From a virus: a stretch of 64,000 bases of DNA. The stretch lies in the IMG/VR virus record IMGVR_UViG_3300028534_000015, positions 3 through 64,002 of that record; one strand, 5' to 3'. Made by a program: the position numbers and the translations under genes. Positions 1 to 64,000 of the stretch are shown here, piece after piece. Numbering within the stretch: the first letter of the stretch is position 1; each line of letters starts with the position of its first letter. The notes under the pieces are model-generated. The model was not told where the DNA came from, did no database searches, and saw only the letters and a program-made list of their open reading frames with translations.

Positions 1-17
1 CTTTCTTAGTTAAATAT

Positions 18-125
18 GTGTATTTACCTATGAAAATAAATACACTGAATTATAAGTTCTTTTTTATTAAGAACGCCTTAGTTTAAACCATATTAATAAT
101 ATGTAAATAAAAAAAAGAGATATCC
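18..125 (-). promoter_or_regulatory. Early promoter plus hairpin leader cassette, copy A (drives a gene left of the window)
   Basis: Minus strand GATATC-polyT-TTATTTACATATTAT followed by GTTCTT..AAGAAC and GTGTATTTA-TTTTCATAGG-TAAATACAC hairpins; near-identical to copies at about 20.0, 21.7, 23.2 and 27.5 kb. Confidence 0.75.
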
Positions 126-153
126 TGTTAAGGAACCTGTAGGTTCCTTAACA
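126..153 (-). terminator. Intrinsic terminator hairpin after nrdA
   Basis: tgttaaggaacct/aggttccttaaca 13-bp inverted repeat abutting the stop codon, with a U-run shortly downstream on the minus strand. Confidence 0.8.
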
Positions 154-2529
154 TTATTGACATCCAAAACATTCTTGACTTCGATCTTCTACATCGTTTG
201 TTGCTTCTGGAGATTGACTTCTTAGATAGTATGTTGATTTCAACCCCAATGACCAAGCCTTCATATACAAATCGTTTAATGTTTTACCTGATGTTTCTTC
301 AGGCCTAACGAAAATGTTTAATGACTGCCCTTGGTCTATCCATTTTTGTCTGATTGCTCCTGCTTTAATAATTGATGATTGTTTAACCTCATACGCAGAC
401 ACATATTGATTCCAAGTATCTGGAGAAATATTAGGTGCCGTTACAGGAATAAGTCCAGATAAGTTTTCTTCAAACCATTTACGTTTATACACGGGCTCGA
501 TTGCTTGTGTCGTTCCTGTTAGGATAGAGATGGAACTTGTCGGTGCAATAGCCATAAGATAACCATTTCTTATTCCGTTCTTAACTCTTTCTCTTAACTG
601 TTCCCAATCAAGGTCATATTCTCTATTTGTGAGCTGTTTGGCTTTTTCATTAGCCGTATCTATAGGAAGTATTCCTTTGGACCAATTAGACCCACTGAAA
701 GCTGGATACGGGCCTTTTTCATACGATAAGTCACAAGAAGATTTAATAACGTTGTATGAGAAATGTTCCATTACACTATCAATAAACTCAAAATGTTCTT
801 TTGTACCGAAAGTAATTCCTTTCTCTGCTAACATTTGTGCTTCACCCATAATACCTAAACCAATAGCTCTGTTTCTAATATTGGTTTTTCTTATCTTGTT
901 TTTAGGATAGAAGTTGAGATCAATCACATTATCAAGCATTCTAATAGCTATCGGAATAACTCTTTCAAAATCCTCTTTTGTGTTTACTTTAGAAAGGTTA
1001 ACTGATGCTAAATTACACACAGCTGTTTCACCATCTTCTGGTACTTTCTCATATCCTGTTATTCCTAATTCAAGGAATTCAACATGAGAAAGATCTTTAA
1101 CATTTTTAATTTCACCATCTGCTGTTTCTATTGTTAATAGCGGGTCAACAACTTCTTCTGTACCGTCGTTATAGAAAAGTTTATACTTCTCACTATCTGG
1201 TTTGGTATTTTGGAAGATCTCCGTACATAGATTAGATGAATAAATAACACCATAATGACTATTTTGGTTTCTTCTATTCGCTTCATCTTTAAAAGTTAGA
1301 AACGGAGAACCTGTCTCAAAATAGGATCGCAGAATCTCTTTCCATAGTCCTTTGGCAGAAACGACTTCTTTTCTAACGTTATCATTATTCTCAAATGACT
1401 CATAAAGACGTTTAAAGTTTTCTCCATAAACACTATGTAATATTTTTACTTCATAAGGATCAAAAAGCGTCCATGGTTCATCATTTTGAACTCTTTCCAT
1501 AAACAAATCATTAAGCCATATGGCAGGGAAAAGGTCATGCGCTCTTCTACGCTCTTCACCAGAGTTTTTCTTAAGGTCTAAGAAATCTCTTATATCAATA
1601 GTCCAAGGTTCTACATAAACAGCAATCGCGCCTTTTCTTGTTCCAAGTTGATCTACAGCAATGGCGATATCATTTTCTAATTTAAGGAAAGGCGTAACAC
1701 CGCCGGAAACTCCTTTAAATCCATCTATTGAAGATAACATTGATCTAATGAATCCCCAGTCCCATCCGATACCGCCACCATATTTAGAAAGAAGTGCCTG
1801 TTCATGATATGAGTTAAAGATGCCTTCAATACTGTCAGGTGTAGAACCGATATAACACGATGAACATTGTGAGTGTTTTGTTCTTGCGTTTGATAAAGTC
1901 GGTGTCGCCGTCATAACTTCGAATTTACTTAACACGTCATAAAACTTTTTAGCCCAATACATTCTATCTGTCTCATTCTGTGCCAAGAACATAGCAACAC
2001 CCATAAATAGTTCTTGTGGTAATTCTGCAACATTACCATTATTATCTTTAATAAGATATCTATCAATAAGTGTTGTTAAACCAAGATATGTGAACTGGAG
2101 ATCTCTCTCTGGTCTCATATATTCAGACAATTCTTTTAGGTCGTATTTATTTCTTAATGTTGTCTGGTATCTTCCTGTTTTTTCCATTCTATTAAAATAA
2201 TCATCTAAATTAGTATAACCTTTTTTCGAAATAGAATGGTAAAGATCGTAAAGTTTTAATCTTGCCGCAACAAACGTCCAATTCGGTCTATCGATATCTA
2301 TCTTATCAACCGCTGTTTTTATAAGTGTTTGTTGAATATCTGTTGTTTTAATATCAGGTCTATTAAGAGAAATTTTAGCGTCTCTCTCTAGTTCAGTATA
2401 GGATGTTCCTGGAAGACCCTCTGTTGCCGGTTTTGTATTCTTAGTTATTTTCGTGAAATCGATTGGTTCTTTTCTACCATTTCTTTTTATTACATTCATT
2501 TTTATGGCCTTTATATTTAGATTATGCAA
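154..2529 (-). CDS. nrdA: Ribonucleoside-diphosphate reductase class Ia alpha subunit (N-terminal ATP cone; real start probably MNVIKRNG near 2499)
   Basis: ATP-cone start VIKRNGRKE, TPTLSNAR, SSCY, SNLCTEI, CNLASVNL, IAPTSSIS, KSTYYLR and C-terminal ECFGCQ redox pair; overall wording resembles Campylobacter/Helicobacter NrdA. Confidence 0.97.
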   Translation of the reverse strand: MHNLNIKAIKMNVIKRNGRKEPIDFTKITKNTKPATEGLPGTSYTELERDAKISLNRPDIKTTDIQQTLIKTAVDKIDIDRPNWTFVAARLKLYDLYHSISKKGYTNLDDYFNRMEKTGRYQTTLRNKYDLKELSEYMRPERDLQFTYLGLTTLIDRYLIKDNNGNVAELPQELFMGVAMFLAQNETDRMYWAKKFYDVLSKFEVMTATPTLSNARTKHSQCSSCYIGSTPDSIEGIFNSYHEQALLSKYGGGIGWDWGFIRSMLSSIDGFKGVSGGVTPFLKLENDIAIAVDQLGTRKGAIAVYVEPWTIDIRDFLDLKKNSGEERRRAHDLFPAIWLNDLFMERVQNDEPWTLFDPYEVKILHSVYGENFKRLYESFENNDNVRKEVVSAKGLWKEILRSYFETGSPFLTFKDEANRRNQNSHYGVIYSSNLCTEIFQNTKPDSEKYKLFYNDGTEEVVDPLLTIETADGEIKNVKDLSHVEFLELGITGYEKVPEDGETAVCNLASVNLSKVNTKEDFERVIPIAIRMLDNVIDLNFYPKNKIRKTNIRNRAIGLGIMGEAQMLAEKGITFGTKEHFEFIDSVMEHFSYNVIKSSCDLSYEKGPYPAFSGSNWSKGILPIDTANEKAKQLTNREYDLDWEQLRERVKNGIRNGYLMAIAPTSSISILTGTTQAIEPVYKRKWFEENLSGLIPVTAPNISPDTWNQYVSAYEVKQSSIIKAGAIRQKWIDQGQSLNIFVRPEETSGKTLNDLYMKAWSLGLKSTYYLRSQSPEATNDVEDRSQECFGCQ

Positions 2530-2592
2530 ACTATATAGTGTTTAAAAATTATTATTTAATTTGTTTTATGTGATAAAAAATAAGGATTATTT

Positions 2593-3153
2593 ATGGAAGA
2601 TTATGTTAAATTAGGGATAGAACAAGCCATAAAAATTTCTACACTTTCTAGATGTAACAGTAGAAAGGTTGGCGCTTGTATTTATTTTAATAAACTTTTT
2701 TATGGTTTTAATCATAATGAGGGTTGCTGTGATGAAGAGTGCGAAACAATAGAATTTTTATGTTCCGACAAAACTTGCAATTACAAAACAACAAACCCTA
2801 TTGAAGTTTGGTGTCAAAGATGTGGACATTTTTTAGGTTCTGTCAATGAATCATCTAATAATAGTGTCGTTCATGCTGAAGAGCATTTGTTAAAAAAACA
2901 TGGAAATGAACTTAAAAAAATATATAAAGAAACTGGTAAAAAAGTTAACTTATTTATAACAGACGCCCCGTGTTTAAAATGCGCGAACCTTATTGTAAAA
3001 AATGGTTTTATTGGTCGTGTTTTTTACTTACGTAAATTCACTAATGAAGATGGGATTAAATATCTTTTAAAAAATAATATCGATATAAAACAAGTCGATA
3101 TAGAACGTATAGAACCTAGTTTAAGAAAACTGTTAACACTAAGAGGACAATAA
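2593..3153 (+). CDS. dCMP deaminase with Cys-rich insertion
   Basis: SRCNSRKVGA, HAEE and PCLKCANLIV zinc/catalytic motifs of the dCMP deaminase family. Confidence 0.9.
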   Translation: MEDYVKLGIEQAIKISTLSRCNSRKVGACIYFNKLFYGFNHNEGCCDEECETIEFLCSDKTCNYKTTNPIEVWCQRCGHFLGSVNESSNNSVVHAEEHLLKKHGNELKKIYKETGKKVNLFITDAPCLKCANLIVKNGFIGRVFYLRKFTNEDGIKYLLKNNIDIKQVDIERIEPSLRKLLTLRGQ

Positions 3154-3165
3154 GTCCTCTTAGTG
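3137..3165. terminator. Bidirectional terminator between convergent dCMP deaminase and endolysin genes
   Basis: cactaagaggac/gtcctcttagtg 12-bp stem, 5-nt loop. Confidence 0.7.
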
Positions 3166-3166
3166 C

Positions 3167-4057
3167 TTAAACTATTTTTAACCCTAATCTTCTTAGTCTA
3201 TTATACCAACCTCTTTGAAAAATACCATATCTTTCATAATTGTTGTTAATAAGTGCGTCATAAAACTTTTTTACATTTATAAGATAACGCTCATTAAATT
3301 GCTTTGGCGTTGCTGTATAATTCATTACAGCTTGAGATGTCTTAGGTCCGTAAAGTCCGTCTGGAAATACTTTAACTGTTTGTTGTAATTTAAAGATAGC
3401 TTTCTTTTTACCTGCGTTGACAGATAAACTAAAAATAGATAGTTTTAGTTTTGTGTAAGCATCTTTATTTCCAAAATCTCTGATACCTTTATGGTCTAAT
3501 GTTTTATTAGCCTTATGCGACATATACTTCCTATAATAGAGGTCAAAAGCCATATCGGCTATCTTTCTTCGCTCCAAACTATTAAGCTTCTTATTAAGCT
3601 TTTTAGAACCCTGTTTTGTTTGTGGTAAACCATACTTTTCAAACAGAGAATCTGAATAAATAATAATTTCTTCATTTCTATTTGCGGATTTGTAAATACC
3701 ATATGGCGTAGTGTAACTATTTTCTTTCCTATTCCAGTGGAACATAGTTCCTTCTTCTACAGCGAGATATTGTAAAATAGTCTCTTTTAAAGACTTTCTT
3801 ATCTCCTTTCTAAGCGTTTTTGATTTTTTAAAATCTTTTTCTAATGCGTTAAGTTCTTTATAAAAAGTATTTCTTTTTACTTTAAGAAGTGCATTTAATG
3901 TCTGAACGCCTAGAATTCCATCTACAGCTATCTTAAACCCAGAATTTACTAATGCTTTTTGTAGTATCTTTTCTTTATCAAGAATATCATATTGTTCAGC
4001 TATTAATGCTAAATCTAACCTACCTGCTTTCTTAAGTTTTTCTCTATACCATTTCAT
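3167..4057 (-). CDS. Endolysin, GH108-like lysozyme with peptidoglycan-binding repeats
   Basis: LQKAL..VDGILGVQT and LQQTV..DGLYGPKT PG-binding repeats; EEG..TPYGI catalytic-like segment; C-terminal FQRGWYNRL typical of GH108-associated PG_binding_3. Confidence 0.8.
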   Translation of the reverse strand: MKWYREKLKKAGRLDLALIAEQYDILDKEKILQKALVNSGFKIAVDGILGVQTLNALLKVKRNTFYKELNALEKDFKKSKTLRKEIRKSLKETILQYLAVEEGTMFHWNRKENSYTTPYGIYKSANRNEEIIIYSDSLFEKYGLPQTKQGSKKLNKKLNSLERRKIADMAFDLYYRKYMSHKANKTLDHKGIRDFGNKDAYTKLKLSIFSLSVNAGKKKAIFKLQQTVKVFPDGLYGPKTSQAVMNYTATPKQFNERYLINVKKFYDALINNNYERYGIFQRGWYNRLRRLGLKIV

Positions 4058-4060
4058 ACG

Positions 4061-4549
4061 TTATCCTTTTTTTAATTTTGAACCTACTGATGACCCTAAC
4101 CAGAACGCCAAAACATATGTTATTGCTGTTTTAACAAACTCTGTGGTTGTTGGTAATACATCTTTATTAATGTATTCTGGTGGAACAAACGTACCTAATA
4201 AAAGATAGATAAAACAGAAACTTAAAATAAAAACACTAAACTTTGTTACAAATGCCTTTAGTTCGTCGTCTGCACTATAGAGTTTCATTAAAGAACTTAC
4301 TTCTTCTTTTGTGTCTGTTCCAATATCTTCACCAGAAACTTCTTCATCTATAACTTCGTCAAGAATTTCAGGTTCAAAATTTTGTGAAATTAATGTATCT
4401 AAAAGATATCCCTTCTCTTCAACATTCTCACCATTCATTCCAATGTGTTCTATAAAGACTCTAACGTCATCAAAATCTTTAAGCAAAACTTCTTTTACTG
4501 CGTGTGAAATATTTAAGTTTTCAATTTGACTTCTTTTTAATGTCGACAT
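4061..4549 (-). CDS. Probable holin
   Basis: Two C-terminal hydrophobic helices ending FWLGSSVGSKLKK (GSSxGS holin-like tail); immediately upstream of the endolysin. Confidence 0.6.
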   Translation of the reverse strand: MSTLKRSQIENLNISHAVKEVLLKDFDDVRVFIEHIGMNGENVEEKGYLLDTLISQNFEPEILDEVIDEEVSGEDIGTDTKEEVSSLMKLYSADDELKAFVTKFSVFILSFCFIYLLLGTFVPPEYINKDVLPTTTEFVKTAITYVLAFWLGSSVGSKLKKG

Positions 4550-5048
4550 TTCTTTTTCCTTTATTTATATCTCCGTATAGTAGATGACTATATAAAGCTG
4601 CTGGTGACATTCCGACCATTCTAGTCCATTCAGGTGTAATTATTTTACCTATTTTAGCTGCTTCAAAACATATTTCTGAACATATCCATTTATTATCCAA
4701 TTGTGTATTAACGTTAAATACTTGATTTAAAACAATATTAAGATAGTCATACCCTTTACCCATCTGAGATTCAAAAAATTGCTTAATTCTTTCTGCATCT
4801 CTATTCTCTACATCAAAAGATAAAATCTCCCAAGACTCTTCGAATGGGAAATTTCTTTCTCTTTTTCTAACGCCGTTGGAATTCATTGAAGATGTATACG
4901 ATGTACCGTCTATATAAACTTCTACATGTATCAATTTTGATATATCTTCATCAAACCCTTGTAAATACTTTTGAGCTAAATAAATACTCTTTGTTACTGT
5001 TGTTCTTTTGTACTCTTTATAGAAACAAAAGTGAATCTTCTTCATCAC
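4521..5048 (-). CDS. Permuted papain-like amidase (YiiX/YebB/NlpC-P60 permuted family)
   Basis: His first (IHVEVY), GKGYDY, then Cys in KWICSEIC, followed by SPAAL. Confidence 0.8.
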   Translation of the reverse strand: MMKKIHFCFYKEYKRTTVTKSIYLAQKYLQGFDEDISKLIHVEVYIDGTSYTSSMNSNGVRKRERNFPFEESWEILSFDVENRDAERIKQFFESQMGKGYDYLNIVLNQVFNVNTQLDNKWICSEICFEAAKIGKIITPEWTRMVGMSPAALYSHLLYGDINKGKRNVDIKKKSN

Positions 5049-5091
5049 GATATCCTATTTTTTTTTTAAGTTATTATACTATAGATAAAAT

Positions 5092-5430
5092 CTATTTCTT
5101 TTTTACCAAAAACATTTTTATTTTTTCTTTTTTGGTCAATACTACAAATGTAATGCAAACGTCATTATTATCCAAAATAATAGTTTCTCCTAAATCAAAT
5201 GACTTTTGAGTGACTTCAAAAATTTCATCTCGAATTAAAATTCTATTTAGTTTTACGTAATTTCTATTTTTATCAATATTTCTATTTTGCAAACTATAAC
5301 AAAATTGACTCGATATTAAGTTTATACTAGATTCCTTTAAAAAAACTATACAAAGAAAAAATATTGTTAAAACTAACATGAAACTAAAAACAATAAATCT
5401 TTTTGTTTGTGAAAACATTTTTAATATCAC
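5092..5430 (-). CDS. Hypothetical protein with N-terminal transmembrane helix
   Basis: GTG start coupled to the upstream stop; hydrophobic residues 12-30. Confidence 0.5.
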   Translation of the reverse strand: MILKMFSQTKRFIVFSFMLVLTIFFLCIVFLKESSINLISSQFCYSLQNRNIDKNRNYVKLNRILIRDEIFEVTQKSFDLGETIILDNNDVCITFVVLTKKEKIKMFLVKKK

Positions 5431-8096
5431 AGAACTAAATTCTGAATAACAATTTCGACCCAGTCGTTTTCGTCTTTACCTTCATCAAATTTGACAGTTA
5501 CTGTATTTCTTTCTATTTCTATAGAATATGTTGAGACTCTATCTTTTTTACCTTCCGTATACACAGTAATTTGCGAAGGGTCTGAAATATTTTCTGATAT
5601 AGAAAAACTAAAATCTGTTTGATCGTCAGTTTCTGCCTCTAACTCATATGCTGTATTTACAATTTTTGTCTCTTCTAGTAGTTCTCTAGTAATAGCTGTC
5701 TTAGGTCCTCCCGATCTAGCGTCAATAGGATTATGTGAAGGGTATTCTACAAGTCCATTACCGTAAATACTCATACCTTTTGCTTCATAATATGGTAGAC
5801 CTGTATCCTTATCAGAATAACCTATACCTACAACAAACGCTTCGGTTTTAAATATCTCTCCTGGGCATGACCCTATTACTGTAAGAAAATCTGAACCAGA
5901 CGTTAAAATTCCGTCACCTATAAGTACATTATTTTTACCCTGTGAAATAATATTTCTTCCTAGCGCTAAACTATTATTAGGTGTCGAGTCTTTTCTTCTT
6001 CCTATTAATAACATATCTTTAATATCTATATTTTCTGGTATAGACGTATAAATTAACCCGTCTTCTACATTAATTATATCGACTCTTATAGTATAGTTAT
6101 CAGGAGTTTTTCCTTCCTCTAAGAATTCTGGAGGGTTAACCAAAGCCATAACAAAACCTTTGATATTATCAGTAATTTCTTTACTTACCTCTAATACAAT
6201 ATAGTTGTTCTCAACTCTATCAGAATATGGAATTATATTTTCGTAATCAATTACTGAAACACCAAAACCAATAGCTGTGACATTATCTCCAGAGATCTTA
6301 TTACCATGTCCTTTCACTGTTGACATAGCTGACACGACGACTGTAGAATCTAAACAGTCATTAATGAAACTATAGTCTAAATCTAATACATTTACTTTAT
6401 ATGCATTTTTAAGAGAAGATCTAGTAATAGACGCAGATCTTACTGCGAAACAAGATTCAAAAGAAGTGTGAACATTAAATAGATCGGAATTAGGTAAACT
6501 TACTCTCAGTTTGTGGCCTAAATTTATTTTATCCTTAAGTATTTCTGAATTATCTGACTTAAAAACTTTAATTGTTTCTGTATCAATTATTTCCACATAA
6601 GCCGTAAACATAGCTTCGCTAGAGATCAACTCGACGGATAAAACAGACAAAGAAACTAAAGCTTTCTCATGTGTTTTCAAAAATATTCCAGAATAGAGGT
6701 CATAACTATCTGTTTCCTCGATTAATTCATCAAACACTCCTACTGCTGATCCTAAAATGTCGATGTCTCTAGATGACCTTACTATAGACATAATTGTCGA
6801 TTGAATACCGAGTTCAGAGCCTTCGAAATTTGAATTTAAAAAGTCTATTGAAAAAGATTCTAAGTCATTGAAGATATAATTCTTGTCACCGCGAACAGTT
6901 AAATCGTCTGAAATAATTCTATTGTCATTACCAAAAACTTTTAAGCTGTTTACGTTACCTCTACAATCAATTACATTATTAAATCCAGTAACTTCTAGTC
7001 CTGATATTGGACTTTTTGAATTTATATGATTACTTTCGCCAAAGACTCTGGTTTCACGTACGTCTTCAGAATTCACAATGTTTCCAGACCCAATAATTTC
7101 TATGTTTTCAACATTTGCTGTCTTACTTTTTATAAAAGCATTCTCTCCACCACCTTTGAAATCAATATCTAAAACGCCAATAAAACCATCAGAACCATTA
7201 AGAACTTCTCCTAAATCTGTATCTGATAAAACATAACCGTCATCAACATTAACATCAATTATATTAAAAAACAGTTTTTTAGTTTTATACATAATAACTG
7301 CATCTATAGGTAGGTTTACTAATGACAGATCCGCTATATCATCTACATAAATTTTTTCTCCATTTATACAAAAAACATTAAATGTTTTACCAACGCTAAC
7401 TGCATCTCCTTTAATAGTCGCATTTTTAGCTTTATTTAAAAAGATAGTATTTCCTTTAACATCTGAATTTGTAACCCAATTTATGATAGAATCTTTAACT
7501 TTTAAATCTGATTGTGTTACAGAGTACTGTTTTGTTTTGTTTTGACTTTCAGCTGACGAAATGATATCTGACATAAAAATAGTGTTTAAATCAGATTTCA
7601 AACAAACAACTTTTGAAAGACCTCCATTAAATATCTCAGAATCATAACCTAAAACTAAAGATCTATCAGGCAAAAGTCTTTCTGTCTCTGGTGTCTCCCA
7701 AATAAAATCATCTGATATTTTATGTATTGCTAATGTACTATCCCCGACTTTGAATGGTAATGTAGTATTAGATACCGGTATAAATCCATTATCTTTTTCT
7801 ACAAAAATACCTTTTTCAGTATATGGAACCCTAGGGTTAAATACTGTATTTATAATAGGAATACGGATATCTGACAGAGCTTTTACTGTTCTAAGATAAA
7901 CAGATTCGTCTTTTCTCACCTCAATATTTACTTCCCTTACAGGCATAATCCATGCATTACCTGTTCTTGAATATTCAACAAACGATGTTTGTAAAAATAC
8001 ATAACAATCCTCTGTTGCTGTAAATTCATAATATTTTCCTGGTTCTGTAAATAATACATCTCCGTCTCTTACTGGGACTTCAAATTCTATACTCAT
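5427..8096 (-). CDS. Tail fibre/spike-like virion protein with beta-helix and YadA-like repeats
   Basis: 889 aa; GxxN periodic repeats (GSGNIV, GESNHI, GFNNVI, GNDNRI); NNSLALG..NVLIG..AFVVGIG segment; located in tail gene cluster. Confidence 0.65.
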   Translation of the reverse strand: MSIEFEVPVRDGDVLFTEPGKYYEFTATEDCYVFLQTSFVEYSRTGNAWIMPVREVNIEVRKDESVYLRTVKALSDIRIPIINTVFNPRVPYTEKGIFVEKDNGFIPVSNTTLPFKVGDSTLAIHKISDDFIWETPETERLLPDRSLVLGYDSEIFNGGLSKVVCLKSDLNTIFMSDIISSAESQNKTKQYSVTQSDLKVKDSIINWVTNSDVKGNTIFLNKAKNATIKGDAVSVGKTFNVFCINGEKIYVDDIADLSLVNLPIDAVIMYKTKKLFFNIIDVNVDDGYVLSDTDLGEVLNGSDGFIGVLDIDFKGGGENAFIKSKTANVENIEIIGSGNIVNSEDVRETRVFGESNHINSKSPISGLEVTGFNNVIDCRGNVNSLKVFGNDNRIISDDLTVRGDKNYIFNDLESFSIDFLNSNFEGSELGIQSTIMSIVRSSRDIDILGSAVGVFDELIEETDSYDLYSGIFLKTHEKALVSLSVLSVELISSEAMFTAYVEIIDTETIKVFKSDNSEILKDKINLGHKLRVSLPNSDLFNVHTSFESCFAVRSASITRSSLKNAYKVNVLDLDYSFINDCLDSTVVVSAMSTVKGHGNKISGDNVTAIGFGVSVIDYENIIPYSDRVENNYIVLEVSKEITDNIKGFVMALVNPPEFLEEGKTPDNYTIRVDIINVEDGLIYTSIPENIDIKDMLLIGRRKDSTPNNSLALGRNIISQGKNNVLIGDGILTSGSDFLTVIGSCPGEIFKTEAFVVGIGYSDKDTGLPYYEAKGMSIYGNGLVEYPSHNPIDARSGGPKTAITRELLEETKIVNTAYELEAETDDQTDFSFSISENISDPSQITVYTEGKKDRVSTYSIEIERNTVTVKFDEGKDENDWVEIVIQNLVL

Positions 8097-8230
8097 ATTT
8101 TTTTCCTTTAATTATTTTTATAACAATAAGTTAGTTTGTTATTCAAGTAAACTAGCGTCATAAGATCACTATCAAATATTCTTACTTAAATAAATTCTAT
8201 TTATATAATATTTATTTATTTTTTACTCTG

Positions 8231-8260
8231 CTACAAGTGAAGCTTAAGCTTCACTTGTAG
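8231..8260. terminator. 30-bp perfect palindrome overlapping the stop of 8244..8654
   Basis: ctacaagtgaagctt|aagcttcacttgtag. Confidence 0.65.
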
Positions 8261-8654
8261 TTTCATCTAGTTTTTTCAAAACGTCCACTACTGCAGATTC
8301 CTCTTTAAGAATAGAAAGAATAAAATCAATTCCGCCTTTTTCTAACTTATAATCAGACACAGTTTCTGTCTCTTTACAAACAGCTAAAACAGCTTCTATT
8401 AGAGACCTCTTTTCATCGTTGATAAGATCTTTTGTTTCATCTGGAAGTATCTCATAAACAATAGTAAGAAGTGATGTTATTAACCCACTCCACTGGAACG
8501 CCTTACCGACCATGTCGTATATATCGCCTCTTATTTTTTCTATATCATACCTAGCCTTTAGAATAGGATCTGTTCCTTCTTCCCCTGTTACTTTATCTTG
8601 GTATGTTTTTTCGATTGTTTGACCGTTTGCTGATAATGTTTCATCAATTGCCAT
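8244..8654 (-). CDS. Small acidic protein, possible tail-fibre assembly chaperone (paralog of 10890..11285)
   Basis: Follows a large propeller gene; shares KARxxIxK..D..D..helical pattern with 10890..11285. Confidence 0.5.
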   Translation of the reverse strand: MAIDETLSANGQTIEKTYQDKVTGEEGTDPILKARYDIEKIRGDIYDMVGKAFQWSGLITSLLTIVYEILPDETKDLINDEKRSLIEAVLAVCKETETVSDYKLEKGGIDFILSILKEESAVVDVLKKLDETTSEA

Positions 8655-8674
8655 AATAATTCCTTTTTTATTTA

Positions 8675-10102
8675 TTAAACTTTATAAACATATGTTAAAA
8701 GTTTATCCGGACTAACTGCGTCTTTCTTGATAGTTACTGTTTCTTGAATTTCGGAAACTTCTTCATCAAGCATTGCTACAAACTTAAATGCAAAACTTCC
8801 TGATATACCTGTCGAAGTTATTTCTGATAATTCTGGATTAACTTCGAGTGTTTCTGAATCAGTAGTAAAGTTATATCCAACACCAATATCATCTGTAACA
8901 AAATTTATAAGTGACAAATCACATGGAGGCTCGTCGAAGTTGATTGTCGTATCACCGTCTTTATCTAACTGGTATGGTTGAAATGTTCCAGAATACCAAT
9001 ATGAATCATAGGAATAAACAATAGTATCGTCTATAAACATAGGAGCTACCGGTTTATACACTCTAGGAATATTTGTTGGGAACGAATATGATTTTCTTTC
9101 AGCTATGTCAAAAATAACAGAATTAAACACACCAAAAATTTTATCATTTACCATGACAAATTGTTTATATGTAGATGTAAGATAATACGGATGACTCATT
9201 ACTGCTTCGAGTTTGTTTAAATCCTCTTCTATTTGTGATATTTTGTAAATAGTCTTTTCTGAACTGCCTCCTATAACGTAAACATCGTTATCTTTAATAA
9301 GAAGTTGATGAACAGCGTTATAAGTAAAACTACTTTTTATTTCTGTAATAGTACATAGCTCTGTATCAATGACATGAATACCATTAACTGCTGCCGTGAA
9401 GAATATTTTTGTTCCTACTGTAACAAAATCATAAAGATAATATGTGAAATTGAAATTCTTAGATGTCTGATTATCTAAAACAAGCTTTTCAATTCTTTCT
9501 TCAGAAAGATTGTTTTCATAAATATCGTCTTTCGATACTTTATATAACGATTTTGTGTCTTTTCTAGACGTTATATAAACACCATCGCCGCCATCAAATA
9601 TATGATAACAATAACTTCCGATTAACCCATAGATATAAATCCTATGGATAAGATTTCCTTTTGTATCAAAAACATAGATGTATTTCGAATATACATCTAA
9701 CTGAAAAACTCTATCTTTATAAACAATAGGATTAGAATATTTACTTCTTCTATAAATAGAATTATAAATCCTAGATAAATAAATACCTAAGAATGTTTCT
9801 TCCGGAACTCCTGTTTTCATTTTAATGATGTTTGTTCTTAAAACATCATTATCGTTAAAGGTTTCTTTGATAATAGATGATGGTGATGTAATATAAACAT
9901 TACCAACTACGTCTGTTAGCATCAGACTGTCTCCGTTGACAGAACCTGAAATTGACAGACTGTTATCACTTCTAGTTATAACTTTCTTCTGTTCAGTTCT
10001 TAAAATTACATTTGACACAACAAGATTAAATGATCTGTTCGGGATTAATTTTGAAAATGTCATTGATGCTATTTGATCTGCGCTTGTTATATTAGTATAC
10101 AT
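8675..10102 (-). CDS. Beta-propeller virion/receptor-binding-like protein
   Basis: Repeated blade-like strands (YIYVFD, VYITS, IFFT..IHVID, VYVIG..IYKI); tail cluster context. Confidence 0.55.
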   Translation of the reverse strand: MYTNITSADQIASMTFSKLIPNRSFNLVVSNVILRTEQKKVITRSDNSLSISGSVNGDSLMLTDVVGNVYITSPSSIIKETFNDNDVLRTNIIKMKTGVPEETFLGIYLSRIYNSIYRRSKYSNPIVYKDRVFQLDVYSKYIYVFDTKGNLIHRIYIYGLIGSYCYHIFDGGDGVYITSRKDTKSLYKVSKDDIYENNLSEERIEKLVLDNQTSKNFNFTYYLYDFVTVGTKIFFTAAVNGIHVIDTELCTITEIKSSFTYNAVHQLLIKDNDVYVIGGSSEKTIYKISQIEEDLNKLEAVMSHPYYLTSTYKQFVMVNDKIFGVFNSVIFDIAERKSYSFPTNIPRVYKPVAPMFIDDTIVYSYDSYWYSGTFQPYQLDKDGDTTINFDEPPCDLSLINFVTDDIGVGYNFTTDSETLEVNPELSEITSTGISGSFAFKFVAMLDEEVSEIQETVTIKKDAVSPDKLLTYVYKV

Positions 10103-10112
10103 TTAAACTCCT

Positions 10113-10838
10113 CTACTTGGTAATGACAAAATTTGTCATTTCGATAATATCATTTTTACCTATAGTTTCTGCTGACAGCAATCTACCGCCAACAAACTCT
10201 TTATTTTCAAAATCGTTTTCTTCTGCTAACTCAAGATTCACTACTTTAACTAAAACTGTTGCCGGTACGGAAGTTGTCATGTTTGGTTCCATTGCATAAA
10301 TATTGAATGTAAAATCAGAAAATGCTGTATCTGTTTTTAATGCTTTAATATAAACGCCGTCTTCTCTAACAATAACATTATCATTATCCGTCAGATAAAC
10401 AACCCCTTTTTTGTAGTTCTTCATCTCTACCTTAGCTTCTTTTCCTGTGTATATTGTTAATGGATCAATATCTGGTGTTTCTGACTGCGCTGTCTCTGGC
10501 GTCAATGCAATTTTACTTGTATTGCCATTAGTGTACGTTACAACAATAAAACTATCTTCTTGATAGATCTCAGATACACCAGATGAATTTTCAGAAATAC
10601 TTGAAACAAATTCTGTAGAGAAATTTTTTACCTCTTTTATATATAAATAATTAACTGTTAGAGTATCCGTGTTTTTTAAATAAACAGTTTCATTCTGCGG
10701 AACAAAAAGTTTATCACCTTTACTTAAAGGAAACCAATCGACATTGTTTGTTGAATAAAAAATATTATCCTCTGGATATAAGTCAACATTAAATTCAGCT
10801 GTATAATTCAGGATCTCACCTGCTAAAATTTTAACCAT
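10113..10838 (-). CDS. Hypothetical virion (tail-associated) protein
   Basis: 241-aa beta-rich acidic ORF with SD, in tail cluster. Confidence 0.55.
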   Translation of the reverse strand: MVKILAGEILNYTAEFNVDLYPEDNIFYSTNNVDWFPLSKGDKLFVPQNETVYLKNTDTLTVNYLYIKEVKNFSTEFVSSISENSSGVSEIYQEDSFIVVTYTNGNTSKIALTPETAQSETPDIDPLTIYTGKEAKVEMKNYKKGVVYLTDNDNVIVREDGVYIKALKTDTAFSDFTFNIYAMEPNMTTSVPATVLVKVVNLELAEENDFENKEFVGGRLLSAETIGKNDIIEMTNFVITK

Positions 10839-10871
10839 TTTTTTAACCTTTTTGGATTACTTCAATGAAAA

Positions 10872-10901
10872 AGTGTTGAGTAGGTTTCCCTACTCAACAC
10901 T
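10872..10901 (-). terminator. Terminator hairpin at end of 10890..11285
   Basis: agtgttgagtagg/cctactcaacact 13-bp stem. Confidence 0.7.
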
Positions 10902-11285
10902 CACTATCTTAGCTATTTCTTTTTGTCTCATATATAACTTATCTATAAGAGCCTTCATTCCGATAACATCAGCATGTTTATCTGCTAATAATTCTGAATT
11001 AGCGTCCATTTCTGAAAAGTAATCAAGAATCTCTACGGTATCTTCAGGTAAGTTATTCCTTTGTTCGTCAGTAACTAAACTCCATAAAACAGTATTCATC
11101 TTTGCCAAAAGCTGAATCATTTTACTATTGTCTGAAATAGAATCCAACGGGTCGAAAATTTTTTTCTGAATTTTTAACCTTGCTTTTGATTTTTTATCTG
11201 TTAACGCAACATCGCACGGTGGTTTCTCTTTAATAGCTCTTGTCCAGATCCCGTTTGAAAAAATAGGTTCTTCCTTGTATATCAT
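10890..11285 (-). CDS. Small protein, possible tail-fibre assembly chaperone (paralog of 8244..8654)
   Basis: Follows the RCC1-repeat gene; helical similarity to 8244..8654. Confidence 0.5.
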   Translation of the reverse strand: MIYKEEPIFSNGIWTRAIKEKPPCDVALTDKKSKARLKIQKKIFDPLDSISDNSKMIQLLAKMNTVLWSLVTDEQRNNLPEDTVEILDYFSEMDANSELLADKHADVIGMKALIDKLYMRQKEIAKIVSVE

Positions 11286-11305
11286 ATTTTCTTTCCTTTT
11301 TTTTT

Positions 11306-14300
11306 TTAAACTTCTCTATCTTCTGTTGTTAGTCCGATTTGAATTCTAGGTATTGTATTTCCATAAGGAATAACAACGGAGAATTCTAATGTTTCAAATG
11401 ACTCTTCTTCTGTACTATCAGCATATTGTGTTATCATAATGTTTCCATTATCTTTTTCCACAGTTGCCGATATCGGCTCTATTCTTGTGTCATTTATATA
11501 TAAATCTGGCACAACAAAAAGTTCATCAGGAACAGCATCAATATCTTCTTCTAGTTCTATTGTGAAATTAGAATAGAAATTCCTTGATAATGTTCTATCG
11601 CCGTAGAAAGCAGCATCTTCTGAATAATAATTTATCCAAATTTCATCATTCTGTTTAACATAGGAAAAGTTATCTGTATATGTTAAACCATAATGTTTCA
11701 TATTTTCATATGCTTTTGTAAATGTATCAGTACTGTCAGAAATCAAACAATCAGGTCCAGAGAATCTTTCATATGCCCCGCAAACATATAAGTCATTATT
11801 ATCTGTTATTAAAGCACCGAAACCAGCAGCTAAAACTCTAATAGCATTTCCTCCATCATATGCTTCTGTCCATTGAGTTACAGTATCTGTACCTATCCCT
11901 GTTCTTCCTGTTAAGTCTCTTCCTGTTGAGTAAACATTACCTGATTCTGTCAATAACATAGCTGCTTTATCATAAGTACTTACTTCTATAACATTTTGAT
12001 ATGACAACCACCACTCTAATTTGTTTTCATCTGTTCCACCTAAACCAGACCATTCATTTTCAGAGTTACCTGAAAAATAAAGATCACCTGAATCTAGACC
12101 AAACGTAGAAGCGTTACCTATCATAACTTTTTCCATAGCATGACCTGTATCTGTCCAGTTAGTTCTATCGTCTGTATCTCCGACAGCTAATTGTCCGCTA
12201 TAGTTATCACCTCTAGACTGTGTTTTACTATTAAGAATGAATTCGTATTTATAGTCACCGTCTTCTGAAGTTGTATGATACGAATACGTAGTACTAGAAG
12301 AACTACCTAAAATAGTTCCTTCTTCATCAAAATAATAATAATCCGCAATAAATTTATCATTTGTTAGATAACCTAAGTACCTACTTTCAGGCTTTGAAAA
12401 GTTATAAACTCCATCAAATTTAAAAATTTTATCGACAATAGTCATTGCTGATCTTTGTGTTCCGTAGATAGCTACACCGTCTCTTGCCTCAACAACATCA
12501 CTTATGAAAGCGTATTTCTTATCTTCATTATGGGTCCCACAAGTTAATAGAGCTTTTCCTGGTAAAACAAAACCGCCAGGTTGGCACTTTTGGAAAATAT
12601 ATTTATCTTCATAAAAGTCTATTGTGTCTTTAGTTATATTCTTAACTGTATAGAAATTACCATTATTATCAACTAACTTTGTACCGATAAAGAGATCTAC
12701 AAATCTATTATCTATAGCGATATTTGTTGTTGTTGATGTTTTAGATAAATCTATAATATTCATACCGGAAGATTCGATAGAAGAATTTTCATGACCTGTC
12801 CATTCCGGATATGCGTTATCGTTTATAAACAATGTAGAATTTATAAACGATTTTTCTGTGTATAATTCAGAAGGCTCTGAATCAAAATCTTCTGTTGTAA
12901 CTTTATATGTTTCATAAAACTTTTGAACAGGGACAAACTTTTTTAGTTCTGCGTCTGGATCTATTGACACATATTCATTTAGAGCTTTTTGATAAATTTG
13001 TCCGTTTTCTAGGTAAACTAAAATTAGATCGGATGCGAATGTTACTTTAGAAATTTTTGATGGCAAATATACTTCGCCATCATAATCTGTTCCTAAAATA
13101 TTTTCATAAAAATAAAATGATTTTGATTTAGAATATGGTTCGAATTCTGTTATTGTTCCGTTCTTTCTTAAAGATAGATACGTCCAATACCAACTTTCAT
13201 AAATTTTACCGTCTTGATCTAAGTTAGCCCATTTCATACTCCATCTTGTGTCTTTGACAGCTTTAGTATCCGGACCGTTGTAACCTGAATCTATTAAATC
13301 GTTAGAACCACCACTTGAATCCGTACCAGCCCAATAAATATCACCCGTATTAACATCTTCGAAATATAGTCTTGGTTCAGATGTATAAAACGCATACTTT
13401 ACATCATAACCGGTATCGTAAAAAGTATCTCTGTCCTCATCATCATCCTCGATTGCCAACTGCATGTAGTTATTAGCTCCAGACGTGTATAATCTGTTGG
13501 ATGTCGAAATTAAAGCTGTTGAATTGCCATTAGTGTCTACAAATGTAGCTTCTATATCAATTTTTGTCCAATTATCAATAGCGCCAGAAACACCGAGTCC
13601 TGCAGATCCGTTATTGTTAGCTCCTATGTAGTAAGGATAATTATTACTATCGATAAAAAAGTATGATCCATAATGTATAAAGATTTTCTCATCTTTAACA
13701 ACAAACCCAGTGTCTGTAAAAGTCAATACGTCATCTAACGAATCTGTTCCTGCAAGATAGTAACTACCTTGGTATCCTGAAAATAATAACCTATCGTCAA
13801 TATCAATAATAAATGTTGCTGATCCCTGACAAGCTACTTTTTTGACATCAATTCCTAAATAAACGAAATTACTTACTGGATCAGTATGGCCTAAACCTAA
13901 TTCTCCATGCGAATTTAGTCCTTTACCATAAAGTTTATTATCTAAAATACTGAATACCGAACCATTACCGTTAGAATATGTAATTGCATCATAGTTTAAT
14001 CTTGTATTAAGATCATCTTTTTCTATAGAAACAATCTTTCTCCTATTTCCATCTTGATCCAATAAATACTCGCCTGTAACTAAAGAAAATTTAGTATTGT
14101 CAATATTAAAAGTATTAACAGAGTTTTGACTCCCATCTGGAATTAGGTTATCTTTTTCTCTATTGGTTGTTGTAATGTAATTTGTAAATCTATCACAATT
14201 GATAAAATTTTTCATCAATGTTAGGTTATTACCCACTACATCGATTGTAAAATCAGATATAATCGGAAACGATTTTAATAAAATTGAGACTTCAATAATA

Positions 14301-14710
14301 TCGGACTTTACACCTGCTTCATTTTCGGCATAAAAAATAATATTTGCATCAATAGACGATGTGATATTGTTGGAGACTATCTTGAGAATGCCGTTTTCAA
14401 TATCATAACTAAAGTATTGGCTTTCTAATACGTAGTTGTAAGAGTTATTAAAATTATTTATAGGTAAAGATAACTCTGTTTTTTCATAAACCTCATCAGG
14501 AAAAGTTATATCTGGGATTGGGATATCTTCATAAAATTTTGACTCATCTACCCATTTCTGATCATCTGTCCCGTTATTAATTAAAACATAGCATATGTTA
14601 TCTCTTGTTGAGTAAACTCTTTTTCCATCGTACATTGTTGGAAAAATAGTTTCATCTGTTATGGCCAAATCTGTTTTCGTGCATAAATTTAATATCTGAC
14701 TTAAATACAT
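11306..14710 (-). CDS. RCC1/BLIP-II repeat beta-propeller virion protein
   Basis: Repeats LYGKGLNSHGELGLG, YIGANNNGSAGLG, LYTSGANNYMQLA, SRGDNYSGQLAVG, YSTGRDLTGRTGIG in two clusters; Ig-like N-terminal segment. Confidence 0.8.
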   Translation of the reverse strand: MYLSQILNLCTKTDLAITDETIFPTMYDGKRVYSTRDNICYVLINNGTDDQKWVDESKFYEDIPIPDITFPDEVYEKTELSLPINNFNNSYNYVLESQYFSYDIENGILKIVSNNITSSIDANIIFYAENEAGVKSDIIEVSILLKSFPIISDFTIDVVGNNLTLMKNFINCDRFTNYITTTNREKDNLIPDGSQNSVNTFNIDNTKFSLVTGEYLLDQDGNRRKIVSIEKDDLNTRLNYDAITYSNGNGSVFSILDNKLYGKGLNSHGELGLGHTDPVSNFVYLGIDVKKVACQGSATFIIDIDDRLLFSGYQGSYYLAGTDSLDDVLTFTDTGFVVKDEKIFIHYGSYFFIDSNNYPYYIGANNNGSAGLGVSGAIDNWTKIDIEATFVDTNGNSTALISTSNRLYTSGANNYMQLAIEDDDEDRDTFYDTGYDVKYAFYTSEPRLYFEDVNTGDIYWAGTDSSGGSNDLIDSGYNGPDTKAVKDTRWSMKWANLDQDGKIYESWYWTYLSLRKNGTITEFEPYSKSKSFYFYENILGTDYDGEVYLPSKISKVTFASDLILVYLENGQIYQKALNEYVSIDPDAELKKFVPVQKFYETYKVTTEDFDSEPSELYTEKSFINSTLFINDNAYPEWTGHENSSIESSGMNIIDLSKTSTTTNIAIDNRFVDLFIGTKLVDNNGNFYTVKNITKDTIDFYEDKYIFQKCQPGGFVLPGKALLTCGTHNEDKKYAFISDVVEARDGVAIYGTQRSAMTIVDKIFKFDGVYNFSKPESRYLGYLTNDKFIADYYYFDEEGTILGSSSSTTYSYHTTSEDGDYKYEFILNSKTQSRGDNYSGQLAVGDTDDRTNWTDTGHAMEKVMIGNASTFGLDSGDLYFSGNSENEWSGLGGTDENKLEWWLSYQNVIEVSTYDKAAMLLTESGNVYSTGRDLTGRTGIGTDTVTQWTEAYDGGNAIRVLAAGFGALITDNNDLYVCGAYERFSGPDCLISDSTDTFTKAYENMKHYGLTYTDNFSYVKQNDEIWINYYSEDAAFYGDRTLSRNFYSNFTIELEEDIDAVPDELFVVPDLYINDTRIEPISATVEKDNGNIMITQYADSTEEESFETLEFSVVIPYGNTIPRIQIGLTTEDREV

Positions 14711-14711
14711 A

Positions 14712-15506
14712 TTACTTTCCTCCTATTGACCAGTTATTACTATCTTTATTAAATGTCAATGATATCCAAAAATAATCAACATCACAAATTAAATCTTCAG
14801 AGTTGTTATCAATAGTTGAATTCACATCTGATCTAGCAATTTTGATAGGAGCATTAGAAGCATTACCTGATCCGTCTTGGATAAAAATAAAACTATTCGC
14901 ATCAGGATTTTCAGGTAACGTTAATGTATATATGTATTCTTCATTATCGTCATTACTATCTGTTAAAGCAACAACGTTATTTCCTGATACTAAATCATAA
15001 TCTGAACTAACGATTATTGTTTTTAAATCTTTAAATTCTTTTGTTAGTTTATCTAATAAAACAAAAGCATCAAGGTCTGAATTAAACATTAATCTAAAAA
15101 TAGATTCTGTATTCAAGTCATTAGGTTCGAGTACGTCTCCTTTGAATGTTAAAAGATCTTTTGTAACTTCACCTATTGTTACGGTAACTGGTCCTGTATT
15201 GTTACTATCTGTTTTAAAAGAAAAAATCTTACCAGATAAAGTTTCTAACTTAAAGTAATCTAAATAATTACTTTCTAAGGACGATAAAACTAAATTATCT
15301 CCGCCTGTCGCGTTAAAAACTTCTTCAGACGAGTATATTCTCATAGACTTAGTAAAAGCTTTTTCGTTTTCATCATCAAATTCTGGATATATTTTAAGAC
15401 TATTACTTATTGATCCGGTAATTAAGTTCAATTCAGCCGCATAAAACTTTCCGACCGTTCCTGAAGTATCGTCATACTTCGTTTCTATGTCTTTTACTGT
15501 TGACAT
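14712..15506 (-). CDS. Tail/baseplate-associated protein with T4 gp9/gp10-like C-terminal domain
   Basis: TLTLPENP..IFIQDGSGNA...I..S.TID...DLICD..WISLTF...NW pattern. Confidence 0.6.
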   Translation of the reverse strand: MSTVKDIETKYDDTSGTVGKFYAAELNLITGSISNSLKIYPEFDDENEKAFTKSMRIYSSEEVFNATGGDNLVLSSLESNYLDYFKLETLSGKIFSFKTDSNNTGPVTVTIGEVTKDLLTFKGDVLEPNDLNTESIFRLMFNSDLDAFVLLDKLTKEFKDLKTIIVSSDYDLVSGNNVVALTDSNDDNEEYIYTLTLPENPDANSFIFIQDGSGNASNAPIKIARSDVNSTIDNNSEDLICDVDYFWISLTFNKDSNNWSIGGK

Positions 15507-15547
15507 ATTCTATCCTTATGTAAATATTTAATCAATAAAAACACTCA

Positions 15548-15575
15548 CACTTGGATAGCCACGGCTATCCAAGTG
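15548..15575 (-). terminator. Terminator hairpin at end of 15565..16530
   Basis: cacttggatagcc/ggctatccaagtg 13-bp stem. Confidence 0.7.
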
Positions 15576-16530
15576 ATGCAGGTAATGTATATGCAAATGA
15601 CTGTGCTTCTGATCTTGTGGCGTCATATTTTCCATATTGAATAAATGTCCTATATGTCCATTCATCTGTCGATAGATTTGATTTAACTCTAACTTGTATC
15701 ATTCCGTTAGAGTCATATGTCGCTTCTGTATCGTGATATTCTGTATCATCTACGCCATAAACTATTTCGCCGTCTTTAAAAATTTCTATTCTACCAGACG
15801 TAGCATTGTCAGGGATAGTTATCACAACATGAACTTCGTCATCATCATTCCACGTTCCTGTTTTGTTTCCGTCACTATCCGTTTCTTTAGGTACAAAGAA
15901 TGTTGAATGCGATTTAGGAACATAAATAATTTCCGAACTAAAAAGTGTGTTGTCATCATTGGCAAAATGAAACATAGCAGAAACTATAAATGTTTCGTTT
16001 TGTGGTAAAAATACATCTATAAAAATTTCATAAAGGTTATCTGTATCTTCTTTCGATAAGAAATAAACTTTATCCTCAATAAGAGACCTAATCATCCAAG
16101 TTGTTGCTACTAATCCTATAAGTTCAGACTCTCCAACGTTTTCGATTCCAATTTTGAAACATGTGTTAGGTATTTCTTCGTTTGGAAAATCAAAAAATAT
16201 TTTAGGAGGTTGCCTAAGCGCAGGGGGTTCATCAAATGGTTCATAGTTATTATCATCAATGACGGTATCGATACTTGTATTTGTATATGTGAACAAACCA
16301 CGCTTATCTGTGATAATAGCTGCTCTTCCGTAATATGTCTCTCCTACAGTTACTGCTTTGTTGAAAATATGTGTGAACGAAACAAATGGAATTACATCTG
16401 TGGTAACGTAAATGTCTTCAAAATTTTCATCTTTAGCTACCTCAAAAATAATTGATACAATATTTTCATCATCATGTAAAACGATATCCTCTTCTGGAAC
16501 ATTAAGTATCAGCACAATTAAACTCCTCAA
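15565..16530 (-). CDS. Virion protein with Ig/FN3-like folds
   Basis: IIFEVAKDENF..TYYGRA and TWMIR..ETFIVSAMFHF FN3-like strands; upstream start likely GTG/TTG within the ORF. Confidence 0.5.
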   Translation of the reverse strand: MRSLIVLILNVPEEDIVLHDDENIVSIIFEVAKDENFEDIYVTTDVIPFVSFTHIFNKAVTVGETYYGRAAIITDKRGLFTYTNTSIDTVIDDNNYEPFDEPPALRQPPKIFFDFPNEEIPNTCFKIGIENVGESELIGLVATTWMIRSLIEDKVYFLSKEDTDNLYEIFIDVFLPQNETFIVSAMFHFANDDNTLFSSEIIYVPKSHSTFFVPKETDSDGNKTGTWNDDDEVHVVITIPDNATSGRIEIFKDGEIVYGVDDTEYHDTEATYDSNGMIQVRVKSNLSTDEWTYRTFIQYGKYDATRSEAQSFAYTLPASLG

Positions 16531-16954
16531 CCCATTCGAGTTTTATCTCTGAGACAGAAATAATATTATCTGCTTTTGAAATAAACTCTGTAAATGATTC
16601 TATTGGGTCTCCGATAAAAAGTGTTCCTTTTGCTCGTTCTATCAGAGACTTAACATAAAGAATTTGTTTTCTCTTCAATCTATTTTCCAATTCATCGTAG
16701 CTAGACGTCTGTGTTGAGATAATATTCTCTACGACAAAACATAGGTCTGGTACAAGATATTGTTTTTGTAATACAATTAAAAGCCATTCTTCAAAAGTTT
16801 CTTTCGTTGGTTCTGAATCAAATTCTGTCACTGTGATGACATGACCCTTGTCTTCTTCTAGAATAACTTGTGAGAATATAAAATACTCGTTGTTATCTGA
16901 CTTAAGAACTTTCAAGATTTTTGAATTCTTAAGAACGTGTTCTTTGAATGTCAC
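16502..16954 (-). CDS. Hypothetical protein
   Basis: 150-aa ORF, GTG start with AAGGA SD and late-type motif upstream. Confidence 0.6.
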   Translation of the reverse strand: MTFKEHVLKNSKILKVLKSDNNEYFIFSQVILEEDKGHVITVTEFDSEPTKETFEEWLLIVLQKQYLVPDLCFVVENIISTQTSSYDELENRLKRKQILYVKSLIERAKGTLFIGDPIESFTEFISKADNIISVSEIKLEWVEEFNCADT

Positions 16955-17011
16955 GTTGAATCCTTTTTGGTTTATTCAACTAAACTGTCTTGATAAATAT
17001 TTTTATTCTTT

Positions 17012-17140
17012 TCATTCTAAAAGCTTTTTATATTTTTTTGTTTTTTCCTTCTCACCACTAATTGTTAGATTAAAATACTTCATTGGAATATACTTGATGT
17101 CAAAAAATATATTTTTATCAAATTCAACTATTTCTTGCAT
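17012..17140 (-). CDS. Small ORF (42 aa, MQEIVEFDKNIFF...), not in supplied track
   Basis: AGGAG SD 5 nt before ATG at 17140; in-frame TGA at 17012-17014. Confidence 0.45.
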   Translation of the reverse strand: MQEIVEFDKNIFFDIKYIPMKYFNLTISGEKEKTKKYKKLLE

Positions 17141-17158
17141 TTAAACTCCTTTCTATAT

Positions 17159-17451
17159 ACGCGCGTAACACGCGCACCCCCGCGTCGCGTACTAAAGGAA
17201 AATTATATTAATAAATTAATATAATATTTTAATATATTATAATTATTATTAAATAATATAAATTATATATAATATTAATTAAAGAAAAGAAAGAGATAGA
17301 AGGGGTATATATATACTACGTATATATATACCCCTTCTATCTCCAAAGAAAAGAAAGAAAAAAATAAAAAAATTTATTTTTTTCTATTATTTGAGTTGAT
17401 TGTGAATTTTCTTCCCTCGCGCGCACGCGCTCGCACGTGTGTTACGCGCGT
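17159..17451. other. Origin-like non-coding element: GC-rich inverted repeats enclosing an AT tract and a 24-bp-arm hairpin
   Basis: acgcgcgtaacac (17159-17171)/gtgttacgcgcgt (17439-17451); near-pure AT at about 17190-17285; gagatagaaggggtatatatatac (17293-17316)-tac-gtatatatataccccttctatctc (17320-17343). Confidence 0.5.
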
Positions 17452-17929
17452 CTTATAGTAAGCGAAGTTTTGAAAGTTTGAAAAATGACGAAATCTAACC
17501 TGTGGGAAATTCACTAGGATAACTTCTGTCAAGAAGCATGTGTAAAAACGTTTAGGATGTTGAAAAGTGATTTTGATTTGTTTTTGACATATGACAGAAA
17601 ACGCAGATCCAACAAGTGATAGTTTTTCTCACAGGTTAGATTAGATCATAAAACGGATCGAGAAATTCACTTTTAAATTTTTGAGAGAGAAATAGTGAAA
17701 AAATGAGCATGGTTTAAAATCGTCTATTTGGCTATGAAGTATTCCAGGTATGTATTTGTACTTAAAATTTGTTTTAGGGTGTTTTTAGAGCATTCTAGAA
17801 GGGATACAGGTAATTTTTTGATTGGTGTGTGAAATAAGATAGAGATTCAGATATCTGAAGTGGTTTGAAATATGATTTCTTATGGTGCTAAAAATATGAT
17901 TTAAATTTTTTTTTACAAAAAAGTATTTT

Positions 17930-18525
17930 ATATGACGTAAATAGTTTTATATAAATTTCATACCATCTACTCCGATCAAAGGTATTAGATTTAAAGTTTC
18001 TATTTACGTCCGTCATGCGTTTGTACTACTTATACATGACGGATATTTAAAAAACTTTTAATATTTACCGATGCGTTACGGTAGTACTTGAAAATTATGT
18101 ATCGTGACGTACTTGGTCATTATTTTGAGATATATATGTAAATCCATATTTTTTTGATTGTCTTGTGCGATCCTAAACTCTCTTTGTCTTTTGCTTACAG
18201 TCTTTTGGTTTTATATATCTCAACTAGAGCTATCCGTTCTCTGTACTAAACTTGCTGTTAAAAACATAGTATATTTACTTATACTGTTATTAGTGGCGGT
18301 TTAGTATAATAGCTCATAAACACGTCAGACCTACGATACCTGTACGTGAACAATCTATTCCAATGCTACACTATTTTTTGAAGCCATCCTCCTTTCTTGA
18401 CGATACGCGTGCTTTACACATGTCAAACGTGTGGTGTATGAGATTTTGTGTGGAATCTCATAATTGGTTAGACATAAGTGATCCTTTACTCTTAGTAGTG
18501 TCCATTTAGGACACTACTAAGAAGT
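17930..18525 (+). ncRNA. Candidate large structured non-coding RNA (family not recognised)
   Basis: No ORF of 60 aa or more; many nested stems (see findings); G-U wobbles in the 3' part favour the + strand. Confidence 0.35.
18491..18521. terminator. Strong hairpin closing the non-coding region
   Basis: cttagtagtgtcc/ggacactactaag 13-bp stem. Confidence 0.6.
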
Positions 18526-18546
18526 TTAACTTAAAAAAAAAATAAA

Positions 18547-18567
18547 CTATGAGGAAGAACCTCATAG
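18547..18567 (-). terminator. Terminator of 18562..19455
   Basis: ctatgagg/cctcatag stem followed by a U-rich run on the minus strand. Confidence 0.7.
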
Positions 18568-19455
18568 CAGACCCGCTTTGTAAACATGTGTTTCTTTTAA
18601 CAGATCAATCGGATTGTCTATACTAAAACAAGAAGGTCTTTGTGTTAAAAGACCTTCTTCGTCTAATAGTTCCAATAACGGTTCTAATTTTGGATTTCTG
18701 CGCTTTAATATACTTTCCTGTACTTTATGTGTTCTAGATAACATACTTAAAGATGCCAAATTATCTTTATAGAACATTTCATTAAACTTATCAGCTCCAT
18801 AGAAATAACCATAAAGTAATACAAGTTTTTCTGGACTTACATCGATCTTTCTCGGATTAACTTTGTTAAACATCTTTTTAGTATGATCAACGATAATAGA
18901 TGTCATTATAAGACTATTTGAGTTTCTTACTCTTGAGTAAATAAAAATGCCTGCGATACTCGCAGGGAATGATAGTCTTTGACTTGAAGATACTTTTAGA
19001 AAGTATCTAAATTCTTCTTGTGTCGCTGTCTTTAAGAAATCAACAATTTTATTAGATGCTTCCAATAAACCGTTCTGATGATCTATAGCTGTAGTCCAGT
19101 TCGGTTCTTTGATAATGTCTTTATTATCATAAAGAACTATCGTTAGAGCTATGTCAATTTCAGATGTATTTTTAAATTCGTCATATAAGACATGGAACTT
19201 CCCTATTCTTCTACTCATCATACGCCAGATATAAAAAGTTTTTAAGTCTCTTTCTACCTTATTATAACATAACCATTTTTCACTACTCTTTAATAGAAAC
19301 AGTGTCATTTCTTTAATACCGTTTCTTAGTGACATAGTTTTAAGTCCTTTTTCCGCTTTCTTTTTTGACATTAAGTTACCAACAACGTATGTACTTAACC
19401 ATACTGTCTTAAAAACAAAATTAAATCCGTATTTATTAATATATTTTTGTAGCAT
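18562..19455 (-). CDS. Hypothetical early protein
   Basis: 297-aa ORF with AGGAG SD; no recognised motif. Confidence 0.7.
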   Translation of the reverse strand: MLQKYINKYGFNFVFKTVWLSTYVVGNLMSKKKAEKGLKTMSLRNGIKEMTLFLLKSSEKWLCYNKVERDLKTFYIWRMMSRRIGKFHVLYDEFKNTSEIDIALTIVLYDNKDIIKEPNWTTAIDHQNGLLEASNKIVDFLKTATQEEFRYFLKVSSSQRLSFPASIAGIFIYSRVRNSNSLIMTSIIVDHTKKMFNKVNPRKIDVSPEKLVLLYGYFYGADKFNEMFYKDNLASLSMLSRTHKVQESILKRRNPKLEPLLELLDEEGLLTQRPSCFSIDNPIDLLKETHVYKAGLL

Positions 19456-19532
19456 TTTTATCTCCTTTAATTAGTAATAGAATCCATGCTATTATTCTAT
19501 TTTTATATAAATCTCGTAAGAGACGCCTTTAA

Positions 19533-20009
19533 TTACAATAATCCTAAAATATTTTTATGGTATTGTATTTCTTCTTCTATCAAATTTAAATCAAGATTGA
19601 AACCACATCGTTTCTCTAGTATCTTTATTACCTCTTGATTAACAGTGATAGATGTTTCCGAAATTATGTCAGTTACGTCAAACTCATTAGCGTAGACGAT
19701 ATCAAAACCATAATTTAACAGCTCTGAAATATCAGAACATGTGTTTTCAAACGTATTATCCGTGGATAACTGAAAACACGGATGGAAACCAAAACCGTCA
19801 TCTAGTAAAATAGCAGTTTTTACAGCTGTATTTATAATAACAATTTCTTTTCCATTCTCAAAAGTATAGGAAGAGAATTTACCTCTTCCTATAATAATTT
19901 CTTTTGTGTGTGGATTTACCACACACGCTTCTATAGACCCGTTTACGTTAACAGATCTATAGGTGGAAGATTCATAATTAAATCCTCCTAAATGTATTAC
20001 GAAAAACAT
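19533..20009 (-). CDS. Hypothetical early protein
   Basis: 158-aa ORF directly behind early leader copy B. Confidence 0.7.
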   Translation of the reverse strand: MFFVIHLGGFNYESSTYRSVNVNGSIEACVVNPHTKEIIIGRGKFSSYTFENGKEIVIINTAVKTAILLDDGFGFHPCFQLSTDNTFENTCSDISELLNYGFDIVYANEFDVTDIISETSITVNQEVIKILEKRCGFNLDLNLIEEEIQYHKNILGLL

Positions 20010-20116
20010 AATATCTCCTTTTTATGTATTCTGAATTATAAGTTCTTTTTTTTTTATTAAGAACACCTTAGCTTAAACTAATAAAATAATATATAAACAA
20101 AAAAAAAAGAGATATC
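20010..20116 (-). promoter_or_regulatory. Early promoter plus leader cassette, copy B
   Basis: TTGTTTATATATTAT (20086-20100), AGTTTAAGCTAAGGTGTTCTT..AAGAACTTATAATTCAG, AAGGAG SD. Confidence 0.75.
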
Positions 20117-20140
20117 CGTAGTGGTTCACAAACCACTACG
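20117..20140 (-). terminator. Terminator of 20126..21034
   Basis: cgtagtggtt/aaccactacg 10-bp stem, U-run on the minus strand. Confidence 0.75.
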
Positions 20141-21034
20141 TTCTAACTGAATAAAAGGATTTTTAAACCCATATTCCAGATGCTTCAAAGTAAAATCTAA
20201 AGGTTCTTTTAAGTGTCCGTCAGATTCTATAAATCGACATCTCTCTAAGAGATAAATGTCAAAATTATCATTTTTAAACATACTGGTATTTCTTTCTATA
20301 GCGTTTTCCATATGTTCTCCAAAGTATTGCACACCAAATAGATATCTAATAGCTGACAAACCCAAAACCCTTCTAAGTAATTTTAATTTATCTTTTTTAT
20401 TTTTTGGTATTTCTACAGAATATCCTAACGTCATAGTATCTTCTATAATCTTCATGGTATTTTTCCTAGGACTTTTAGAATAAGAAAGTTCTCGAATGTA
20501 TTTACTAAATGTAACATTGTAGTTATTTTTTAGTAAAAGATATTTTAATCCAGTATATGATGTATAATCGCCATATTTGAACAACTTATATAGGTTTAGG
20601 TTAAATTCTCTTATCCTATGTGTTTCTTCTGTATAAAGTGTGTTTATACAGTGCTGGTGAAACTTCCATAAAAAAGCAGAAGATTCATGTTCTAAAAAAT
20701 TTTTATAGAATCTGACATTATTCTCATTAGTGTTTTCTTTTCCGTCTGAAATAAAATCTGATCTCTTTAGTACAATGAACTTTCTTAACATATAAAACTC
20801 TGCTATGTTAGGTTTGAAATTTATAGTTAAATCATCTATATCCAGAAGCCATTCTTCAAAGTCCTTAAAAAATAGATTTCTCCTTTTGTCAGTTCTTTCT
20901 GATTTATATAATGCATTCAAAAGTGCTTTGTAATTTTTGAATGTTTTAGGTCTGTTCATCTCATTCGCAAACGCTACAGTTAAACCAAACAGAATTTCAT
21001 TATCTAATCCTAGGTACTTTATAGTATTAATCAT
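20126..21034 (-). CDS. Hypothetical early protein
   Basis: 302-aa basic/aromatic ORF with AGGAG SD. Confidence 0.7.
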   Translation of the reverse strand: MINTIKYLGLDNEILFGLTVAFANEMNRPKTFKNYKALLNALYKSERTDKRRNLFFKDFEEWLLDIDDLTINFKPNIAEFYMLRKFIVLKRSDFISDGKENTNENNVRFYKNFLEHESSAFLWKFHQHCINTLYTEETHRIREFNLNLYKLFKYGDYTSYTGLKYLLLKNNYNVTFSKYIRELSYSKSPRKNTMKIIEDTMTLGYSVEIPKNKKDKLKLLRRVLGLSAIRYLFGVQYFGEHMENAIERNTSMFKNDNFDIYLLERCRFIESDGHLKEPLDFTLKHLEYGFKNPFIQLERSGL

Positions 21035-21078
21035 AGTTTCTCCTTTTTTATAAAAAAAATAATTATTATCGGAGAGAA

Positions 21079-21693
21079 TTATCTCTCCAAGTAGTCGTGA
21101 ATCGACACCTCTTTAATTTCGAATCCTTTTTCGACAAGCCAGTCTTTAATAGACATGTCCCCATCAAATAGAGGTTCTCTAACAACATGCGCAGCGCCAA
21201 TAGCGATAGTCGGACATCTTCCAGACTCAATAGCGTCTAGTATGTCAAACCTCCATTCATGGTCTCTTAAGTATACAGAGTGATCTGTATAAGGATCCAT
21301 TTGAATGTAAGTATTCATTTCCTTAACGAAACCTTCTCCGGCCAAGAACGCATTCTCAACTTTTTGTTGTTGTTTAATGAAGCGTTCTTTATCGTCTTCA
21401 GGAAGTTGCGATGAAAGATGCTTCATGTATTCATCTATATCCTTTTGCGAATCTAGATTCAACACAAACTCACCCATCCTAGAGAATACGATATCCATAG
21501 GCAGTTCCCTGTTAGGAAACTTGTCAAGGACATTCGGATCGGACAAACTATGTTTCATTTGCTCATAACGAACTTCCAATATCATCAGCTCACTAAAGTC
21601 AACGATTATATTGCTGACTTCATCATTCAGTTTAACCGAATGAATAGTCGGGATAAGTCTTCCGACAATAGCGTTATTTTTTAATGATTTCAT
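21079..21693 (-). CDS. TraB/GumN (Tiki-like) family metalloprotein; natural N-terminus appears frameshifted (SD-linked ATG at 21703)
   Basis: PTIH, LRDHEW, IAIGAAHV..L..KGFEI motifs of the TraB/GumN family. Confidence 0.75.
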   Translation of the reverse strand: MKSLKNNAIVGRLIPTIHSVKLNDEVSNIIVDFSELMILEVRYEQMKHSLSDPNVLDKFPNRELPMDIVFSRMGEFVLNLDSQKDIDEYMKHLSSQLPEDDKERFIKQQQKVENAFLAGEGFVKEMNTYIQMDPYTDHSVYLRDHEWRFDILDAIESGRCPTIAIGAAHVVREPLFDGDMSIKDWLVEKGFEIKEVSIHDYLER

Positions 21694-21703
21694 AAATTTT
21701 CAT

Positions 21704-21810
21704 AGTGTCTCCTTTTAATTTTTTATGTATTTACCTATGAAAATAAATACAAAGAATAAGTTCCAAACGGAACACCTTAGTTTAAACTATAAGTATAAGG
21801 TTAACTGTTT
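21704..21810 (-). promoter_or_regulatory. Leader cassette, copy E (variant promoter)
   Basis: ATAGTTTAAACTAAGGTGTTCC-GTTT-GGAAC and TGTATTTA-TTTTCATAGG-TAAATACA hairpins; upstream TATACT instead of the ATATTAT motif. Confidence 0.65.
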
Positions 21811-21857
21811 ATTTTTTTAATATAAAAAATAACACCAAGGGTCCGTTATTACGATCC

Positions 21858-22550
21858 TTAGTTATCTACTTCGTATGTCTCTAAAATCTTTCCAGAGTAG
21901 ATCATAACCTCATATACGCTTATACCCAATTCTTCTAACAGATAAGAGTCGAAAATTATTTTTTCCAGATAAGGCGCTTTGTTAAAATTTATCGATATAT
22001 TCGATAATGATTCATCTAGTCTAGAATCGATTCTAGTGACAATATATTTTTTATCACGAATATTAAATAATTCGTGTTTAATCGTCTCTAAATCAAAATC
22101 ATCAAAGACAACATCAACAAACACTTCTGGGTCATTCGGACAAAAGCACATATCAACTGTAGGTAAATATAACCTTTTTGACGACTCTTTAAACAAGACG
22201 TCCAGTAATCCGTAGTCTAAATTTTTTATCTGAACGGCTCTTATTTTTGGTATAGTAACAAGAATATTTTGTATCTTCTTATTTTTGTAATCGTATGATA
22301 CATGTATACTTGTATCAAATGACATTTTAATTATTTTATGAACTATAGTTTCTGTTTTATTAGAAGAATATTCAATTTTTGGAACAAAAAATGATATACT
22401 TTGTGTGTCATCAAAATTTATAACATCATCATTGATGAAAATTGTTTTTCCGTCAAGACGTTTATTTTCATCATAAACATCGACAGAAATCTTTGTTCTT
22501 GAAACAACCGCTTTTACTTCAATCATTTCTTCTTTTAAAATTAATCTCAT
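21858..22550 (-). CDS. Hypothetical early protein
   Basis: 230-aa ORF with AGGAG SD. Confidence 0.7.
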   Translation of the reverse strand: MRLILKEEMIEVKAVVSRTKISVDVYDENKRLDGKTIFINDDVINFDDTQSISFFVPKIEYSSNKTETIVHKIIKMSFDTSIHVSYDYKNKKIQNILVTIPKIRAVQIKNLDYGLLDVLFKESSKRLYLPTVDMCFCPNDPEVFVDVVFDDFDLETIKHELFNIRDKKYIVTRIDSRLDESLSNISINFNKAPYLEKIIFDSYLLEELGISVYEVMIYSGKILETYEVDN

Positions 22551-22568
22551 CTCTTTCTCCTTATATTG

Positions 22569-23195
22569 TTAAATACCAATAGCTATTGTGTTGTTATAAC
22601 TACTAAAAGCTATAATTCCCTCGTAGATCAGCATTCCTTCAACGTATCTTTTGAAATCCATATCATCAAAAACGTATCTTAATATTGCTTTTTCTCTACT
22701 AAACAGAATCATTAACATAACTTTTTTGAAAACATCAAACATCTTTACAAAGTCGCTTTCATTTTCGCCAAACCATAAGGTTTCTCTACCAATAGCTATT
22801 TTAAATCCTCCCTCTTTTAAAGTAACAGATATTTTTAACACTGAAAAATTAAAATCTATAATCATATTATGTAAATTATGTCTAACAGCTATTAAGTTAG
22901 ACTTTAATTTGAGCAGATTTCTTGATAGTTTTATCTCATGTGTAATTTCAAATTTAATACGTCCTTCCGAAGGATAATACAAAAGTTCTCCGTCAATAGG
23001 AGAAACTTCGTAAAAAATAGTCACCTTTTTTTTAAAAATTATTTTATTAATATCTCTTCCCTTAAACAAAAATATCTTTGGTGACTCATTTTCAATATAC
23101 TTTAACGCAATCTCTGTCTCTAAGTCTTCTAGACTTAGTGGCATTTTTCTATGAAATGCCGCGCCATTTTCCAATTTTATAACTACACTCTTCAT
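22569..23195 (-). CDS. Hypothetical early protein
   Basis: 208-aa ORF behind leader copy D. Confidence 0.7.
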   Translation of the reverse strand: MKSVVIKLENGAAFHRKMPLSLEDLETEIALKYIENESPKIFLFKGRDINKIIFKKKVTIFYEVSPIDGELLYYPSEGRIKFEITHEIKLSRNLLKLKSNLIAVRHNLHNMIIDFNFSVLKISVTLKEGGFKIAIGRETLWFGENESDFVKMFDVFKKVMLMILFSREKAILRYVFDDMDFKRYVEGMLIYEGIIAFSSYNNTIAIGI

Positions 23196-23319
23196 AGTTT
23201 CTCCTTTATGTATTTTAAACTCTATAACCTATGAAATTATAGAGTAATATAAGTTCTTTTATAGAACACCTAACTGTTAACTGCTTTAATAATATACAAA
23301 TAAAAAAAAATCCGATATC
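23196..23319 (-). promoter_or_regulatory. Early promoter plus leader cassette, copy D
   Basis: TTATTTGTATATTAT (23289-23303), GTTCT-ATAAA-AGAAC and ACTCTATAA-TTTCATAGG-TTATAGAGT hairpins, AAGGAG SD. Confidence 0.7.
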
Positions 23320-23375
23320 ATTTTTATTAGTTCTTTTTAAATTAGAAAGAAAGAGAATAAAAAAGGGATTGCTAT

Positions 23376-25511
23376 ATGTCAGAAAATCCATTTATGAGAG
23401 ATTCTTTAAAAGACTATAAACAATATGTTTCTCCTTTTAAAGAGTATAAAGACGGCGCTGTTACGTACGTCACAAAGATGTTAGGTCTTGATAGAGAGGC
23501 AGCGGATTACTATGTTACACAGGTATTAAAAGAGAGTTCTATAAAAGATCCAGAAATTGAGTTTGTTGCGAGAGACTCAAAAACTTTCGACGCAGTCAGA
23601 AAAAAAGGCTCATTATTAAAATACATAGAAAGAACAAAAAATAATAATGAGATTTTTGCTCCGTCACTTACAACATATTTACACCCAACAAAATTAGAGT
23701 CTTTTCAAAAACAGTTTATTCAGAATAACCTGTCTAAGAGAACAGTAACTAAGAAGAAGATGGCCGAAGCAAAAATAGATGGAAGACATGATGATTTTGT
23801 TTATTATAATGTACTTCAGAAAGTACTTAAGATTTTTAATAACGCATTATCTGGAGCATATGCTGTAGGATCAACAGCGCTCTTTAATCCGTCTGCACAT
23901 TATACACTTACTTCAACAACAAGGTCAGTAGCTTCTATTGGTAATGCAGTTACTGAAATGATGGTGGCTGGTAATAGATATTATAAAGACTACGATACAG
24001 TTATAGAAGCAATCTCTATGACTATCACATATGCTGATTTAAAAGCAATTAAGAAAGCGATTAAGAAGTTTAAACTACATATTCCTACAGTAGAAGAGAT
24101 GATGGAAGTCACGTTACGATCATCTAGACTCTACTGGAAGTCTAAAGAAAAAGAAGAAAATATTGCGAAGTATCTTTCTAAACTAAATGAAGAAGAGAGA
24201 TGTGCGTATACGTATATTAATGACTTCTATCATCTTAGAAAATTCAACGATAAATTAGCACGTTCGTTATTAGGTTCTCTTTCTAAACGATGTACTGGAG
24301 ATTATGACTTTGAAGATTACAGTGTTCTTTTTGAATCTGAAGAATTTGTTCTTAATACAGCATATCATGTTTGTTCAAGAGATTTTGAAGGAAAGAAAGC
24401 AGACTTTGAGGTTCTAAAAGATCAACCAGAAATGGACGCTCTCGTTTCTACAGTTAAAAATATTAACAGAGTTATGAGTGCCGCTGGAGATCTTATTAGA
24501 CCATTATTCTGTTCAGATATTATGCCTATACATATATCTGATATGAAAGATGTGTTAAGAAGAGCGATTGTACTGTCTGATACCGATAGTACCTGCGGAA
24601 CTTATGAGGAATATATTAAATGGTATTATGGCGCTTACGTATTTACGCCAGAATCTATTGCGCTATCTGCTGCTATTATGATGATTAATGGAGAAACTAT
24701 TTCTCATTTCTTAAAAGTATTGACAGCTAACATGAATGTTGAGCTTTCTGTTAGGGACATTTTGTCTATGAAAAATGAGTTCTTTTGGCCTATTATGACG
24801 CCAGCAAATGTTTCAAAACATTATTACGCAGGAGTTAAAATTCAAGAGGGAAGAGTATATAAAGAACTCGATAGAGAATTAAAAGGTGTTCATTTACATG
24901 CCAATAAGATACCTATTAAATATAAACAGAAAGTATTAGAGCTTATAAATCATATTGAGGATACTTTAACATCTGGAAATAAACTTGTCTTGAGTCAAAT
25001 AATCAACGGTGTTATACAATTAGAGGACGAAGTTCTAAAAGACCTAAGAAATCTTAAAACATCGCCATTAAAAGTAGCTAAAATTAAACCGCATAAAGAA
25101 TATACGCTAGATGAAGAAGAGAGTAAATACAGATATCATATTCTATGGAATAAAATCTTTGCAGAAAAATATGGAAAAATAAGAGAACCAGAATATACAA
25201 CATACGAAATACCTATTAAATTAAAAAAGAAAAAAGATATAAAAGAATTTATAGAAAATGGGAATGGATGTCCTATTATAAGAAAGAAGCTAGGTGAACT
25301 TATTTTAAAACAATTCTCTAATGGTGTAGAAACATTACCTATTCCGCAAGATATAGGTATTGATAAAGGTATTCCAGAAGAACTGCTCACTGTTTTAGAT
25401 TATAGAAAAACAGCCACACTAGCTTTGAAACCGTTTTATATTATTCTAGAAACTATAGGTATTTATAGACACCCGGAAATGTTATTAACAGAATATATCA
25501 ACATGAAGTAG
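23376..25511 (+). CDS. Split family-B DNA polymerase, subunit carrying motifs B and C (phiKZ gp50-like)
   Basis: KVLKIFNNALSG (motif B) and VLSDTDST (motif C); APSLTTYLHP; KGVHL. Confidence 0.85.
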   Translation: MSENPFMRDSLKDYKQYVSPFKEYKDGAVTYVTKMLGLDREAADYYVTQVLKESSIKDPEIEFVARDSKTFDAVRKKGSLLKYIERTKNNNEIFAPSLTTYLHPTKLESFQKQFIQNNLSKRTVTKKKMAEAKIDGRHDDFVYYNVLQKVLKIFNNALSGAYAVGSTALFNPSAHYTLTSTTRSVASIGNAVTEMMVAGNRYYKDYDTVIEAISMTITYADLKAIKKAIKKFKLHIPTVEEMMEVTLRSSRLYWKSKEKEENIAKYLSKLNEEERCAYTYINDFYHLRKFNDKLARSLLGSLSKRCTGDYDFEDYSVLFESEEFVLNTAYHVCSRDFEGKKADFEVLKDQPEMDALVSTVKNINRVMSAAGDLIRPLFCSDIMPIHISDMKDVLRRAIVLSDTDSTCGTYEEYIKWYYGAYVFTPESIALSAAIMMINGETISHFLKVLTANMNVELSVRDILSMKNEFFWPIMTPANVSKHYYAGVKIQEGRVYKELDRELKGVHLHANKIPIKYKQKVLELINHIEDTLTSGNKLVLSQIINGVIQLEDEVLKDLRNLKTSPLKVAKIKPHKEYTLDEEESKYRYHILWNKIFAEKYGKIREPEYTTYEIPIKLKKKKDIKEFIENGNGCPIIRKKLGELILKQFSNGVETLPIPQDIGIDKGIPEELLTVLDYRKTATLALKPFYIILETIGIYRHPEMLLTEYINMK

Positions 25512-25546
25512 ATTTTAAACTGAAACTAAAATAAGGTAGTAAAAGT

Positions 25547-25807
25547 ATGTTTGAAAAACTTTGTATAAACACAAGAGTGAAACGTATTGTGTGTTATATG
25601 TTTCTAGGGTTTATTTCAGCGTGGGGTGTTATGTTATTTGTAGCACCAATACACGCTATCTGTTTAACCTTCATAATGGGCTTATTTAACGAGTATTATT
25701 TGTATATGAGGAATATATCTTCCAAGTCTCATTTTGCCCTGTTCTCGACTCAAATAGGGTCTATTCTAGCAATTCTTATTAATGGTTCTTTACCGTTAAT
25801 AATTTAA
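25547..25807 (+). CDS. Small membrane protein
   Basis: 86 aa, about three hydrophobic helices. Confidence 0.5.
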   Translation: MFEKLCINTRVKRIVCYMFLGFISAWGVMLFVAPIHAICLTFIMGLFNEYYLYMRNISSKSHFALFSTQIGSILAILINGSLPLII

Positions 25808-25829
25808 AATAAAAAAAAAGGATTTTTAA

Positions 25830-26348
25830 ATGTTGAATTATACATATATAGAAGACAGAGTTTTGGCATCTGTCTTTCTAGACAATCTACCTAACTATGG
25901 ATACGATAGAGTGTCATATTTTAAAATTAGTGATGAAGTAGTGGTTAAAGACAAATTACTTTCAGGTGAGTTTCTTGTCAAAGGACAGGTAGTTCTTATT
26001 AAAAGTTCTAATGCCGATAATGAATTTGGAAAAGTCCCAGCAATAGTTCGATCTATAAGAACACTAACAGATTCCGTTGAGTATAGACTATATCCTTTAG
26101 TCGGTGATTTTAGCAATATTGCTAATTATGATACAACAGTAAATGATATTGTTTTTAATTCGTTACATACACCTGAACGAATTGAAGTTTACGATGAGTC
26201 ATTGAATGGTGTTATATCTGCAATAATCGCAACAGGATTAGGGTCTGAAAATATTGTAGACACACTATATGTTAAGTTAGGTGTAGAAAGGTTGTTTGTG
26301 TTAGATCTGTCTGATGAAGATAATCCTAAGTTTGTTTCTGTTTTATAA
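25830..26348 (+). CDS. Hypothetical protein
   Basis: 172-aa ORF with AAGGA SD. Confidence 0.65.
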   Translation: MLNYTYIEDRVLASVFLDNLPNYGYDRVSYFKISDEVVVKDKLLSGEFLVKGQVVLIKSSNADNEFGKVPAIVRSIRTLTDSVEYRLYPLVGDFSNIANYDTTVNDIVFNSLHTPERIEVYDESLNGVISAIIATGLGSENIVDTLYVKLGVERLFVLDLSDEDNPKFVSVL

Positions 26349-26370
26349 AAAAAAAAGATTTGAATAACGT

Positions 26371-26398
26371 CAAGGAACACACTCTAGTGTGTTCCTTG
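26371..26398. terminator. Terminator between convergent genes
   Basis: caaggaacacac/gtgtgttccttg 12-bp stem. Confidence 0.7.
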
Positions 26399-26399
26399 G

Positions 26400-27512
26400 T
26401 TATCTACTCAATAAGATTTGACGAACTTTCGCCTCATCCCTGAGTAGTTTTCTGAAAGCTTTTTTCTCCCATTTTTTGGCTTTCCGTGATTCGATAAGCC
26501 ATTTAAGGAACCTCTTAGAGTATTTATAATCTCTATATGATTTCCCTTTTGGGACCTCAAAATCAGAAAAATTAAGTTTCTCAACTTCAACTCCTCTGAA
26601 TTTTTTTACAACTGCGGTCGTTGTCTTTTTGACAAAGTCCTTTTTCTCCTTTTCAGGAGATTCGAATAAAGCGTAGTATGCCTTATCCGTATATTGCGGT
26701 CGCCCGGCGCGACCTATTTTTTGTTGGACGATTTCCCAATCGTCCCACTCGTTATAGACAACTATAACAGCATCGGCCGGGAAGTTGACTCCTTGTGCCA
26801 AGACGTTGCTTGACACAACTAATTCAAGTTCTCCGTTACGGAACTTGATTTGTGTCTCAAGTCGTTTTGACGTTGGGACGTTCGCCGATATAAAATCGGC
26901 TTTGTCCTTGTCTATTCCAAGACGAAGACACCAATCAAATACAGTGTCCTCGTCTGGGGCGTATTTTGTGAAGACGAGTATTGTATTAATCTCGCCTTCA
27001 CTTTTAAGTCTGTTGATTTCATCAACAGACACTTCTTTTTTTGACACCGTTTTGAACGGTGTCAATTTTATTTCTTCTATCTGAAGAAGTTCCTTAACTT
27101 CTTCAGATAGAGTGTCTGTTGCGGTAAGGAGTATAACCTCCTTACCGCTGTTTTTAAACTCAATAATATTATTGAGTAACATTAACCCTCTTTGAGGGTC
27201 GTTGATAAAATGACACTCATCAACGATAAGAGTGTCATACTCATCTGTTTGAAAACCAGAGAGGTTTTCAAATACAACGACAGCGTTCCCGCCGTTGTTG
27301 ATATGTACCTCTCCAGTTTCGATAGTCTTTATGGACTTGTAGTCCATAAAGACTTCATAAGCCAACTGTCGTGTTGGTACCGCAATTATAAAGCGGTCGC
27401 TTTCTGTGACCGCTTTGAATGTTTTGCCAGAGCCAGTCCCGCCGGTATATAAAACCGTACGAGACTTTTTATAGAGTTTTTTAAGTTCTATCTCTTTATT
27501 AATAAAATTCAT
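26400..27512 (-). CDS. Compact SF2 (DExH, Ski2-like) helicase
   Basis: TGSGKT, IVDECH, LTAT, LAQGVNFPA, QKIGRAGR motifs. Confidence 0.9.
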   Translation of the reverse strand: MNFINKEIELKKLYKKSRTVLYTGGTGSGKTFKAVTESDRFIIAVPTRQLAYEVFMDYKSIKTIETGEVHINNGGNAVVVFENLSGFQTDEYDTLIVDECHFINDPQRGLMLLNNIIEFKNSGKEVILLTATDTLSEEVKELLQIEEIKLTPFKTVSKKEVSVDEINRLKSEGEINTILVFTKYAPDEDTVFDWCLRLGIDKDKADFISANVPTSKRLETQIKFRNGELELVVSSNVLAQGVNFPADAVIVVYNEWDDWEIVQQKIGRAGRPQYTDKAYYALFESPEKEKKDFVKKTTTAVVKKFRGVEVEKLNFSDFEVPKGKSYRDYKYSKRFLKWLIESRKAKKWEKKAFRKLLRDEAKVRQILLSR

Positions 27513-27616
27513 ATAATATCTCCTTTTTATGAATTCTAAATTATAAGTTCTTTTTTATTAAGAACGTCTTAGTTTAAACTATTAAAATAATATATAAACA
27601 AAAAAAAAGAGATATC
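27513..27616 (-). promoter_or_regulatory. Early promoter plus leader cassette, copy C
   Basis: TTGTTTATATATTAT (27587-27601), AGTTTAAACTAAGACGTTCTT..AAGAACTTATAATT, AAGGAG SD. Confidence 0.75.
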
Positions 27617-27647
27617 ACTCACGCTAACGCATGAGTGATTAATAGAG

Positions 27648-29246
27648 TTATTTAAATAAAACAGTGTCTAAGTTATCTTTAGGAATAACCGAGTTTCTAG
27701 GAAAAACATCATCTACAATTGTTTTAACTCTGTTCATAAATAGATTTTTTCTATTCTTATCGTATGTAACGTGGTTAGGTATATTTTTACACCAGAACCA
27801 TACATACTCTACAATTATATCTGGATCTTCCCTAAGTCTACCGAGCATTTGTAAATTTTGCTGAATAGAGTCATTCGCTACAAGTGACAATACCCTTATA
27901 AGGTTAGGTATATCTATAGCTTCACCAGCAGATCCTGGTGTGGTGATTATAATATCACTTTCTAGCATATCAATATATGAATCCCCGCCTATATAACGAG
28001 AAACAATTTTCTCATTACCATAATAGTGTTTAAATACTTTTGTTACAATAGTGCACATTTCAATACTTCCAAAGAATAACAAACATTTCTTTTTAGAAAG
28101 TTTTTCATTATTCTTGATGATTGACCAAAAGTATTTGTCAAACCCCCACAGAATCATAGATACAAACTCATACAGTAATCTTCTGTTAGAAATAATAGAT
28201 AATTCAAATGTGGCTTGAGAATAACCATATCCTCCGTTCATATATCTAAATTTCTTAGGTAAGTCTAATTTATAAAGAACACTTCTCGCTTTTGCGTAAA
28301 CATCGATTTTAAGAAATGATAACCTTTTATCGTCTGGATATAGATACCCATAAGTTTCATTTATCCTAGCGTCTTTATGAATTAACGTAGCACTTAAACC
28401 AATTAAAAGAGTTGGATCTAAAGATAAAACTGTTTTATAAATACTATGATATTCTTTATGTGCTTCATCAACAAGAATAACAGATATTCTTAAAATATCT
28501 AGAAGTTTGTCAGGAAAACAACCGTAATTAAAGCAATTTTCAAATTGCATCTCTTCCCAGCTGTTTATATACGACTGCATTGTTTTGGCAGAAAAAACCA
28601 CACATTTAGGAGTTTCTTTTCTTTTTCCTAATTCAATAAGATGGTTTAAACTGTCTCTACCACTTACAACAAAAACATCACTGTCGTCAAGACCGTAAAG
28701 TTTCATTAAATCCTTCTTCCATTTTTTAACGAAGTTGGCTTTAACTAAAACAGCCATTCTTAAACCTAATTTAGCTATTGTACTAGCTGATATAAATGTT
28801 TTACCTTTACCTGTCTGTAAATCTACAAGGAATGTTGTATTCTCATGTAGCTTTTTAGACATAACATCTATGTATTTTTTTTGATAAGGTCTAGGTGTCA
28901 TATCAACACCCATGCCAATATTTACCTTAAACCGCTTAGGTTTTTCATGCTCGATAACTTCAAACATGTTTCTTCCAATACCTATTTCACTAATAAATTT
29001 TACGAATTTATCCAATGCTGTTTTAGGATAGATATAAAAACCTAAGTGAACATTTTGAACAACAAAAAGTTTATCAGGTACAAGAATTGTTCTAAAAAAC
29101 GATTTTCTACCTCGACCTTTAGATCGAACTCTATCTTTTCTATAAGTAATAAACTCTTTATTAAAATCTTTTAGAGCTTTTTTAAATTCTTCATTTTTAG
29201 GAAAGACCTTAAAATTTTGTCTCCCTATTTCTAATGTAAAGAGCAT
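27648..29246 (-). CDS. UvsW-like SF2 helicase (phiKZ gp75-like)
   Basis: PRPYQ, QTGKGKT, LVDEAH, LSAT, GEAIDIPNL, QMLGRLR; position after the nvRNAP beta' gene. Confidence 0.85.
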   Translation of the reverse strand: MLFTLEIGRQNFKVFPKNEEFKKALKDFNKEFITYRKDRVRSKGRGRKSFFRTILVPDKLFVVQNVHLGFYIYPKTALDKFVKFISEIGIGRNMFEVIEHEKPKRFKVNIGMGVDMTPRPYQKKYIDVMSKKLHENTTFLVDLQTGKGKTFISASTIAKLGLRMAVLVKANFVKKWKKDLMKLYGLDDSDVFVVSGRDSLNHLIELGKRKETPKCVVFSAKTMQSYINSWEEMQFENCFNYGCFPDKLLDILRISVILVDEAHKEYHSIYKTVLSLDPTLLIGLSATLIHKDARINETYGYLYPDDKRLSFLKIDVYAKARSVLYKLDLPKKFRYMNGGYGYSQATFELSIISNRRLLYEFVSMILWGFDKYFWSIIKNNEKLSKKKCLLFFGSIEMCTIVTKVFKHYYGNEKIVSRYIGGDSYIDMLESDIIITTPGSAGEAIDIPNLIRVLSLVANDSIQQNLQMLGRLREDPDIIVEYVWFWCKNIPNHVTYDKNRKNLFMNRVKTIVDDVFPRNSVIPKDNLDTVLFK

Positions 29247-29318
29247 TCTTTTAGCCCTCCTTCAATAATCATTATAAATATGATATATCGATAAAAATAA
29301 GATGAAAACAAAAAAACA

Positions 29319-29349
29319 TGTATCCTAGCCGTAAACAGGCTAGGATACA
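29319..29349 (-). terminator. Terminator of 29340..30266
   Basis: tgtatcctagcc/ggctaggataca 12-bp stem. Confidence 0.7.
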
Positions 29350-30266
29350 ATAAATGTGTTTATTGAAGCATACAGGTCTCTAAGTTCCAACCACTTCTCT
29401 TGTGATTTAGCTGTAAATACAAGTTTAGTTTTCTTATAAACATTAACATTAGAAGTTGTTTTAAGAAGACTTATAAATATAAGAGGATCGTCAAGAGAAG
29501 CAACAAGCAGATTCTTTAAACCAAGTCCCATAATACTATTTGAGATAATAGTAGAAATAGCTGGAGCTGTTAATCTTGTGATTCTTCCAGATTTCGGTAG
29601 TTCTTTAAATATAAGACTTAACTCATTAAATGTCTCTGTTGGTGTTTTGACATTGACTAAAGTCTCAACAACTTCTTTAGATTCTTTAATACCTACTGTC
29701 ATTTTAGCTGTTAAGACTTCAAGTACGTCTTTACTAGATTCTGGAAACATCATAGACGCAAAATGATATCCTAAAACAATTTTAAGACTTTCTGCATCGT
29801 ATTGGTTTAAACGTAAATCTCCAGAAATAATGTTAGAGAAAACATTTACCATAACTTTACCAATATGGGTAAGTGTATCAGAAGGAATATTTTCATTTAG
29901 ATGGTACGCTGTAAGATCTGTATACATGTTTATAATGTCAAACATTGTATAATCTCTTATGTAAGGTTTTATTTCTTCTGTCTCATGAGGTAGTTTACTC
30001 TTCATGATGTTTCTAATATCAATAAAGAATAGCTTTGTATTACTAAAGCTATTAATTATATAAGGTAGAGGTAGCTGTGGAATTTTTTCTTCATCTTGTA
30101 AAATACCTGTTAAAAATATCTTTTTAACATTTTCAGAATTTTCAAATTCATAATTTAAACCTTTTGTAAAGTTATTCTTATAAAACTCTTTTAAGGTGTC
30201 CTCTATTTTTACTTTAGCTTTGTCTGAAATATTCCAGATAAAATTATTATTAGGAGATGCAATCAT
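29340..30266 (-). CDS. Conserved phiKZ-like protein, possibly virion-associated
   Basis: 308-aa ORF with own late-type motif upstream; IPQLPLPYI..FFIDIR segment. Confidence 0.55.
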   Translation of the reverse strand: MIASPNNNFIWNISDKAKVKIEDTLKEFYKNNFTKGLNYEFENSENVKKIFLTGILQDEEKIPQLPLPYIINSFSNTKLFFIDIRNIMKSKLPHETEEIKPYIRDYTMFDIINMYTDLTAYHLNENIPSDTLTHIGKVMVNVFSNIISGDLRLNQYDAESLKIVLGYHFASMMFPESSKDVLEVLTAKMTVGIKESKEVVETLVNVKTPTETFNELSLIFKELPKSGRITRLTAPAISTIISNSIMGLGLKNLLVASLDDPLIFISLLKTTSNVNVYKKTKLVFTAKSQEKWLELRDLYASINTFIVS

Positions 30267-30309
30267 TTTAATCCTTTATTTTTATTCAATTAAACCAAAA
30301 AAAAACTTC

Positions 30310-30333
30310 ATATAGCGGAACATTCCGCTATAT
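30310..30333 (-). terminator. Terminator of nvRNAP beta' gene
   Basis: atatagcggaa/ttccgctatat stem, U-run on the minus strand. Confidence 0.7.
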
Positions 30334-32349
30334 TTTAAGATATTTTTGTTTAAACTCTAAACGCTTATTGAATTCAGCGATAGATTCATTCGGTTTAAAT
30401 AATCCGTCATAGAGATGAGACGGTTTATCTTTATCAACAAATGATGCAGGTACATTTATTTTATTATGTGCACCATCATATAAAAGTACGCCTGATAATG
30501 AGCGTCTTCCGACTGCGTTATCAAGACTAATCAGCTGCGGATCTTTAGATCCTCTCGCTAAATCGAAATTACCGTTAGGTAAATCTTTAGCCATATATGG
30601 ATAAAGCGTTACAGAAACTGTCGCTATGTTAGCATTAAGCTTCTTGTTAAATAGTCTAAAGACTTTACTTATGAGGTCATCTATAGTTTCTCTAGATTTC
30701 CCACCTTTTAATATACGTCTTTTTCCTATTGTAGATTCAATCTCTTTAACTAATTCGAAGAACGAATAAGATTTGTTTTCTAAGAACAATACTTTATTCT
30801 TCGATCTTAGTTTATCGAGTTTTACAACAACACTTCTTTCTTCCACTGACATATTTTCTAAAATGTATTCTATAAATTTCTTAGATAGAATACCAAACCT
30901 ACCATTCTGTTTTATATTAAGCGTGTAAAACTTCTCATTTCCGAACTCATCGTTATACCAAAGTATCATCTCTTCTATTCTGGATAGTTTCTCTTCTGAT
31001 ATATTAGAGATAGTTTTCTTATCTTTAATTGTCATAAGAGGTCTTACTGAATCTACAGTCAAGTGTAATGTATGATTTGCTCCTTTCTTTAACCATGAGT
31101 CTTTGAATGAATAAACTCCTTTGTCATTTACATCGAATATTTCAAGCGTATCGTTATCAAATACAAGTGACTGAGTTCCTGCTGAACCCATATGGTGTTT
31201 TGTACTTAACAACGCTTGTGATGCTGCTTGTGACATATTAGCACTTAATAGTGTTCCTATGTTTGCATTAAATGGTATATTGTGTGATAAACCACCTAGA
31301 CATGTAGAACATACACTATGTTTGTCTTTAAGTTTACATTTTGTCACATTTCTTAGGAGGATCTTTTTACCTATGAGATGTTTGTCATTTTCAGTGATGA
31401 TCTTAAGATCTTTCTCCAACAGCGTTTCTTTATAGTATGCACCAACGAGATTAGGTAAGTCACCTTTGTAATCGTCAGACGGTCCTTCAACATACCATTC
31501 TAAGTAATCAGTACTTCCGCAATCTCCAGGAAACACATCTCTTACAAATGACCCGACAATTTGTAACTTTCTACCAAGTGTTTCAGATTTTTTAATCGAT
31601 TCCGTACTGGCTGTAAGCGCGAACGCTGCGGTTCTACTTTCAACACCTAAATAATAAAGGTTATTCATTCCTTCAGCAAATGATCTCGTGATAGGGTATT
31701 TGAAAATAGAGCTGTCAATCTCTACACAAAACCCTCTTAAACCGATCATTTGCATGATTTGGTTTTTGTTACCAATTCCAGAAACAAAAAGTTTTTTAAG
31801 TCCGTTATCATGAGAGATATCATCAGAATGAATTACTTTTGATATTTCATCATAAACGGTTTGAATTTCTTTTTGTGTAGATGTTGGTTTAAGTTTTGAT
31901 TTAGCTAATTTAATCCTAGGGTGTTTTGTGATTTCGATTATATCGAAACTACTTATACCATACATACCAGAAGCCATACCTGTTTCAAGTTCGTTGTAAA
32001 TTTCATTCGTTATATCTAACACAAGGGTATGGAATCTGTCATTTAGTTCTTGTAGTTTTGTGTTATGAATACCTATTTCACTGACAATATCTCTACCAAT
32101 CCTACTAAATGCTTTATTTATACTTCCACCATCTGGAGCGTTGTTAACGTAGAAATTTGTTACACTGTAATCGCTCTTTATAGGTAATTTTGATCCAAAT
32201 CTATCTATGATAGAAAGTACAAAACTGTTTATAACAGCAGATCCGCCTACCATGGGTATTACTTTACCGTCTTCAAACTTTACATCGATAAAATCATCAA
32301 CATTTAATAGCTCGAATCTCTTATCGATGACTTCTCTAATAGTTAACAC
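30328..32349 (-). CDS. rpoC: Non-virion RNA polymerase beta' C-terminal subunit (phiKZ gp74-like)
   Basis: QMIGLRG, GMNNLY..ESR, GDCGS, VCSTCLG zinc site, SQALLSTKHH trigger-loop region. Confidence 0.9.
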   Translation of the reverse strand: MLTIREVIDKRFELLNVDDFIDVKFEDGKVIPMVGGSAVINSFVLSIIDRFGSKLPIKSDYSVTNFYVNNAPDGGSINKAFSRIGRDIVSEIGIHNTKLQELNDRFHTLVLDITNEIYNELETGMASGMYGISSFDIIEITKHPRIKLAKSKLKPTSTQKEIQTVYDEISKVIHSDDISHDNGLKKLFVSGIGNKNQIMQMIGLRGFCVEIDSSIFKYPITRSFAEGMNNLYYLGVESRTAAFALTASTESIKKSETLGRKLQIVGSFVRDVFPGDCGSTDYLEWYVEGPSDDYKGDLPNLVGAYYKETLLEKDLKIITENDKHLIGKKILLRNVTKCKLKDKHSVCSTCLGGLSHNIPFNANIGTLLSANMSQAASQALLSTKHHMGSAGTQSLVFDNDTLEIFDVNDKGVYSFKDSWLKKGANHTLHLTVDSVRPLMTIKDKKTISNISEEKLSRIEEMILWYNDEFGNEKFYTLNIKQNGRFGILSKKFIEYILENMSVEERSVVVKLDKLRSKNKVLFLENKSYSFFELVKEIESTIGKRRILKGGKSRETIDDLISKVFRLFNKKLNANIATVSVTLYPYMAKDLPNGNFDLARGSKDPQLISLDNAVGRRSLSGVLLYDGAHNKINVPASFVDKDKPSHLYDGLFKPNESIAEFNKRLEFKQKYLKI

Positions 32350-32362
32350 TATTTCTCCTTTT

Positions 32363-34531
32363 CTAATCTAAAATATCTTCTAGATCTTCTTTATGTGCAA
32401 TCTCAACACCACCAATACCTATGATTTCTTCCATAACAGTTAACGGTTTATCATCTTTATACGGTCCTGGATTGATTCGTTTGATGTCAAACGGATCTTC
32501 TGCTGTTACAATTTTACCACAAATTCTTTTATGTGTGTAGATATTTACAGATCTATTACGTAAATCTGCAAATCCTTCAGGACCAACATATGCATGACTT
32601 AACCTACTTTCAGCTTCTCCGTGTTTTACAGGATTTGGAGAAAACGGAAAACGTGTTCTCTCTGCTTTTGAATTACTTGTAGGAACACCGAAATGATTAA
32701 CATGTGCGGAATTAGTAGCGAGCCACGAATCACCTATCTTACTTAGAACTAACATATATGTAGTAATAACCTCAATAGGTGATTCAGTCGTCTCCCATTT
32801 ACCTCTAATATTATAACGTAAAGGTTTAGGAGGTATGAAATATACAGAGTTTCTAATTCTTTCAATCATTTCGTCTTTAGGTATTTTACTGTCCATAGGA
32901 ACAATAAATCTAAATCCTTTATGAATAATTTCCTGAAGAACTTCTATTTTTTCTTCATAAGTTGCATTTTTCCAGATCTGATAGTCCTGCAACTCTAGAA
33001 GTTTGATGAGATCTATTAGGAACTCATATTCTTTCAAGAAGAAGTTTTTATGTTTCTTCTTAAACTTAGAAATGTTAAAGAGATCTATGTTTTCACGTAA
33101 ACATTTCTCTTTAAATCGCTCACCAAGTGTTTTCTGAAGATATCCAATCGTTCCATTAAAGATAACTCCCGGGTTCATCCTACCTGCTATAGATTTAGCT
33201 TCCATAATGTAGTCAAGTCCGTTGAGATATTCGTCAGGAACAACGCCACCGATAACACCTTTGTTACCATACAGTCCTGTTACTTTCATACCTTTTTTAA
33301 GTGTGTGTGTGAACTCAACAACAATCTTAACATAGTATAGATCTAACTTATCAAGTCCTTTTGTTTTAACAATGGATTCGTCTAAAATAGATCTAAAATA
33401 GACTGCTTCATTATGAAGCTTGTGCGAAAGAGGAATTCCTTTATAGTCTCTCTTTATTTTGTCTATTGTTTCAACAAACTGTTTCGCGTAAGCTTTATAT
33501 GCATTTGCATACTTTTCTAACTGTCCAAAAGCGTCATGATGCGAGGCAACTTTTTTACCCTTTGGGTTCTTTAAGACAATAATGTCAACAACTTTACCTT
33601 TAGGTTTATTGACATTATAAAGTCTATCAAATTCAGGATCAAGACATTGTAAGTGAGCATTACTATATGTTGAAATGTAATGCCCGGCAGAACCTATTTT
33701 AGAATCAGTCCCGTCACTTTTAAATGTACTTGGTGGTAATGATCGTGTCGCAAAAACAACCGTGTCATCTATAATCTCACCTAAGTCAGGAAAGACTTTA
33801 TAATTTTCATCGTCGCCAAATGCATTTAATGGTATGTTGTTATACCCTGTCATACCTTCAATTGTTTGGTATGTTGTAAACTCTCCTCTTTTACTAAGAG
33901 ATTCTGTAATGATCACAGTATCTTCAGCAACATGTTTATGTGATATAAGAGCGCCTGTTACGTTTAAACCAAACCCTACTTCACCATCACCTTTGTCAGA
34001 ATTTGTTCTTGACAAATATGTCCCAGCTTCTAGAGTATCGCCATATTCAACATCGTCTAATATAGGTTCTGGTTTATGGTTGAAACCAAATTTAGGATTA
34101 TGTTTTTCAATATACGGTATATTCATAAAATCAATCTGGTTGGTTTCTCTGTCGTGATAAATCACGATTTTTTCACAAACAGTGTTGATTCCGTCTTTAT
34201 ATGGTGAATAATATCTATCTATAATAGAAAGTATCGTACTGTCATGTGGAAGTCTTCGCGAGAATAGTGTCTCACCAAAATCATGCTCTAAACCACTTAG
34301 TGTGATAGGCGGTTCAGAGTTTTTAAGTGTTGAAACATACTGACCGAAGAACCCAAAGAACATAGCGTATCTTGACGATGAAACATTTTCTCCAAAGTTC
34401 GCCATACCTGAAAAACCTAAGTAGCGTTTATTAAGTTTAACAACGTCTAAAAGTTCTTCGAAAGATAAATCTTCCAACGGTCTTTTGTTTTTTGCCATAG
34501 TATCTCCTTTTTTATTATACAAATAATACAT
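32363..34531 (-). CDS. rpoB: Non-virion RNA polymerase beta C-terminal subunit (phiKZ gp71-73-like), uninterrupted
   Basis: SSSRYAMF, AEDTVIITES, GMKVTGLYGNKGVI, GRMNPG, HGEAE motifs. Confidence 0.92.
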   Translation of the reverse strand: MYYLYNKKGDTMAKNKRPLEDLSFEELLDVVKLNKRYLGFSGMANFGENVSSSRYAMFFGFFGQYVSTLKNSEPPITLSGLEHDFGETLFSRRLPHDSTILSIIDRYYSPYKDGINTVCEKIVIYHDRETNQIDFMNIPYIEKHNPKFGFNHKPEPILDDVEYGDTLEAGTYLSRTNSDKGDGEVGFGLNVTGALISHKHVAEDTVIITESLSKRGEFTTYQTIEGMTGYNNIPLNAFGDDENYKVFPDLGEIIDDTVVFATRSLPPSTFKSDGTDSKIGSAGHYISTYSNAHLQCLDPEFDRLYNVNKPKGKVVDIIVLKNPKGKKVASHHDAFGQLEKYANAYKAYAKQFVETIDKIKRDYKGIPLSHKLHNEAVYFRSILDESIVKTKGLDKLDLYYVKIVVEFTHTLKKGMKVTGLYGNKGVIGGVVPDEYLNGLDYIMEAKSIAGRMNPGVIFNGTIGYLQKTLGERFKEKCLRENIDLFNISKFKKKHKNFFLKEYEFLIDLIKLLELQDYQIWKNATYEEKIEVLQEIIHKGFRFIVPMDSKIPKDEMIERIRNSVYFIPPKPLRYNIRGKWETTESPIEVITTYMLVLSKIGDSWLATNSAHVNHFGVPTSNSKAERTRFPFSPNPVKHGEAESRLSHAYVGPEGFADLRNRSVNIYTHKRICGKIVTAEDPFDIKRINPGPYKDDKPLTVMEEIIGIGGVEIAHKEDLEDILD

Positions 34532-34598
34532 ATAAGATCATTTTTTATTATCTTATAGTATGAATATAATATATTAATAAAACAAAAAGGATATCAAA

Positions 34599-34928
34599 AT
34601 GCCGTTACCATCGACAGATTGGAAAGTTAGTATAGAAAATGTTAATCCTTTTGAGTCCGTTTTAGAGCAAAATATTTATGCTGTATCTGTGCTTAAAAAT
34701 GTAACATATGACAAAAAAGTCGATCCTATTGATACAGTTAGGTTTAAAGCATCGTTTCAAGAATTATTGAGTGAGTTAGAGAACTTACCTAATTGGTTAT
34801 GTTACCTAACTACATTAGCAAATGGTTTAAATTCTTATTTCGATTTTACAACAGAAACAGACACAATAAAGTTGATAGACGATAGTAAAATATCAGCAAT
34901 CAAGAATTTACAAACAGCGTTTAAATAA
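34599..34928 (+). CDS. Hypothetical protein
   Basis: 109-aa ORF with AAGGA SD. Confidence 0.6.
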   Translation: MPLPSTDWKVSIENVNPFESVLEQNIYAVSVLKNVTYDKKVDPIDTVRFKASFQELLSELENLPNWLCYLTTLANGLNSYFDFTTETDTIKLIDDSKISAIKNLQTAFK

Positions 34929-34941
34929 AAAAGAAAATGAT

Positions 34942-34971
34942 ACTACAGTGGAGATTACTCTCCACTGTAGT
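34942..34971. terminator. Bidirectional terminator
   Basis: actacagtggaga/tctccactgtagt 13-bp stem between convergent genes. Confidence 0.75.
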
Positions 34972-34973
34972 TT

Positions 34974-36509
34974 TTACCAAGGCGGTCTATTATTTAAAAT
35001 AACAGGCTGACCAGATCTAGGGTCGATATGAATTCTTCTATTTGGATCGTACAATAGTTTTGCAGGTTCGTCAATAAGTAAACCAGATCTAGGATCTTGT
35101 TTCATTAATCTCGGATCCATTGTCGGCATTGAAACTTGTTGTCCTGTAGCGACACCACCGCCAAAAACTCCTGACCGTTTCTGTTTTTCTGAAACGTATC
35201 CTGTTGGTTCAGGTTGTCCGTATCCTGCTCCGTACACAGGTTGCTGCATATAACCAGCATTAGGATCTACATATGGTTGTCCGTACGCTGTAGGTTGAAT
35301 AGCTGTATTGTATGGATCAACAACCCCATAAGGGTTTACTGGCTGTCCGTACTGTGCTACTACGGGCTGTCCATATGGATCTGTATACTGCGGCGCATTA
35401 GGTGAAATACGATGTTTCTCATAAGTCATCGCCTGCGATTTTACGTTAGATACATTAGGAGACGATGTAACTTTATTAGTTTGTGTCTTAAAGTCAGTTG
35501 TCGAAGACTTCTGTGCGCTTTTAAATATTTCTTCTAAAAGTTTATCTCTGTCTTCATGCTGAACATCATTTTGTATTTGTTGCTGCGACTGATCGGTGTT
35601 TGTATTGTCTGCTTCTTCATGAACAACACCATCTTCTGTTTCTGATGGTAATGATTTAGCCTCGTATGAAAACTTTTCAAAGTCTAAGTCATTCAGCGTT
35701 ACTTTGACGTCAGTGATTATCATCTTAGATACATTTTCGTCAATGACTTTTAACGATTTGCCAAGATTATTGATCTGTGTTAAAAGTTTTAACCAACCTT
35801 TAACAATGACCATGAACGTAGCGCTTATTCCGTTGTTACTTACAGCAATGACAGATTTTCTATCTGTTACTATTTCATACGCGTATGTTCCGACGATTTT
35901 CAATAGTGCTTTATCCACAGCTCTTAACTGTCCTAACCCGCAATCTTCATAGTTATCGAGAAAAGGACTATTGACAACAAATCCTCTTCTATATGTTTCT
36001 TTTTCGTATTCGATACCTTTCTTAAATGTAACAGAAGCAAAACGACATGAACGTTTTTCCATCACTACATCTTGAACTTTCTTATAGATCTTCATAAAGT
36101 TATCGTCAAATAACTTTACTCGTCCTTTCTTTGCGTTTTCTACGAAGATATGAAAATCAGATACAACTTTAGGTACGTCTTTAAGATTATTTCTGTAAGA
36201 CTCTATCAGCATTAAATTAATAAGAATGAGTTTATAGTTTAATGTTGATTCTATCGTTTTTCTTAAGTACTTCGTAGCCGCACTGTCCTGTTTTATTAAA
36301 TTCTCATTCAACGGATTGAAAACCTCATAACGTGAAACCATCGCTCCGGATTGATCCGGTTCAAAAAGATTCTCACAAATCTTTTTTGTAGGTATTACAA
36401 ATGGTTTACCATTAATAGTAACCTGAACATCTCTGTTATAAATAAAACCGTCTTTTACAGTAAGACCTAACGTTTCTATAAAACGCTTTAAAAAGTCTAA
36501 ATATTGCAT
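34974..36509 (-). CDS. phiKZ gp70-like core protein with low-complexity Q/P/Y/G C-terminal tail
   Basis: FNPLNENLIKQDS motif; position between the PicA-like and nvRNAP beta genes. Confidence 0.7.
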   Translation of the reverse strand: MQYLDFLKRFIETLGLTVKDGFIYNRDVQVTINGKPFVIPTKKICENLFEPDQSGAMVSRYEVFNPLNENLIKQDSAATKYLRKTIESTLNYKLILINLMLIESYRNNLKDVPKVVSDFHIFVENAKKGRVKLFDDNFMKIYKKVQDVVMEKRSCRFASVTFKKGIEYEKETYRRGFVVNSPFLDNYEDCGLGQLRAVDKALLKIVGTYAYEIVTDRKSVIAVSNNGISATFMVIVKGWLKLLTQINNLGKSLKVIDENVSKMIITDVKVTLNDLDFEKFSYEAKSLPSETEDGVVHEEADNTNTDQSQQQIQNDVQHEDRDKLLEEIFKSAQKSSTTDFKTQTNKVTSSPNVSNVKSQAMTYEKHRISPNAPQYTDPYGQPVVAQYGQPVNPYGVVDPYNTAIQPTAYGQPYVDPNAGYMQQPVYGAGYGQPEPTGYVSEKQKRSGVFGGGVATGQQVSMPTMDPRLMKQDPRSGLLIDEPAKLLYDPNRRIHIDPRSGQPVILNNRPPW

Positions 36510-36518
36510 TGTTTTCCT

Positions 36519-38030
36519 TTAAAAATTTGTAACTAGGGAAATTGTTTTAGCCCAGTCATTTAGTTCTGTTTCAGCAAAGTTTGGTCTTGTTATTGCTGGG
36601 TTATATGTTCCTGATGCGAATGTAGGGAATGGGAAGATTTCAGGTACTGGATTCATTTCATCAGGAAACGTAATCCCTATTCTTGATTCATTTAGTTTGT
36701 CATAATAACAAACTATCTCAAATGATTTATCAGGATTTCCAAGTGTAACTAATGGCACTATTAGTGCGTTAATCAATGAACCTATAGCGTCAAATACACT
36801 TTTTACTTGGCTAGGATGAAAAGTGAATACAGGGTTCTTAGGTTCACTCAAAGGTTTGAATCCAAAAACTCTTGATTTATAAGAGAATGAAAAACCTAAT
36901 GAGTAAATAGAACGGGTTTCCATAATAGGACCAAGTGCTTCTGCTAACGTTGAGGCAATTCTAGCTTTGTCTGTAGCTTGTGCTAAATCAGACCCTTCAC
37001 TGAACATAAAGTCGCTGTTAACGTCTCGCATAGATCTAATATCTGAAGATAGTTTCTTAGGGTCTGTTAAGTGGCACACGTTAGAAAAACCAGGAAGTAA
37101 TGACCTTACAACATCTTTCATAAAGAATTGATTTGTGATAAAACCATAAATTTCAGAAAGACCCTGAATGAACTCAACGGATTCTATTTGAAACTCACTT
37201 ATTCTAGACGTCATATTTGAATAGATATTAGTTTTAGGTCTATTCGGGTCTGTCATCTGCGAGTCAATTAGTGTTTTAGATTCGATGGCTTTTGTCATGA
37301 TAGTTGACACTACATTAGTAGGGTTGCTATTAACTGTCGCTGTTTCGTTTAGGTTATTCTCTACAGTAGAAGAATAATCTTTAATAGAAACATCTTGGTA
37401 TCGTGTCTTATAAAATAAGTTCGATGCAATATCTGTTGGTCTCATCACACGTAAGTCACTTCTATCGAGTGTAAACTTACTTGTTCCCGTTAATGGATCA
37501 TGAACAATTACAAATGACCTAGGTGGTGTAGATACTTCTCTTGTATGTCCATCTGTTGTTACAACGTTAGATGTCTCAACACGAATTCTATTAATTGTAT
37601 GCTGATTGTTTGGGTCAGGAATTAATCTTCCGTTATGAACGATGTGACCTGTATGTTCTGTATATCCTTCGATGATATTTTTGGATACTTTTGTAACAAT
37701 ACCATTAACGCGTGTTACTACAATTAGAAGAATAATAAAACCAAACCTCTTTTGTTTCCATCCATTTTTGATTTGAATAGCCATATCTGGAGCAGCATTC
37801 ATCCCATATAAACTAGGACAATTTCTTGCTACGTCTACATTTGATAAATTAATCCCTTTCTCGTCTATCGCATTCGCTAAGCCATTTAGCGATTGAGCTG
37901 TAGCGTTGATGTGGAATGATCTTTGTACCATAGTATCTCTTATAAAAAATACGGGATAATAAACTGCTTTAATTACAGCATACTCCTTTTTTTCAACAAT
38001 CTCCCAACCGTTTAATTCCTCGTTATACAT
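36519..38030 (-). CDS. picA: PicA/Imp1-like phage-nucleus protein import factor (phiKZ gp69-like)
   Basis: NGWKQKRFGF and MRPTDI motifs as recalled for gp69 homologs; synteny gp68-gp69-gp70-beta-beta'-helicase. Confidence 0.7.
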   Translation of the reverse strand: MYNEELNGWEIVEKKEYAVIKAVYYPVFFIRDTMVQRSFHINATAQSLNGLANAIDEKGINLSNVDVARNCPSLYGMNAAPDMAIQIKNGWKQKRFGFIILLIVVTRVNGIVTKVSKNIIEGYTEHTGHIVHNGRLIPDPNNQHTINRIRVETSNVVTTDGHTREVSTPPRSFVIVHDPLTGTSKFTLDRSDLRVMRPTDIASNLFYKTRYQDVSIKDYSSTVENNLNETATVNSNPTNVVSTIMTKAIESKTLIDSQMTDPNRPKTNIYSNMTSRISEFQIESVEFIQGLSEIYGFITNQFFMKDVVRSLLPGFSNVCHLTDPKKLSSDIRSMRDVNSDFMFSEGSDLAQATDKARIASTLAEALGPIMETRSIYSLGFSFSYKSRVFGFKPLSEPKNPVFTFHPSQVKSVFDAIGSLINALIVPLVTLGNPDKSFEIVCYYDKLNESRIGITFPDEMNPVPEIFPFPTFASGTYNPAITRPNFAETELNDWAKTISLVTNF

Positions 38031-39603
38031 TATTGTGTCTCCTTTTGTGTAAATCTATAATTAAATCAGCGACCTGATTTCTAAAATTAGGGTCTATGAA
38101 TAAGTGTGATTCTTCATGACCCAACTCTTTTCCAGCTAAACACCTGTATGGAACGCTAATGATATCATTACATAATGCATTAATGGCATTAATGATTACA
38201 GGTTCTCCTTCATCATTAGCATCCAATTTAGGTTTGATTTTGTAAAATTGTTCTAATTCTATCCTCCTTTCTTTAGAGATATGTTCTCTTCCAGCGTTAT
38301 CACTTATTGTCATATTGTGAACATCAATAGCTGACATTAATAACCACGCGATACTTTTATGATTCATTTTGTAAGCTACTAAAGATGCTGTCACCATGAG
38401 TGTCACTATATCGCCAAAATTTTTATCCGGATTGTATCCGTTAAAATAAGCTATACTTTCATATCTTACAAGTCCTATAGCTTTTGGATCATGCTTTCTT
38501 TCTGGCGTGATAGAAAGAATAATTACAGCAAGATCCAATAACGGATCAAAGATAGGATACGGTTCAAGACCAGCAAGTCTGTTTATTAATGTGTCTACCA
38601 ATCTTTCTTCTACATCAAACATGTAAACAGAAAGATTGTTTTTAACGTTAGCTACAGACGCAATAACTTCTTGAATACAGCCAGGAGTTACAGGAGAGAT
38701 CATTCTATACATACTAAAATAATCCTCTTGATCTCCTGTTTCAGGATCTACGCCTTCTCGTTTTTCGTAGATGCTTTTATTTTCTACTAAAACCTTTCTT
38801 GCAGTAGAATAAAAGAACGTAACAATGTTTGTGCTGTCATTGTCATATTCTGGTATAGATACAGGTAAAAGTTTTAGTACGGTTATTCCGAATAGATACT
38901 TTGGAAACTCCTCTTTTGGAACACCTTTACTGAATGCAATAGCGTCTGCATTGAAACCTTTCATTTGTGATTCGACCACAATCGCAAATCCATCAAGAAG
39001 TTTTTTAACAGGAGCTGTTTCGTAAAGACCAGATTCTTCAGGTATGACAACAGAAACCAACGAGTACTCTTTTGACTTACTGTTAAAGATACTCGTATTA
39101 TTTACATACAACATACCCGCAGGACCAACAATCATTTTACTAATAATTAACAGTCCTACCATCTCGATATACTGATCTTTTGTAAATGTTTGTACTTCTG
39201 TTCCAACATTATCTTTTTCAAGTTTTTTATCAAACCGTTCAACGAACTTTGATGGGGCTGTTATTCCTTCTTCTCTTACAAAGTTTGTTATTTCGTCTAA
39301 ATTCAACAGACGATGAAGTTGAAGAATTTTATCTCTGAATTGCATAATGATTACATCTGACGGTACAATTTTAGTACAGATAATGTTAATATCTCTATAA
39401 ATCTCGAAGAGTTCGTCTTGAAATGCAGTACCTTTAGTTTCAAGAAAACGATTAACAAGTTTCCATTGAAGCGGATCGGAAAGTCTAAATCTCCTGTCGT
39501 TTTTAATTAGTCCGTTTAATTCAAACAGAAGCGTCTCACTTCCATGTTGAATTTTACAGACAATAGGTTTCGGCACGTTTAAATTATCGTACGAAAATAT
39601 CAT
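38023..39603 (-). CDS. Non-virion RNA polymerase promoter-specificity subunit (phiKZ gp68-like)
   Basis: 526 aa; QEDYFSMYRM motif; synteny directly upstream of the PicA-like gene. Confidence 0.7.
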   Translation of the reverse strand: MIFSYDNLNVPKPIVCKIQHGSETLLFELNGLIKNDRRFRLSDPLQWKLVNRFLETKGTAFQDELFEIYRDINIICTKIVPSDVIIMQFRDKILQLHRLLNLDEITNFVREEGITAPSKFVERFDKKLEKDNVGTEVQTFTKDQYIEMVGLLIISKMIVGPAGMLYVNNTSIFNSKSKEYSLVSVVIPEESGLYETAPVKKLLDGFAIVVESQMKGFNADAIAFSKGVPKEEFPKYLFGITVLKLLPVSIPEYDNDSTNIVTFFYSTARKVLVENKSIYEKREGVDPETGDQEDYFSMYRMISPVTPGCIQEVIASVANVKNNLSVYMFDVEERLVDTLINRLAGLEPYPIFDPLLDLAVIILSITPERKHDPKAIGLVRYESIAYFNGYNPDKNFGDIVTLMVTASLVAYKMNHKSIAWLLMSAIDVHNMTISDNAGREHISKERRIELEQFYKIKPKLDANDEGEPVIINAINALCNDIISVPYRCLAGKELGHEESHLFIDPNFRNQVADLIIDLHKRRHNNV

Positions 39604-39652
39604 ATTTATTCTCCTTTTTGATATGATGTAACTATATAATATATAGATAATA

Positions 39653-40510
39653 TTATTTATAAATAAGTCTTCTAATTGTTGCGTTCACTGCGTCTCTTGT
39701 ATTGGGAGTTGCATTTAAATGCGATTTAACTACAGTTTGACTTGTAGTTGGAATCCACTTTCTTTTTTCAGCTATCTCACCGACCTCCTTTCTTATATCT
39801 TTAAATGGTTTTTCTAAAATTCTATTATCTCCTAGAAGTCTGAGTAAGAGTTCATTAAACGGAAGTTTATGTTTATCGTAGTAAACACTTTTAGGATATT
39901 TTTTGTTAAAATCAAGTTTATTAACGATAGTGCCGTGAACAGATTCTACAAGAACAAAATCTTTATTTAACGTATAATTTAACAAGTCCACAGGAAAGTG
40001 AGTTATTATGATAACTCTTTTTTGTGTCTTTATTAAGAAATCGTCAATCATCTCACAAGATGTATTCTCATTAATGTAATCTGATTTCATACTGACTAAT
40101 TTAATTGTTGCAGCAATAAATCTTTCAATGTCGTTTTTTGGTTTTAAAAACCTTTTATAGGTTACTTTAAAATAATCGTTATAAAAAACAATGAGTTTAC
40201 AATTTGTATTTCTAAATAAAACATCAATATTGTTGATCTCTTCTATAATAACATCTGTAAGTAAGTAAATGTTATTAACTATTAACTCTTTGTTTTTTGA
40301 TCCACAAGAAGTGATAATATTTCTTACAAGTGTGTGTAAGTTTATATAACAATAGTCAAACTTGTTTGGATCTAATCTTTCGAATTGTCTATTCTTATCA
40401 TAAGCAAAACTGTCCATACCAAACAATGTTTCAATAGCAATCCCCGTTCCTATACTTAAACTATATGAACTTCTAACCCGTTCATAAATTATTTTTTCCA
40501 TATGTGTCAT
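39653..40510 (-). CDS. Conserved chimallivirus core protein, PIN/5'-exonuclease-like appearance
   Basis: SLSIGTGIAIETL, YINLHTLVRNI, IITHFPVDLL, LPFNELLLRLLGD; position upstream of the gp68-like gene. Confidence 0.6.
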   Translation of the reverse strand: MTHMEKIIYERVRSSYSLSIGTGIAIETLFGMDSFAYDKNRQFERLDPNKFDYCYINLHTLVRNIITSCGSKNKELIVNNIYLLTDVIIEEINNIDVLFRNTNCKLIVFYNDYFKVTYKRFLKPKNDIERFIAATIKLVSMKSDYINENTSCEMIDDFLIKTQKRVIIITHFPVDLLNYTLNKDFVLVESVHGTIVNKLDFNKKYPKSVYYDKHKLPFNELLLRLLGDNRILEKPFKDIRKEVGEIAEKRKWIPTTSQTVVKSHLNATPNTRDAVNATIRRLIYK

Positions 40511-40634
40511 CTATAAGTCTCCTTTTTTAAATACGTCATATAGATAATATATAAATGTATAATGATATATGTCATGATAAAAAATAGTTGTCATAAAAAC
40601 TTCTATTGAGTATAATTATAAAAAAGGAAAGCCT

Positions 40635-41033
40635 ATGGGACTACCTGTATTATCAGACGTTGGAGAATTAACAGATCCCAATATGATTATGGTTCAGCTT
40701 TATCAGTACTTTTTAGCGTCATTGGAAGCTCAATCGTCATATTTTAAAATAACATCCGCTAAATACATTATTGGTCTAAAAGAACCCGGATTTGAATTAG
40801 AAAACGATTTTAGATTAGCGTTAGAAAATCTTTTCAGTAAGTATTTTGAAAACGTTACTGTTGAAGCCTCACTTATAGATAAAGATGATAATAACAATTT
40901 TTCTATGAATATTAACATAATAGGATATAAAGACAATAAGCAATACACATTACTTAGATCAGCGTCTATTTCTGAAAATAGAATAGATGATATTATGTTA
41001 AATATAACAAAAACAACAAGAACAATAAGTTAA
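40635..41033 (+). CDS. Conserved phiKZ-like protein, possible gp25-like sheath initiator fold
   Basis: 132 aa; LENLFSKYFENVTVE pattern. Confidence 0.45.
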   Translation: MGLPVLSDVGELTDPNMIMVQLYQYFLASLEAQSSYFKITSAKYIIGLKEPGFELENDFRLALENLFSKYFENVTVEASLIDKDDNNNFSMNINIIGYKDNKQYTLLRSASISENRIDDIMLNITKTTRTIS

Positions 41034-41049
41034 AAAAAAGGAAAATATT

Positions 41050-41598
41050 ATGACAAAACAAGAAAAACTAATTAAAGCAGAAAGACAGCTTAGACAAAGA
41101 GCGGCTGACGAACTAACTAAACGAATTTCAGATTGTAGAAATGAATTATATAATTCAACAGAGCATTTACAAAAAATGCCATTATCTGTTTATAAAGAAA
41201 TATTCGAACCTATATTCACAGGCAAGGTAGTGTTAAATGAACAAAACATTGGCATTATAGGAAAATATGTTTCGTACGCAGGTTCCCCTAAAAAACCAGT
41301 TTTGGTTGTTGATGAGAATAATGTTGTTGTTATGAGATTAGACGGTATTTACCAACTAACTCCTTTAGACCTAATCCAGAAAATATCATCAGGTACAAAT
41401 TTCACTAATCTAGCAAACACAATAGAAGCAGCTATGCAAGGCAGAAGAACAAATTTGCCTATAATGGAAGAAGAAACAGCCATGCACATAAAAACAACAG
41501 TGCTTGAAAATGTACCGGATAGAAATCCAAAATTAGAACCAGAAGCAGTTAAAGCAGCAATGACAGATGATATAGATATTAACGATCTTTTCGAGTAA
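41050..41598 (+). CDS. Conserved phiKZ-like hypothetical protein
   Basis: 182 aa; YAGSPKKPVLVVD motif. Confidence 0.6.
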   Translation: MTKQEKLIKAERQLRQRAADELTKRISDCRNELYNSTEHLQKMPLSVYKEIFEPIFTGKVVLNEQNIGIIGKYVSYAGSPKKPVLVVDENNVVVMRLDGIYQLTPLDLIQKISSGTNFTNLANTIEAAMQGRRTNLPIMEEETAMHIKTTVLENVPDRNPKLEPEAVKAAMTDDIDINDLFE

Positions 41599-41600
41599 CT

Positions 41601-41630
41601 CTACATACGGACAATATTGTCCGTATGTAG
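41601..41630. terminator. 30-bp perfect palindrome between convergent genes
   Basis: ctacatacggacaat|attgtccgtatgtag. Confidence 0.75.
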
Positions 41631-41633
41631 TGA

Positions 41634-42752
41634 TTATATATGTTTTTTTAATTCTTCTATAAAATCTAACTTATTAACAATATTAAAGTTTTCTAGTTCT
41701 TCTTCGACTAAAGACACTATGTTGTCGTTTGTTATTTGTAATCCAACAATCTCTTCTGATAGTGCGCTTCTAACATCTGTCTTCTCTTTTTTATTACTTG
41801 CAAAATCTATGGTGTAATCTTGAAATAAATTTTTAATATCTTTTATGACCGATTTATCTATAGATAGATCTTTAGTTTTAACCCTGATAAAACTACCAGC
41901 AGGTAATTTAAGTTTTTTGATAATAGCTATTAATTCATTAGGGTTATATTTTTCCATATGGATTGTTTTATAAATTTTAGCATTCTCATTCTCTAAAAAT
42001 AAATATTCATTCCCAAGTTCGTTGTATTCAAAAAGCACAGTGCCTTTTTTACACTCTGAACCGTGATTGTGTCTATCAAAACTACCAGTCATTATAATTC
42101 TGTCATATGTTGAAAACTCATGTATATGACCACAAGAGATAAATCCATCACAAATAGATAAATAATCTTCTTCATTATGATTTGCTTTTGATGAAACAGG
42201 AAGATTATAATTCCATTGTCCATGTAGAATAACATGATTTACCTTACTTAACCCATGTTCTTTCATAAGATTCAAAACATCTTTAAAAGTTTCTTTTGCG
42301 TTACTATTGTTTAATTCGTCTGGAACATATAAAATTGTAAAATTTAAATCTTTCATATGTTCTATAAACAAAGTATCGACATATTTAAAATCAACATTGT
42401 AGTTTAATTTATCTATAATCTTATAGAAGTTTTTCATTTGTCCCATGTCATGACTTTTTGTTCCCTCTAACGCTCTTAGTTTAATGTTATTATTACTACA
42501 GAATGAAACAAGGAAGATTAAAAGATCGGTAAAAACAGAATAGTCATTGCTATTTGTAGGTAACAATTTATGTGTCAAATCTCCAGATAATGTTATGATA
42601 TCTAAATTTTCAAATAGCTTTGTGTGTTTGAAAAAGAATTTTTTTATATTTTCAAACATAAAATTAGCGTGTGTGTTAGGGTGTCCGATATGAATATCAG
42701 ATAAGTTAAGTATTTTAATAGACTTCATTGCATCTCTTCTTTTTAGTTTCAT
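41634..42752 (-). CDS. sbcD: SbcD/Mre11-like metallophosphoesterase nuclease (phiKZ gp65-like)
   Basis: SDIHIG, GDLTH, EGTKSHD, LHGQW, CGHIH, GSFDR. Confidence 0.88.
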   Translation of the reverse strand: MKLKRRDAMKSIKILNLSDIHIGHPNTHANFMFENIKKFFFKHTKLFENLDIITLSGDLTHKLLPTNSNDYSVFTDLLIFLVSFCSNNNIKLRALEGTKSHDMGQMKNFYKIIDKLNYNVDFKYVDTLFIEHMKDLNFTILYVPDELNNSNAKETFKDVLNLMKEHGLSKVNHVILHGQWNYNLPVSSKANHNEEDYLSICDGFISCGHIHEFSTYDRIIMTGSFDRHNHGSECKKGTVLFEYNELGNEYLFLENENAKIYKTIHMEKYNPNELIAIIKKLKLPAGSFIRVKTKDLSIDKSVIKDIKNLFQDYTIDFASNKKEKTDVRSALSEEIVGLQITNDNIVSLVEEELENFNIVNKLDFIEELKKHI

Positions 42753-42772
42753 AAAAAATATTATTTATAAAT

Positions 42773-42805
42773 ACTTTATAGACTCGGAGTCCGAGTCTAT
42801 AAAGT
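42773..42805 (-). terminator. Long hairpin at end of 42805..44160
   Basis: actttatagactcgga-g-tccgagtctataaagt, 16-bp arms. Confidence 0.7.
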
Positions 42806-44160
42806 CAAAGGAATTTAATTTTATCCGATATTTCAGATGCAGATAAATTACCACCTATTACCTGTCCACTATTAGCATCAGTATCTAAAAAAAGATGAAG
42901 TACACTAGCTTCCATTTTACTATTGTTATCAAAAGTAATATGAACTCCTTGAAGAATACCGTTAGTGAATTGCATTACTTCAGATTCTTCAATATGGGAT
43001 ACACCCATAAAAGGTCTTAACAATCTAGCGTTTGAAAATGACCATGTATATAATCTTCTATGACCGTCTTCTTCTAAGATTTTGGATCGTTCCATATAAC
43101 CATTTGATGTCATACCTTGTTTCTTTACATAAGTCTGTTCATTTTTAAGAACTTTATGATTTTGTTTTCTTTTTGTATATATGCTATCTGTTTTGACATC
43201 GTCGTTGGTTATTTCAACTGGTCTGTTTACAATAGATCTTGGTTCTGTAACAGCAATGCCTGTTCCATTATTTTTCATAGGTGTTTCGCCATCATGATCT
43301 ATACTTGTTATTTTATCAACAAGTATTTTAAGTATATTTCCTTTATACGCATAAGTTCCATTTGATCCCATACTTGTAACATTGTTAGCCACTGTAACTT
43401 GAAGTGTTTCTTCAAGTTTTATAGCGCTGTCTTTCCTATGTGTTGGATATATAAATAACGTGTCTTTATTTTTATATCTTTGTAAATAAACACCTACTCC
43501 ACCATTGTAAATTCCATAGTTCTTTTGTAAATAGTAAGGAAGTTTAAATATATCAATGGTATCAGGTATAAGAATTTGTTCATATGTTCTAGTATTATTT
43601 GGTTCTATTATATCAATTTCTATAAGATTGTTTTGTATTAACGCATTAATATCAGCATTAACTTTACTAAAAGCAGATGACAAAACGTCAAACATTGTGC
43701 AATTTTTGTATGTACCGTAAATAACGGTGTTTTTAAGCGCATTAAGACTTTCAGGTATACATTCGCCATGAACTTCTGTAAACTCCTTATTTAGGTCTGT
43801 GAGGGTGCGATTAGCGTAAGATCCTAGCTTGATGTGAGGACCAATATCTCTTAAAACAAAATCATACGTAATTTCAGACACATCGCCTAGCGTATAATAT
43901 GTAATAGTGATTTTTAAATTATCTCTTTGCGGATATACAAATTTAACCATATCGCCTAACGGAAGAAGAAAACTTACTAAAGTAAAATCAGATTGTCTTC
44001 CGACATAATCTCTATTTATATCTACGTCAATACATGTTGGTGGTTTTAATATTTGACCATCTGGAAGATGTAAAGCTAGCTCAAAATGAGCAGACATGTC
44101 TTTTCCAATACAACCTGTTTGTATTGACATAATTTCGTCTTGAATGAACTTTTGTTCCAT
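42805..44160 (-). CDS. Virion structural protein (baseplate hub-like)
   Basis: 451 aa; PYYLQKNYGIYNGGVGVY; WSFSNARLLRPFM; late-gene block. Confidence 0.6.
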   Translation of the reverse strand: MEQKFIQDEIMSIQTGCIGKDMSAHFELALHLPDGQILKPPTCIDVDINRDYVGRQSDFTLVSFLLPLGDMVKFVYPQRDNLKITITYYTLGDVSEITYDFVLRDIGPHIKLGSYANRTLTDLNKEFTEVHGECIPESLNALKNTVIYGTYKNCTMFDVLSSAFSKVNADINALIQNNLIEIDIIEPNNTRTYEQILIPDTIDIFKLPYYLQKNYGIYNGGVGVYLQRYKNKDTLFIYPTHRKDSAIKLEETLQVTVANNVTSMGSNGTYAYKGNILKILVDKITSIDHDGETPMKNNGTGIAVTEPRSIVNRPVEITNDDVKTDSIYTKRKQNHKVLKNEQTYVKKQGMTSNGYMERSKILEEDGHRRLYTWSFSNARLLRPFMGVSHIEESEVMQFTNGILQGVHITFDNNSKMEASVLHLFLDTDANSGQVIGGNLSASEISDKIKFL

Positions 44161-44182
44161 TATAGACTCCTTATTAAATTCA

Positions 44183-44216
44183 ATGTAAGTGAACGCTAAA
44201 AAGCGTTCACTTACAT
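44183..44216 (-). terminator. Terminator of 44211..44885
   Basis: atgtaagtgaacgct/agcgttcacttacat 15-bp stem. Confidence 0.7.
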
Positions 44217-44885
44217 GTCTGGATTTAATTTAATAAGAGGAATTAGTTTTGTTCTTAAATCAATAACTGATTTAAGCTCCTCATTAATTTTAACATTTAG
44301 GGTTAAAATCTCTATCCTAGCGTCAAAATCGTCTGGTAAAGAATAACGTTTAATGTCATCTTCAGTTCTAAAGACAATACTTAAATCATCTATTTCTGTA
44401 TCGTTTATGATAGAGACGATTTTATCAATAAGGTGTTTAATGTTATCTGAATTATATGTTCTTAATTTTAAAATATTTGCTAGTTTAACAATATCATTTA
44501 CAGTTATTTTCAAAATAGATAAAGATTCGTCGTAGTCAATTTCATTCCCATCAAACAACTTTTTAAATGGTTCTTTATTGTCAACGAACGCCTTAATCAA
44601 AATTTTTGTCTCTTTACTTCCAACAAACTCTAAAATTTTAGATACATCATATTCGTAATTAACTATCATAACCTGAAGATTATCTATTTCGTTACTTAAA
44701 AGCTCTAAAGCTTTTTTAATAGCAGCGTTTAGTGTTGAAGGCGTGACATCTTTTAGTGATTCATAAAATCCTTCTGACAAATATTGTGCTGCTTTAATAA
44801 GTGTTTCTTTATCTTGTTTTTCTTTAAGCTGTTTTTTAATAAGCTGGATATCTGAAAGTCTTTTTAGTATTTCTTGTAATGTCAT
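44211..44885 (-). CDS. Hypothetical (probably virion) protein
   Basis: 224-aa helical ORF in structural block. Confidence 0.6.
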   Translation of the reverse strand: MTLQEILKRLSDIQLIKKQLKEKQDKETLIKAAQYLSEGFYESLKDVTPSTLNAAIKKALELLSNEIDNLQVMIVNYEYDVSKILEFVGSKETKILIKAFVDNKEPFKKLFDGNEIDYDESLSILKITVNDIVKLANILKLRTYNSDNIKHLIDKIVSIINDTEIDDLSIVFRTEDDIKRYSLPDDFDARIEILTLNVKINEELKSVIDLRTKLIPLIKLNPDM

Positions 44886-44896
44886 GTTTTTTCCTT

Positions 44897-45472
44897 TTAT
44901 TGGTAATATTGTGAGTAATCAGTATTAGGCTCACTTTCTTTTTTAATTTCTTTTTTAACAAACACAGGTTTATTCAAACCAAAAACATCTCCGGCAAGCG
45001 TGTGAGTTTCCATTTCACGTTTAATATCCGTAAAAATGACATGTTCAAACTTTTCTTCAATATATGATTTTAATGCCTTATAGTTTTCTATGTTATTTAG
45101 AAATTTAGTATTGTCATCTAATACATCGTCACCTAGATAATTTCTAACAGTAGAAACCTCATTTTTACCAAGAATTTTTAAAGTTTCTTTGTAAAGTTTT
45201 TTAATATCGTTTAGACCTATTTGAAAATCAAATCCATCAGAAACAAGCCTAGCTATCACAGCACTGTCTACATAGAAGTCTCCTTCTATGTCTTGTAAGC
45301 TAACATCGTTGATAACCTTTCCTGTTACAATATCTGTAAAACTTCTATAAGGTAACTGAATATGTTGAAGTTCTTCATACGTGTAGACACCAACATATTT
45401 AGCTCTTATATTATATCGTTCTCTTTTACCTTGCATATGTATTCTCCAAACTATAACTATTGACTTTTGCAT
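44897..45472 (-). CDS. Conserved phiKZ-like hypothetical protein
   Basis: 191-aa ORF; real start probably MQGKRER. Confidence 0.6.
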   Translation of the reverse strand: MQKSIVIVWRIHMQGKRERYNIRAKYVGVYTYEELQHIQLPYRSFTDIVTGKVINDVSLQDIEGDFYVDSAVIARLVSDGFDFQIGLNDIKKLYKETLKILGKNEVSTVRNYLGDDVLDDNTKFLNNIENYKALKSYIEEKFEHVIFTDIKREMETHTLAGDVFGLNKPVFVKKEIKKESEPNTDYSQYYQ

Positions 45473-46688
45473 ATTTCAGAAGCATATAAATAAAAGGAAC
45501 ATAATAAAATTGCTCTAGTCTATTTCGCTCCCAAATAGTATCCTTCAGTTTTAACACAGAAGTATAGTCAACTTGTTTTCTAAAAATGAAATCAACCAAG
45601 AGTTTTTCTAATAAAGATAAATTTACTCCATCGTCAAGTTTATAAAATTCATTACTAAATAGCATTGTAGTAATGTCTTGATTAGGAAATAACGTATCTT
45701 CATTTCCTTCTATTGGTTTTACGATATCATTTTCAAAGTCTTCATAGACCGTATTTAATTCAACACCGGAATAGAATAGTGATTGAAAATATGGATTGTC
45801 TGTAAAACTATCTAATGTCTCTGACACTCTTTTACATTTTACAAAAGATTTAATAGAGGTATCTCTATTAAGAATAAAATAGAATGGTGTTCTATAGTTG
45901 TCGAACGGTTTATCTCCCCAACGTAACATTCTTTGAAAATACGGATGTTCTCTTTCAAACACAACGTGAATAAATGCGTTTAAGTATACGTCAACAGTAA
46001 CAAGTTCTGATTCGACAGGTACACTAAGAGCATCATATTCTGAATTAAAAAATGATTCCATATATCGTGTAACAAGAAAGTTTAAATACGTGTCAGCATT
46101 TTTTCTAAATGTTAAAATATCTTCAGTAACAATAGGCGTTGTATTGTCAAAGAAAGCATTAGGATCATAAGACATTGTTGAAATAGACTTCTCACGAACA
46201 TCTTCGAACAATTGTTCTGTGCTTGTAGTAAGTATATGCGATAATTTAAACTTACATGTATATATATTTCTAAAGTTATAAAGGTTATGTGTAACTTCAT
46301 AAACTGTAAAATACCCTAAACTATTATCTATAAGTCTAGCAAAAAATATATCGCCTTCTTGTGGTATAATGTCAGATATAATACATTCGCCTTCAACATT
46401 ATTAATAGAAATATTTTCTATTGGTGTAGTAAGTTTAACCTCAAAGTTATTGATAGCTATATATTGCTCTAATCCAGCGGATGTGTTAATATCGGCTGTT
46501 AGTCCAATATCATTTTCAGCTATCTGTTTATTAAAATAAGTATCTACAGTCCAACTATAACCCGATATAAATTTAGTTAGTTTTGTTATAGGTACATCTG
46601 TATCTATGACTGTAGAAATAGCCACACTCTTTTGTGGAGCTTCCACTTCCACAATTTCTATCGGGCTTTCATCAGGTATTCCTATCAT
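45426..46688 (-). CDS. Virion structural protein (neck/head-tail-like)
   Basis: ISGYSWTVD.YF, IIPQEGDIFF patterns typical of phiKZ-like structural proteins. Confidence 0.65.
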   Translation of the reverse strand: MIGIPDESPIEIVEVEAPQKSVAISTVIDTDVPITKLTKFISGYSWTVDTYFNKQIAENDIGLTADINTSAGLEQYIAINNFEVKLTTPIENISINNVEGECIISDIIPQEGDIFFARLIDNSLGYFTVYEVTHNLYNFRNIYTCKFKLSHILTTSTEQLFEDVREKSISTMSYDPNAFFDNTTPIVTEDILTFRKNADTYLNFLVTRYMESFFNSEYDALSVPVESELVTVDVYLNAFIHVVFEREHPYFQRMLRWGDKPFDNYRTPFYFILNRDTSIKSFVKCKRVSETLDSFTDNPYFQSLFYSGVELNTVYEDFENDIVKPIEGNEDTLFPNQDITTMLFSNEFYKLDDGVNLSLLEKLLVDFIFRKQVDYTSVLKLKDTIWERNRLEQFYYVPFIYMLLKYAKVNSYSLENTYAR

Positions 46689-46691
46689 GTG

Positions 46692-48233
46692 TTATCCTTT
46701 TTTTAAAATATGTGATACAATACTGCTTTTAAAATAAGCTGTTTTAATTCCTTTTGTAGGAAATTCTAAATTAGTGTCAATAACTTTTTCATCACTATTA
46801 TCAACAACGAGCAACTCTTTCAAGCTAAGAAACTCATCTTTACATGTATCGTTTATTTTTTCTTTTGCTTTTGTAGATAGTAATTCGCTGTTATTAATTA
46901 TACTAAAAGCCAGTCTGTAAATTCCATTTAACGGTAATGTTTTATTTAAAACAACATCTAAGTTAGGTTTAACAATTACAGTATCAGTAGATAAAGCTGT
47001 ATTTTTATCAAAAACACGTATGTTAAAAATAGACTGGAAAGGTTCCGATAAATCTTCATTTTCACATTTCATTAAAATTTCTAACATTTCATCTGTAAAC
47101 GAATACTCTGGGAGATCACTAAGGTTAAACAAAACATCTCCAACTTTTGTATCTGACGTTATTGAGAATAAAATAGTTAATAAAATATAGAATGGACCGA
47201 TATGTTTTATTGTATAATGTTTGTCTGTAGAAGGAATAGTAAGATAATCATTGACATAAAAATCTTCTATAAACAATAAAGCATTTTTATCGAAACCAAA
47301 ATCTGTATCAACTTTAGCGATGCTGTCTAACCATAAATCTAGTTTTTCTTTAGATCTATCATAAATATTTTCTGTAGATATTACAGTTCTAAATGCTTTA
47401 TCTAACATCAACTGCCAGACATATGGCTGATATCTAAATTCCATCGTCGTTGGTATTTTCATAAATAACTCATATTTAAACTCTGCTTCCCACATCTCTG
47501 TTTCTTTATCAAATGATTTTTTAGTATCTAAAATATCATCTGTAAAGTTACCTATCAATTCTTTTTGGACTTCTTTAAAGACTATAGATGATTTATCTAA
47601 ATCTCCATTCATAGGAGACATTAGTGAATACCTTTCATCAGATATAGAACGTATATAATCATTCAGTGTTATTTCACTATTTGTAGTTTTGTTTTTATTA
47701 TAAACGATATTACCCATAAGTGCTACAGCAAATTTAGGTAATGTTATATAATAAATAACATCATGAGAAGTCATGAGTCGGTTCGAAATCCTTCTAACTC
47801 TAAGGTTATTCAAAATACCGACCACTTCATTTTTAAATTTTGATTTAACTTTAAAAGATAATTCAATTTTATGCTGGACATATAAGTTCTTTATATAAAA
47901 ATCTGTTTCTCTATCGTAAAGTAATGGAAGTGAACGATTATATTTATAATCTGTATCGTTTATAGATTGTTTATCGATATCGACAGTATATTCAACTTCA
48001 ATAACAGATAGTCTATTATGATTTTTTTCATTAAGTGTTTGGTCTCCAACATTCCAGTTTTTATTAATGTATGGATTATCTGAATTCACAATAGAAATAT
48101 GTGTATCTAAATCCATAAGGAATAATCGTTTTATATCATTCATAATAGTTACTATAGCTGGACCTACTACTGTACTTTCTAAGTCGTTTATTGGTGTTCG
48201 AAATTTTATCATAGTATCTCCTATATAATTCAA
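46692..48233 (-). CDS. Virion structural protein
   Basis: 513 aa; FRYQPYVWQ motif; structural block. Confidence 0.65.
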   Translation of the reverse strand: MNYIGDTMIKFRTPINDLESTVVGPAIVTIMNDIKRLFLMDLDTHISIVNSDNPYINKNWNVGDQTLNEKNHNRLSVIEVEYTVDIDKQSINDTDYKYNRSLPLLYDRETDFYIKNLYVQHKIELSFKVKSKFKNEVVGILNNLRVRRISNRLMTSHDVIYYITLPKFAVALMGNIVYNKNKTTNSEITLNDYIRSISDERYSLMSPMNGDLDKSSIVFKEVQKELIGNFTDDILDTKKSFDKETEMWEAEFKYELFMKIPTTMEFRYQPYVWQLMLDKAFRTVISTENIYDRSKEKLDLWLDSIAKVDTDFGFDKNALLFIEDFYVNDYLTIPSTDKHYTIKHIGPFYILLTILFSITSDTKVGDVLFNLSDLPEYSFTDEMLEILMKCENEDLSEPFQSIFNIRVFDKNTALSTDTVIVKPNLDVVLNKTLPLNGIYRLAFSIINNSELLSTKAKEKINDTCKDEFLSLKELLVVDNSDEKVIDTNLEFPTKGIKTAYFKSSIVSHILKKG

Positions 48234-48290
48234 GGAAAAAAAGAAAAAAAAAATAAATAAAGTTAGAGGAACCGAAGTCCCTCTGTAACA

Positions 48291-48959
48291 TTACTCTCCG
48301 ATTTTGAAATGAACTAAAGTTCTTTCATGTTCGTTGAGTAAGTTTTTTACTTCTTCCTCTCTATCACGTTCTTCATTCCAGCCATCACCATCTTTCGATA
48401 GGAGCGCCACCTTATCGTCATCGATAAGTAACTTGAACGTTGTAGTCATCGGAATCTTTTCTATCCTGAATTTATGTCCACGGTTTTCAAACTCCTCATT
48501 ATGTAGAGTAATTTCGGAGTGTTGTGATCCGAGCCAGAGTAAGAACTCTCTCGATGGAATGAGTATATCTTCTGATTCCTCTTGACTTTCGGAAGATTCT
48601 TCCGAACTATCTGGCTGAGACATGTTTTCTTCTATGACATCTTCGATGTTATATCCCAAAGCAAATCTTTCAGCCGTACTTAGTCCGCCTAGCGTATGGA
48701 ACAACGCTGTTGAGAATAATGCATCCTCGCAAACAAGGACAATGTCTCCTTTTTCAAGTTCTTTTTCGACGACGCCACCGTTAGCAAAAACAAAGCCTTT
48801 TTTACCGATACAGTCATCACTTGCTGATTCAGCATCAGCTACTCTTTTAACGTCTTTTAGAAAGACGAACTCGTCTTTCATTTTTTTAGTTATAGCTGAA
48901 GTTCTAGCCGCTACCACGATCGATGCCAATGTGTCCAATTTCATAGTTGTATTTGCCAT
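48291..48959 (-). CDS. Hypothetical early protein with acidic Ser-rich linker
   Basis: 222 aa behind early promoter copy F; SQPDSSEESSESQEESED linker. Confidence 0.65.
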   Translation of the reverse strand: MANTTMKLDTLASIVVAARTSAITKKMKDEFVFLKDVKRVADAESASDDCIGKKGFVFANGGVVEKELEKGDIVLVCEDALFSTALFHTLGGLSTAERFALGYNIEDVIEENMSQPDSSEESSESQEESEDILIPSREFLLWLGSQHSEITLHNEEFENRGHKFRIEKIPMTTTFKLLIDDDKVALLSKDGDGWNEERDREEEVKNLLNEHERTLVHFKIGE

Positions 48960-49076
48960 TTAATATCCTTTTTTAGTTTTTTATATACCTGGCAGTATAT
49001 AAAATGTTAAATCTCTAATGAGATACATCTAACCCGAAACTATTAAAATAATATGTAAACAAAAAAAATCCGATAT
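48960..49076 (-). promoter_or_regulatory. Early promoter, copy F, with divergent hairpin leader
   Basis: TTGTTTACATATTAT (49048-49062); ATCTC/GAGAT and TTATATAC-TGCCAG-GTATATAA hairpins before the SD. Confidence 0.7.
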
Positions 49077-49106
49077 CACTATGTGGGAACTCCCACATAG
49101 TGATAT
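49073..49106 (-). terminator. Terminator of 49114..50394
   Basis: atatcactatgtggga/tcccacatagtgatat 16-bp stem. Confidence 0.75.
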
Positions 49107-49113
49107 ATAAATT

Positions 49114-50394
49114 TTAGTCGTCTTTAGATGTCAAAGCAGATGTAACACTGTTAACAAAATCAACTGCGTCTTTAGATGCACCGAATTTATCCATAGCCAT
49201 ACCATAACCCATAGAGCCAGTTACTTTTAGGATCGCGATTTTTGTTTTAATCTCGTCTGTATATTCTCCATCTCTTGCTTTTTTAGCGAGTTTGTTAATG
49301 AGGTCGAGATCTTTTGTTGCTGCCTTGTCAGCTGTATCGAACAGTTTTTTACCATTTTTAGCAACTTGTTTAACAGCTTCCTCTAAGTCTGTGAAGTTTT
49401 TCATAGCGATATCTGATTTCAATACTTCACTAGCAGCAGAAAATTTACTTTCGTCGAAATTGAAAGAAAGTTTTTTAACGGCTACTAGAGGTTTTTCGCT
49501 ATCTGATCTATCAATAATAAGAACACGTTTCATTTTGCGTCGTTTTCCGATAATAACAACGTCAGATTTTTCTGAGAATGTATCACCAAATAACTTTGCT
49601 TTAGAATCTTTAATGAGTTCTGTTAATTCGGATTTAACAGCTGAGTTATTGTGTAGTTTTAAAACACTTTTGATAAGGTTTGTTATCGAATCTTTAACAG
49701 CAGTGCCTTCTTTTAGATTTACACCATCAAGTACTTTACCAGTTTCTTCATCAAGGTAACTTTTAAATGTTACAGCTAATGTATTGATTGTTGTTGTGGA
49801 AGGTCCTGTTACAATTCCTGAAAAAGAAGCAAGAAGTGATTTGTGTTCTTCAGCACTGATTTTATACTTTTTATCAGACTCTACTTTTTTCTTAAGTGAC
49901 TTTACAGCCTCTTTAATCTTTTTGTCATTACTAGAAAGTATAACAACAAGCTTACCGAAACCTTTTTTCATTTTGTTAATAAGATTTCGAAGAAGTGTGG
50001 CGGCTTTTAAACTAAGTTTTTTCAAAAGACTCATTTTTTCTTCAATACCGGCAACAATCACTTCTTTAGGATCTGCATAAACCTCTTCTTCACAACCACT
50101 AACTGTTTGCGGTTTAGATGGAGAAACTTGTGACATATAAATAGCGTGTCTAGAAGCAATACTCATTGCTTTACCGAAACCGATTTCTTCATTTCCCGCA
50201 ACAGTAGTTTGATCTTTACGAAGACTTGCGATACCTGCAGACATCATGTAACCACTGAATTGAACTCGCTCTACTTCTTCTTCCATTCCTGCTACAACAA
50301 TAGACGCAGCTGCTTCTTCTTGATCTGAAACTTCATTAGGAAGAATAGTTTCTTCTTCACATCCGCTTACAATTTCGTCGAGATACATACTCAT
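49114..50394 (-). CDS. Internal head (ejection) protein, phiKZ gp93/94-like family, with propeptide
   Basis: Acidic N-terminal region with five V[AS]GxEE sites followed by a basic helical mature region. Confidence 0.7.
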   Translation of the reverse strand: MSMYLDEIVSGCEEETILPNEVSDQEEAAASIVVAGMEEEVERVQFSGYMMSAGIASLRKDQTTVAGNEEIGFGKAMSIASRHAIYMSQVSPSKPQTVSGCEEEVYADPKEVIVAGIEEKMSLLKKLSLKAATLLRNLINKMKKGFGKLVVILSSNDKKIKEAVKSLKKKVESDKKYKISAEEHKSLLASFSGIVTGPSTTTINTLAVTFKSYLDEETGKVLDGVNLKEGTAVKDSITNLIKSVLKLHNNSAVKSELTELIKDSKAKLFGDTFSEKSDVVIIGKRRKMKRVLIIDRSDSEKPLVAVKKLSFNFDESKFSAASEVLKSDIAMKNFTDLEEAVKQVAKNGKKLFDTADKAATKDLDLINKLAKKARDGEYTDEIKTKIAILKVTGSMGYGMAMDKFGASKDAVDFVNSVTSALTSKDD

Positions 50395-50520
50395 ATTTTT
50401 TCCTTTAAGGTTTTTTATTTTTTCTTGTGTCCTACGTAGAACAAATGGACTTACGCTAGTCTAAAAGACTACCACTACTTTATAAAGTAGTTGCTGCTGA
50501 ATAGCAACATTGCCATAGTT

Positions 50521-51003
50521 TTACCGTAGCTCATTACTTAATATCAATATAATAAGTTTATCTAGGTTGTCATCTAGATCACTTACAAGTTTTTTCATGA
50601 TGATGTCTTTTATATCTGATACAAAACTGACATTGACATTATATGGTTTGTATACTTTGTCTCCAAACCACTCTAGTGTATTAACAATATCAATAGAATC
50701 ATTAATATCCTTAAATCCACGAACTTCATCTATGTTCTTGAATATCTTATCTAAAATATATCTAAGGTCGAGATACACAGGTTTGGAATTTAATTCAACC
50801 AATGTCGAAACGAAGTTATTCCTACGCAAAAAATCAATTCTTCGATATAGTTTAATCGGAGTTTCTATATTAGACTTTTCTCTGTAGTTCTCTTTCAATA
50901 TCTCAAAAATCCTACTTGTTGCCGAGTCAGGAATAGCGATATCCATAACTTCTCTAACATACGATTGCAGTAGTTCATTAGGTTCTGTAAAAAATTTACT
51001 CAT
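50521..51003 (-). CDS. Hypothetical virion-block protein
   Basis: 160-aa ORF translationally coupled to the upstream gene. Confidence 0.6.
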   Translation of the reverse strand: MSKFFTEPNELLQSYVREVMDIAIPDSATSRIFEILKENYREKSNIETPIKLYRRIDFLRRNNFVSTLVELNSKPVYLDLRYILDKIFKNIDEVRGFKDINDSIDIVNTLEWFGDKVYKPYNVNVSFVSDIKDIIMKKLVSDLDDNLDKLIILILSNELR

Positions 51004-51877
51004 AATCTTTCTCTATATCTCTAATTTTATCTTCAACATCTTCGAGTTTTTTCTGATAATACTCTACCTGTTTTTTAATTTTAGGATCGTTTGTTTCGAA
51101 CTCACGTTCTTTGATTTTATACTCAAAAACAGTTTTCTTATATTTCAAGTAATCTAACCATAAGAATCTGGCGTCAACAAATACTTTTCTAACATAAAAA
51201 ATAGGATTTATAGTTAAGCCATTTCTTACAGCATGATATTTTTTATCATGTGATGACGCTGTAGCTTCAAAAGCGGTTTCGTCATAGATCAAACTATCAG
51301 ATAGTTGATGGATAGATTTGATCTCTTTGATGATTTTCTTTTTATTATAAGTTACATATAATCTACCGAATTCATTAGCGAGATCCTTAACACGTAACTC
51401 AACTGCTGGCGGAAGATTAGATTTACTGTCCGTTATTAAATGTACGACAAAATAACAGAAGTCTACAGTATAGTTAAGTAGCGTCTGAATATTAGAAATT
51501 GTACTAATAATAGCCGCTTGTTTAGTTGTCATGGTTTTATCGGTAATTACATCATCTTCAACAGACATTGTTTCTTTAATGAGATCATCTACAGCATGTT
51601 CTAAGACAATAAAGAAACTACGAAGTTCAGAAAGTCCTGCAGAAATATCGCTATATTTTTGAACTTTCATTTGTTTTAAAATCTCTCTCAATTCCTTTGT
51701 GATTTCGGAATCTACAGATTTCTGATCTAAAGATTCTTTTAACTCTTCTAACATAAGAATAACAATAGAGTTAATTTTATCTTTTATTAACTCCTCTTCA
51801 TTAATAATATCTTCTTTTTTATACGTATCATTAAAAACTTTATCAAAAAGTTTACTAAACAAATTTGCTAATGTCAT
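50996..51877 (-). CDS. Virion head protein (phiKZ gp90-like)
   Basis: 293 aa; NGLTINPIFYVRK..YLK C-terminal motif; synteny. Confidence 0.65.
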   Translation of the reverse strand: MTLANLFSKLFDKVFNDTYKKEDIINEEELIKDKINSIVILMLEELKESLDQKSVDSEITKELREILKQMKVQKYSDISAGLSELRSFFIVLEHAVDDLIKETMSVEDDVITDKTMTTKQAAIISTISNIQTLLNYTVDFCYFVVHLITDSKSNLPPAVELRVKDLANEFGRLYVTYNKKKIIKEIKSIHQLSDSLIYDETAFEATASSHDKKYHAVRNGLTINPIFYVRKVFVDARFLWLDYLKYKKTVFEYKIKEREFETNDPKIKKQVEYYQKKLEDVEDKIRDIEKDYE

Positions 51878-51893
51878 ATTTTTCCTTTTATGT

Positions 51894-52961
51894 TTAAATT
51901 ACTCTACCAGAACTTCTTGAAGAAGCCACTATAATTTTTAATAGATCTTCCATCTCTTCATTCTTACTTTTCTTTTTTATATCTTTTAATCTAAGGTTTA
52001 AAGAACCATCAAAACTTCCTGAAAAGATTTTTAGTCTCTCATGTATAGTATCGATGACAGAAAGTGATAGAATTGAGAAATCATCTTTAATTTTAGGAAA
52101 TGCTTTTTCAAGTTTAGATCTGTATCTTTGTACTAAAGCTTTCTCAACACTTTCTGAACAGATAATCATTCTATAGTATTTACCGAAACCAACATATCCT
52201 TTATCAAAACCTTTAATAAAAGCATCATACTCTCGTTTACGCTTATCAGACAGAACTCCGTCTTTATCTGCAAGTTTACGTTTTCCATAATCTTTTATTT
52301 GGTCTGTAGCAAAAATAAAGTCTTGCCAAAAACGTATTGTCCCTGCTCTTAAATCATCAATTCTATCAAATGAGTTTTGTGTATCTTCTTTGGATGACGA
52401 TACTAAAATACCGTTAACATCTGTATAGATAATTTTAGCCATAATGTTAATCGGTATCTTAAGTTCCATTTTCGCACCCTCTTTAATAAAGGATACGGGT
52501 ATCATGACATGTCTTTCAACCATAGCGCTTATTTTTTCATCAAGTTCACGTTGCTCTCCTGATTCAAGACCGGCGATTAATAGTGTCTCTTTAATCGCTT
52601 CTTCTTTAGCGTTAGTCAAAATTTTACACATATCAAAATCGTAATCTTCCAACGCTCCGACATAATCATAATTTTCAGACAGTAACTCAATTGCTACGGA
52701 AGGTTCTACACCATGAATCTGAATAAGATGTGATAGAACATTTCCATAGACAGCTGTAAAAAAACTGACCTGATAACTGATAACGTATTTTAAATAATTA
52801 TTATCTTTAAGACTTTTATCAATGATAATTGTTGGTCTGATGACAAAGTCATTGATAATCTTTGTCAAGTCTCCTTTTGAAGAAGCTACTCTAGATGATT
52901 TTGAGTTAGAATCTCTTAAAAAATAATCGATCCCTAGTTCGATCAAGTTTGCGAATGTCAT
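51894..52961 (-). CDS. Virion head protein (phiKZ gp89-like)
   Basis: 355 aa; IRPTIIID, GTIRFWQDFIF motif; GALED and AGLES processing-like sites. Confidence 0.7.
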   Translation of the reverse strand: MTFANLIELGIDYFLRDSNSKSSRVASSKGDLTKIINDFVIRPTIIIDKSLKDNNYLKYVISYQVSFFTAVYGNVLSHLIQIHGVEPSVAIELLSENYDYVGALEDYDFDMCKILTNAKEEAIKETLLIAGLESGEQRELDEKISAMVERHVMIPVSFIKEGAKMELKIPINIMAKIIYTDVNGILVSSSKEDTQNSFDRIDDLRAGTIRFWQDFIFATDQIKDYGKRKLADKDGVLSDKRKREYDAFIKGFDKGYVGFGKYYRMIICSESVEKALVQRYRSKLEKAFPKIKDDFSILSLSVIDTIHERLKIFSGSFDGSLNLRLKDIKKKSKNEEMEDLLKIIVASSRSSGRVI

Positions 52962-53025
52962 AATGTTACCTTTTATATAGTATTTATCAAACTAAATATC
53001 TTGATTTATTTTACAGCTAATTCCT

Positions 53026-54099
53026 TTGAATATAAAGTATAAGGAGGTTCGTGTGGTTCTGAATGATAAAAAAGAGTTCATAGAAGGATACGACCTTAAT
53101 GAGTTTACAAAATCCGCAAGTCCGTATAGCGGAACATCACAAGCATTTACGAATGCTATGTTTGGATTAAATCCATCTTCATCTGGTTTACTATTAGATA
53201 GAGATACAGGTTTTAAAGCACTTGTGTTCTTCACAAGACCGCAACTTCATCTTGGGTTTGAAAACTGTGTTATGTCAAATGAGTTAAATAAGTTATTGAC
53301 TACAGAGAAGAATTCTGTATTTACATATATAAGAGCAATGTTAGATCCTAGACTTTACTACTCCAAAGAGAACGTAAAGTCTGATCTAGTTGATCCGTTT
53401 AATCCTTTCATACCTATTTTAACAAATACAGTAACAAAGATATCTGGTTGGCAAGATCCTGTTATGGACACTAAAACAACAGCTGAAGGAAATATGAAAC
53501 AACAAACTGTTATCGCGGATGGAACACTAGAACTTAATCGTGTGTTTGATTTAGATATGACATTTATGAACGTTAAATCTACACCAGTTTCTTCTATGTT
53601 AACAGTATGGTTAGACTATATGGATAAAGTTCATAAGGGACAAATTAATCCATATATAGATATGCTTATAAGAAGAGAAATCGATTACATGTCTAGAGTA
53701 TATGTTATAGTTTTATCTGGTTACGGAAATAAAATTAAAGGCATAGCAAATACGTATGCTGGATTCCCTATAACGCATAACAGAGCTGCGTTTTTTGATT
53801 ACGACAGATTTAATCAAACACAAGTTCCTGACATAACAACAAGATTTAAAAATGTCGGAATTGAATACGATAGCTATTCAGCTATGCTAGATTTTAATAA
53901 ATTACTTGCCGCGTTTAATCCTAGATTTGCTAAAATGATTGACGGAGATCCAAATCATGGTTTAATACGTGTGCCAGATTCGCTAACAGATTTTGTTGGT
54001 TATAGACTATATCCTTATATAGATATTTACAACAATGAATTAGTTTGGTACACCAATGAAGAAGATTTTGAAATAACAGAAACAGGAGCAGAACAATGA
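53026..54099 (+). CDS. Virion structural protein, tube-like baseplate component (phiKZ gp88-like); real start probably GTG near 53051
   Basis: VFFTRPQL, NPFIPILTN, ISGWQD motifs; AAGGAGG SD at about 53041. Confidence 0.7.
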   Translation: MNIKYKEVRVVLNDKKEFIEGYDLNEFTKSASPYSGTSQAFTNAMFGLNPSSSGLLLDRDTGFKALVFFTRPQLHLGFENCVMSNELNKLLTTEKNSVFTYIRAMLDPRLYYSKENVKSDLVDPFNPFIPILTNTVTKISGWQDPVMDTKTTAEGNMKQQTVIADGTLELNRVFDLDMTFMNVKSTPVSSMLTVWLDYMDKVHKGQINPYIDMLIRREIDYMSRVYVIVLSGYGNKIKGIANTYAGFPITHNRAAFFDYDRFNQTQVPDITTRFKNVGIEYDSYSAMLDFNKLLAAFNPRFAKMIDGDPNHGLIRVPDSLTDFVGYRLYPYIDIYNNELVWYTNEEDFEITETGAEQ

Positions 54100-56900
54100 C
54101 AGTAGATGATATAATAGAGACAGCGAAACTTAACCCGCAGTCTGCTATGAGATTAATGATAGAAAATATAGAAGGCACCACAACGTTAGAAATTAATGAC
54201 GCAACAAATCCTTTTATAAAATTGTTGGAAACATCACTATCTGGTCTTAACGCTGTTCTATTAGAACACGCATCACAAATAAGACCATTATTCCCAGAAT
54301 TAGCTTTAGAACCTGAAGACTTATACAACCATATGACAACAGAAGAAGAAAAAGGATCATTTGCTATACCGTCTAAAGTAGGAATATTTCTTATGGTATC
54401 TGTATCAGACATAAAAAAATACGGTATTTACGATACAGAAACAAAAGTTTATACTATTGTTATTCCTAAGTTTTCAGAAGTAAGAGTTTCTGATGTTTCT
54501 TTATTGCTTCAGAATGATATTTCTATAAAGTTAGGCGAAACAACCGTTTTTGTAGAAGAGTTGGGTGATGATAACACCGCATACACTGAAGGAAATATCC
54601 CTTCATATATATCTAAAGATGTCGCAAATGAAGATTGGGTGACGTTCGAACTAGAACTAGAACAACTTAAACGTTACCAAGTTAATTACAATATTACATC
54701 TAAAACAAAGTTTGCTGTAGAATTAACATTAGAGGACCAATACGTTTCATCAAATGCTTACGCTAAAATGGACGACGGAACTTTAGTACCGTTAGAGGTT
54801 ACAAATAGCACATCTGTTTATGACCATAGTAAATTCACAATTAGAGCAAAACCTATTGGTGATAAAGTTGTTTATGAAATACCTACGTTTTATACATTGG
54901 AATTAACACAGGGATTTGAATTAATTATTGAAACTTTTACAACAAAAGGAGCTGTACTTATTCCGCTTTATAAATTTACACCATCTGATTTTTCAATAGT
55001 TGTTCCTTCTAATTTTGATAGAGCAGAATCGTCTGGTGTGAATAAAGTAAATATTATGGTTTTTTCTAAAGGTGTTTTAGATGGCGGGAGAGATATTAAA
55101 TCATTCGAAGAGTTAAGGGAAGAAGTAATATTTAATAGTACAGGAATGAGAGATCTGCCATTAACAGAAAAATCTTTAACCGCTTTTGCTGCGAATAGAG
55201 GATTTACTGTATCACTTGTAGAAGATGTTATTACATCAAGAAGTTTTATAGCTACCAGAGATGTTATTGGTTCTTATGAAAATGTTAATGTGATGTCATA
55301 CGTTGATATTATGCACGGTACAGCATCTTTTTATCAGCCAGAGATTTCGCAAAACACAATTGATTTCAAAGATTCGACCGTGCTGATAAAATCTAATACT
55401 GTATTTAAAAATAATAATGGTATGCTAACACCTATTTCTCAAACAGAGAAAGAAGCTATTGAATCAGCAACATATTCTAACGCGCAAATCATGTTATCTA
55501 CTTCAGAATATCTCTATACGCCGTTTTATTATGTCTTAGAAAAATTTAACGATATTGTAGAGACAAGGGTTTACGACTTAGATAAACCAGGAATTGAAAA
55601 AGCAGTAATACTTTCAAAGAACACATATTTTGTAGAATCGGTTAACATCAATCAGTATGGTATTTTCAAAACATCAACAGGTTATGATTTCTTCCTTAAA
55701 CTTTACGGTAATAAAGAGTTTGAAGATTTAAACAAAGACGATGTTAAAATTCAGTTAGGTTTTAAAATCGGAGAAGCGTTTGTATATTTTATAGCTACAT
55801 ATGACGATGTGTCAGATTCATGGAAAGCTTCTATAGACAGCTCGTTTTTTGTGGATAATGAAGATAATATATCTGTAACAAATGGAAGTTCTGAAATCTA
55901 CACAAATAGAATCCCTATCAGAAGTGATGTCGAAACGATCATCTATATCACATCTGATAAATATGAAACAGATTCACGTTACCCGCCAACACTTGAAGTA
56001 TATGAGGATAGCGATACTGTTAATGCGTTATGTAAGGAGCTTTTAACAACCACACTTGGTAATAGATTAACAACGTTATGGAAAAATAGTTTTGTTGCTT
56101 ATAACGAACTAAAATATAAAGTAGCGACAGATGATGAGTATCTATTATATAAAGATAATGTATTTTACGGTGATGTTGTTTTGGAAGATGGTACAGTTAT
56201 TACATCTGATGTCGATAGTCCATATTCAACAAAACTTCTACATAGAAAAGGAACTAGAGTATTAGATCCCGATGGAAATTTTGTATATAAATTTAGAAAA
56301 GGCGATTTATTATTAGACGAGGCAGGAAATCCAATACCTGATAATGAATTAGGTTTGACATATTATACAGATATATTTTTATTACAATATGAGTATAAGA
56401 TATCCAAGATTCCAGAATATAATGACTATTCAGAAACAGTACTAGACTTTATTAGAAACTGGTTAAAAGATGACTTGGTATATTTGAATAGTAAGTTACT
56501 TGAACACAGTCTGATGTATTATAAACCAAACAGATCTGTTGTATCTGTAAAAACGTTTAGCGGAACTTCAAGTCATTTAATTAGACCTAGGATTACACTC
56601 TATGTTGATACCAATCTTTATAATGTAACAACTACTGAAGAGGAGACGTCAAAGATAGGAAAGATTATCCATAAACACATCTCTAAAACAACTTTTAAAT
56701 TATCTGAAATAAAAGATGAAATAAAGGTTTCATTAGGTAGTGGTGTTGATGGAGTGGATATTTTTGATATAGGCGAAGGTTCACCTGATATTGTGACATA
56801 TAAATCTACAGATAATCGATTCGCTATTAAGAAAAAAATAACAAAATCCGGATCTGTTGAATATGATATAGAAATTAATATCATACAAACAAACCAATAA
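54096..56900 (+). CDS. Baseplate wedge-like structural protein (phiKZ gp87-like)
   Basis: 934 aa; DATNPFIKLLE, YNHMT, LDGGRDIKSFEELR, EDVITSRSFIA. Confidence 0.7.
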   Translation: MTVDDIIETAKLNPQSAMRLMIENIEGTTTLEINDATNPFIKLLETSLSGLNAVLLEHASQIRPLFPELALEPEDLYNHMTTEEEKGSFAIPSKVGIFLMVSVSDIKKYGIYDTETKVYTIVIPKFSEVRVSDVSLLLQNDISIKLGETTVFVEELGDDNTAYTEGNIPSYISKDVANEDWVTFELELEQLKRYQVNYNITSKTKFAVELTLEDQYVSSNAYAKMDDGTLVPLEVTNSTSVYDHSKFTIRAKPIGDKVVYEIPTFYTLELTQGFELIIETFTTKGAVLIPLYKFTPSDFSIVVPSNFDRAESSGVNKVNIMVFSKGVLDGGRDIKSFEELREEVIFNSTGMRDLPLTEKSLTAFAANRGFTVSLVEDVITSRSFIATRDVIGSYENVNVMSYVDIMHGTASFYQPEISQNTIDFKDSTVLIKSNTVFKNNNGMLTPISQTEKEAIESATYSNAQIMLSTSEYLYTPFYYVLEKFNDIVETRVYDLDKPGIEKAVILSKNTYFVESVNINQYGIFKTSTGYDFFLKLYGNKEFEDLNKDDVKIQLGFKIGEAFVYFIATYDDVSDSWKASIDSSFFVDNEDNISVTNGSSEIYTNRIPIRSDVETIIYITSDKYETDSRYPPTLEVYEDSDTVNALCKELLTTTLGNRLTTLWKNSFVAYNELKYKVATDDEYLLYKDNVFYGDVVLEDGTVITSDVDSPYSTKLLHRKGTRVLDPDGNFVYKFRKGDLLLDEAGNPIPDNELGLTYYTDIFLLQYEYKISKIPEYNDYSETVLDFIRNWLKDDLVYLNSKLLEHSLMYYKPNRSVVSVKTFSGTSSHLIRPRITLYVDTNLYNVTTTEEETSKIGKIIHKHISKTTFKLSEIKDEIKVSLGSGVDGVDIFDIGEGSPDIVTYKSTDNRFAIKKKITKSGSVEYDIEINIIQTNQ

Positions 56901-56905
56901 ACTTA

Positions 56906-56935
56906 AACGATAAGAGGCTGTTGCCTCTTATCGTT
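56906..56935. terminator. Bidirectional terminator
   Basis: aacgataagaggc/gcctcttatcgtt 13-bp stem between convergent genes. Confidence 0.75.
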
Positions 56936-57716
56936 GTCTTATCTTAATTGCTCTTGCTACTATTTCAAGAAGTAGTTCGCCGTTTTGAATGATGTCATGT
57001 TCATCAGGAATTCTAAAAGGTTTGAAATCTTTTAAAGATTTATAAATTTTTCTAGATAGATCTGACTTTAAATGTGTGAACAATACATCAGGATTAGTTT
57101 TGAATATGTTAACAACAAAATCTTCTAGATTATTTATTTGTGTATCTGGGTAATTTTCATTATTGATAAGATTCTTTATGGTGTCTAAAACTCTATAAAG
57201 TTTTATATCACTACTAGGTACCTCTGATACAGGTTGTTCTTTATAGAGCTCAATAAGATCTTCAATAACAGGATCACCTTGACTAAAGTCTTCTTTATAA
57301 TCTATCAGAACTTCTCTTATAGAAAGTTTAGCAAGTTTCACCGCCCCTGTTTCTGTAAAGGCAATAAAATCTTTCGGATAAAAATCAGAAGAATCAATGA
57401 TTTTCTCAACAAGTTCTTTTCTTTCCAAGAACATTTTTCTATGTTCTTTTAAATCAGTAACTTTATTTTCAAAATCATCTATAAATGTTTCAAAGAAATC
57501 TTTCTTAAAAGTATTTTCCATACTTGTTAGAATCTTTAATACTTCGTTCGTCATTTGAGTTGTTCTCGCTACTGTAAAGATATTGATATTATATCTTTTA
57601 GTAATGATATCACCGAAAGTATCTTCGATTTCAATAACATCGGTTCTAGACAAACCATCATTTCTGATGGTTTTTTTAAACATTTCAAGTTTATCTAATA
57701 TTTCAATTACTGTCAC
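56928..57716 (-). CDS. Virion head-block protein (phiKZ gp86-like position); start GTG at 57716
   Basis: GGAGG SD upstream of the GTG overlapping the end of 57703..58188; INIFTVARTTQMT motif. Confidence 0.6.
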   Translation of the reverse strand: MTVIEILDKLEMFKKTIRNDGLSRTDVIEIEDTFGDIITKRYNINIFTVARTTQMTNEVLKILTSMENTFKKDFFETFIDDFENKVTDLKEHRKMFLERKELVEKIIDSSDFYPKDFIAFTETGAVKLAKLSIREVLIDYKEDFSQGDPVIEDLIELYKEQPVSEVPSSDIKLYRVLDTIKNLINNENYPDTQINNLEDFVVNIFKTNPDVLFTHLKSDLSRKIYKSLKDFKPFRIPDEHDIIQNGELLLEIVARAIKIRQR

Positions 57717-58188
57717 TTCTAGCCTCCGAAATTTCGTGTGTCTCATTTCCACAGTTCTCTTTGATTATTGCGCCGGCAATAGCGTGTGCTTCTTTTGCTT
57801 CTGTGATATAATCATTATAGTTTTCAACCAAGTCTTTAGGAATATAATTATAAATTCCAGAAACTTCTTCAAAACTATGAGAACTATTAAAAGTTGGTTT
57901 TTTAAAGATCATTAGTCTTGTCATAATAAGACTAGTAATTAATTCAATAGTTTCAATAGGTATAACAACTGTTTCATTTACTTTGCTAAAAACAGTTTCA
58001 GCGCAAGCGCGTGCAAGGTCAAATTTTTTATTTTCATCTTCAGCTCTTAGCATTTCTGTAAATTTTTCAAGATTTCCAGATGTATGTGAAACACACGCCA
58101 TAGCGATACCTAACATAATAGCAGATCTTTTTTCAATTAGTCCTGTTTGAAGCATTGCTTCAAGTTTCTTTTCTTTTGGTAGTATCAT
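57703..58188 (-). CDS. Hypothetical virion-block protein
   Basis: 161-aa ORF in operon. Confidence 0.6.
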   Translation of the reverse strand: MILPKEKKLEAMLQTGLIEKRSAIMLGIAMACVSHTSGNLEKFTEMLRAEDENKKFDLARACAETVFSKVNETVVIPIETIELITSLIMTRLMIFKKPTFNSSHSFEEVSGIYNYIPKDLVENYNDYITEAKEAHAIAGAIIKENCGNETHEISEARSDSN

Positions 58189-58189
58189 T

Positions 58190-59635
58190 CTAAGCTCCTA
58201 ATAAAGTAAATTTTTCATGGTGTTTATGTAAGTCATTTTCTGACGCTTCTTCCAACTCTTTCATAAGTCTTGTATATGTGAATGAATCAATATTCCACGG
58301 CATAATGTTAGACAAGAGAGCCATGGTTTTTCTGTCTCCTATATAGAGCTCAATAATCTCTTCTAGGTATTCTATATTAGATATCATCTCTCTCTTTGTT
58401 TTTCTGTCAATATTAGATTCACGCAACTGCCTGATTAAATCAAATTTTAGTCTTTTTGCTCTTTGCATAAAGATATCATATGTCATTTGTTCGTGGTCAT
58501 TTTCTTGTGTAGTTAAAGTTATCGCTGTCGATATAAAAGTAAAAACAGCAATAACGGACGATACTGTAAGCGCAATTAAAGGCATAAAAGTCATGATTAG
58601 AATAAGAAAGAAGTATACAACAAAAATAACAAATGATGTTGTAAGTGCAAAAGATAAACCAGGTTGTCTATCAGCATAGAAAGTATTGATTTTATGTAAA
58701 CCTGAAATTATATCTTTACCAACACCAAATCGTGACGCGAACTGATCTGCTAGTTGTTCATTGTCAGATTTAAAGTAATTGTTATCCTCATTCATAATAT
58801 GAATAAGTCTTGAAGTAAGTGCTGTAAACATACTTACTGTGTCGCCCTCTTCATAAATCTCATTTCCTTGCGTATTTCTTAAAGTAAGCCTAAGCGCTTC
58901 TCTTGCATCTTTTTTACGAAGCGTGTCTGTAAAAGTTTTAACAAGTACAGTTACGTCCGCAAGTCTACGGTAATCGTTCCCCAATATTTCAAATTGATGT
59001 CCTATTTCATGTAAAAGGAATGCTGTGAATTCTCTAGGTGTTACATTAATATTTTTGAAATACGTAACAAAATCTGAAACGATAACTACTGTGGCGTCTT
59101 TTGGAAAGTTTTTAACTGTTGCTTTATCGTAATCGATTACTATTTTTCCGACATTGACAGCTTGTTTGATTTTCTTGGTTGCTTCCGAAAGATTAACCAT
59201 AATAGTTGCTTCATCTTCATACACATCAAAAATATCGTCAATATTCTTTAATTTACTCGTACAATCTTTTGACTTCTTACATGAGTCTGTGTATTGTTTA
59301 AGCCATTTGTAGACATCCTCTCGCATAGGATCTATCGCATTATTAAGTCCTGTTGACACTGTGTAAATTCCATAACCAAAATCACTTCCAACATGTTTGA
59401 ATGGAATTCCGAATCTTTTATGAAGAATGTTATCGACTTCTTTAAAAATATTCTTAACAGAAGTACGTTTCATAGCGGACATACTATCTTTATCGTCCAT
59501 TCTAATAACAGATTCCTGAAGTAACTCAAATTGTTTTGTGAGCTCGTCCACTACAGGATCATCTATTTGAGTTTTAATAGACTCTATGCCTGGAACAAGA
59601 TCATTGGTTTTTTTTAATAAATCATCTAAATACAT
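58190..59635 (-). CDS. Virion protein with zincin HExxH motif and transmembrane hairpin (phiKZ gp84-like)
   Basis: LLHEIGHQF, downstream NEQLADQFASRFG, long hydrophobic stretch FALTTSF...FISTAI, PGIES processing-like site. Confidence 0.7.
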   Translation of the reverse strand: MYLDDLLKKTNDLVPGIESIKTQIDDPVVDELTKQFELLQESVIRMDDKDSMSAMKRTSVKNIFKEVDNILHKRFGIPFKHVGSDFGYGIYTVSTGLNNAIDPMREDVYKWLKQYTDSCKKSKDCTSKLKNIDDIFDVYEDEATIMVNLSEATKKIKQAVNVGKIVIDYDKATVKNFPKDATVVIVSDFVTYFKNINVTPREFTAFLLHEIGHQFEILGNDYRRLADVTVLVKTFTDTLRKKDAREALRLTLRNTQGNEIYEEGDTVSMFTALTSRLIHIMNEDNNYFKSDNEQLADQFASRFGVGKDIISGLHKINTFYADRQPGLSFALTTSFVIFVVYFFLILIMTFMPLIALTVSSVIAVFTFISTAITLTTQENDHEQMTYDIFMQRAKRLKFDLIRQLRESNIDRKTKREMISNIEYLEEIIELYIGDRKTMALLSNIMPWNIDSFTYTRLMKELEEASENDLHKHHEKFTLLGA

Positions 59636-59659
59636 TTCTAACCTTTATTAATATTCAAT

Positions 59660-59810
59660 TAAACCAAAAAAAAACAATCAAATAAGAGCTGTCTTTTGAC
59701 AGCTCTTTTTATATTCCCTAATATTAACGTCCCGGGGTAGACGATAGCTGACAGAGATTAGGAGATAAACTCTATCAGTTATAGTAGTTTAGAATTAACT
59801 CTAAACTATA
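59660..59810 (-). ncRNA. Candidate early small RNA with anti-Shine-Dalgarno loop
   Basis: Early promoter motif at 59814-59828 points into an ORF-free segment with three hairpins and a terminator at 59684-59707; G-U wobbles favour the minus strand. Confidence 0.55.
59684..59707. terminator. Terminator hairpin closing the candidate sRNA
   Basis: aagagctgtc/gacagctctt 10-bp stem, T-rich tails on both strands. Confidence 0.7.
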
Positions 59811-59897
59811 ATAATAATATGTAAATAATAAAAATTGAAATGTCAAAAACATAAAATTACTTTTAACTTTTAAGGTGATAATGTATGAGGATAAACA

Positions 59898-61343
59898 ATG
59901 GGTAAAGAAGTAGAATGGATAGAACATAAATTCTCAAAATTTTTCACAACAAAAACTGGTAAAGATATGCATCTTGTAAAAGAGAGAATACACTATAAAG
60001 ATGGTTCATGGGAACCTAATCTAAAGTTTATTGAAGATTTTGAAAGACCATTTTGGGTAACAAAAAAGTTTCATAGAAACCATAAAGATAAAAAAGAGTA
60101 TGAAGATTATAATAAGTTAGATATTTTTTATTCAAAGGAGTCTGTGCTTCCTAATGAAATCGCAAGAAGAATAGGTCTAACAGGTTATAGAAAGAATAAC
60201 TATAGAGACATACTTAAGTCACCTTATGTTTATGGTTCTGATATACCGTCTACAACTATAATGTCTTATATGTATGCTAAAAAGAATGACGGTAGGGTTT
60301 CAAAATATAGTGTAGCAACATTTGATATTGAAGCAGATGTTATCACAAAAGAAATAACTATTGTTTCCACACATTACGAAGACAAACTTGTAATGGGTGT
60401 TAATAGACGTCTTTTTAGACATATGAAACAAAAGTTAACCGATGGTGAAATAAAAACTAAAATAGAAGAAACATATAGAAAACACGCACCGGATAAGTAT
60501 AAGAACATAAAGTTTTTAATACATATTGGTGACGAAGTATCTGCGATTAGGTATGTCTTCACATTTTTACATAAAGCTAAACCTGATTTTCTTGCCATAT
60601 GGAATATGGCTTACGATATCCCAACAATTGTTAAAAGACTTAATGAACACGGAATTCCTCCTGAAAGTATCTTCTGTGATCCAGATGTTCCTGATGATTA
60701 TAAAAGATTTAATTTTAAAGAAGGGCGTTCAAAAGCAAAGAAAGCTGACGGTCAAGTTATCAACATAGAAATACAAGACAGGTGGCATGTTGTTGATGTT
60801 ATTGCTTCTTTCTATATTATAGACGCTATGTGTGTTTATTCTATTGTTAGAGCAGGAGCACAGAAACTCAATGCTGGTTATGGAATAGATAATGTATGTA
60901 GAGAAGAAAAGGTTTCTACTAAAATGTTTATTCCAGGAACAATAGATCCTGACTCTGTATCAAAACCGCAATGGCATATTGAAATGTCTAGAGATTTTCC
61001 AATCGAATATTGTGCATACAACGCAAACGATAATACGATGATGACAGACCTATTAGAAAAGACATCCGATTTATCATTTAACTTACCTACACTAGCAGAC
61101 CATAGTAGTTTTGATTACTTTAACTCTTTGACTAGAAAAATCGCTGATAAGTTATTCGTAACTTTATTAGATGATAAGAAACAAAGGAGAGTGCTAGGTA
61201 ATAAACCTTACGTAGCGGATAAAGATGAACTACTCGGTAGGGACGACTGGATTATTACATTAGAAAGTTCAAGGATTGTTGAAGAAGAAAAAGATATATT
61301 TATGGAAGAAAGAAAAATAAAAAAAAATGCGATATCATTATGA
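59898..61343 (+). CDS. Split family-B DNA polymerase, 3'-5' exonuclease subunit (phiKZ gp82-like), C-terminus appears short
   Basis: ATFDIEAD (ExoI), IWNMAYDI (ExoII), YNANDN (ExoIII); no DxxSxYP motif before the stop. Confidence 0.85.
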   Translation: MGKEVEWIEHKFSKFFTTKTGKDMHLVKERIHYKDGSWEPNLKFIEDFERPFWVTKKFHRNHKDKKEYEDYNKLDIFYSKESVLPNEIARRIGLTGYRKNNYRDILKSPYVYGSDIPSTTIMSYMYAKKNDGRVSKYSVATFDIEADVITKEITIVSTHYEDKLVMGVNRRLFRHMKQKLTDGEIKTKIEETYRKHAPDKYKNIKFLIHIGDEVSAIRYVFTFLHKAKPDFLAIWNMAYDIPTIVKRLNEHGIPPESIFCDPDVPDDYKRFNFKEGRSKAKKADGQVINIEIQDRWHVVDVIASFYIIDAMCVYSIVRAGAQKLNAGYGIDNVCREEKVSTKMFIPGTIDPDSVSKPQWHIEMSRDFPIEYCAYNANDNTMMTDLLEKTSDLSFNLPTLADHSSFDYFNSLTRKIADKLFVTLLDDKKQRRVLGNKPYVADKDELLGRDDWIITLESSRIVEEEKDIFMEERKIKKNAISL

Positions 61344-63761
61344 TATTGACGCAACTTTATTATATTCTTTTATCTCACTCATAAACATATTGTCTTTTGA
61401 CAATATAGTAATATCACTATCATACAGAACAAACATATCCTGTTCATGTGAGATAATGAAAATCTGATTAAACTCTTCAGATAGATTTTTAACTATCTCA
61501 TGTGCTTTTTGTTTATGAACAGGATCAAACTTGCTACCGAACTCGTCTAAAAACAATGGATATTCTTTTAATCCTAAAAAATGCATTACTATAATTCTAT
61601 GTGCTAAATCGATTACTTCTTTCATTCCGGATGATGTTATTTTTATATCTTCAATAGGATCATTTATATTATTTTCAACAACGACTTTGAATTTATAGTC
61701 TAGATCGTTTCCGTCTTCAATGTCTGGTAATTGAAGTTTCATATCATAACTCCATATGTTAGAGATTACGGTATTAATACTTTTAACGAAAACTCCTAAA
61801 AAAGACAACATGCTTTTTGCGATAAGTCCTTCTGTTGGACTTAGGGTTTTAATAAGAATTCTTAAAATTTCTATTCTTTTTAATAATCTATCTTTTTCTG
61901 TTTGTAGATCATTTATTAATCCGTCGGCGTATTTTGCGTCATATATACTTTTTTCAAGAGTAAGTTTTTTATCTTCTAGCTCTTTTATAAAACCAAGTAA
62001 TAGTTTATTTCTCTCATACATACGATTTCTATGATAGTTATTTCCTAGTTTAGATAGCTCTAATTCAACGTTAGTATATGATTGTGATAAATCCTTCTCT
62101 ACCTTAAGTTTACGTTTGTATAGGTCAATCTCCGAGGTTATGCGGTATTTTTTATCATACAAATCATTAACTGTATTCTCTAAAGACTTTTTGTCTTGTG
62201 TCTGCAGTCTAGTTTTAAGTGTGTCTATATATGTTTTTACTTTTTTCTCTTCATTTATCAAAGACTCATAACTGTGCTCAAAATTTAAGTCAGCGGATAA
62301 GGTATTTAAAAAGTCCTTTGCTTTAAAAACATCAGTAGGAAAACTAAGTTCTTGAAAATAAGGTAGAAATACTTTTAATTCATTTTTACTAAAAAATGTC
62401 TGATAGAATAATTGGATTTTGTTATGACAATCAGTCAGTGACATTAAGCTATCTTTTAATTCTGTTATTTCTTTTTCGATGTTCCCAATATCATTTTCTA
62501 TATTTGACAAATCTTTAGAAAGTTCATCGTATCTTTTTTTGTCAAAACCTTCTATCCACGTATGTGAGCATTTAGGACACTGTGTTTCTTTTTTATTTTT
62601 AAGAATATCTAATTTCTGAAATTCTAAAGTTAACTTTTTGTGTGTTCTTTTTAAGTCATTATATCTTTCTGTTAACTTATAGAGTTTTCTTTCTGTTAAA
62701 TCTTTTTGATAATTGATATCGTCAATTTTATCAAACAACATAATATCGTCTAGTAAATTAAATAATTTAAACTCTATAGATTTAAAAGCATGTTTAATAG
62801 AACTAAGTTGATATACGCCTATTCCTATTTTATCAGAAATTATTTGAAGTTTTGTTTTCTCTTTTTGTAGTTCTTCTAATTTATGCTCTAACTCACTTAT
62901 ACTTCCATCAGCTACTTTTTCTAACTCTTCTATTTGTTTTAATGTTGTTTTAATTCTTTCGTCAATAAATCCTAATTCTCTTTGCAACTTATTAAACTCT
63001 TCTTCGGAAATTGTTTTAATGTCACTTAGTGTTTTAAAATCTTTAAGACTTTTTAAAAGTTTTGTATTTAGAACTTTTAATTCATCTGTACTAATCTCAA
63101 CACGTTTTGTGTAACCTGTTCCTAGAGATCTTGTAATGTTTCTAATAAAACCAGAAATAATATAAAGTTCTTCTTCCATACTTTTTAAAACTTCACTAGA
63201 ACATTTTGAGTCTTTAACAGATGTGATTTTAGTATCAAGTATTTTAACTCCGCCTAATAAGTCTCTATACTCTGTTGTTATTCTTTTAAAAACTTCTAAA
63301 GGATATTTATAATCTACTGTTGAGATGTAACTTAACCACTGTTTACGTTCACCTATAGGCATAGATGTGAAAGGTCTAACATTTGTAAGTACTTCATGGA
63401 TCATAGGTGTTATGCCAAAAATATCTTTACATAAAATAAGCTGTACCTTTTTTGTTCCACCAGGATTAAGTTCTTTTCCATCTTCTATAAAAGAATGTTT
63501 ATTTCTACCTAACCTACCGCCAGATAATAAGGTATATGGTTTACCATTGTGAATGCAGTGAAATTCCTTATACCCGTTTTCACCATAGTCTTTTGTTATA
63601 TTTGCTGGTAATGGCGATAGTTCAGCCATAACAGAACTTTTACCGCTACCATTTGTTCCTGCTATAATTTGTATAGGTTTAATAGGTGTATAGTTAAATG
63701 TAGTTATATTTGTTAACATAAGTCTTTTATATTTATCCAAAACAATCTTAAGAATTCTCAT
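61338..63761 (-). CDS. sbcC: SbcC/Rad50-like SMC-family ATPase
   Basis: GTNGSGKS Walker A, coiled coils with CPKC zinc hook, TSSGM signature, LFLDEFG Walker B, ISH. Confidence 0.92.
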   Translation of the reverse strand: MRILKIVLDKYKRLMLTNITTFNYTPIKPIQIIAGTNGSGKSSVMAELSPLPANITKDYGENGYKEFHCIHNGKPYTLLSGGRLGRNKHSFIEDGKELNPGGTKKVQLILCKDIFGITPMIHEVLTNVRPFTSMPIGERKQWLSYISTVDYKYPLEVFKRITTEYRDLLGGVKILDTKITSVKDSKCSSEVLKSMEEELYIISGFIRNITRSLGTGYTKRVEISTDELKVLNTKLLKSLKDFKTLSDIKTISEEEFNKLQRELGFIDERIKTTLKQIEELEKVADGSISELEHKLEELQKEKTKLQIISDKIGIGVYQLSSIKHAFKSIEFKLFNLLDDIMLFDKIDDINYQKDLTERKLYKLTERYNDLKRTHKKLTLEFQKLDILKNKKETQCPKCSHTWIEGFDKKRYDELSKDLSNIENDIGNIEKEITELKDSLMSLTDCHNKIQLFYQTFFSKNELKVFLPYFQELSFPTDVFKAKDFLNTLSADLNFEHSYESLINEEKKVKTYIDTLKTRLQTQDKKSLENTVNDLYDKKYRITSEIDLYKRKLKVEKDLSQSYTNVELELSKLGNNYHRNRMYERNKLLLGFIKELEDKKLTLEKSIYDAKYADGLINDLQTEKDRLLKRIEILRILIKTLSPTEGLIAKSMLSFLGVFVKSINTVISNIWSYDMKLQLPDIEDGNDLDYKFKVVVENNINDPIEDIKITSSGMKEVIDLAHRIIVMHFLGLKEYPLFLDEFGSKFDPVHKQKAHEIVKNLSEEFNQIFIISHEQDMFVLYDSDITILSKDNMFMSEIKEYNKVASIS

Positions 63762-63809
63762 AGTATCTCACTTGTCTAAAAATCATAAAAAATAGAAGAG
63801 GTCAAAAAT

Positions 63810-63837
63810 ATATCAGAGTGCCTACGCACTCTGATAT
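63810..63837 (-). terminator. Terminator of partial gene at the right edge
   Basis: atatcagagtgc/gcactctgatat 12-bp stem. Confidence 0.7.
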
Positions 63838-63999
63838 TTAGATAGTCTCAAGAAGTTTGATAATTTCTTGATTCCCGTTAACAAACGAGTTTCTGCTAAG
63901 TGCAGTAACATCTTGTTTATTACCCTTAGCATTTTCAAGAATAAATGTTACAAGTTGCAACCAATCTTTTGTAGTTTGGTTTTGAACATTTCCTACAAT
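63838..63999 (-). CDS. 3' end of a gene running in from beyond the window (...KDWLQLVTFILENAKG...KLLETI*)
   Basis: Open frame to the window edge, ending TAA at 63838-63840 followed by a terminator. Confidence 0.6.
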   Translation of the reverse strand: MVGNVQNQTTKDWLQLVTFILENAKGNKQDVTALSRNSFVNGNQEIIKLLETI

Positions 64000-64000
64000 A

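What the first reader, a model, noticed from the sequence alone, without database searches (positions are those of the whole stretch)
17156..17451. Nested origin-like DNA element: CG-rich inverted repeats, pure-AT tract and 24-bp perfect cruciform
Seen: a 13-bp inverted repeat (17159-17171/17439-17451) brackets about 95 bp of almost pure A/T, a 24-bp-arm palindrome with a 3-nt loop (17293-17343), and direct repeats aaagaaaagaaag on each side of it (17281-17293, 17345-17357). The ends are alternating purine-pyrimidine CG runs (cgcgcgcacgcgc, cgcacgtgtgt), very unusual in this AT-rich DNA and potentially Z-DNA forming. Inference: replication origin (unwinding element plus initiator sites), packaging/terminus signal, or an anchor attaching the genome to the nuclear shell. 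As far as I know, origins of chimalliviruses are poorly defined.
Basis: partly seen in the sequence, partly recalled or inferred. Interest (0 to 1): 0.65.

Follow-up and report, generated by a model that had tools for sequence, protein, structure and literature searches.

The report
Conserved palindrome/AT-tract control module, giant phage
The repeats are real and form a single-copy non-coding module shared by four lineages of uncultured giant nucleus-forming phages; it most likely ends one transcription unit and starts the tail-fibre genes, and it is also the best candidate on this contig for a replication origin, though nothing yet shows that.

Summary
An independent assembly reproduces the region base for base. 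The core consists of a conserved box, a T-rich run, a perfect 24-27-bp-arm palindrome, a second T-rich run, an 85-92-bp G/C-free tract and a promoter-like box. This core recurs at the same position, upstream of a conserved tail-like gene, in three other metagenomic phage lineages. The palindrome sequences differ but each stays perfect. The G/C-free tract is the least stable duplex on the contig. The CG-rich "13-bp inverted repeat" is not part of the conserved core. It is the best-kept piece of an inverted duplication of a ~65-nt GC-hairpin unit; one relative has that unit once and two have none. In more distant relatives the same slot holds an ordinary terminator hairpin followed by the same T/C-rich run, and in the close relatives outward-facing early-type promoters flank the palindrome. 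My best reading is an enlarged terminator-promoter boundary module at the head of the tail-fibre operon (0.45). A replication origin remains a live rival or second role (0.3) and is untested. Mobile element, invertible switch, telomere-resolution site, packaging site and artefact were each tested and found weak. The scan earlier noted origin-like AT elements flanked by CG tracts on other phage DNA; I did not find such an element near the helicase of an SPN3US-type phage.

The parts
17133..17196 (-). Left GC-hairpin unit, read outward on the minus strand. It holds the CG box (17159-17190), the 13-bp repeat core (17159-17171), a TATATAG motif, and the Shine-Dalgarno AAAGGAG (17146-17152) of the 42-aa ORF.
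   Evidence: Homologous to the right unit (67% over 78 columns) and to the L016 unit (65%). It folds into a nested GC hairpin.
17189..17202 (-). Box B: TTTTCCTTTAGTAC on the minus strand, a promoter-like box at the gene-side end of the AT tract.
   Evidence: Conserved as TTCCTATAGTAG (twice each in L009 and L010) and CTATAGTAG (L015). It is unique to the element in each genome. It resembles the TATATAGT upstream motif.
17199..17283 (.). G/C-free tract of 85 bp, rich in TpA steps (31%), with no homopolymer longer than 4.
   Evidence: It is the longest such tract and the least stable duplex on the contig. L009 has 90 bp and L010 has 92 bp at the same place.
17281..17293 (+). Polypurine repeat AAAGAAAAGAAAG, which reads as a T/C-rich run on the minus strand directly after the palindrome.
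   Evidence: The equivalent T/C-rich run follows the hairpin in L009, L010, L016, L015 and L018.
17293..17343 (.). Perfect palindrome with 24-bp arms, a 3-nt loop and a (TA)n centre.
   Evidence: RNA fold -38.7 kcal/mol, z = -10.9. Perfect palindromes with different sequences occur in L016 (24+3), L009 (25+0) and L010 (26+0).
17345..17357 (+). Second copy of AAAGAAAAGAAAG, a T/C-rich run on the minus strand before the palindrome.
17356..17385 (.). A/T-only hairpin with a 13-bp stem and 4-nt loop.
17384..17398 (-). Box A: CAACTCAAATAATAG on the minus strand. Its reverse complement, preceded by a T-run, resembles an early promoter facing right.
   Evidence: Identical at 15 of 15 positions in L009 and L010, and unique in each genome. 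Repeated three times in L009 and twice in L010, and as a related box (ACTAAATAGAS) twice in L016, about 80-85 bp apart. Promoter-matrix score of the reverse complement: 18.0 in L010 (top hit of that locus), 8.3 in L009, 4.9 here.
17408..17476 (+). Right GC-hairpin unit, read outward on the plus strand. It holds the CG box (17414-17451), the 13-bp repeat core (17439-17451), and CTTATAGTAAGCGAAGTTTTGAAAG.
   Evidence: 73% identical over 81 columns to the single L016 unit, which faces that phage's gene.
17012..17140 (-). 42-aa ORF with a strong Shine-Dalgarno, the first gene downstream of the module.
   Evidence: It has no homolog in the relatives, where the leader runs straight to the FN3 gene.
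15565..16530 (-). Conserved 321-aa gene (three tandem FN3/Ig-like domains, tail-like) that anchors the synteny.
   Evidence: The AlphaFold model has pLDDT 88, and Foldseek matches FN3 arrays and phage minor tail or fibre proteins.

Best explanation
The element is a single-copy boundary control module between the early/replication region and a late tail-fibre operon. Read on the gene-sense (minus) strand, it runs in this order: a small upstream hairpin slot, box A, a T-rich run, a very long perfect hairpin followed by a T/C-rich run, a long A/T-only promoter region ending in box B, a GC-rich leader hairpin, and then the ribosome-binding site of the first gene. The hairpin with its T/C run stops or processes RNA arriving from upstream. 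The A/T region and box B start transcription of the tail genes. Box A read on the other strand is an outward-facing promoter, strong in the relatives and degenerate here. The CG-rich 'inverted repeat' is an inverted duplication of the GC leader-hairpin unit, one copy behind each outward-facing promoter-like site, and is specific to this lineage. What is shown: the anatomy, its conservation, its single-copy status on the DNA in hand, the homology of the CG units, and promoter-matrix scores. What is inferred: termination, promoter activity and leader function.
For: The module lies upstream of the same gene in four lineages: this phage, L009/L014, L010 and L016. In more distant relatives the same slot holds an ordinary 8-16-bp hairpin followed by nearly the same T/C-rich run. 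This phage's routine punctuation is hairpin, T-run, early promoter, leader hairpin, SD, present in 13 copies, and the module follows the same order. With this phage's own early-promoter matrix, the two best sites in the 14-kb L010 locus flank the palindrome and face outward, scoring 18.0 and 16.0 against 13.9-29.2 for true sites. Box B resembles TATATAGT, a motif strongly enriched upstream of genes, with 5 of its 8 copies intergenic. The CG unit of L016 faces its gene, and all three CG units fold into similar GC hairpins. The downstream gene is a tail-like structural protein followed by large fibre-like proteins. The terminator scan calls the palindrome on the minus strand.
Against: A 24-27-bp stem and an 85-92-bp G/C-free tract far exceed what this phage's other terminators and promoters use. 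Such cassettes are normally multi-copy, but this one is unique. In L009 and L010 no co-oriented gene lies upstream for the hairpin to terminate, and here and in L016 the upstream gene already has its own terminator 0.5-1 kb away. In this phage none of the element's promoter-like sites reaches canonical scores. No transcript data exist.
Confidence: 0.45

Rival explanations
1. The element is a replication origin, alone or in addition to the boundary role. The G/C-free, TpA-rich tract would be the DNA-unwinding element and the (TA)n-centred palindrome would extrude as a cruciform. Outward transcription from the flanking promoters would supply negative supercoiling or an R-loop primer, as at T4 oriF/oriG and the T7 primary origin. 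Box A repeats would be initiator sites, and the GC units would clamp the melted zone.
For: There is one copy in the 156 kb in hand, and the tract is the least stable duplex on the contig (z = 5.5). The length of the G/C-free tract is conserved at 85, 90 and 92 bp while its sequence drifts. The palindrome stays perfect through complete sequence turnover. Box A-like repeats occur one to three times, about 80-85 bp apart in one orientation. In L009 and L010 the module sits between divergent transcription units and is flanked by outward promoters. It lies 2.5-4.5 kb from the helicase in the relatives, and 6-10 kb from the DNA polymerase and helicase here. The phage encodes a type II topoisomerase. 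The 21-nt CG motif recurs in L006 just past a primase/helicase gene and in L007 beside iteron-like repeats.
Against: No initiator gene is adjacent; the neighbour is a tail-like FN3 protein. This phage has only one box A. The CG boxes are absent from L009 and L010. Cumulative GC skew is monotonic, although gene orientation dominates it. Genes to the right of the element point toward it. Distant relatives and an SPN3US-type phage have nothing comparable at the locus. The perfection of the stem is not special, because ordinary hairpins here carry only 4.8% G.T pairs.
Confidence: 0.3
2. The element acts at the RNA level. The 24-bp perfect duplex would be an RNase III-type processing site or a stability element. 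The long-range pairing of the two GC units would hide the ribosome-binding site of the 42-aa ORF in read-through transcripts, while transcripts started inside the module would be translatable, as described for T4 lysozyme (own knowledge).
For: The minus-strand RNA folds at -123 kcal/mol (z = -13), and the outer helix pairs through the Shine-Dalgarno. The duplex is longer than 20 bp.
Against: The long-range pairing exists only in this lineage. The DNA strand gives an equally extreme z of -12.4, so the signal merely reflects the repeats. The local leader fold is not significant (z = -1.9). Read-through past the palindrome is unproven.
Confidence: 0.1
3. The element is a mobile or rearranging DNA element: a MITE-like insertion bounded by terminal inverted repeats, an invertible promoter switch, or recombination-prone regulatory cassettes marking shuffling junctions.
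For: The element has perfect 13-bp terminal inverted repeats. Homology with L009 and L010 ends exactly at both GC units, and about 8 kb of extra genes lie beyond the right unit. The right unit matches the gene-side unit of L016, which implies a past inverted duplication or rearrangement.
Against: There is no second copy with these repeats in IMG/VR or in 185,579 prokaryotic species genomes. I saw no target-site duplication. The interior is the ancestral conserved module, not foreign DNA. The contig has no resolvase, integrase or protelomerase. Both assemblies show the same orientation.
Confidence: 0.07
4. The element is a packaging (pac) site or another DNA-level landmark, such as an attachment point inside the phage nucleus.
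For: The element is single-copy, conserved and structurally extreme.
Against: The large terminase gene is 82 kb away. Related giant phages are reported to package by headful without a defined signal (PMC12390700).
Confidence: 0.05

Closest known systems
Terminator/early-promoter/stem-loop regulatory cassettes of large lytic phages: this phage's own 13-copy early cassette, and PeSL cassettes of T4-type phages (own knowledge)
   Same: The order of parts is the same: hairpin, T-rich run, AT-rich promoter core, leader hairpin, SD. Both sit at borders between gene modules, and both mark breakpoints of gene order between relatives.
   Different: This module is single-copy. Its stem is 24-27 bp against 12-16 bp. 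Its G/C-free tract is 85-92 bp where the cassettes have a T9 run. Its leader hairpin is GC-rich. It has promoter-like sites facing both ways, and here they do not reach canonical early-promoter scores.
Promoter-plus-unwinding-element origins: T4 oriF/oriG and the T7 primary origin (own knowledge)
   Same: A phage-type promoter lies next to an easily melted AT-rich tract, and no dedicated initiator gene is needed nearby. In L009 and L010 a promoter-like box (B1) is followed by a 90-bp G/C-free tract.
   Different: No R-loop or initiation data exist. A long perfect palindrome and GC clamps are not part of those origins. The promoter motifs in this phage are weak.
Lambda ori and iteron-type theta origins (own knowledge)
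   Same: Directly repeated boxes, an AT-rich tract and a palindrome lie within about 300 bp.
   Different: This phage has only one box. No initiator gene lies over or beside the element. The order of parts differs.
Invertible promoter segments such as fimS and Hin/Gin-type switches (own knowledge)
   Same: Inverted repeats bracket a segment of about 270 bp that carries promoter-like sites.
   Different: No recombinase was found in 156 kb. Only one orientation was seen. The repeats are diverged copies of a 65-nt unit rather than short crossover sites.

Membership tests
Phage terminator-promoter regulatory cassette | A stable hairpin followed by a T-rich run on the coding strand | tested here: met
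   The 24-bp stem is followed by TTTCTTTTCTTT on the minus strand. The same run follows the hairpins of the relatives.
Phage terminator-promoter regulatory cassette | A canonical early-promoter core (TTTAYATATTATT) downstream of the T-run | tested here: inconclusive
   With the full-length matrix the element's best score is 15.9, against 21 or more for the training sites. The relatives score 16-18 with the shorter T-run-plus-core matrix, whose true sites score 13.9-29.2.
Phage terminator-promoter regulatory cassette | A leader hairpin and then a Shine-Dalgarno before the first gene | tested here: met
   The left GC unit folds into a hairpin and is followed by AAAGGAG and ATG.
Phage terminator-promoter regulatory cassette | Multiple copies per genome | tested here: not met
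   Boxes A and B, the palindrome and the GC unit each occur only at this locus in the 156 kb in hand.
Replication origin with an unwinding element | An AT-rich tract of lowest duplex stability | tested here: met
   Global minimum of the contig, z = 5.5.
Replication origin with an unwinding element | Repeated initiator-binding sites (iterons) | tested here: inconclusive
   Box A occurs once here, three times in L009 and twice in L010; a related box occurs twice in L016. The copies could also be promoter duplicates.
Replication origin with an unwinding element | An initiator or replication gene in cis | tested here: not met
   The flanking genes have no known family, and the conserved neighbour is a tail-like FN3 protein. 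The helicase and polymerase lie 6-10 kb away.
Replication origin with an unwinding element | A strand-composition switch or mapped initiation | tested here: inconclusive
   There is no GC-skew turning point, but skew follows gene orientation and the contig may be partial.
MITE / transposon remnant | Terminal inverted repeats with a target-site duplication | tested here: not met
   The repeats are present, but the flanks (CTATAT / CTTATAG) show no duplication.
MITE / transposon remnant | Further copies in the same or other genomes | tested here: not met
   No hits for the repeat pair at similar spacing in IMG/VR or GTDB species genomes.
Invertible promoter switch | A site-specific recombinase encoded nearby | tested here: not met
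   PF00239 and PF00589 are absent from the contig. The genome may be incomplete.
Invertible promoter switch | Both orientations present in the population | tested here: inconclusive
   Two assemblies show the same orientation. Reads were not available.
Protelomerase target (telRL type) | A long perfect palindrome together with a protelomerase gene | tested here: not met
   The palindrome is present, but PF16684 is absent.
pac site | Location in or beside the terminase genes | tested here: not met
   The large terminase gene is at contig 98,890-100,998.

The most novel reading that the evidence does not exclude
The module is the replication origin of a clade of AT-rich nucleus-forming giant phages. 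In this reading, flanking outward transcription melts a roughly 90-bp G/C-free tract and extrudes a perfect cruciform, and in this lineage duplicated GC hairpin or Z-DNA-prone units clamp the melted zone. It would be the first sequence-defined origin candidate for a chimallivirus lineage with comparative support.
Probability: 0.3. Interest if true: 0.75.

Novelty: new variant of a known kind. Interest (0 to 1): 0.5.

Why it matters
No replication origin or packaging signal has been defined for phiKZ-like nucleus-forming phages. In the papers I could read, origin predictors gave only low-reliability calls for giant phages (PMC12390700), and middle and late promoters are said to escape bioinformatic prediction (PMC7598289). 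This module is a compact, comparatively supported cis element with clear parts that can be cloned and tested for termination, promoter activity, unwinding, cruciform extrusion and replication. Even on the ordinary reading, it shows how a routine terminator-promoter junction can be enlarged into a unique structure, and how a GC leader-hairpin unit was duplicated in inverted orientation at the breakpoints of gene order.

Tried and rejected
1. Alternative genetic codes for the 1.4-kb gap: all three stop codons are frequent in all six frames.
2. Rfam: only sub-threshold microRNA-type matches to the hairpin. No tRNAs were found.
3. Close relatives by single-protein scans of IMG/VR with three proteins, and by blastn against GenBank phages: none found.
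4. The flanking 297-aa protein is a singleton among 5.8 billion proteins.
5. The idea that the 1-kb stretch to the right of the element is a decayed inverted copy of the FN3 gene: no tblastn or HMM signal.
6. The CG box against plasmids: only chance-level matches inside genes.
7. The two-part GC-unit pattern: only L006 in IMG/VR, and three hits in 596 Gb of prokaryotic genomes, about what chance gives.
8. The earlier scan note on SPN3US-type phages: no AT-rich or palindromic element within 20 kb either side of the helicase of Salmonella phage SPFM22. I did not scan the rest of that genome.
9. The FN3 family has no tblastn match in GenBank phages using P0006.
10. G.U content as a test of RNA versus DNA constraint: not discriminating, because all hairpins here are nearly pure Watson-Crick.
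11. GC skew is uninformative.
12. Literature searches found no described origin or comparable element for these phages.

Full report
**Observation.** The window is bases 3-64002 of a 156,170-bp IMG/VR contig.
- A 13-bp perfect inverted repeat lies at 17159-17171 and 17439-17451.
- A palindrome with 24-bp perfect arms and a 3-nt loop lies at 17293-17343.
- AAAGAAAAGAAAG occurs on each side of the palindrome.
- The A/T tract is strictly G/C-free for 85 bp. The next longest G/C-free run on the contig is 32 bp.
- Ten of the contig's 79 CGCG tetramers fall in the element.
- None of 5000 shuffles of the two CG boxes reproduces a 13-bp repeat.
- The palindrome is the outlier among 53 perfect hairpins; the others have 11-16-bp stems, mostly with tetraloops.
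- The A/T tract is the least stable duplex on the contig, at z = 5.5.
- A second assembly from a Logan run is identical over 6453 bp with the same orientation, so this is not an assembly artefact.

**The phage.** The contig encodes split RNAP beta-type subunits, a protein with a weak match to the nuclear-shell family, tail sheath, major head protein, large terminase, topoisomerase II, and a DNA polymerase about 30% identical to those of cultured phiKZ-like phages. It is a deeply divergent chimallivirus-like phage at 32% GC.

**Setting.** The element sits at the left edge of the largest non-coding island on the contig (17141-18561). No genetic code opens a frame there. All flanking genes are on the minus strand.

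**Relatives.** The left-flank 321-aa gene has a 42%-identical homolog on an ENA contig, L009. Upstream of that homolog lies a strikingly similar module. Read on the gene-sense strand, it contains:
- the box TCAACTCAAATAATA, identical at 15 of 15 positions;
- a T-rich run;
- a perfect palindrome with 25-bp arms and a different sequence;
- a second T-rich run;
- G/C-free tracts of 50 and 90 bp;
- the box TTCCTATAGTAG, present twice. This phage has TTTTCCTTTAGTAC.

A pattern built from this architecture found a second assembly of the L009 type (L014) and a third variant (L010, 26-bp arms) in JGI metagenomes, along with three chance hits. A profile of the flanking protein found 148 family members. 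The next-closest long contig, L016, again carries the module, with a 24-bp perfect palindrome and a 3-nt loop. The four palindromes have different sequences but each is perfect. Both boxes are unique to the element in each genome. More distant relatives (L017-L021) lack the island.

**The CG-rich inverted repeat.** This repeat is not part of the conserved core. L009 and L010 have no CG box. L016 has one, on the gene side, followed by TTTATAGTAAGAGAATTTTGAAAATTG. That tail matches the outward flank of this phage's right box (blastn 76% over 59 nt, E = 3e-6). Aligned, the left unit, the right unit and the L016 unit are homologous over about 65 nt at 65-73% identity, and each folds into a nested GC hairpin. 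The 13-bp repeat is therefore the best-kept core of an inverted duplication of a GC-hairpin unit. Homology with L009 and L010 ends exactly at the two units. In this phage about 8 kb lies between the module and the counterpart of the relatives' divergent gene block: the 1-kb non-coding stretch, six genes with early cassettes, and the DNA polymerase.

**Transcription signals.** This phage punctuates its genes with a 13-copy cassette: hairpin, GATATC, T9, TTTAYATATTATT, N5, AGTTTAAAC, leader hairpin, SD. The core fits the published description of virion-RNAP early promoters as AT-rich motifs of about 10 nt near -10 (PMC7598289). The module follows the same order of parts.

A weight matrix from the true sites gives only moderate scores inside this phage's element. 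In L010, however, the two best sites of the whole 14-kb locus are the reverse of box A (18.0) and the site before the second box B (16.0). Both face outward from the palindrome. In L009 and L010 the genes on the box A side are indeed divergent. TATATAGT is a second motif enriched upstream of genes, and box B and the TATAG(T)A after each GC unit resemble it.

In distant relatives the slot before this gene holds an ordinary hairpin followed by nearly the same T/C-rich run. The downstream gene folds as three tandem FN3/Ig-like domains (pLDDT 88). Its structural neighbours are phage minor-tail and fibre proteins, and large fibre-like genes follow it. Together these results support a boundary module that ends upstream transcription and starts a tail-fibre operon.

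**What the boundary reading does not explain.**
- The stem and the G/C-free tract are far larger than this phage's other signals.
- The tract length is conserved at 85, 90 and 92 bp.
- The module is single-copy.
- In L009 and L010 there is nothing upstream on that strand to terminate.
- Box A-like repeats occur one to three times, about 80-85 bp apart.

These features fit an origin made of an unwinding element, a cruciform and transcriptional activation. So does the position near the helicase and polymerase genes.

**Against an origin.**
- No initiator gene is adjacent.
- The CG boxes are not conserved.
- This phage has one box A.
- There is no skew turning point, although skew here follows gene orientation.
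- An SPN3US-type cultured phage has nothing comparable near its helicase.
- The perfection of the stem is not informative, because G.T pairs are rare in all hairpins of this phage.

**Other readings tested.**
- Mobile element: no second copy in IMG/VR or in 185,579 species genomes, no target duplication, and the interior is the ancestral module.
- Invertible switch or telomere-resolution site: no resolvase, integrase or protelomerase on the contig, and only one orientation seen.
- Packaging site: the terminase gene is 82 kb away.
- RNA-level occlusion of the ribosome-binding site by the long-range helix: possible, but the pairing is specific to this lineage and the DNA strand scores equally.

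**Unexplained.** The 21-mer GCGCGTGTTACGCGCGTRTAT recurs in two unrelated GC-rich phage contigs. In L006 it lies just past a primase/helicase gene, inside nested inverted repeats. In L007 it lies beside iteron-like repeats. A looser two-part pattern gave only chance-level hits elsewhere.

**Verdict.** I rate an enlarged terminator-promoter boundary module at 0.45 and a replication origin, possibly as a second role, at 0.3. It is a new variant of a known kind. The value of the finding is a well-delimited, comparatively supported cis element that makes the origin question testable for this clade.

Noticed in passing
contig ends (window 1-131 and contig 156,038-156,170): The last ~133 nt of the contig repeat its first ~133 nt with one mismatch (a copy of the early cassette). 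This is either a repeat-induced assembly break or circular closure, so CheckV's 58% completeness may be an underestimate.
   Followed up: partly
window 17452-18490: About 1 kb has no ORF longer than 52 aa in any frame or code, and it is not a decayed copy of the neighbouring gene. It contains GAAATTCACT twice (17506, 17662) and a 25-nt inverted repeat (17485-17509/17625-17649). If box A's reverse strand is a promoter, this stretch would be its transcript.
   Followed up: partly
window-wide, for example 18-125, 20010-20116, 23196-23319, 27513-27616, 49048, 59814: An early-expression cassette occurs in 13 minus-strand copies: hairpin, GATATC, T9, TTTAYATATTATT, N5, AGTTTAAAC, leader hairpin, SD. 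I built a usable weight matrix from it.
   Followed up: yes
window 2532, 2537, 4594, 39638, 52974 and contig 85,820: TATATAGT is strongly enriched upstream of genes. Five of its eight copies are intergenic, and the gene-proximal ones lie mostly 35-61 nt before starts. It may be a second promoter class.
   Followed up: partly
window 15565-16530 (-): The 321-aa protein is three tandem FN3/Ig-like domains (pLDDT 88) and belongs to a family with at least 148 representatives. In distant relatives it follows a ResIII helicase and precedes fibre-like giants, so it is probably a tail protein.
   Followed up: yes
L006:2531-2569 and L007:2880-2900: Two unrelated GC-rich phage contigs share 21-24 nt of the CG box. 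In L006 it lies about 120 bp past a primase/helicase gene at the centre of nested inverted repeats. In L007 it lies beside iteron-like repeats. I cannot decide between chance and a shared motif.
   Followed up: partly
contig 85,545-85,965, 86,479-87,098 and 69,680-70,094: These are further non-coding islands with GC-rich hairpins and structured-looking stretches. They are the only other gaps longer than 400 bp on the contig.
   Followed up: no
L015:480-640: The relative L015 has a GC-richer, hairpin-dense segment of about 140 nt between its AT-rich region and the CTATAGTAG box. It may be a structured leader RNA.
   Followed up: no
L028:21339-21669 (Salmonella phage SPFM22): The annotated 331-bp gap after the helicase looks coding and ends in a hairpin. 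It is probably an unannotated ORF.
   Followed up: no

Follow-up and report, generated by a model that had tools for sequence, protein, structure and literature searches.

The question raised by this locus is why a phage should place an early promoter in front of a stretch of DNA that has no open reading frame. The ORF-free cassette sits in the 262-bp gap between the divergent genes 58190..59635 (minus strand) and 59898..61343 (plus strand) of the window, by which we mean the whole stretch of 64,000 nucleotides analysed here, bases 3-64002 of the 156,170-bp IMG/VR viral contig IMGVR_UViG_3300028534_000015. All positions are those of the window unless they are given as genome positions. The contig has a G+C content of 31.7% and encodes split RNA polymerase (RNAP) beta-like subunits as well as a split family B DNA polymerase. 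The N-terminal part of that polymerase has just 30-34% identity with the proteins of known jumbo phages, phiKZ-like or otherwise, and because its nearest public proteins are 48-53% identical, the phage is one without a close sequenced relative. The IMG/VR record labels the contig linear and 58% complete. Its two ends (window 1-135 and genome 156040-156170) are near-identical over ~127 nt that correspond to an early cassette, with one mismatch just outside, and they could represent either a repeated cassette or an assembly closing on itself. The original prediction was that the ORF-free cassette produces an early small RNA that displays an anti-Shine-Dalgarno (anti-SD) loop and regulates translation.

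The 15-bp early motif that had been assigned to the minus strand at 59814-59828 is indeed present there, with the sequence TTATTTACATATTAT. When up to two mismatches were allowed, TTATTTACATATTAT was found nine times in the window, always on the minus strand, against an expectation of 2.2, and none of 100 shuffled sequences reached nine matches. Across the 156-kb contig, an iterated position weight matrix (PWM) identified 22 early-promoter sites. Twenty of these are on the minus strand, which is the main coding strand, and the site at 59814-59828, with 26.6 bits, is in the top three. Such sites mostly lie behind a terminator hairpin and a T-run, 30-100 nt before an SD sequence and a start codon. 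The motif is followed by tattat-AGTTTA, the same start sequence as at the other cassettes, as had been stated, and the seventh base past the motif is a purine at all 20 minus-strand sites (10 A and 10 G), usually followed by GTTTA. An A/T-rich motif of ~10 nt centred near -10 is typical of the virion-polymerase early promoters of jumbo phages that have their own multisubunit RNAPs (PMC7598289). In AR9, the mapped early consensus of the virion RNAP is AAATATATATTAT-(6N)-G, and transcription in AR9, phiKZ, and phiR1-37 starts 6 nt past the consensus element (PMC5312081). The core of the early motif in the present phage, ATATATTAT-(6N)-purine, agrees with the mapped core of AR9, and because both motifs have the ATATATTAT core and a purine at a 6-nt spacing, the +1 position was placed at A59807 by analogy. 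The site therefore resembles a jumbo-phage virion-RNAP early promoter both in being an over-represented A/T-rich element and in having a start 6 nt downstream, the latter at an inferred position. Many early transcripts open with the palindrome AGTTTAAACT (for instance, at 27570-27585 and 20070-20085), which might be an operator at early-promoter start sites; at 59786-59807 its half-sites, AGTTTA and TAAACT, are set 10 nt apart and form the 5' hairpin. The AR9-type late motif, AACA-(6N)-TR, was not enriched upstream of genes (4 found versus 5 expected).

Table 1. Features of the cassette and its neighbours (window positions)
Feature	Position	Strand	Description or basis
Family B DNA polymerase, N-terminal (exonuclease) part	59898..61343	+	Divergent neighbour; context, outside the RNA
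Early (virion-RNAP-type) promoter	59814..59836	-	Core TTATTTACATATTAT at 59814-59828 plus A/T-rich upstream columns
Inferred transcription start, A	59807	-	Seventh base past the motif; by analogy with AR9, phiKZ, and phiR1-37
Predicted 5' hairpin, from +1	59786..59807	-	8-9 bp, loop GUUAAU; from the fold
Predicted hairpin 2	59748..59778	-	9-bp stem CUGAUAGAG/CUCUGUCAG, one U-G pair
Predicted loop of hairpin 2	59757-59769	-	13 nt, UUUAUCUCCUAAU; apex UCUCC
Predicted hairpin 3	59728..59743	-	CGUCU/GGACG, 5 bp, one U-G pair, 6-nt loop
A/U-rich single-stranded linker	59708..59727	-	AUUAGGG at 59716-59722 is a possible pairing partner for the hairpin 2 loop
Intrinsic terminator	59666..59707	-	10-bp stem, 5 G-C pairs, loop AAAA (59684-59707), then UUAUUUGAUUG and a U9 run (59666-59674)
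Second-class promoter-like module TTTTGGTTTAATTGAATA	59652..59669	-	TAATTGAAT at 59653-59661; ahead of 58190..59635
481-aa conserved protein, HEIGH motif, phrog_2767	58190..59635	-	Downstream gene; context, outside the RNA

A transcript that starts at A59807 would be ~132 nt long if it ended past the terminator stem and up to 142 nt long if it ended in the U9 run, and AR9 RNAPs have been reported to halt at predicted terminators (PMC5312081; PMC7598289). The claim that this transcript is free of ORFs stood up, as there is not a single AUG or GUG on the minus strand from 59807 to 59672, and no micro-ORF was found on either strand of the cassette. The hairpins and the terminator, which is a strong one, were all located where they had been predicted (Table 1). 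The minus strand folds into three hairpins and a terminator stem with a minimum free energy (MFE) of -43.8 kcal/mol (z = -5.3), and none of 200 shuffled sequences was as stable. Around the locus, the terminator scan returned 6 terminator-like sites in 4 kb versus 1.0 expected. ARAGORN detected no tRNA or tmRNA, and no Rfam family was matched at gathering scores in the window or in the rest of the genome. A pseudoknot between the loop of hairpin 2 and the AUUAGGG of the linker was considered, with a duplex energy of -6.6 kcal/mol, but it was rejected because 7% of shuffled linkers pair with the loop equally well, so that the linker-loop duplex is not significant.

The comparison with relatives suggests how the cassette is delimited. 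Two metagenomic relatives, L012 and L014, have the same gene order as the cassette locus, with flanking proteins that are 39% and 48-49% identical to those of the present phage (39% for the L012 ortholog of 58190..59635). Their intergenic gaps are 109 bp (L012) and 95 bp (L014), versus 262 bp here, and both keep the T-run and a TGATTTAAA-like segment before the gene, with the hairpin cassette absent. The extra DNA in the present phage amounts to ~155-165 bp, which is roughly the promoter, the RNA, and the terminator. Because the relatives keep the gene-proximal segment and are without these ~155-165 bp, the promoter behaves together with the RNA and the terminator like a single insertion. The ends of this insertion could not be placed by a three-way alignment of the intergenic regions, which are too A/T-rich, and there are no direct repeats or target-site duplications around the cassette. 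No near-identical DNA was found in the phage collection and no copy of a 21-mer of loop and stem in viral contigs, and a 19-mer had four matches in metagenome contigs, all in unrelated coding sequence with no flanking hairpin. A search with a covariance model built from the single sequence, covering its own genome, 3 related viral records, and 7 loci, recovered only the cassette itself and a match in L012 that is the terminator of convergent genes. There were no relevant anti-SD hairpins in the loci of the relatives. Thus, conservation did not extend beyond one 97-99% identical strain, and the conserved structure or seed with covariation in relatives that would mark a trans-acting anti-SD sRNA was not found.

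The closely related strain was encountered at low depth in run X2, a DNA run from another study, which covers 59698-59814. It has 3 differences from the cassette in 117 nt, a divergence no lower than that of the flanking genes. One of these, T>C on the plus strand at 59779 and hence A>G in the RNA, converts an A.C opposition with 59747 into a G-C pair and lengthens the stem of hairpin 2 from 9 to 13 bp, and the MFE goes from -42.3 to -48.8 kcal/mol on the minus strand and from -40.6 to -43.0 kcal/mol on the plus strand. The variant is a single event that fits selection for structure. These results bear on the view that the cassette is a functionless remnant, that is, a promoter and a terminator that stayed behind after a small early gene was lost, with a coincidental anti-SD loop, or, in a variant of this view, an insulating terminator before a late promoter with an early promoter upstream by chance. 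A remnant would agree with the lineage specificity of the cassette, which is missing from the syntenic relatives and has no homologues, with the repetition and mobility of early cassettes in this genome, and with the unreduced divergence in run X2 (3/117 nt). However, a decayed ORF is unlikely to yield three clean hairpins (z = -5.3), the promoter is a perfect copy of the consensus, and the single visible variant strengthens a stem. In addition, an anti-SD hairpin with a stem of at least 6 bp would occur by chance in a given 135-nt stretch with a frequency of roughly 0.5%, as calculated from 11 such hairpins in coding sequence on both strands of ~142 kb. We therefore regard a remnant as quite improbable.

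The downstream gene had been said to have its own promoter-like motif after the terminator. Such a motif, TAATTGAAT, is present, but it is not a copy of the early motif, and no second early promoter with a PWM score of 3 bits or more was found between the terminator and the ATG at 59635. The identical 18-mer, TTTTGGTTTAATTGAATA, occurs behind another terminator hairpin at 30283-30300, before gene 29340..30266, whose leader is of the AAGGA type. Exact copies of TAATTGAAT number six in the contig, of which ~9% is intergenic, and all are in the sense orientation and 17-43 nt before a start codon (window 59653-59661 and 30285-30293; genome 65511, 67689, 94762, and 98839, in loci L016 and L017). 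The tail sheath gene stands behind one of these copies, and all five TAATTGAAT-led genes in the start-site table have an AAGGA-type SD. TAATTGAAT is probably a middle or late promoter element. Because the downstream gene has its own promoter-like motif of a different kind, the cassette stands alone, and judged by its sequence it is probably an orphan early sRNA gene that forms an independent unit.

The main rival to this sRNA reading is a cis-acting leader or attenuator. In that case, the early promoter would serve the 58190..59635 operon, the hairpins and the terminator would set the level of early read-through, via attenuation or put-like RNA-mediated antitermination, and the short RNA would be a by-product. 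The cassette lies directly upstream of the operon and on the same strand. Furthermore, two hairpins right after the start, followed by a terminator, are the layout of cis-acting antiterminator RNAs such as put of HK022, and the succession of promoter, structured RNA, terminator, and gene is repeated in another early unit of the genome (locus L015). Because the layout is shared with attenuators and is repeated in another early unit, a cis role for the operon is possible. In read-through transcripts only, the complementarity of the U9 and A8 runs (59666-59678 with 59603-59615) could also close the ribosome-binding site (RBS). These two segments form a 13-nt inverted repeat, 92% complementary, that brackets the RBS of 58190..59635, with the A8 run inside the first codons of the gene; the repeat is of low complexity and may be meaningless. 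Against a leader, the gene has its second-class promoter module past the terminator, identical to that at 30283-30300, and the orthologs in L012 and L014 do without the cassette, with an early PWM score of <9 bits at that position. Moreover, no Rfam leader or riboswitch was matched at threshold, and the folds show no alternative antiterminator pairing. A cis-acting leader is considered rather unlikely.

ORF-free units behind early promoters are not confined to this locus. Two further units were found elsewhere in the genome, and at least one of them has the layout of terminator, TAATTTAAT, and gene. Both are on the minus strand in locus L015. At genome 86520-87029, an early promoter (core 87015-87029) is followed by a structured ORF-free stretch of ~450 nt with a G+C content of 37% and an MFE of -145 kcal/mol, which ends at a 16-bp terminator and is followed by TAATTTAAT and a phosphatase-like gene with the SD AGGAGAUAAAA; this stretch had no match in Rfam at E values up to 1. 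At genome 85640-85959, an early promoter (core 85945-85959) is followed by ~300 nt without a convincing ORF, which contain a GGGGCUUCGCCCC hairpin and a CCUCCCCCUUUCCC run and end at the next early promoter.

The choice of strand deserves separate consideration. The plus strand of the cassette folds equally well (z = -6.5), and the strand can therefore not be chosen by the fold; in addition, the terminator at 59684-59707 scored on both strands and is thus bidirectional. The assignment to the minus strand rests on the logic of the promoter and the terminator. It had also been argued that imperfect pairs are G-U pairs on the minus strand and mismatches on the plus strand. The minus strand does have three G-U pairs, but the plus strand has one as well and the energies are equal, which leaves the argument real but weak. 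[quoted passage not shown] This would be consistent with the fold (z = -6.5), with a U-tract that comes closer behind the stem of the terminator when the plus strand is read, and with a sub-threshold match to Rfam MicX (RF01808) at 59671-59814, which spans the full model with 37.1 bits and an E value of 1.3e-4 for the whole window, the next-best sub-threshold match having an E value of 0.13. However, 37.1 bits is half of the gathering threshold of 75 bits, and MicX is an RNA from the 3'-UTR of Vibrio malG, a setting unrelated to the cassette (PMC1976385). The early PWM found no plus-strand site of 3 bits or more in or beside the cassette, and the last plus-strand hairpin has no U-tract after it. 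A plus-strand micro-ORF that would use the AGGAG at 59760 was also sought, and no ATG, GTG, or TTG follows 4-12 nt after it. Furthermore, 95-109 bp are enough for both divergent promoters in the relatives, so the cassette segment is dispensable for the polymerase gene. Function on the plus strand is therefore highly improbable. Membership in RF01808 was rejected both on the score (37.1 of the 75 bits required) and because the match is on the strand opposite to that given by the promoter and terminator logic, and the match is read as shared hairpin architecture.

If the minus-strand RNA is made, its most conspicuous element would be the loop of hairpin 2. In the predicted ensemble, the UCUCC apex is unpaired with a probability of 1.0, and the flanking UUA and UAA with a probability of ~0.2. 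The loop is complementary to the common RBS AGGAGAUA, which is carried, for example, by the leaders of 18562..19455 and 26400..27512, and the RBS matches cited for individual genes by the original prediction were correct; the minus strand of the window has seven copies of AGGAGATA. Compared with the SD consensus, AAAGGAGA(U/A)AAA, the loop complement AUUAGGAGAUAAA agrees at the core and on the downstream side and not on the upstream side. The suggestion that the RNA mimics the 3' end of 16S rRNA was not borne out, as nothing beyond the common CUCCU supports it. A scan of both strands of the 156-kb contig for hairpins that combine a stem of 6 bp or more with a loop containing CUCCU, UCUCC, or CCUCC yielded 14. 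Eleven are within genes, another is antisense to a genuine RBS, and a 9-bp intergenic hairpin at genome 135747 (plus strand) was read as a putative terminator, leaving hairpin 2 as the sole stable anti-SD hairpin that this genome has in an ORF-free transcript. Of 120 start regions, 12 match the loop over 8-11 nt, with duplexes of -11 to -14 kcal/mol, and the predicted targets include genes for an RNAP beta subunit, a helicase, a polymerase, a phosphatase-like protein, and a dNMP kinase; owing to the A/T-richness of the leaders, shuffled loops attain 12 matches of at least 8 nt in 5% of trials. Among the properties of trans-acting anti-SD sRNAs, the cassette thus has its own promoter, its own intrinsic terminator, and no ORF, and, according to the predictions, an unpaired seed complementary to target RBSs. 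The combination of an ORF-free unit of promoter, hairpins, and terminator with an RBS-complementary loop makes it probable that the product is a small regulatory RNA.

The start regions of this phage fall into two types, which is a new observation: a GGAG-containing SD is typical of early-proximal genes, defined as those whose start is no more than 2.5 kb downstream of a same-strand early promoter, and most other genes have an AAGGA-type SD. In the whole contig, the GGAG type was found in 28 of 37 early-proximal genes versus 23 of 83 others (Fisher p = 1.1e-6). Loop matches of at least 8 nt were likewise more frequent in the early-proximal genes (9/37 versus 3/83, p = 0.0012), and contiguous pairing of the loop with an AAGGA-type site is limited to four bases. 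Other explanations of the difference between the two RBS types are also possible. For two genes, the position of the SD suggests a start codon inside the longer ORF, namely ATG 48212 for 46692-48233 and ATG 34498 for 32363-34531.

These findings can be arranged in a mechanism in which the injected virion RNA polymerase would start at A59807, 6 nt past the ATATATTAT-type early promoter, and produce an RNA that folds into a 5' hairpin, a 9-bp hairpin that exposes UCUCC at its apex, and a third, small hairpin, and that ends at the intrinsic terminator just ahead of the promoter that the next gene has for itself. Through its C/U-rich loop, whose complement is AUUAGGAGAUAAA, the RNA would then pair with RBSs of the AGGAGAU type, which belong mostly to early-operon genes, and the translation of these genes would drop as the RNA accumulates, while AAGGA-type sites would be spared since they could pair over only 4 bp. 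An early RNA that is matched to the early RBS type could in this way exert delayed negative feedback on early translation. Counted against SD occlusion are the loop apex of just 5 nt and the A-U flanks, which are predicted to be mostly paired, and a general anti-SD RNA would need to be highly abundant in order to be effective. It is likely that a discrete short early RNA is made, and it is doubtful that it acts by occluding GGAG-type RBSs. Our best explanation as a whole, an independent gene for an early ncRNA of ~132-142 nt in a phiKZ/AR9-like jumbo phage with pairing to AGGAGAU RBSs, is a tentative one. The division of the RBSs leads to the prediction that the RNA would repress the GGAG-type class only, and if so, the temporal control of translation in phiKZ/AR9-like phages has an RNA layer.

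To our knowledge, regulatory RNAs of lytic phages are barely known, and we know of none that has been established in a jumbo phage of the phiKZ/AR9-like kind. An ORF-free unit that follows a consensus early promoter and is bounded by a terminator is a concrete and easily testable sRNA candidate, and what appears to be new is the combination of such a unit with the early programme of a jumbo phage. With the early units of AR9, phiKZ, and phiR1-37, the cassette has in common the A/T-rich -10 element, the ATATATTAT core, the purine start 6 nt further on, the boundary formed by a terminator, and the clustering on one strand (PMC5312081, PMC7598289). However, the units described in those phages encode proteins, and the cassette has no ORF. 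For the one sRNA predicted in phiKZ, a Northern blot did not detect the predicted length (PMC8244752). With MicX, the Vibrio cholerae sRNA from the malG 3'-UTR (RF01808; PMC1976385), the cassette shares a similar series of hairpins with A/U-rich linkers, but it is not a member of that family, given its score below the gathering threshold, the opposite strand, and the different genomic setting.

The nearest parallels in function are found outside jumbo phages. The Rsa sRNAs and RNAIII of Staphylococcus aureus have unpaired UCCC motifs that bind SD sequences, together with a 5' hairpin and a terminator (PMC2790875). The cassette RNA would share with them a dedicated promoter, the absence of an ORF, a hairpin at the 5' end, a hairpin loop rich in C and U, a rho-independent terminator, and a length of ~100-150 nt, and its predicted action, the occlusion of RBSs, is that of Hfq-independent sRNAs with C-rich loops. 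In contrast to the S. aureus RNAs, to which it has no sequence relation, it carries UCUCC(U) instead of UCCC and a single copy of the motif, and it is encoded by a lytic jumbo phage and presumably made by the virion RNA polymerase. In phage T4, the early endoribonuclease RegB cleaves early mRNAs at the GGAG of their SD sequences (PMC1702504, PMC3014915). A like division of RBS types between early-proximal genes and the remainder is seen in the present phage. It is conceivable, though rather improbable, that the sRNA from the virion-polymerase promoter is the RNA counterpart of RegB, its UCUCCU loop selectively masking the AGGAGAU RBSs of early operons and perhaps host mRNAs; if this were true, the RNA would set the moment at which early translation is shut down, and ribosomes would pass to genes with AAGGA-type sites. 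The analogy is one of logic only, as RegB is a nuclease and a protein and an antisense RNA loop is proposed here, but both would be early phage functions aimed at the GGAG-type RBSs typical of early genes, and such a logic would help the shift away from early expression.
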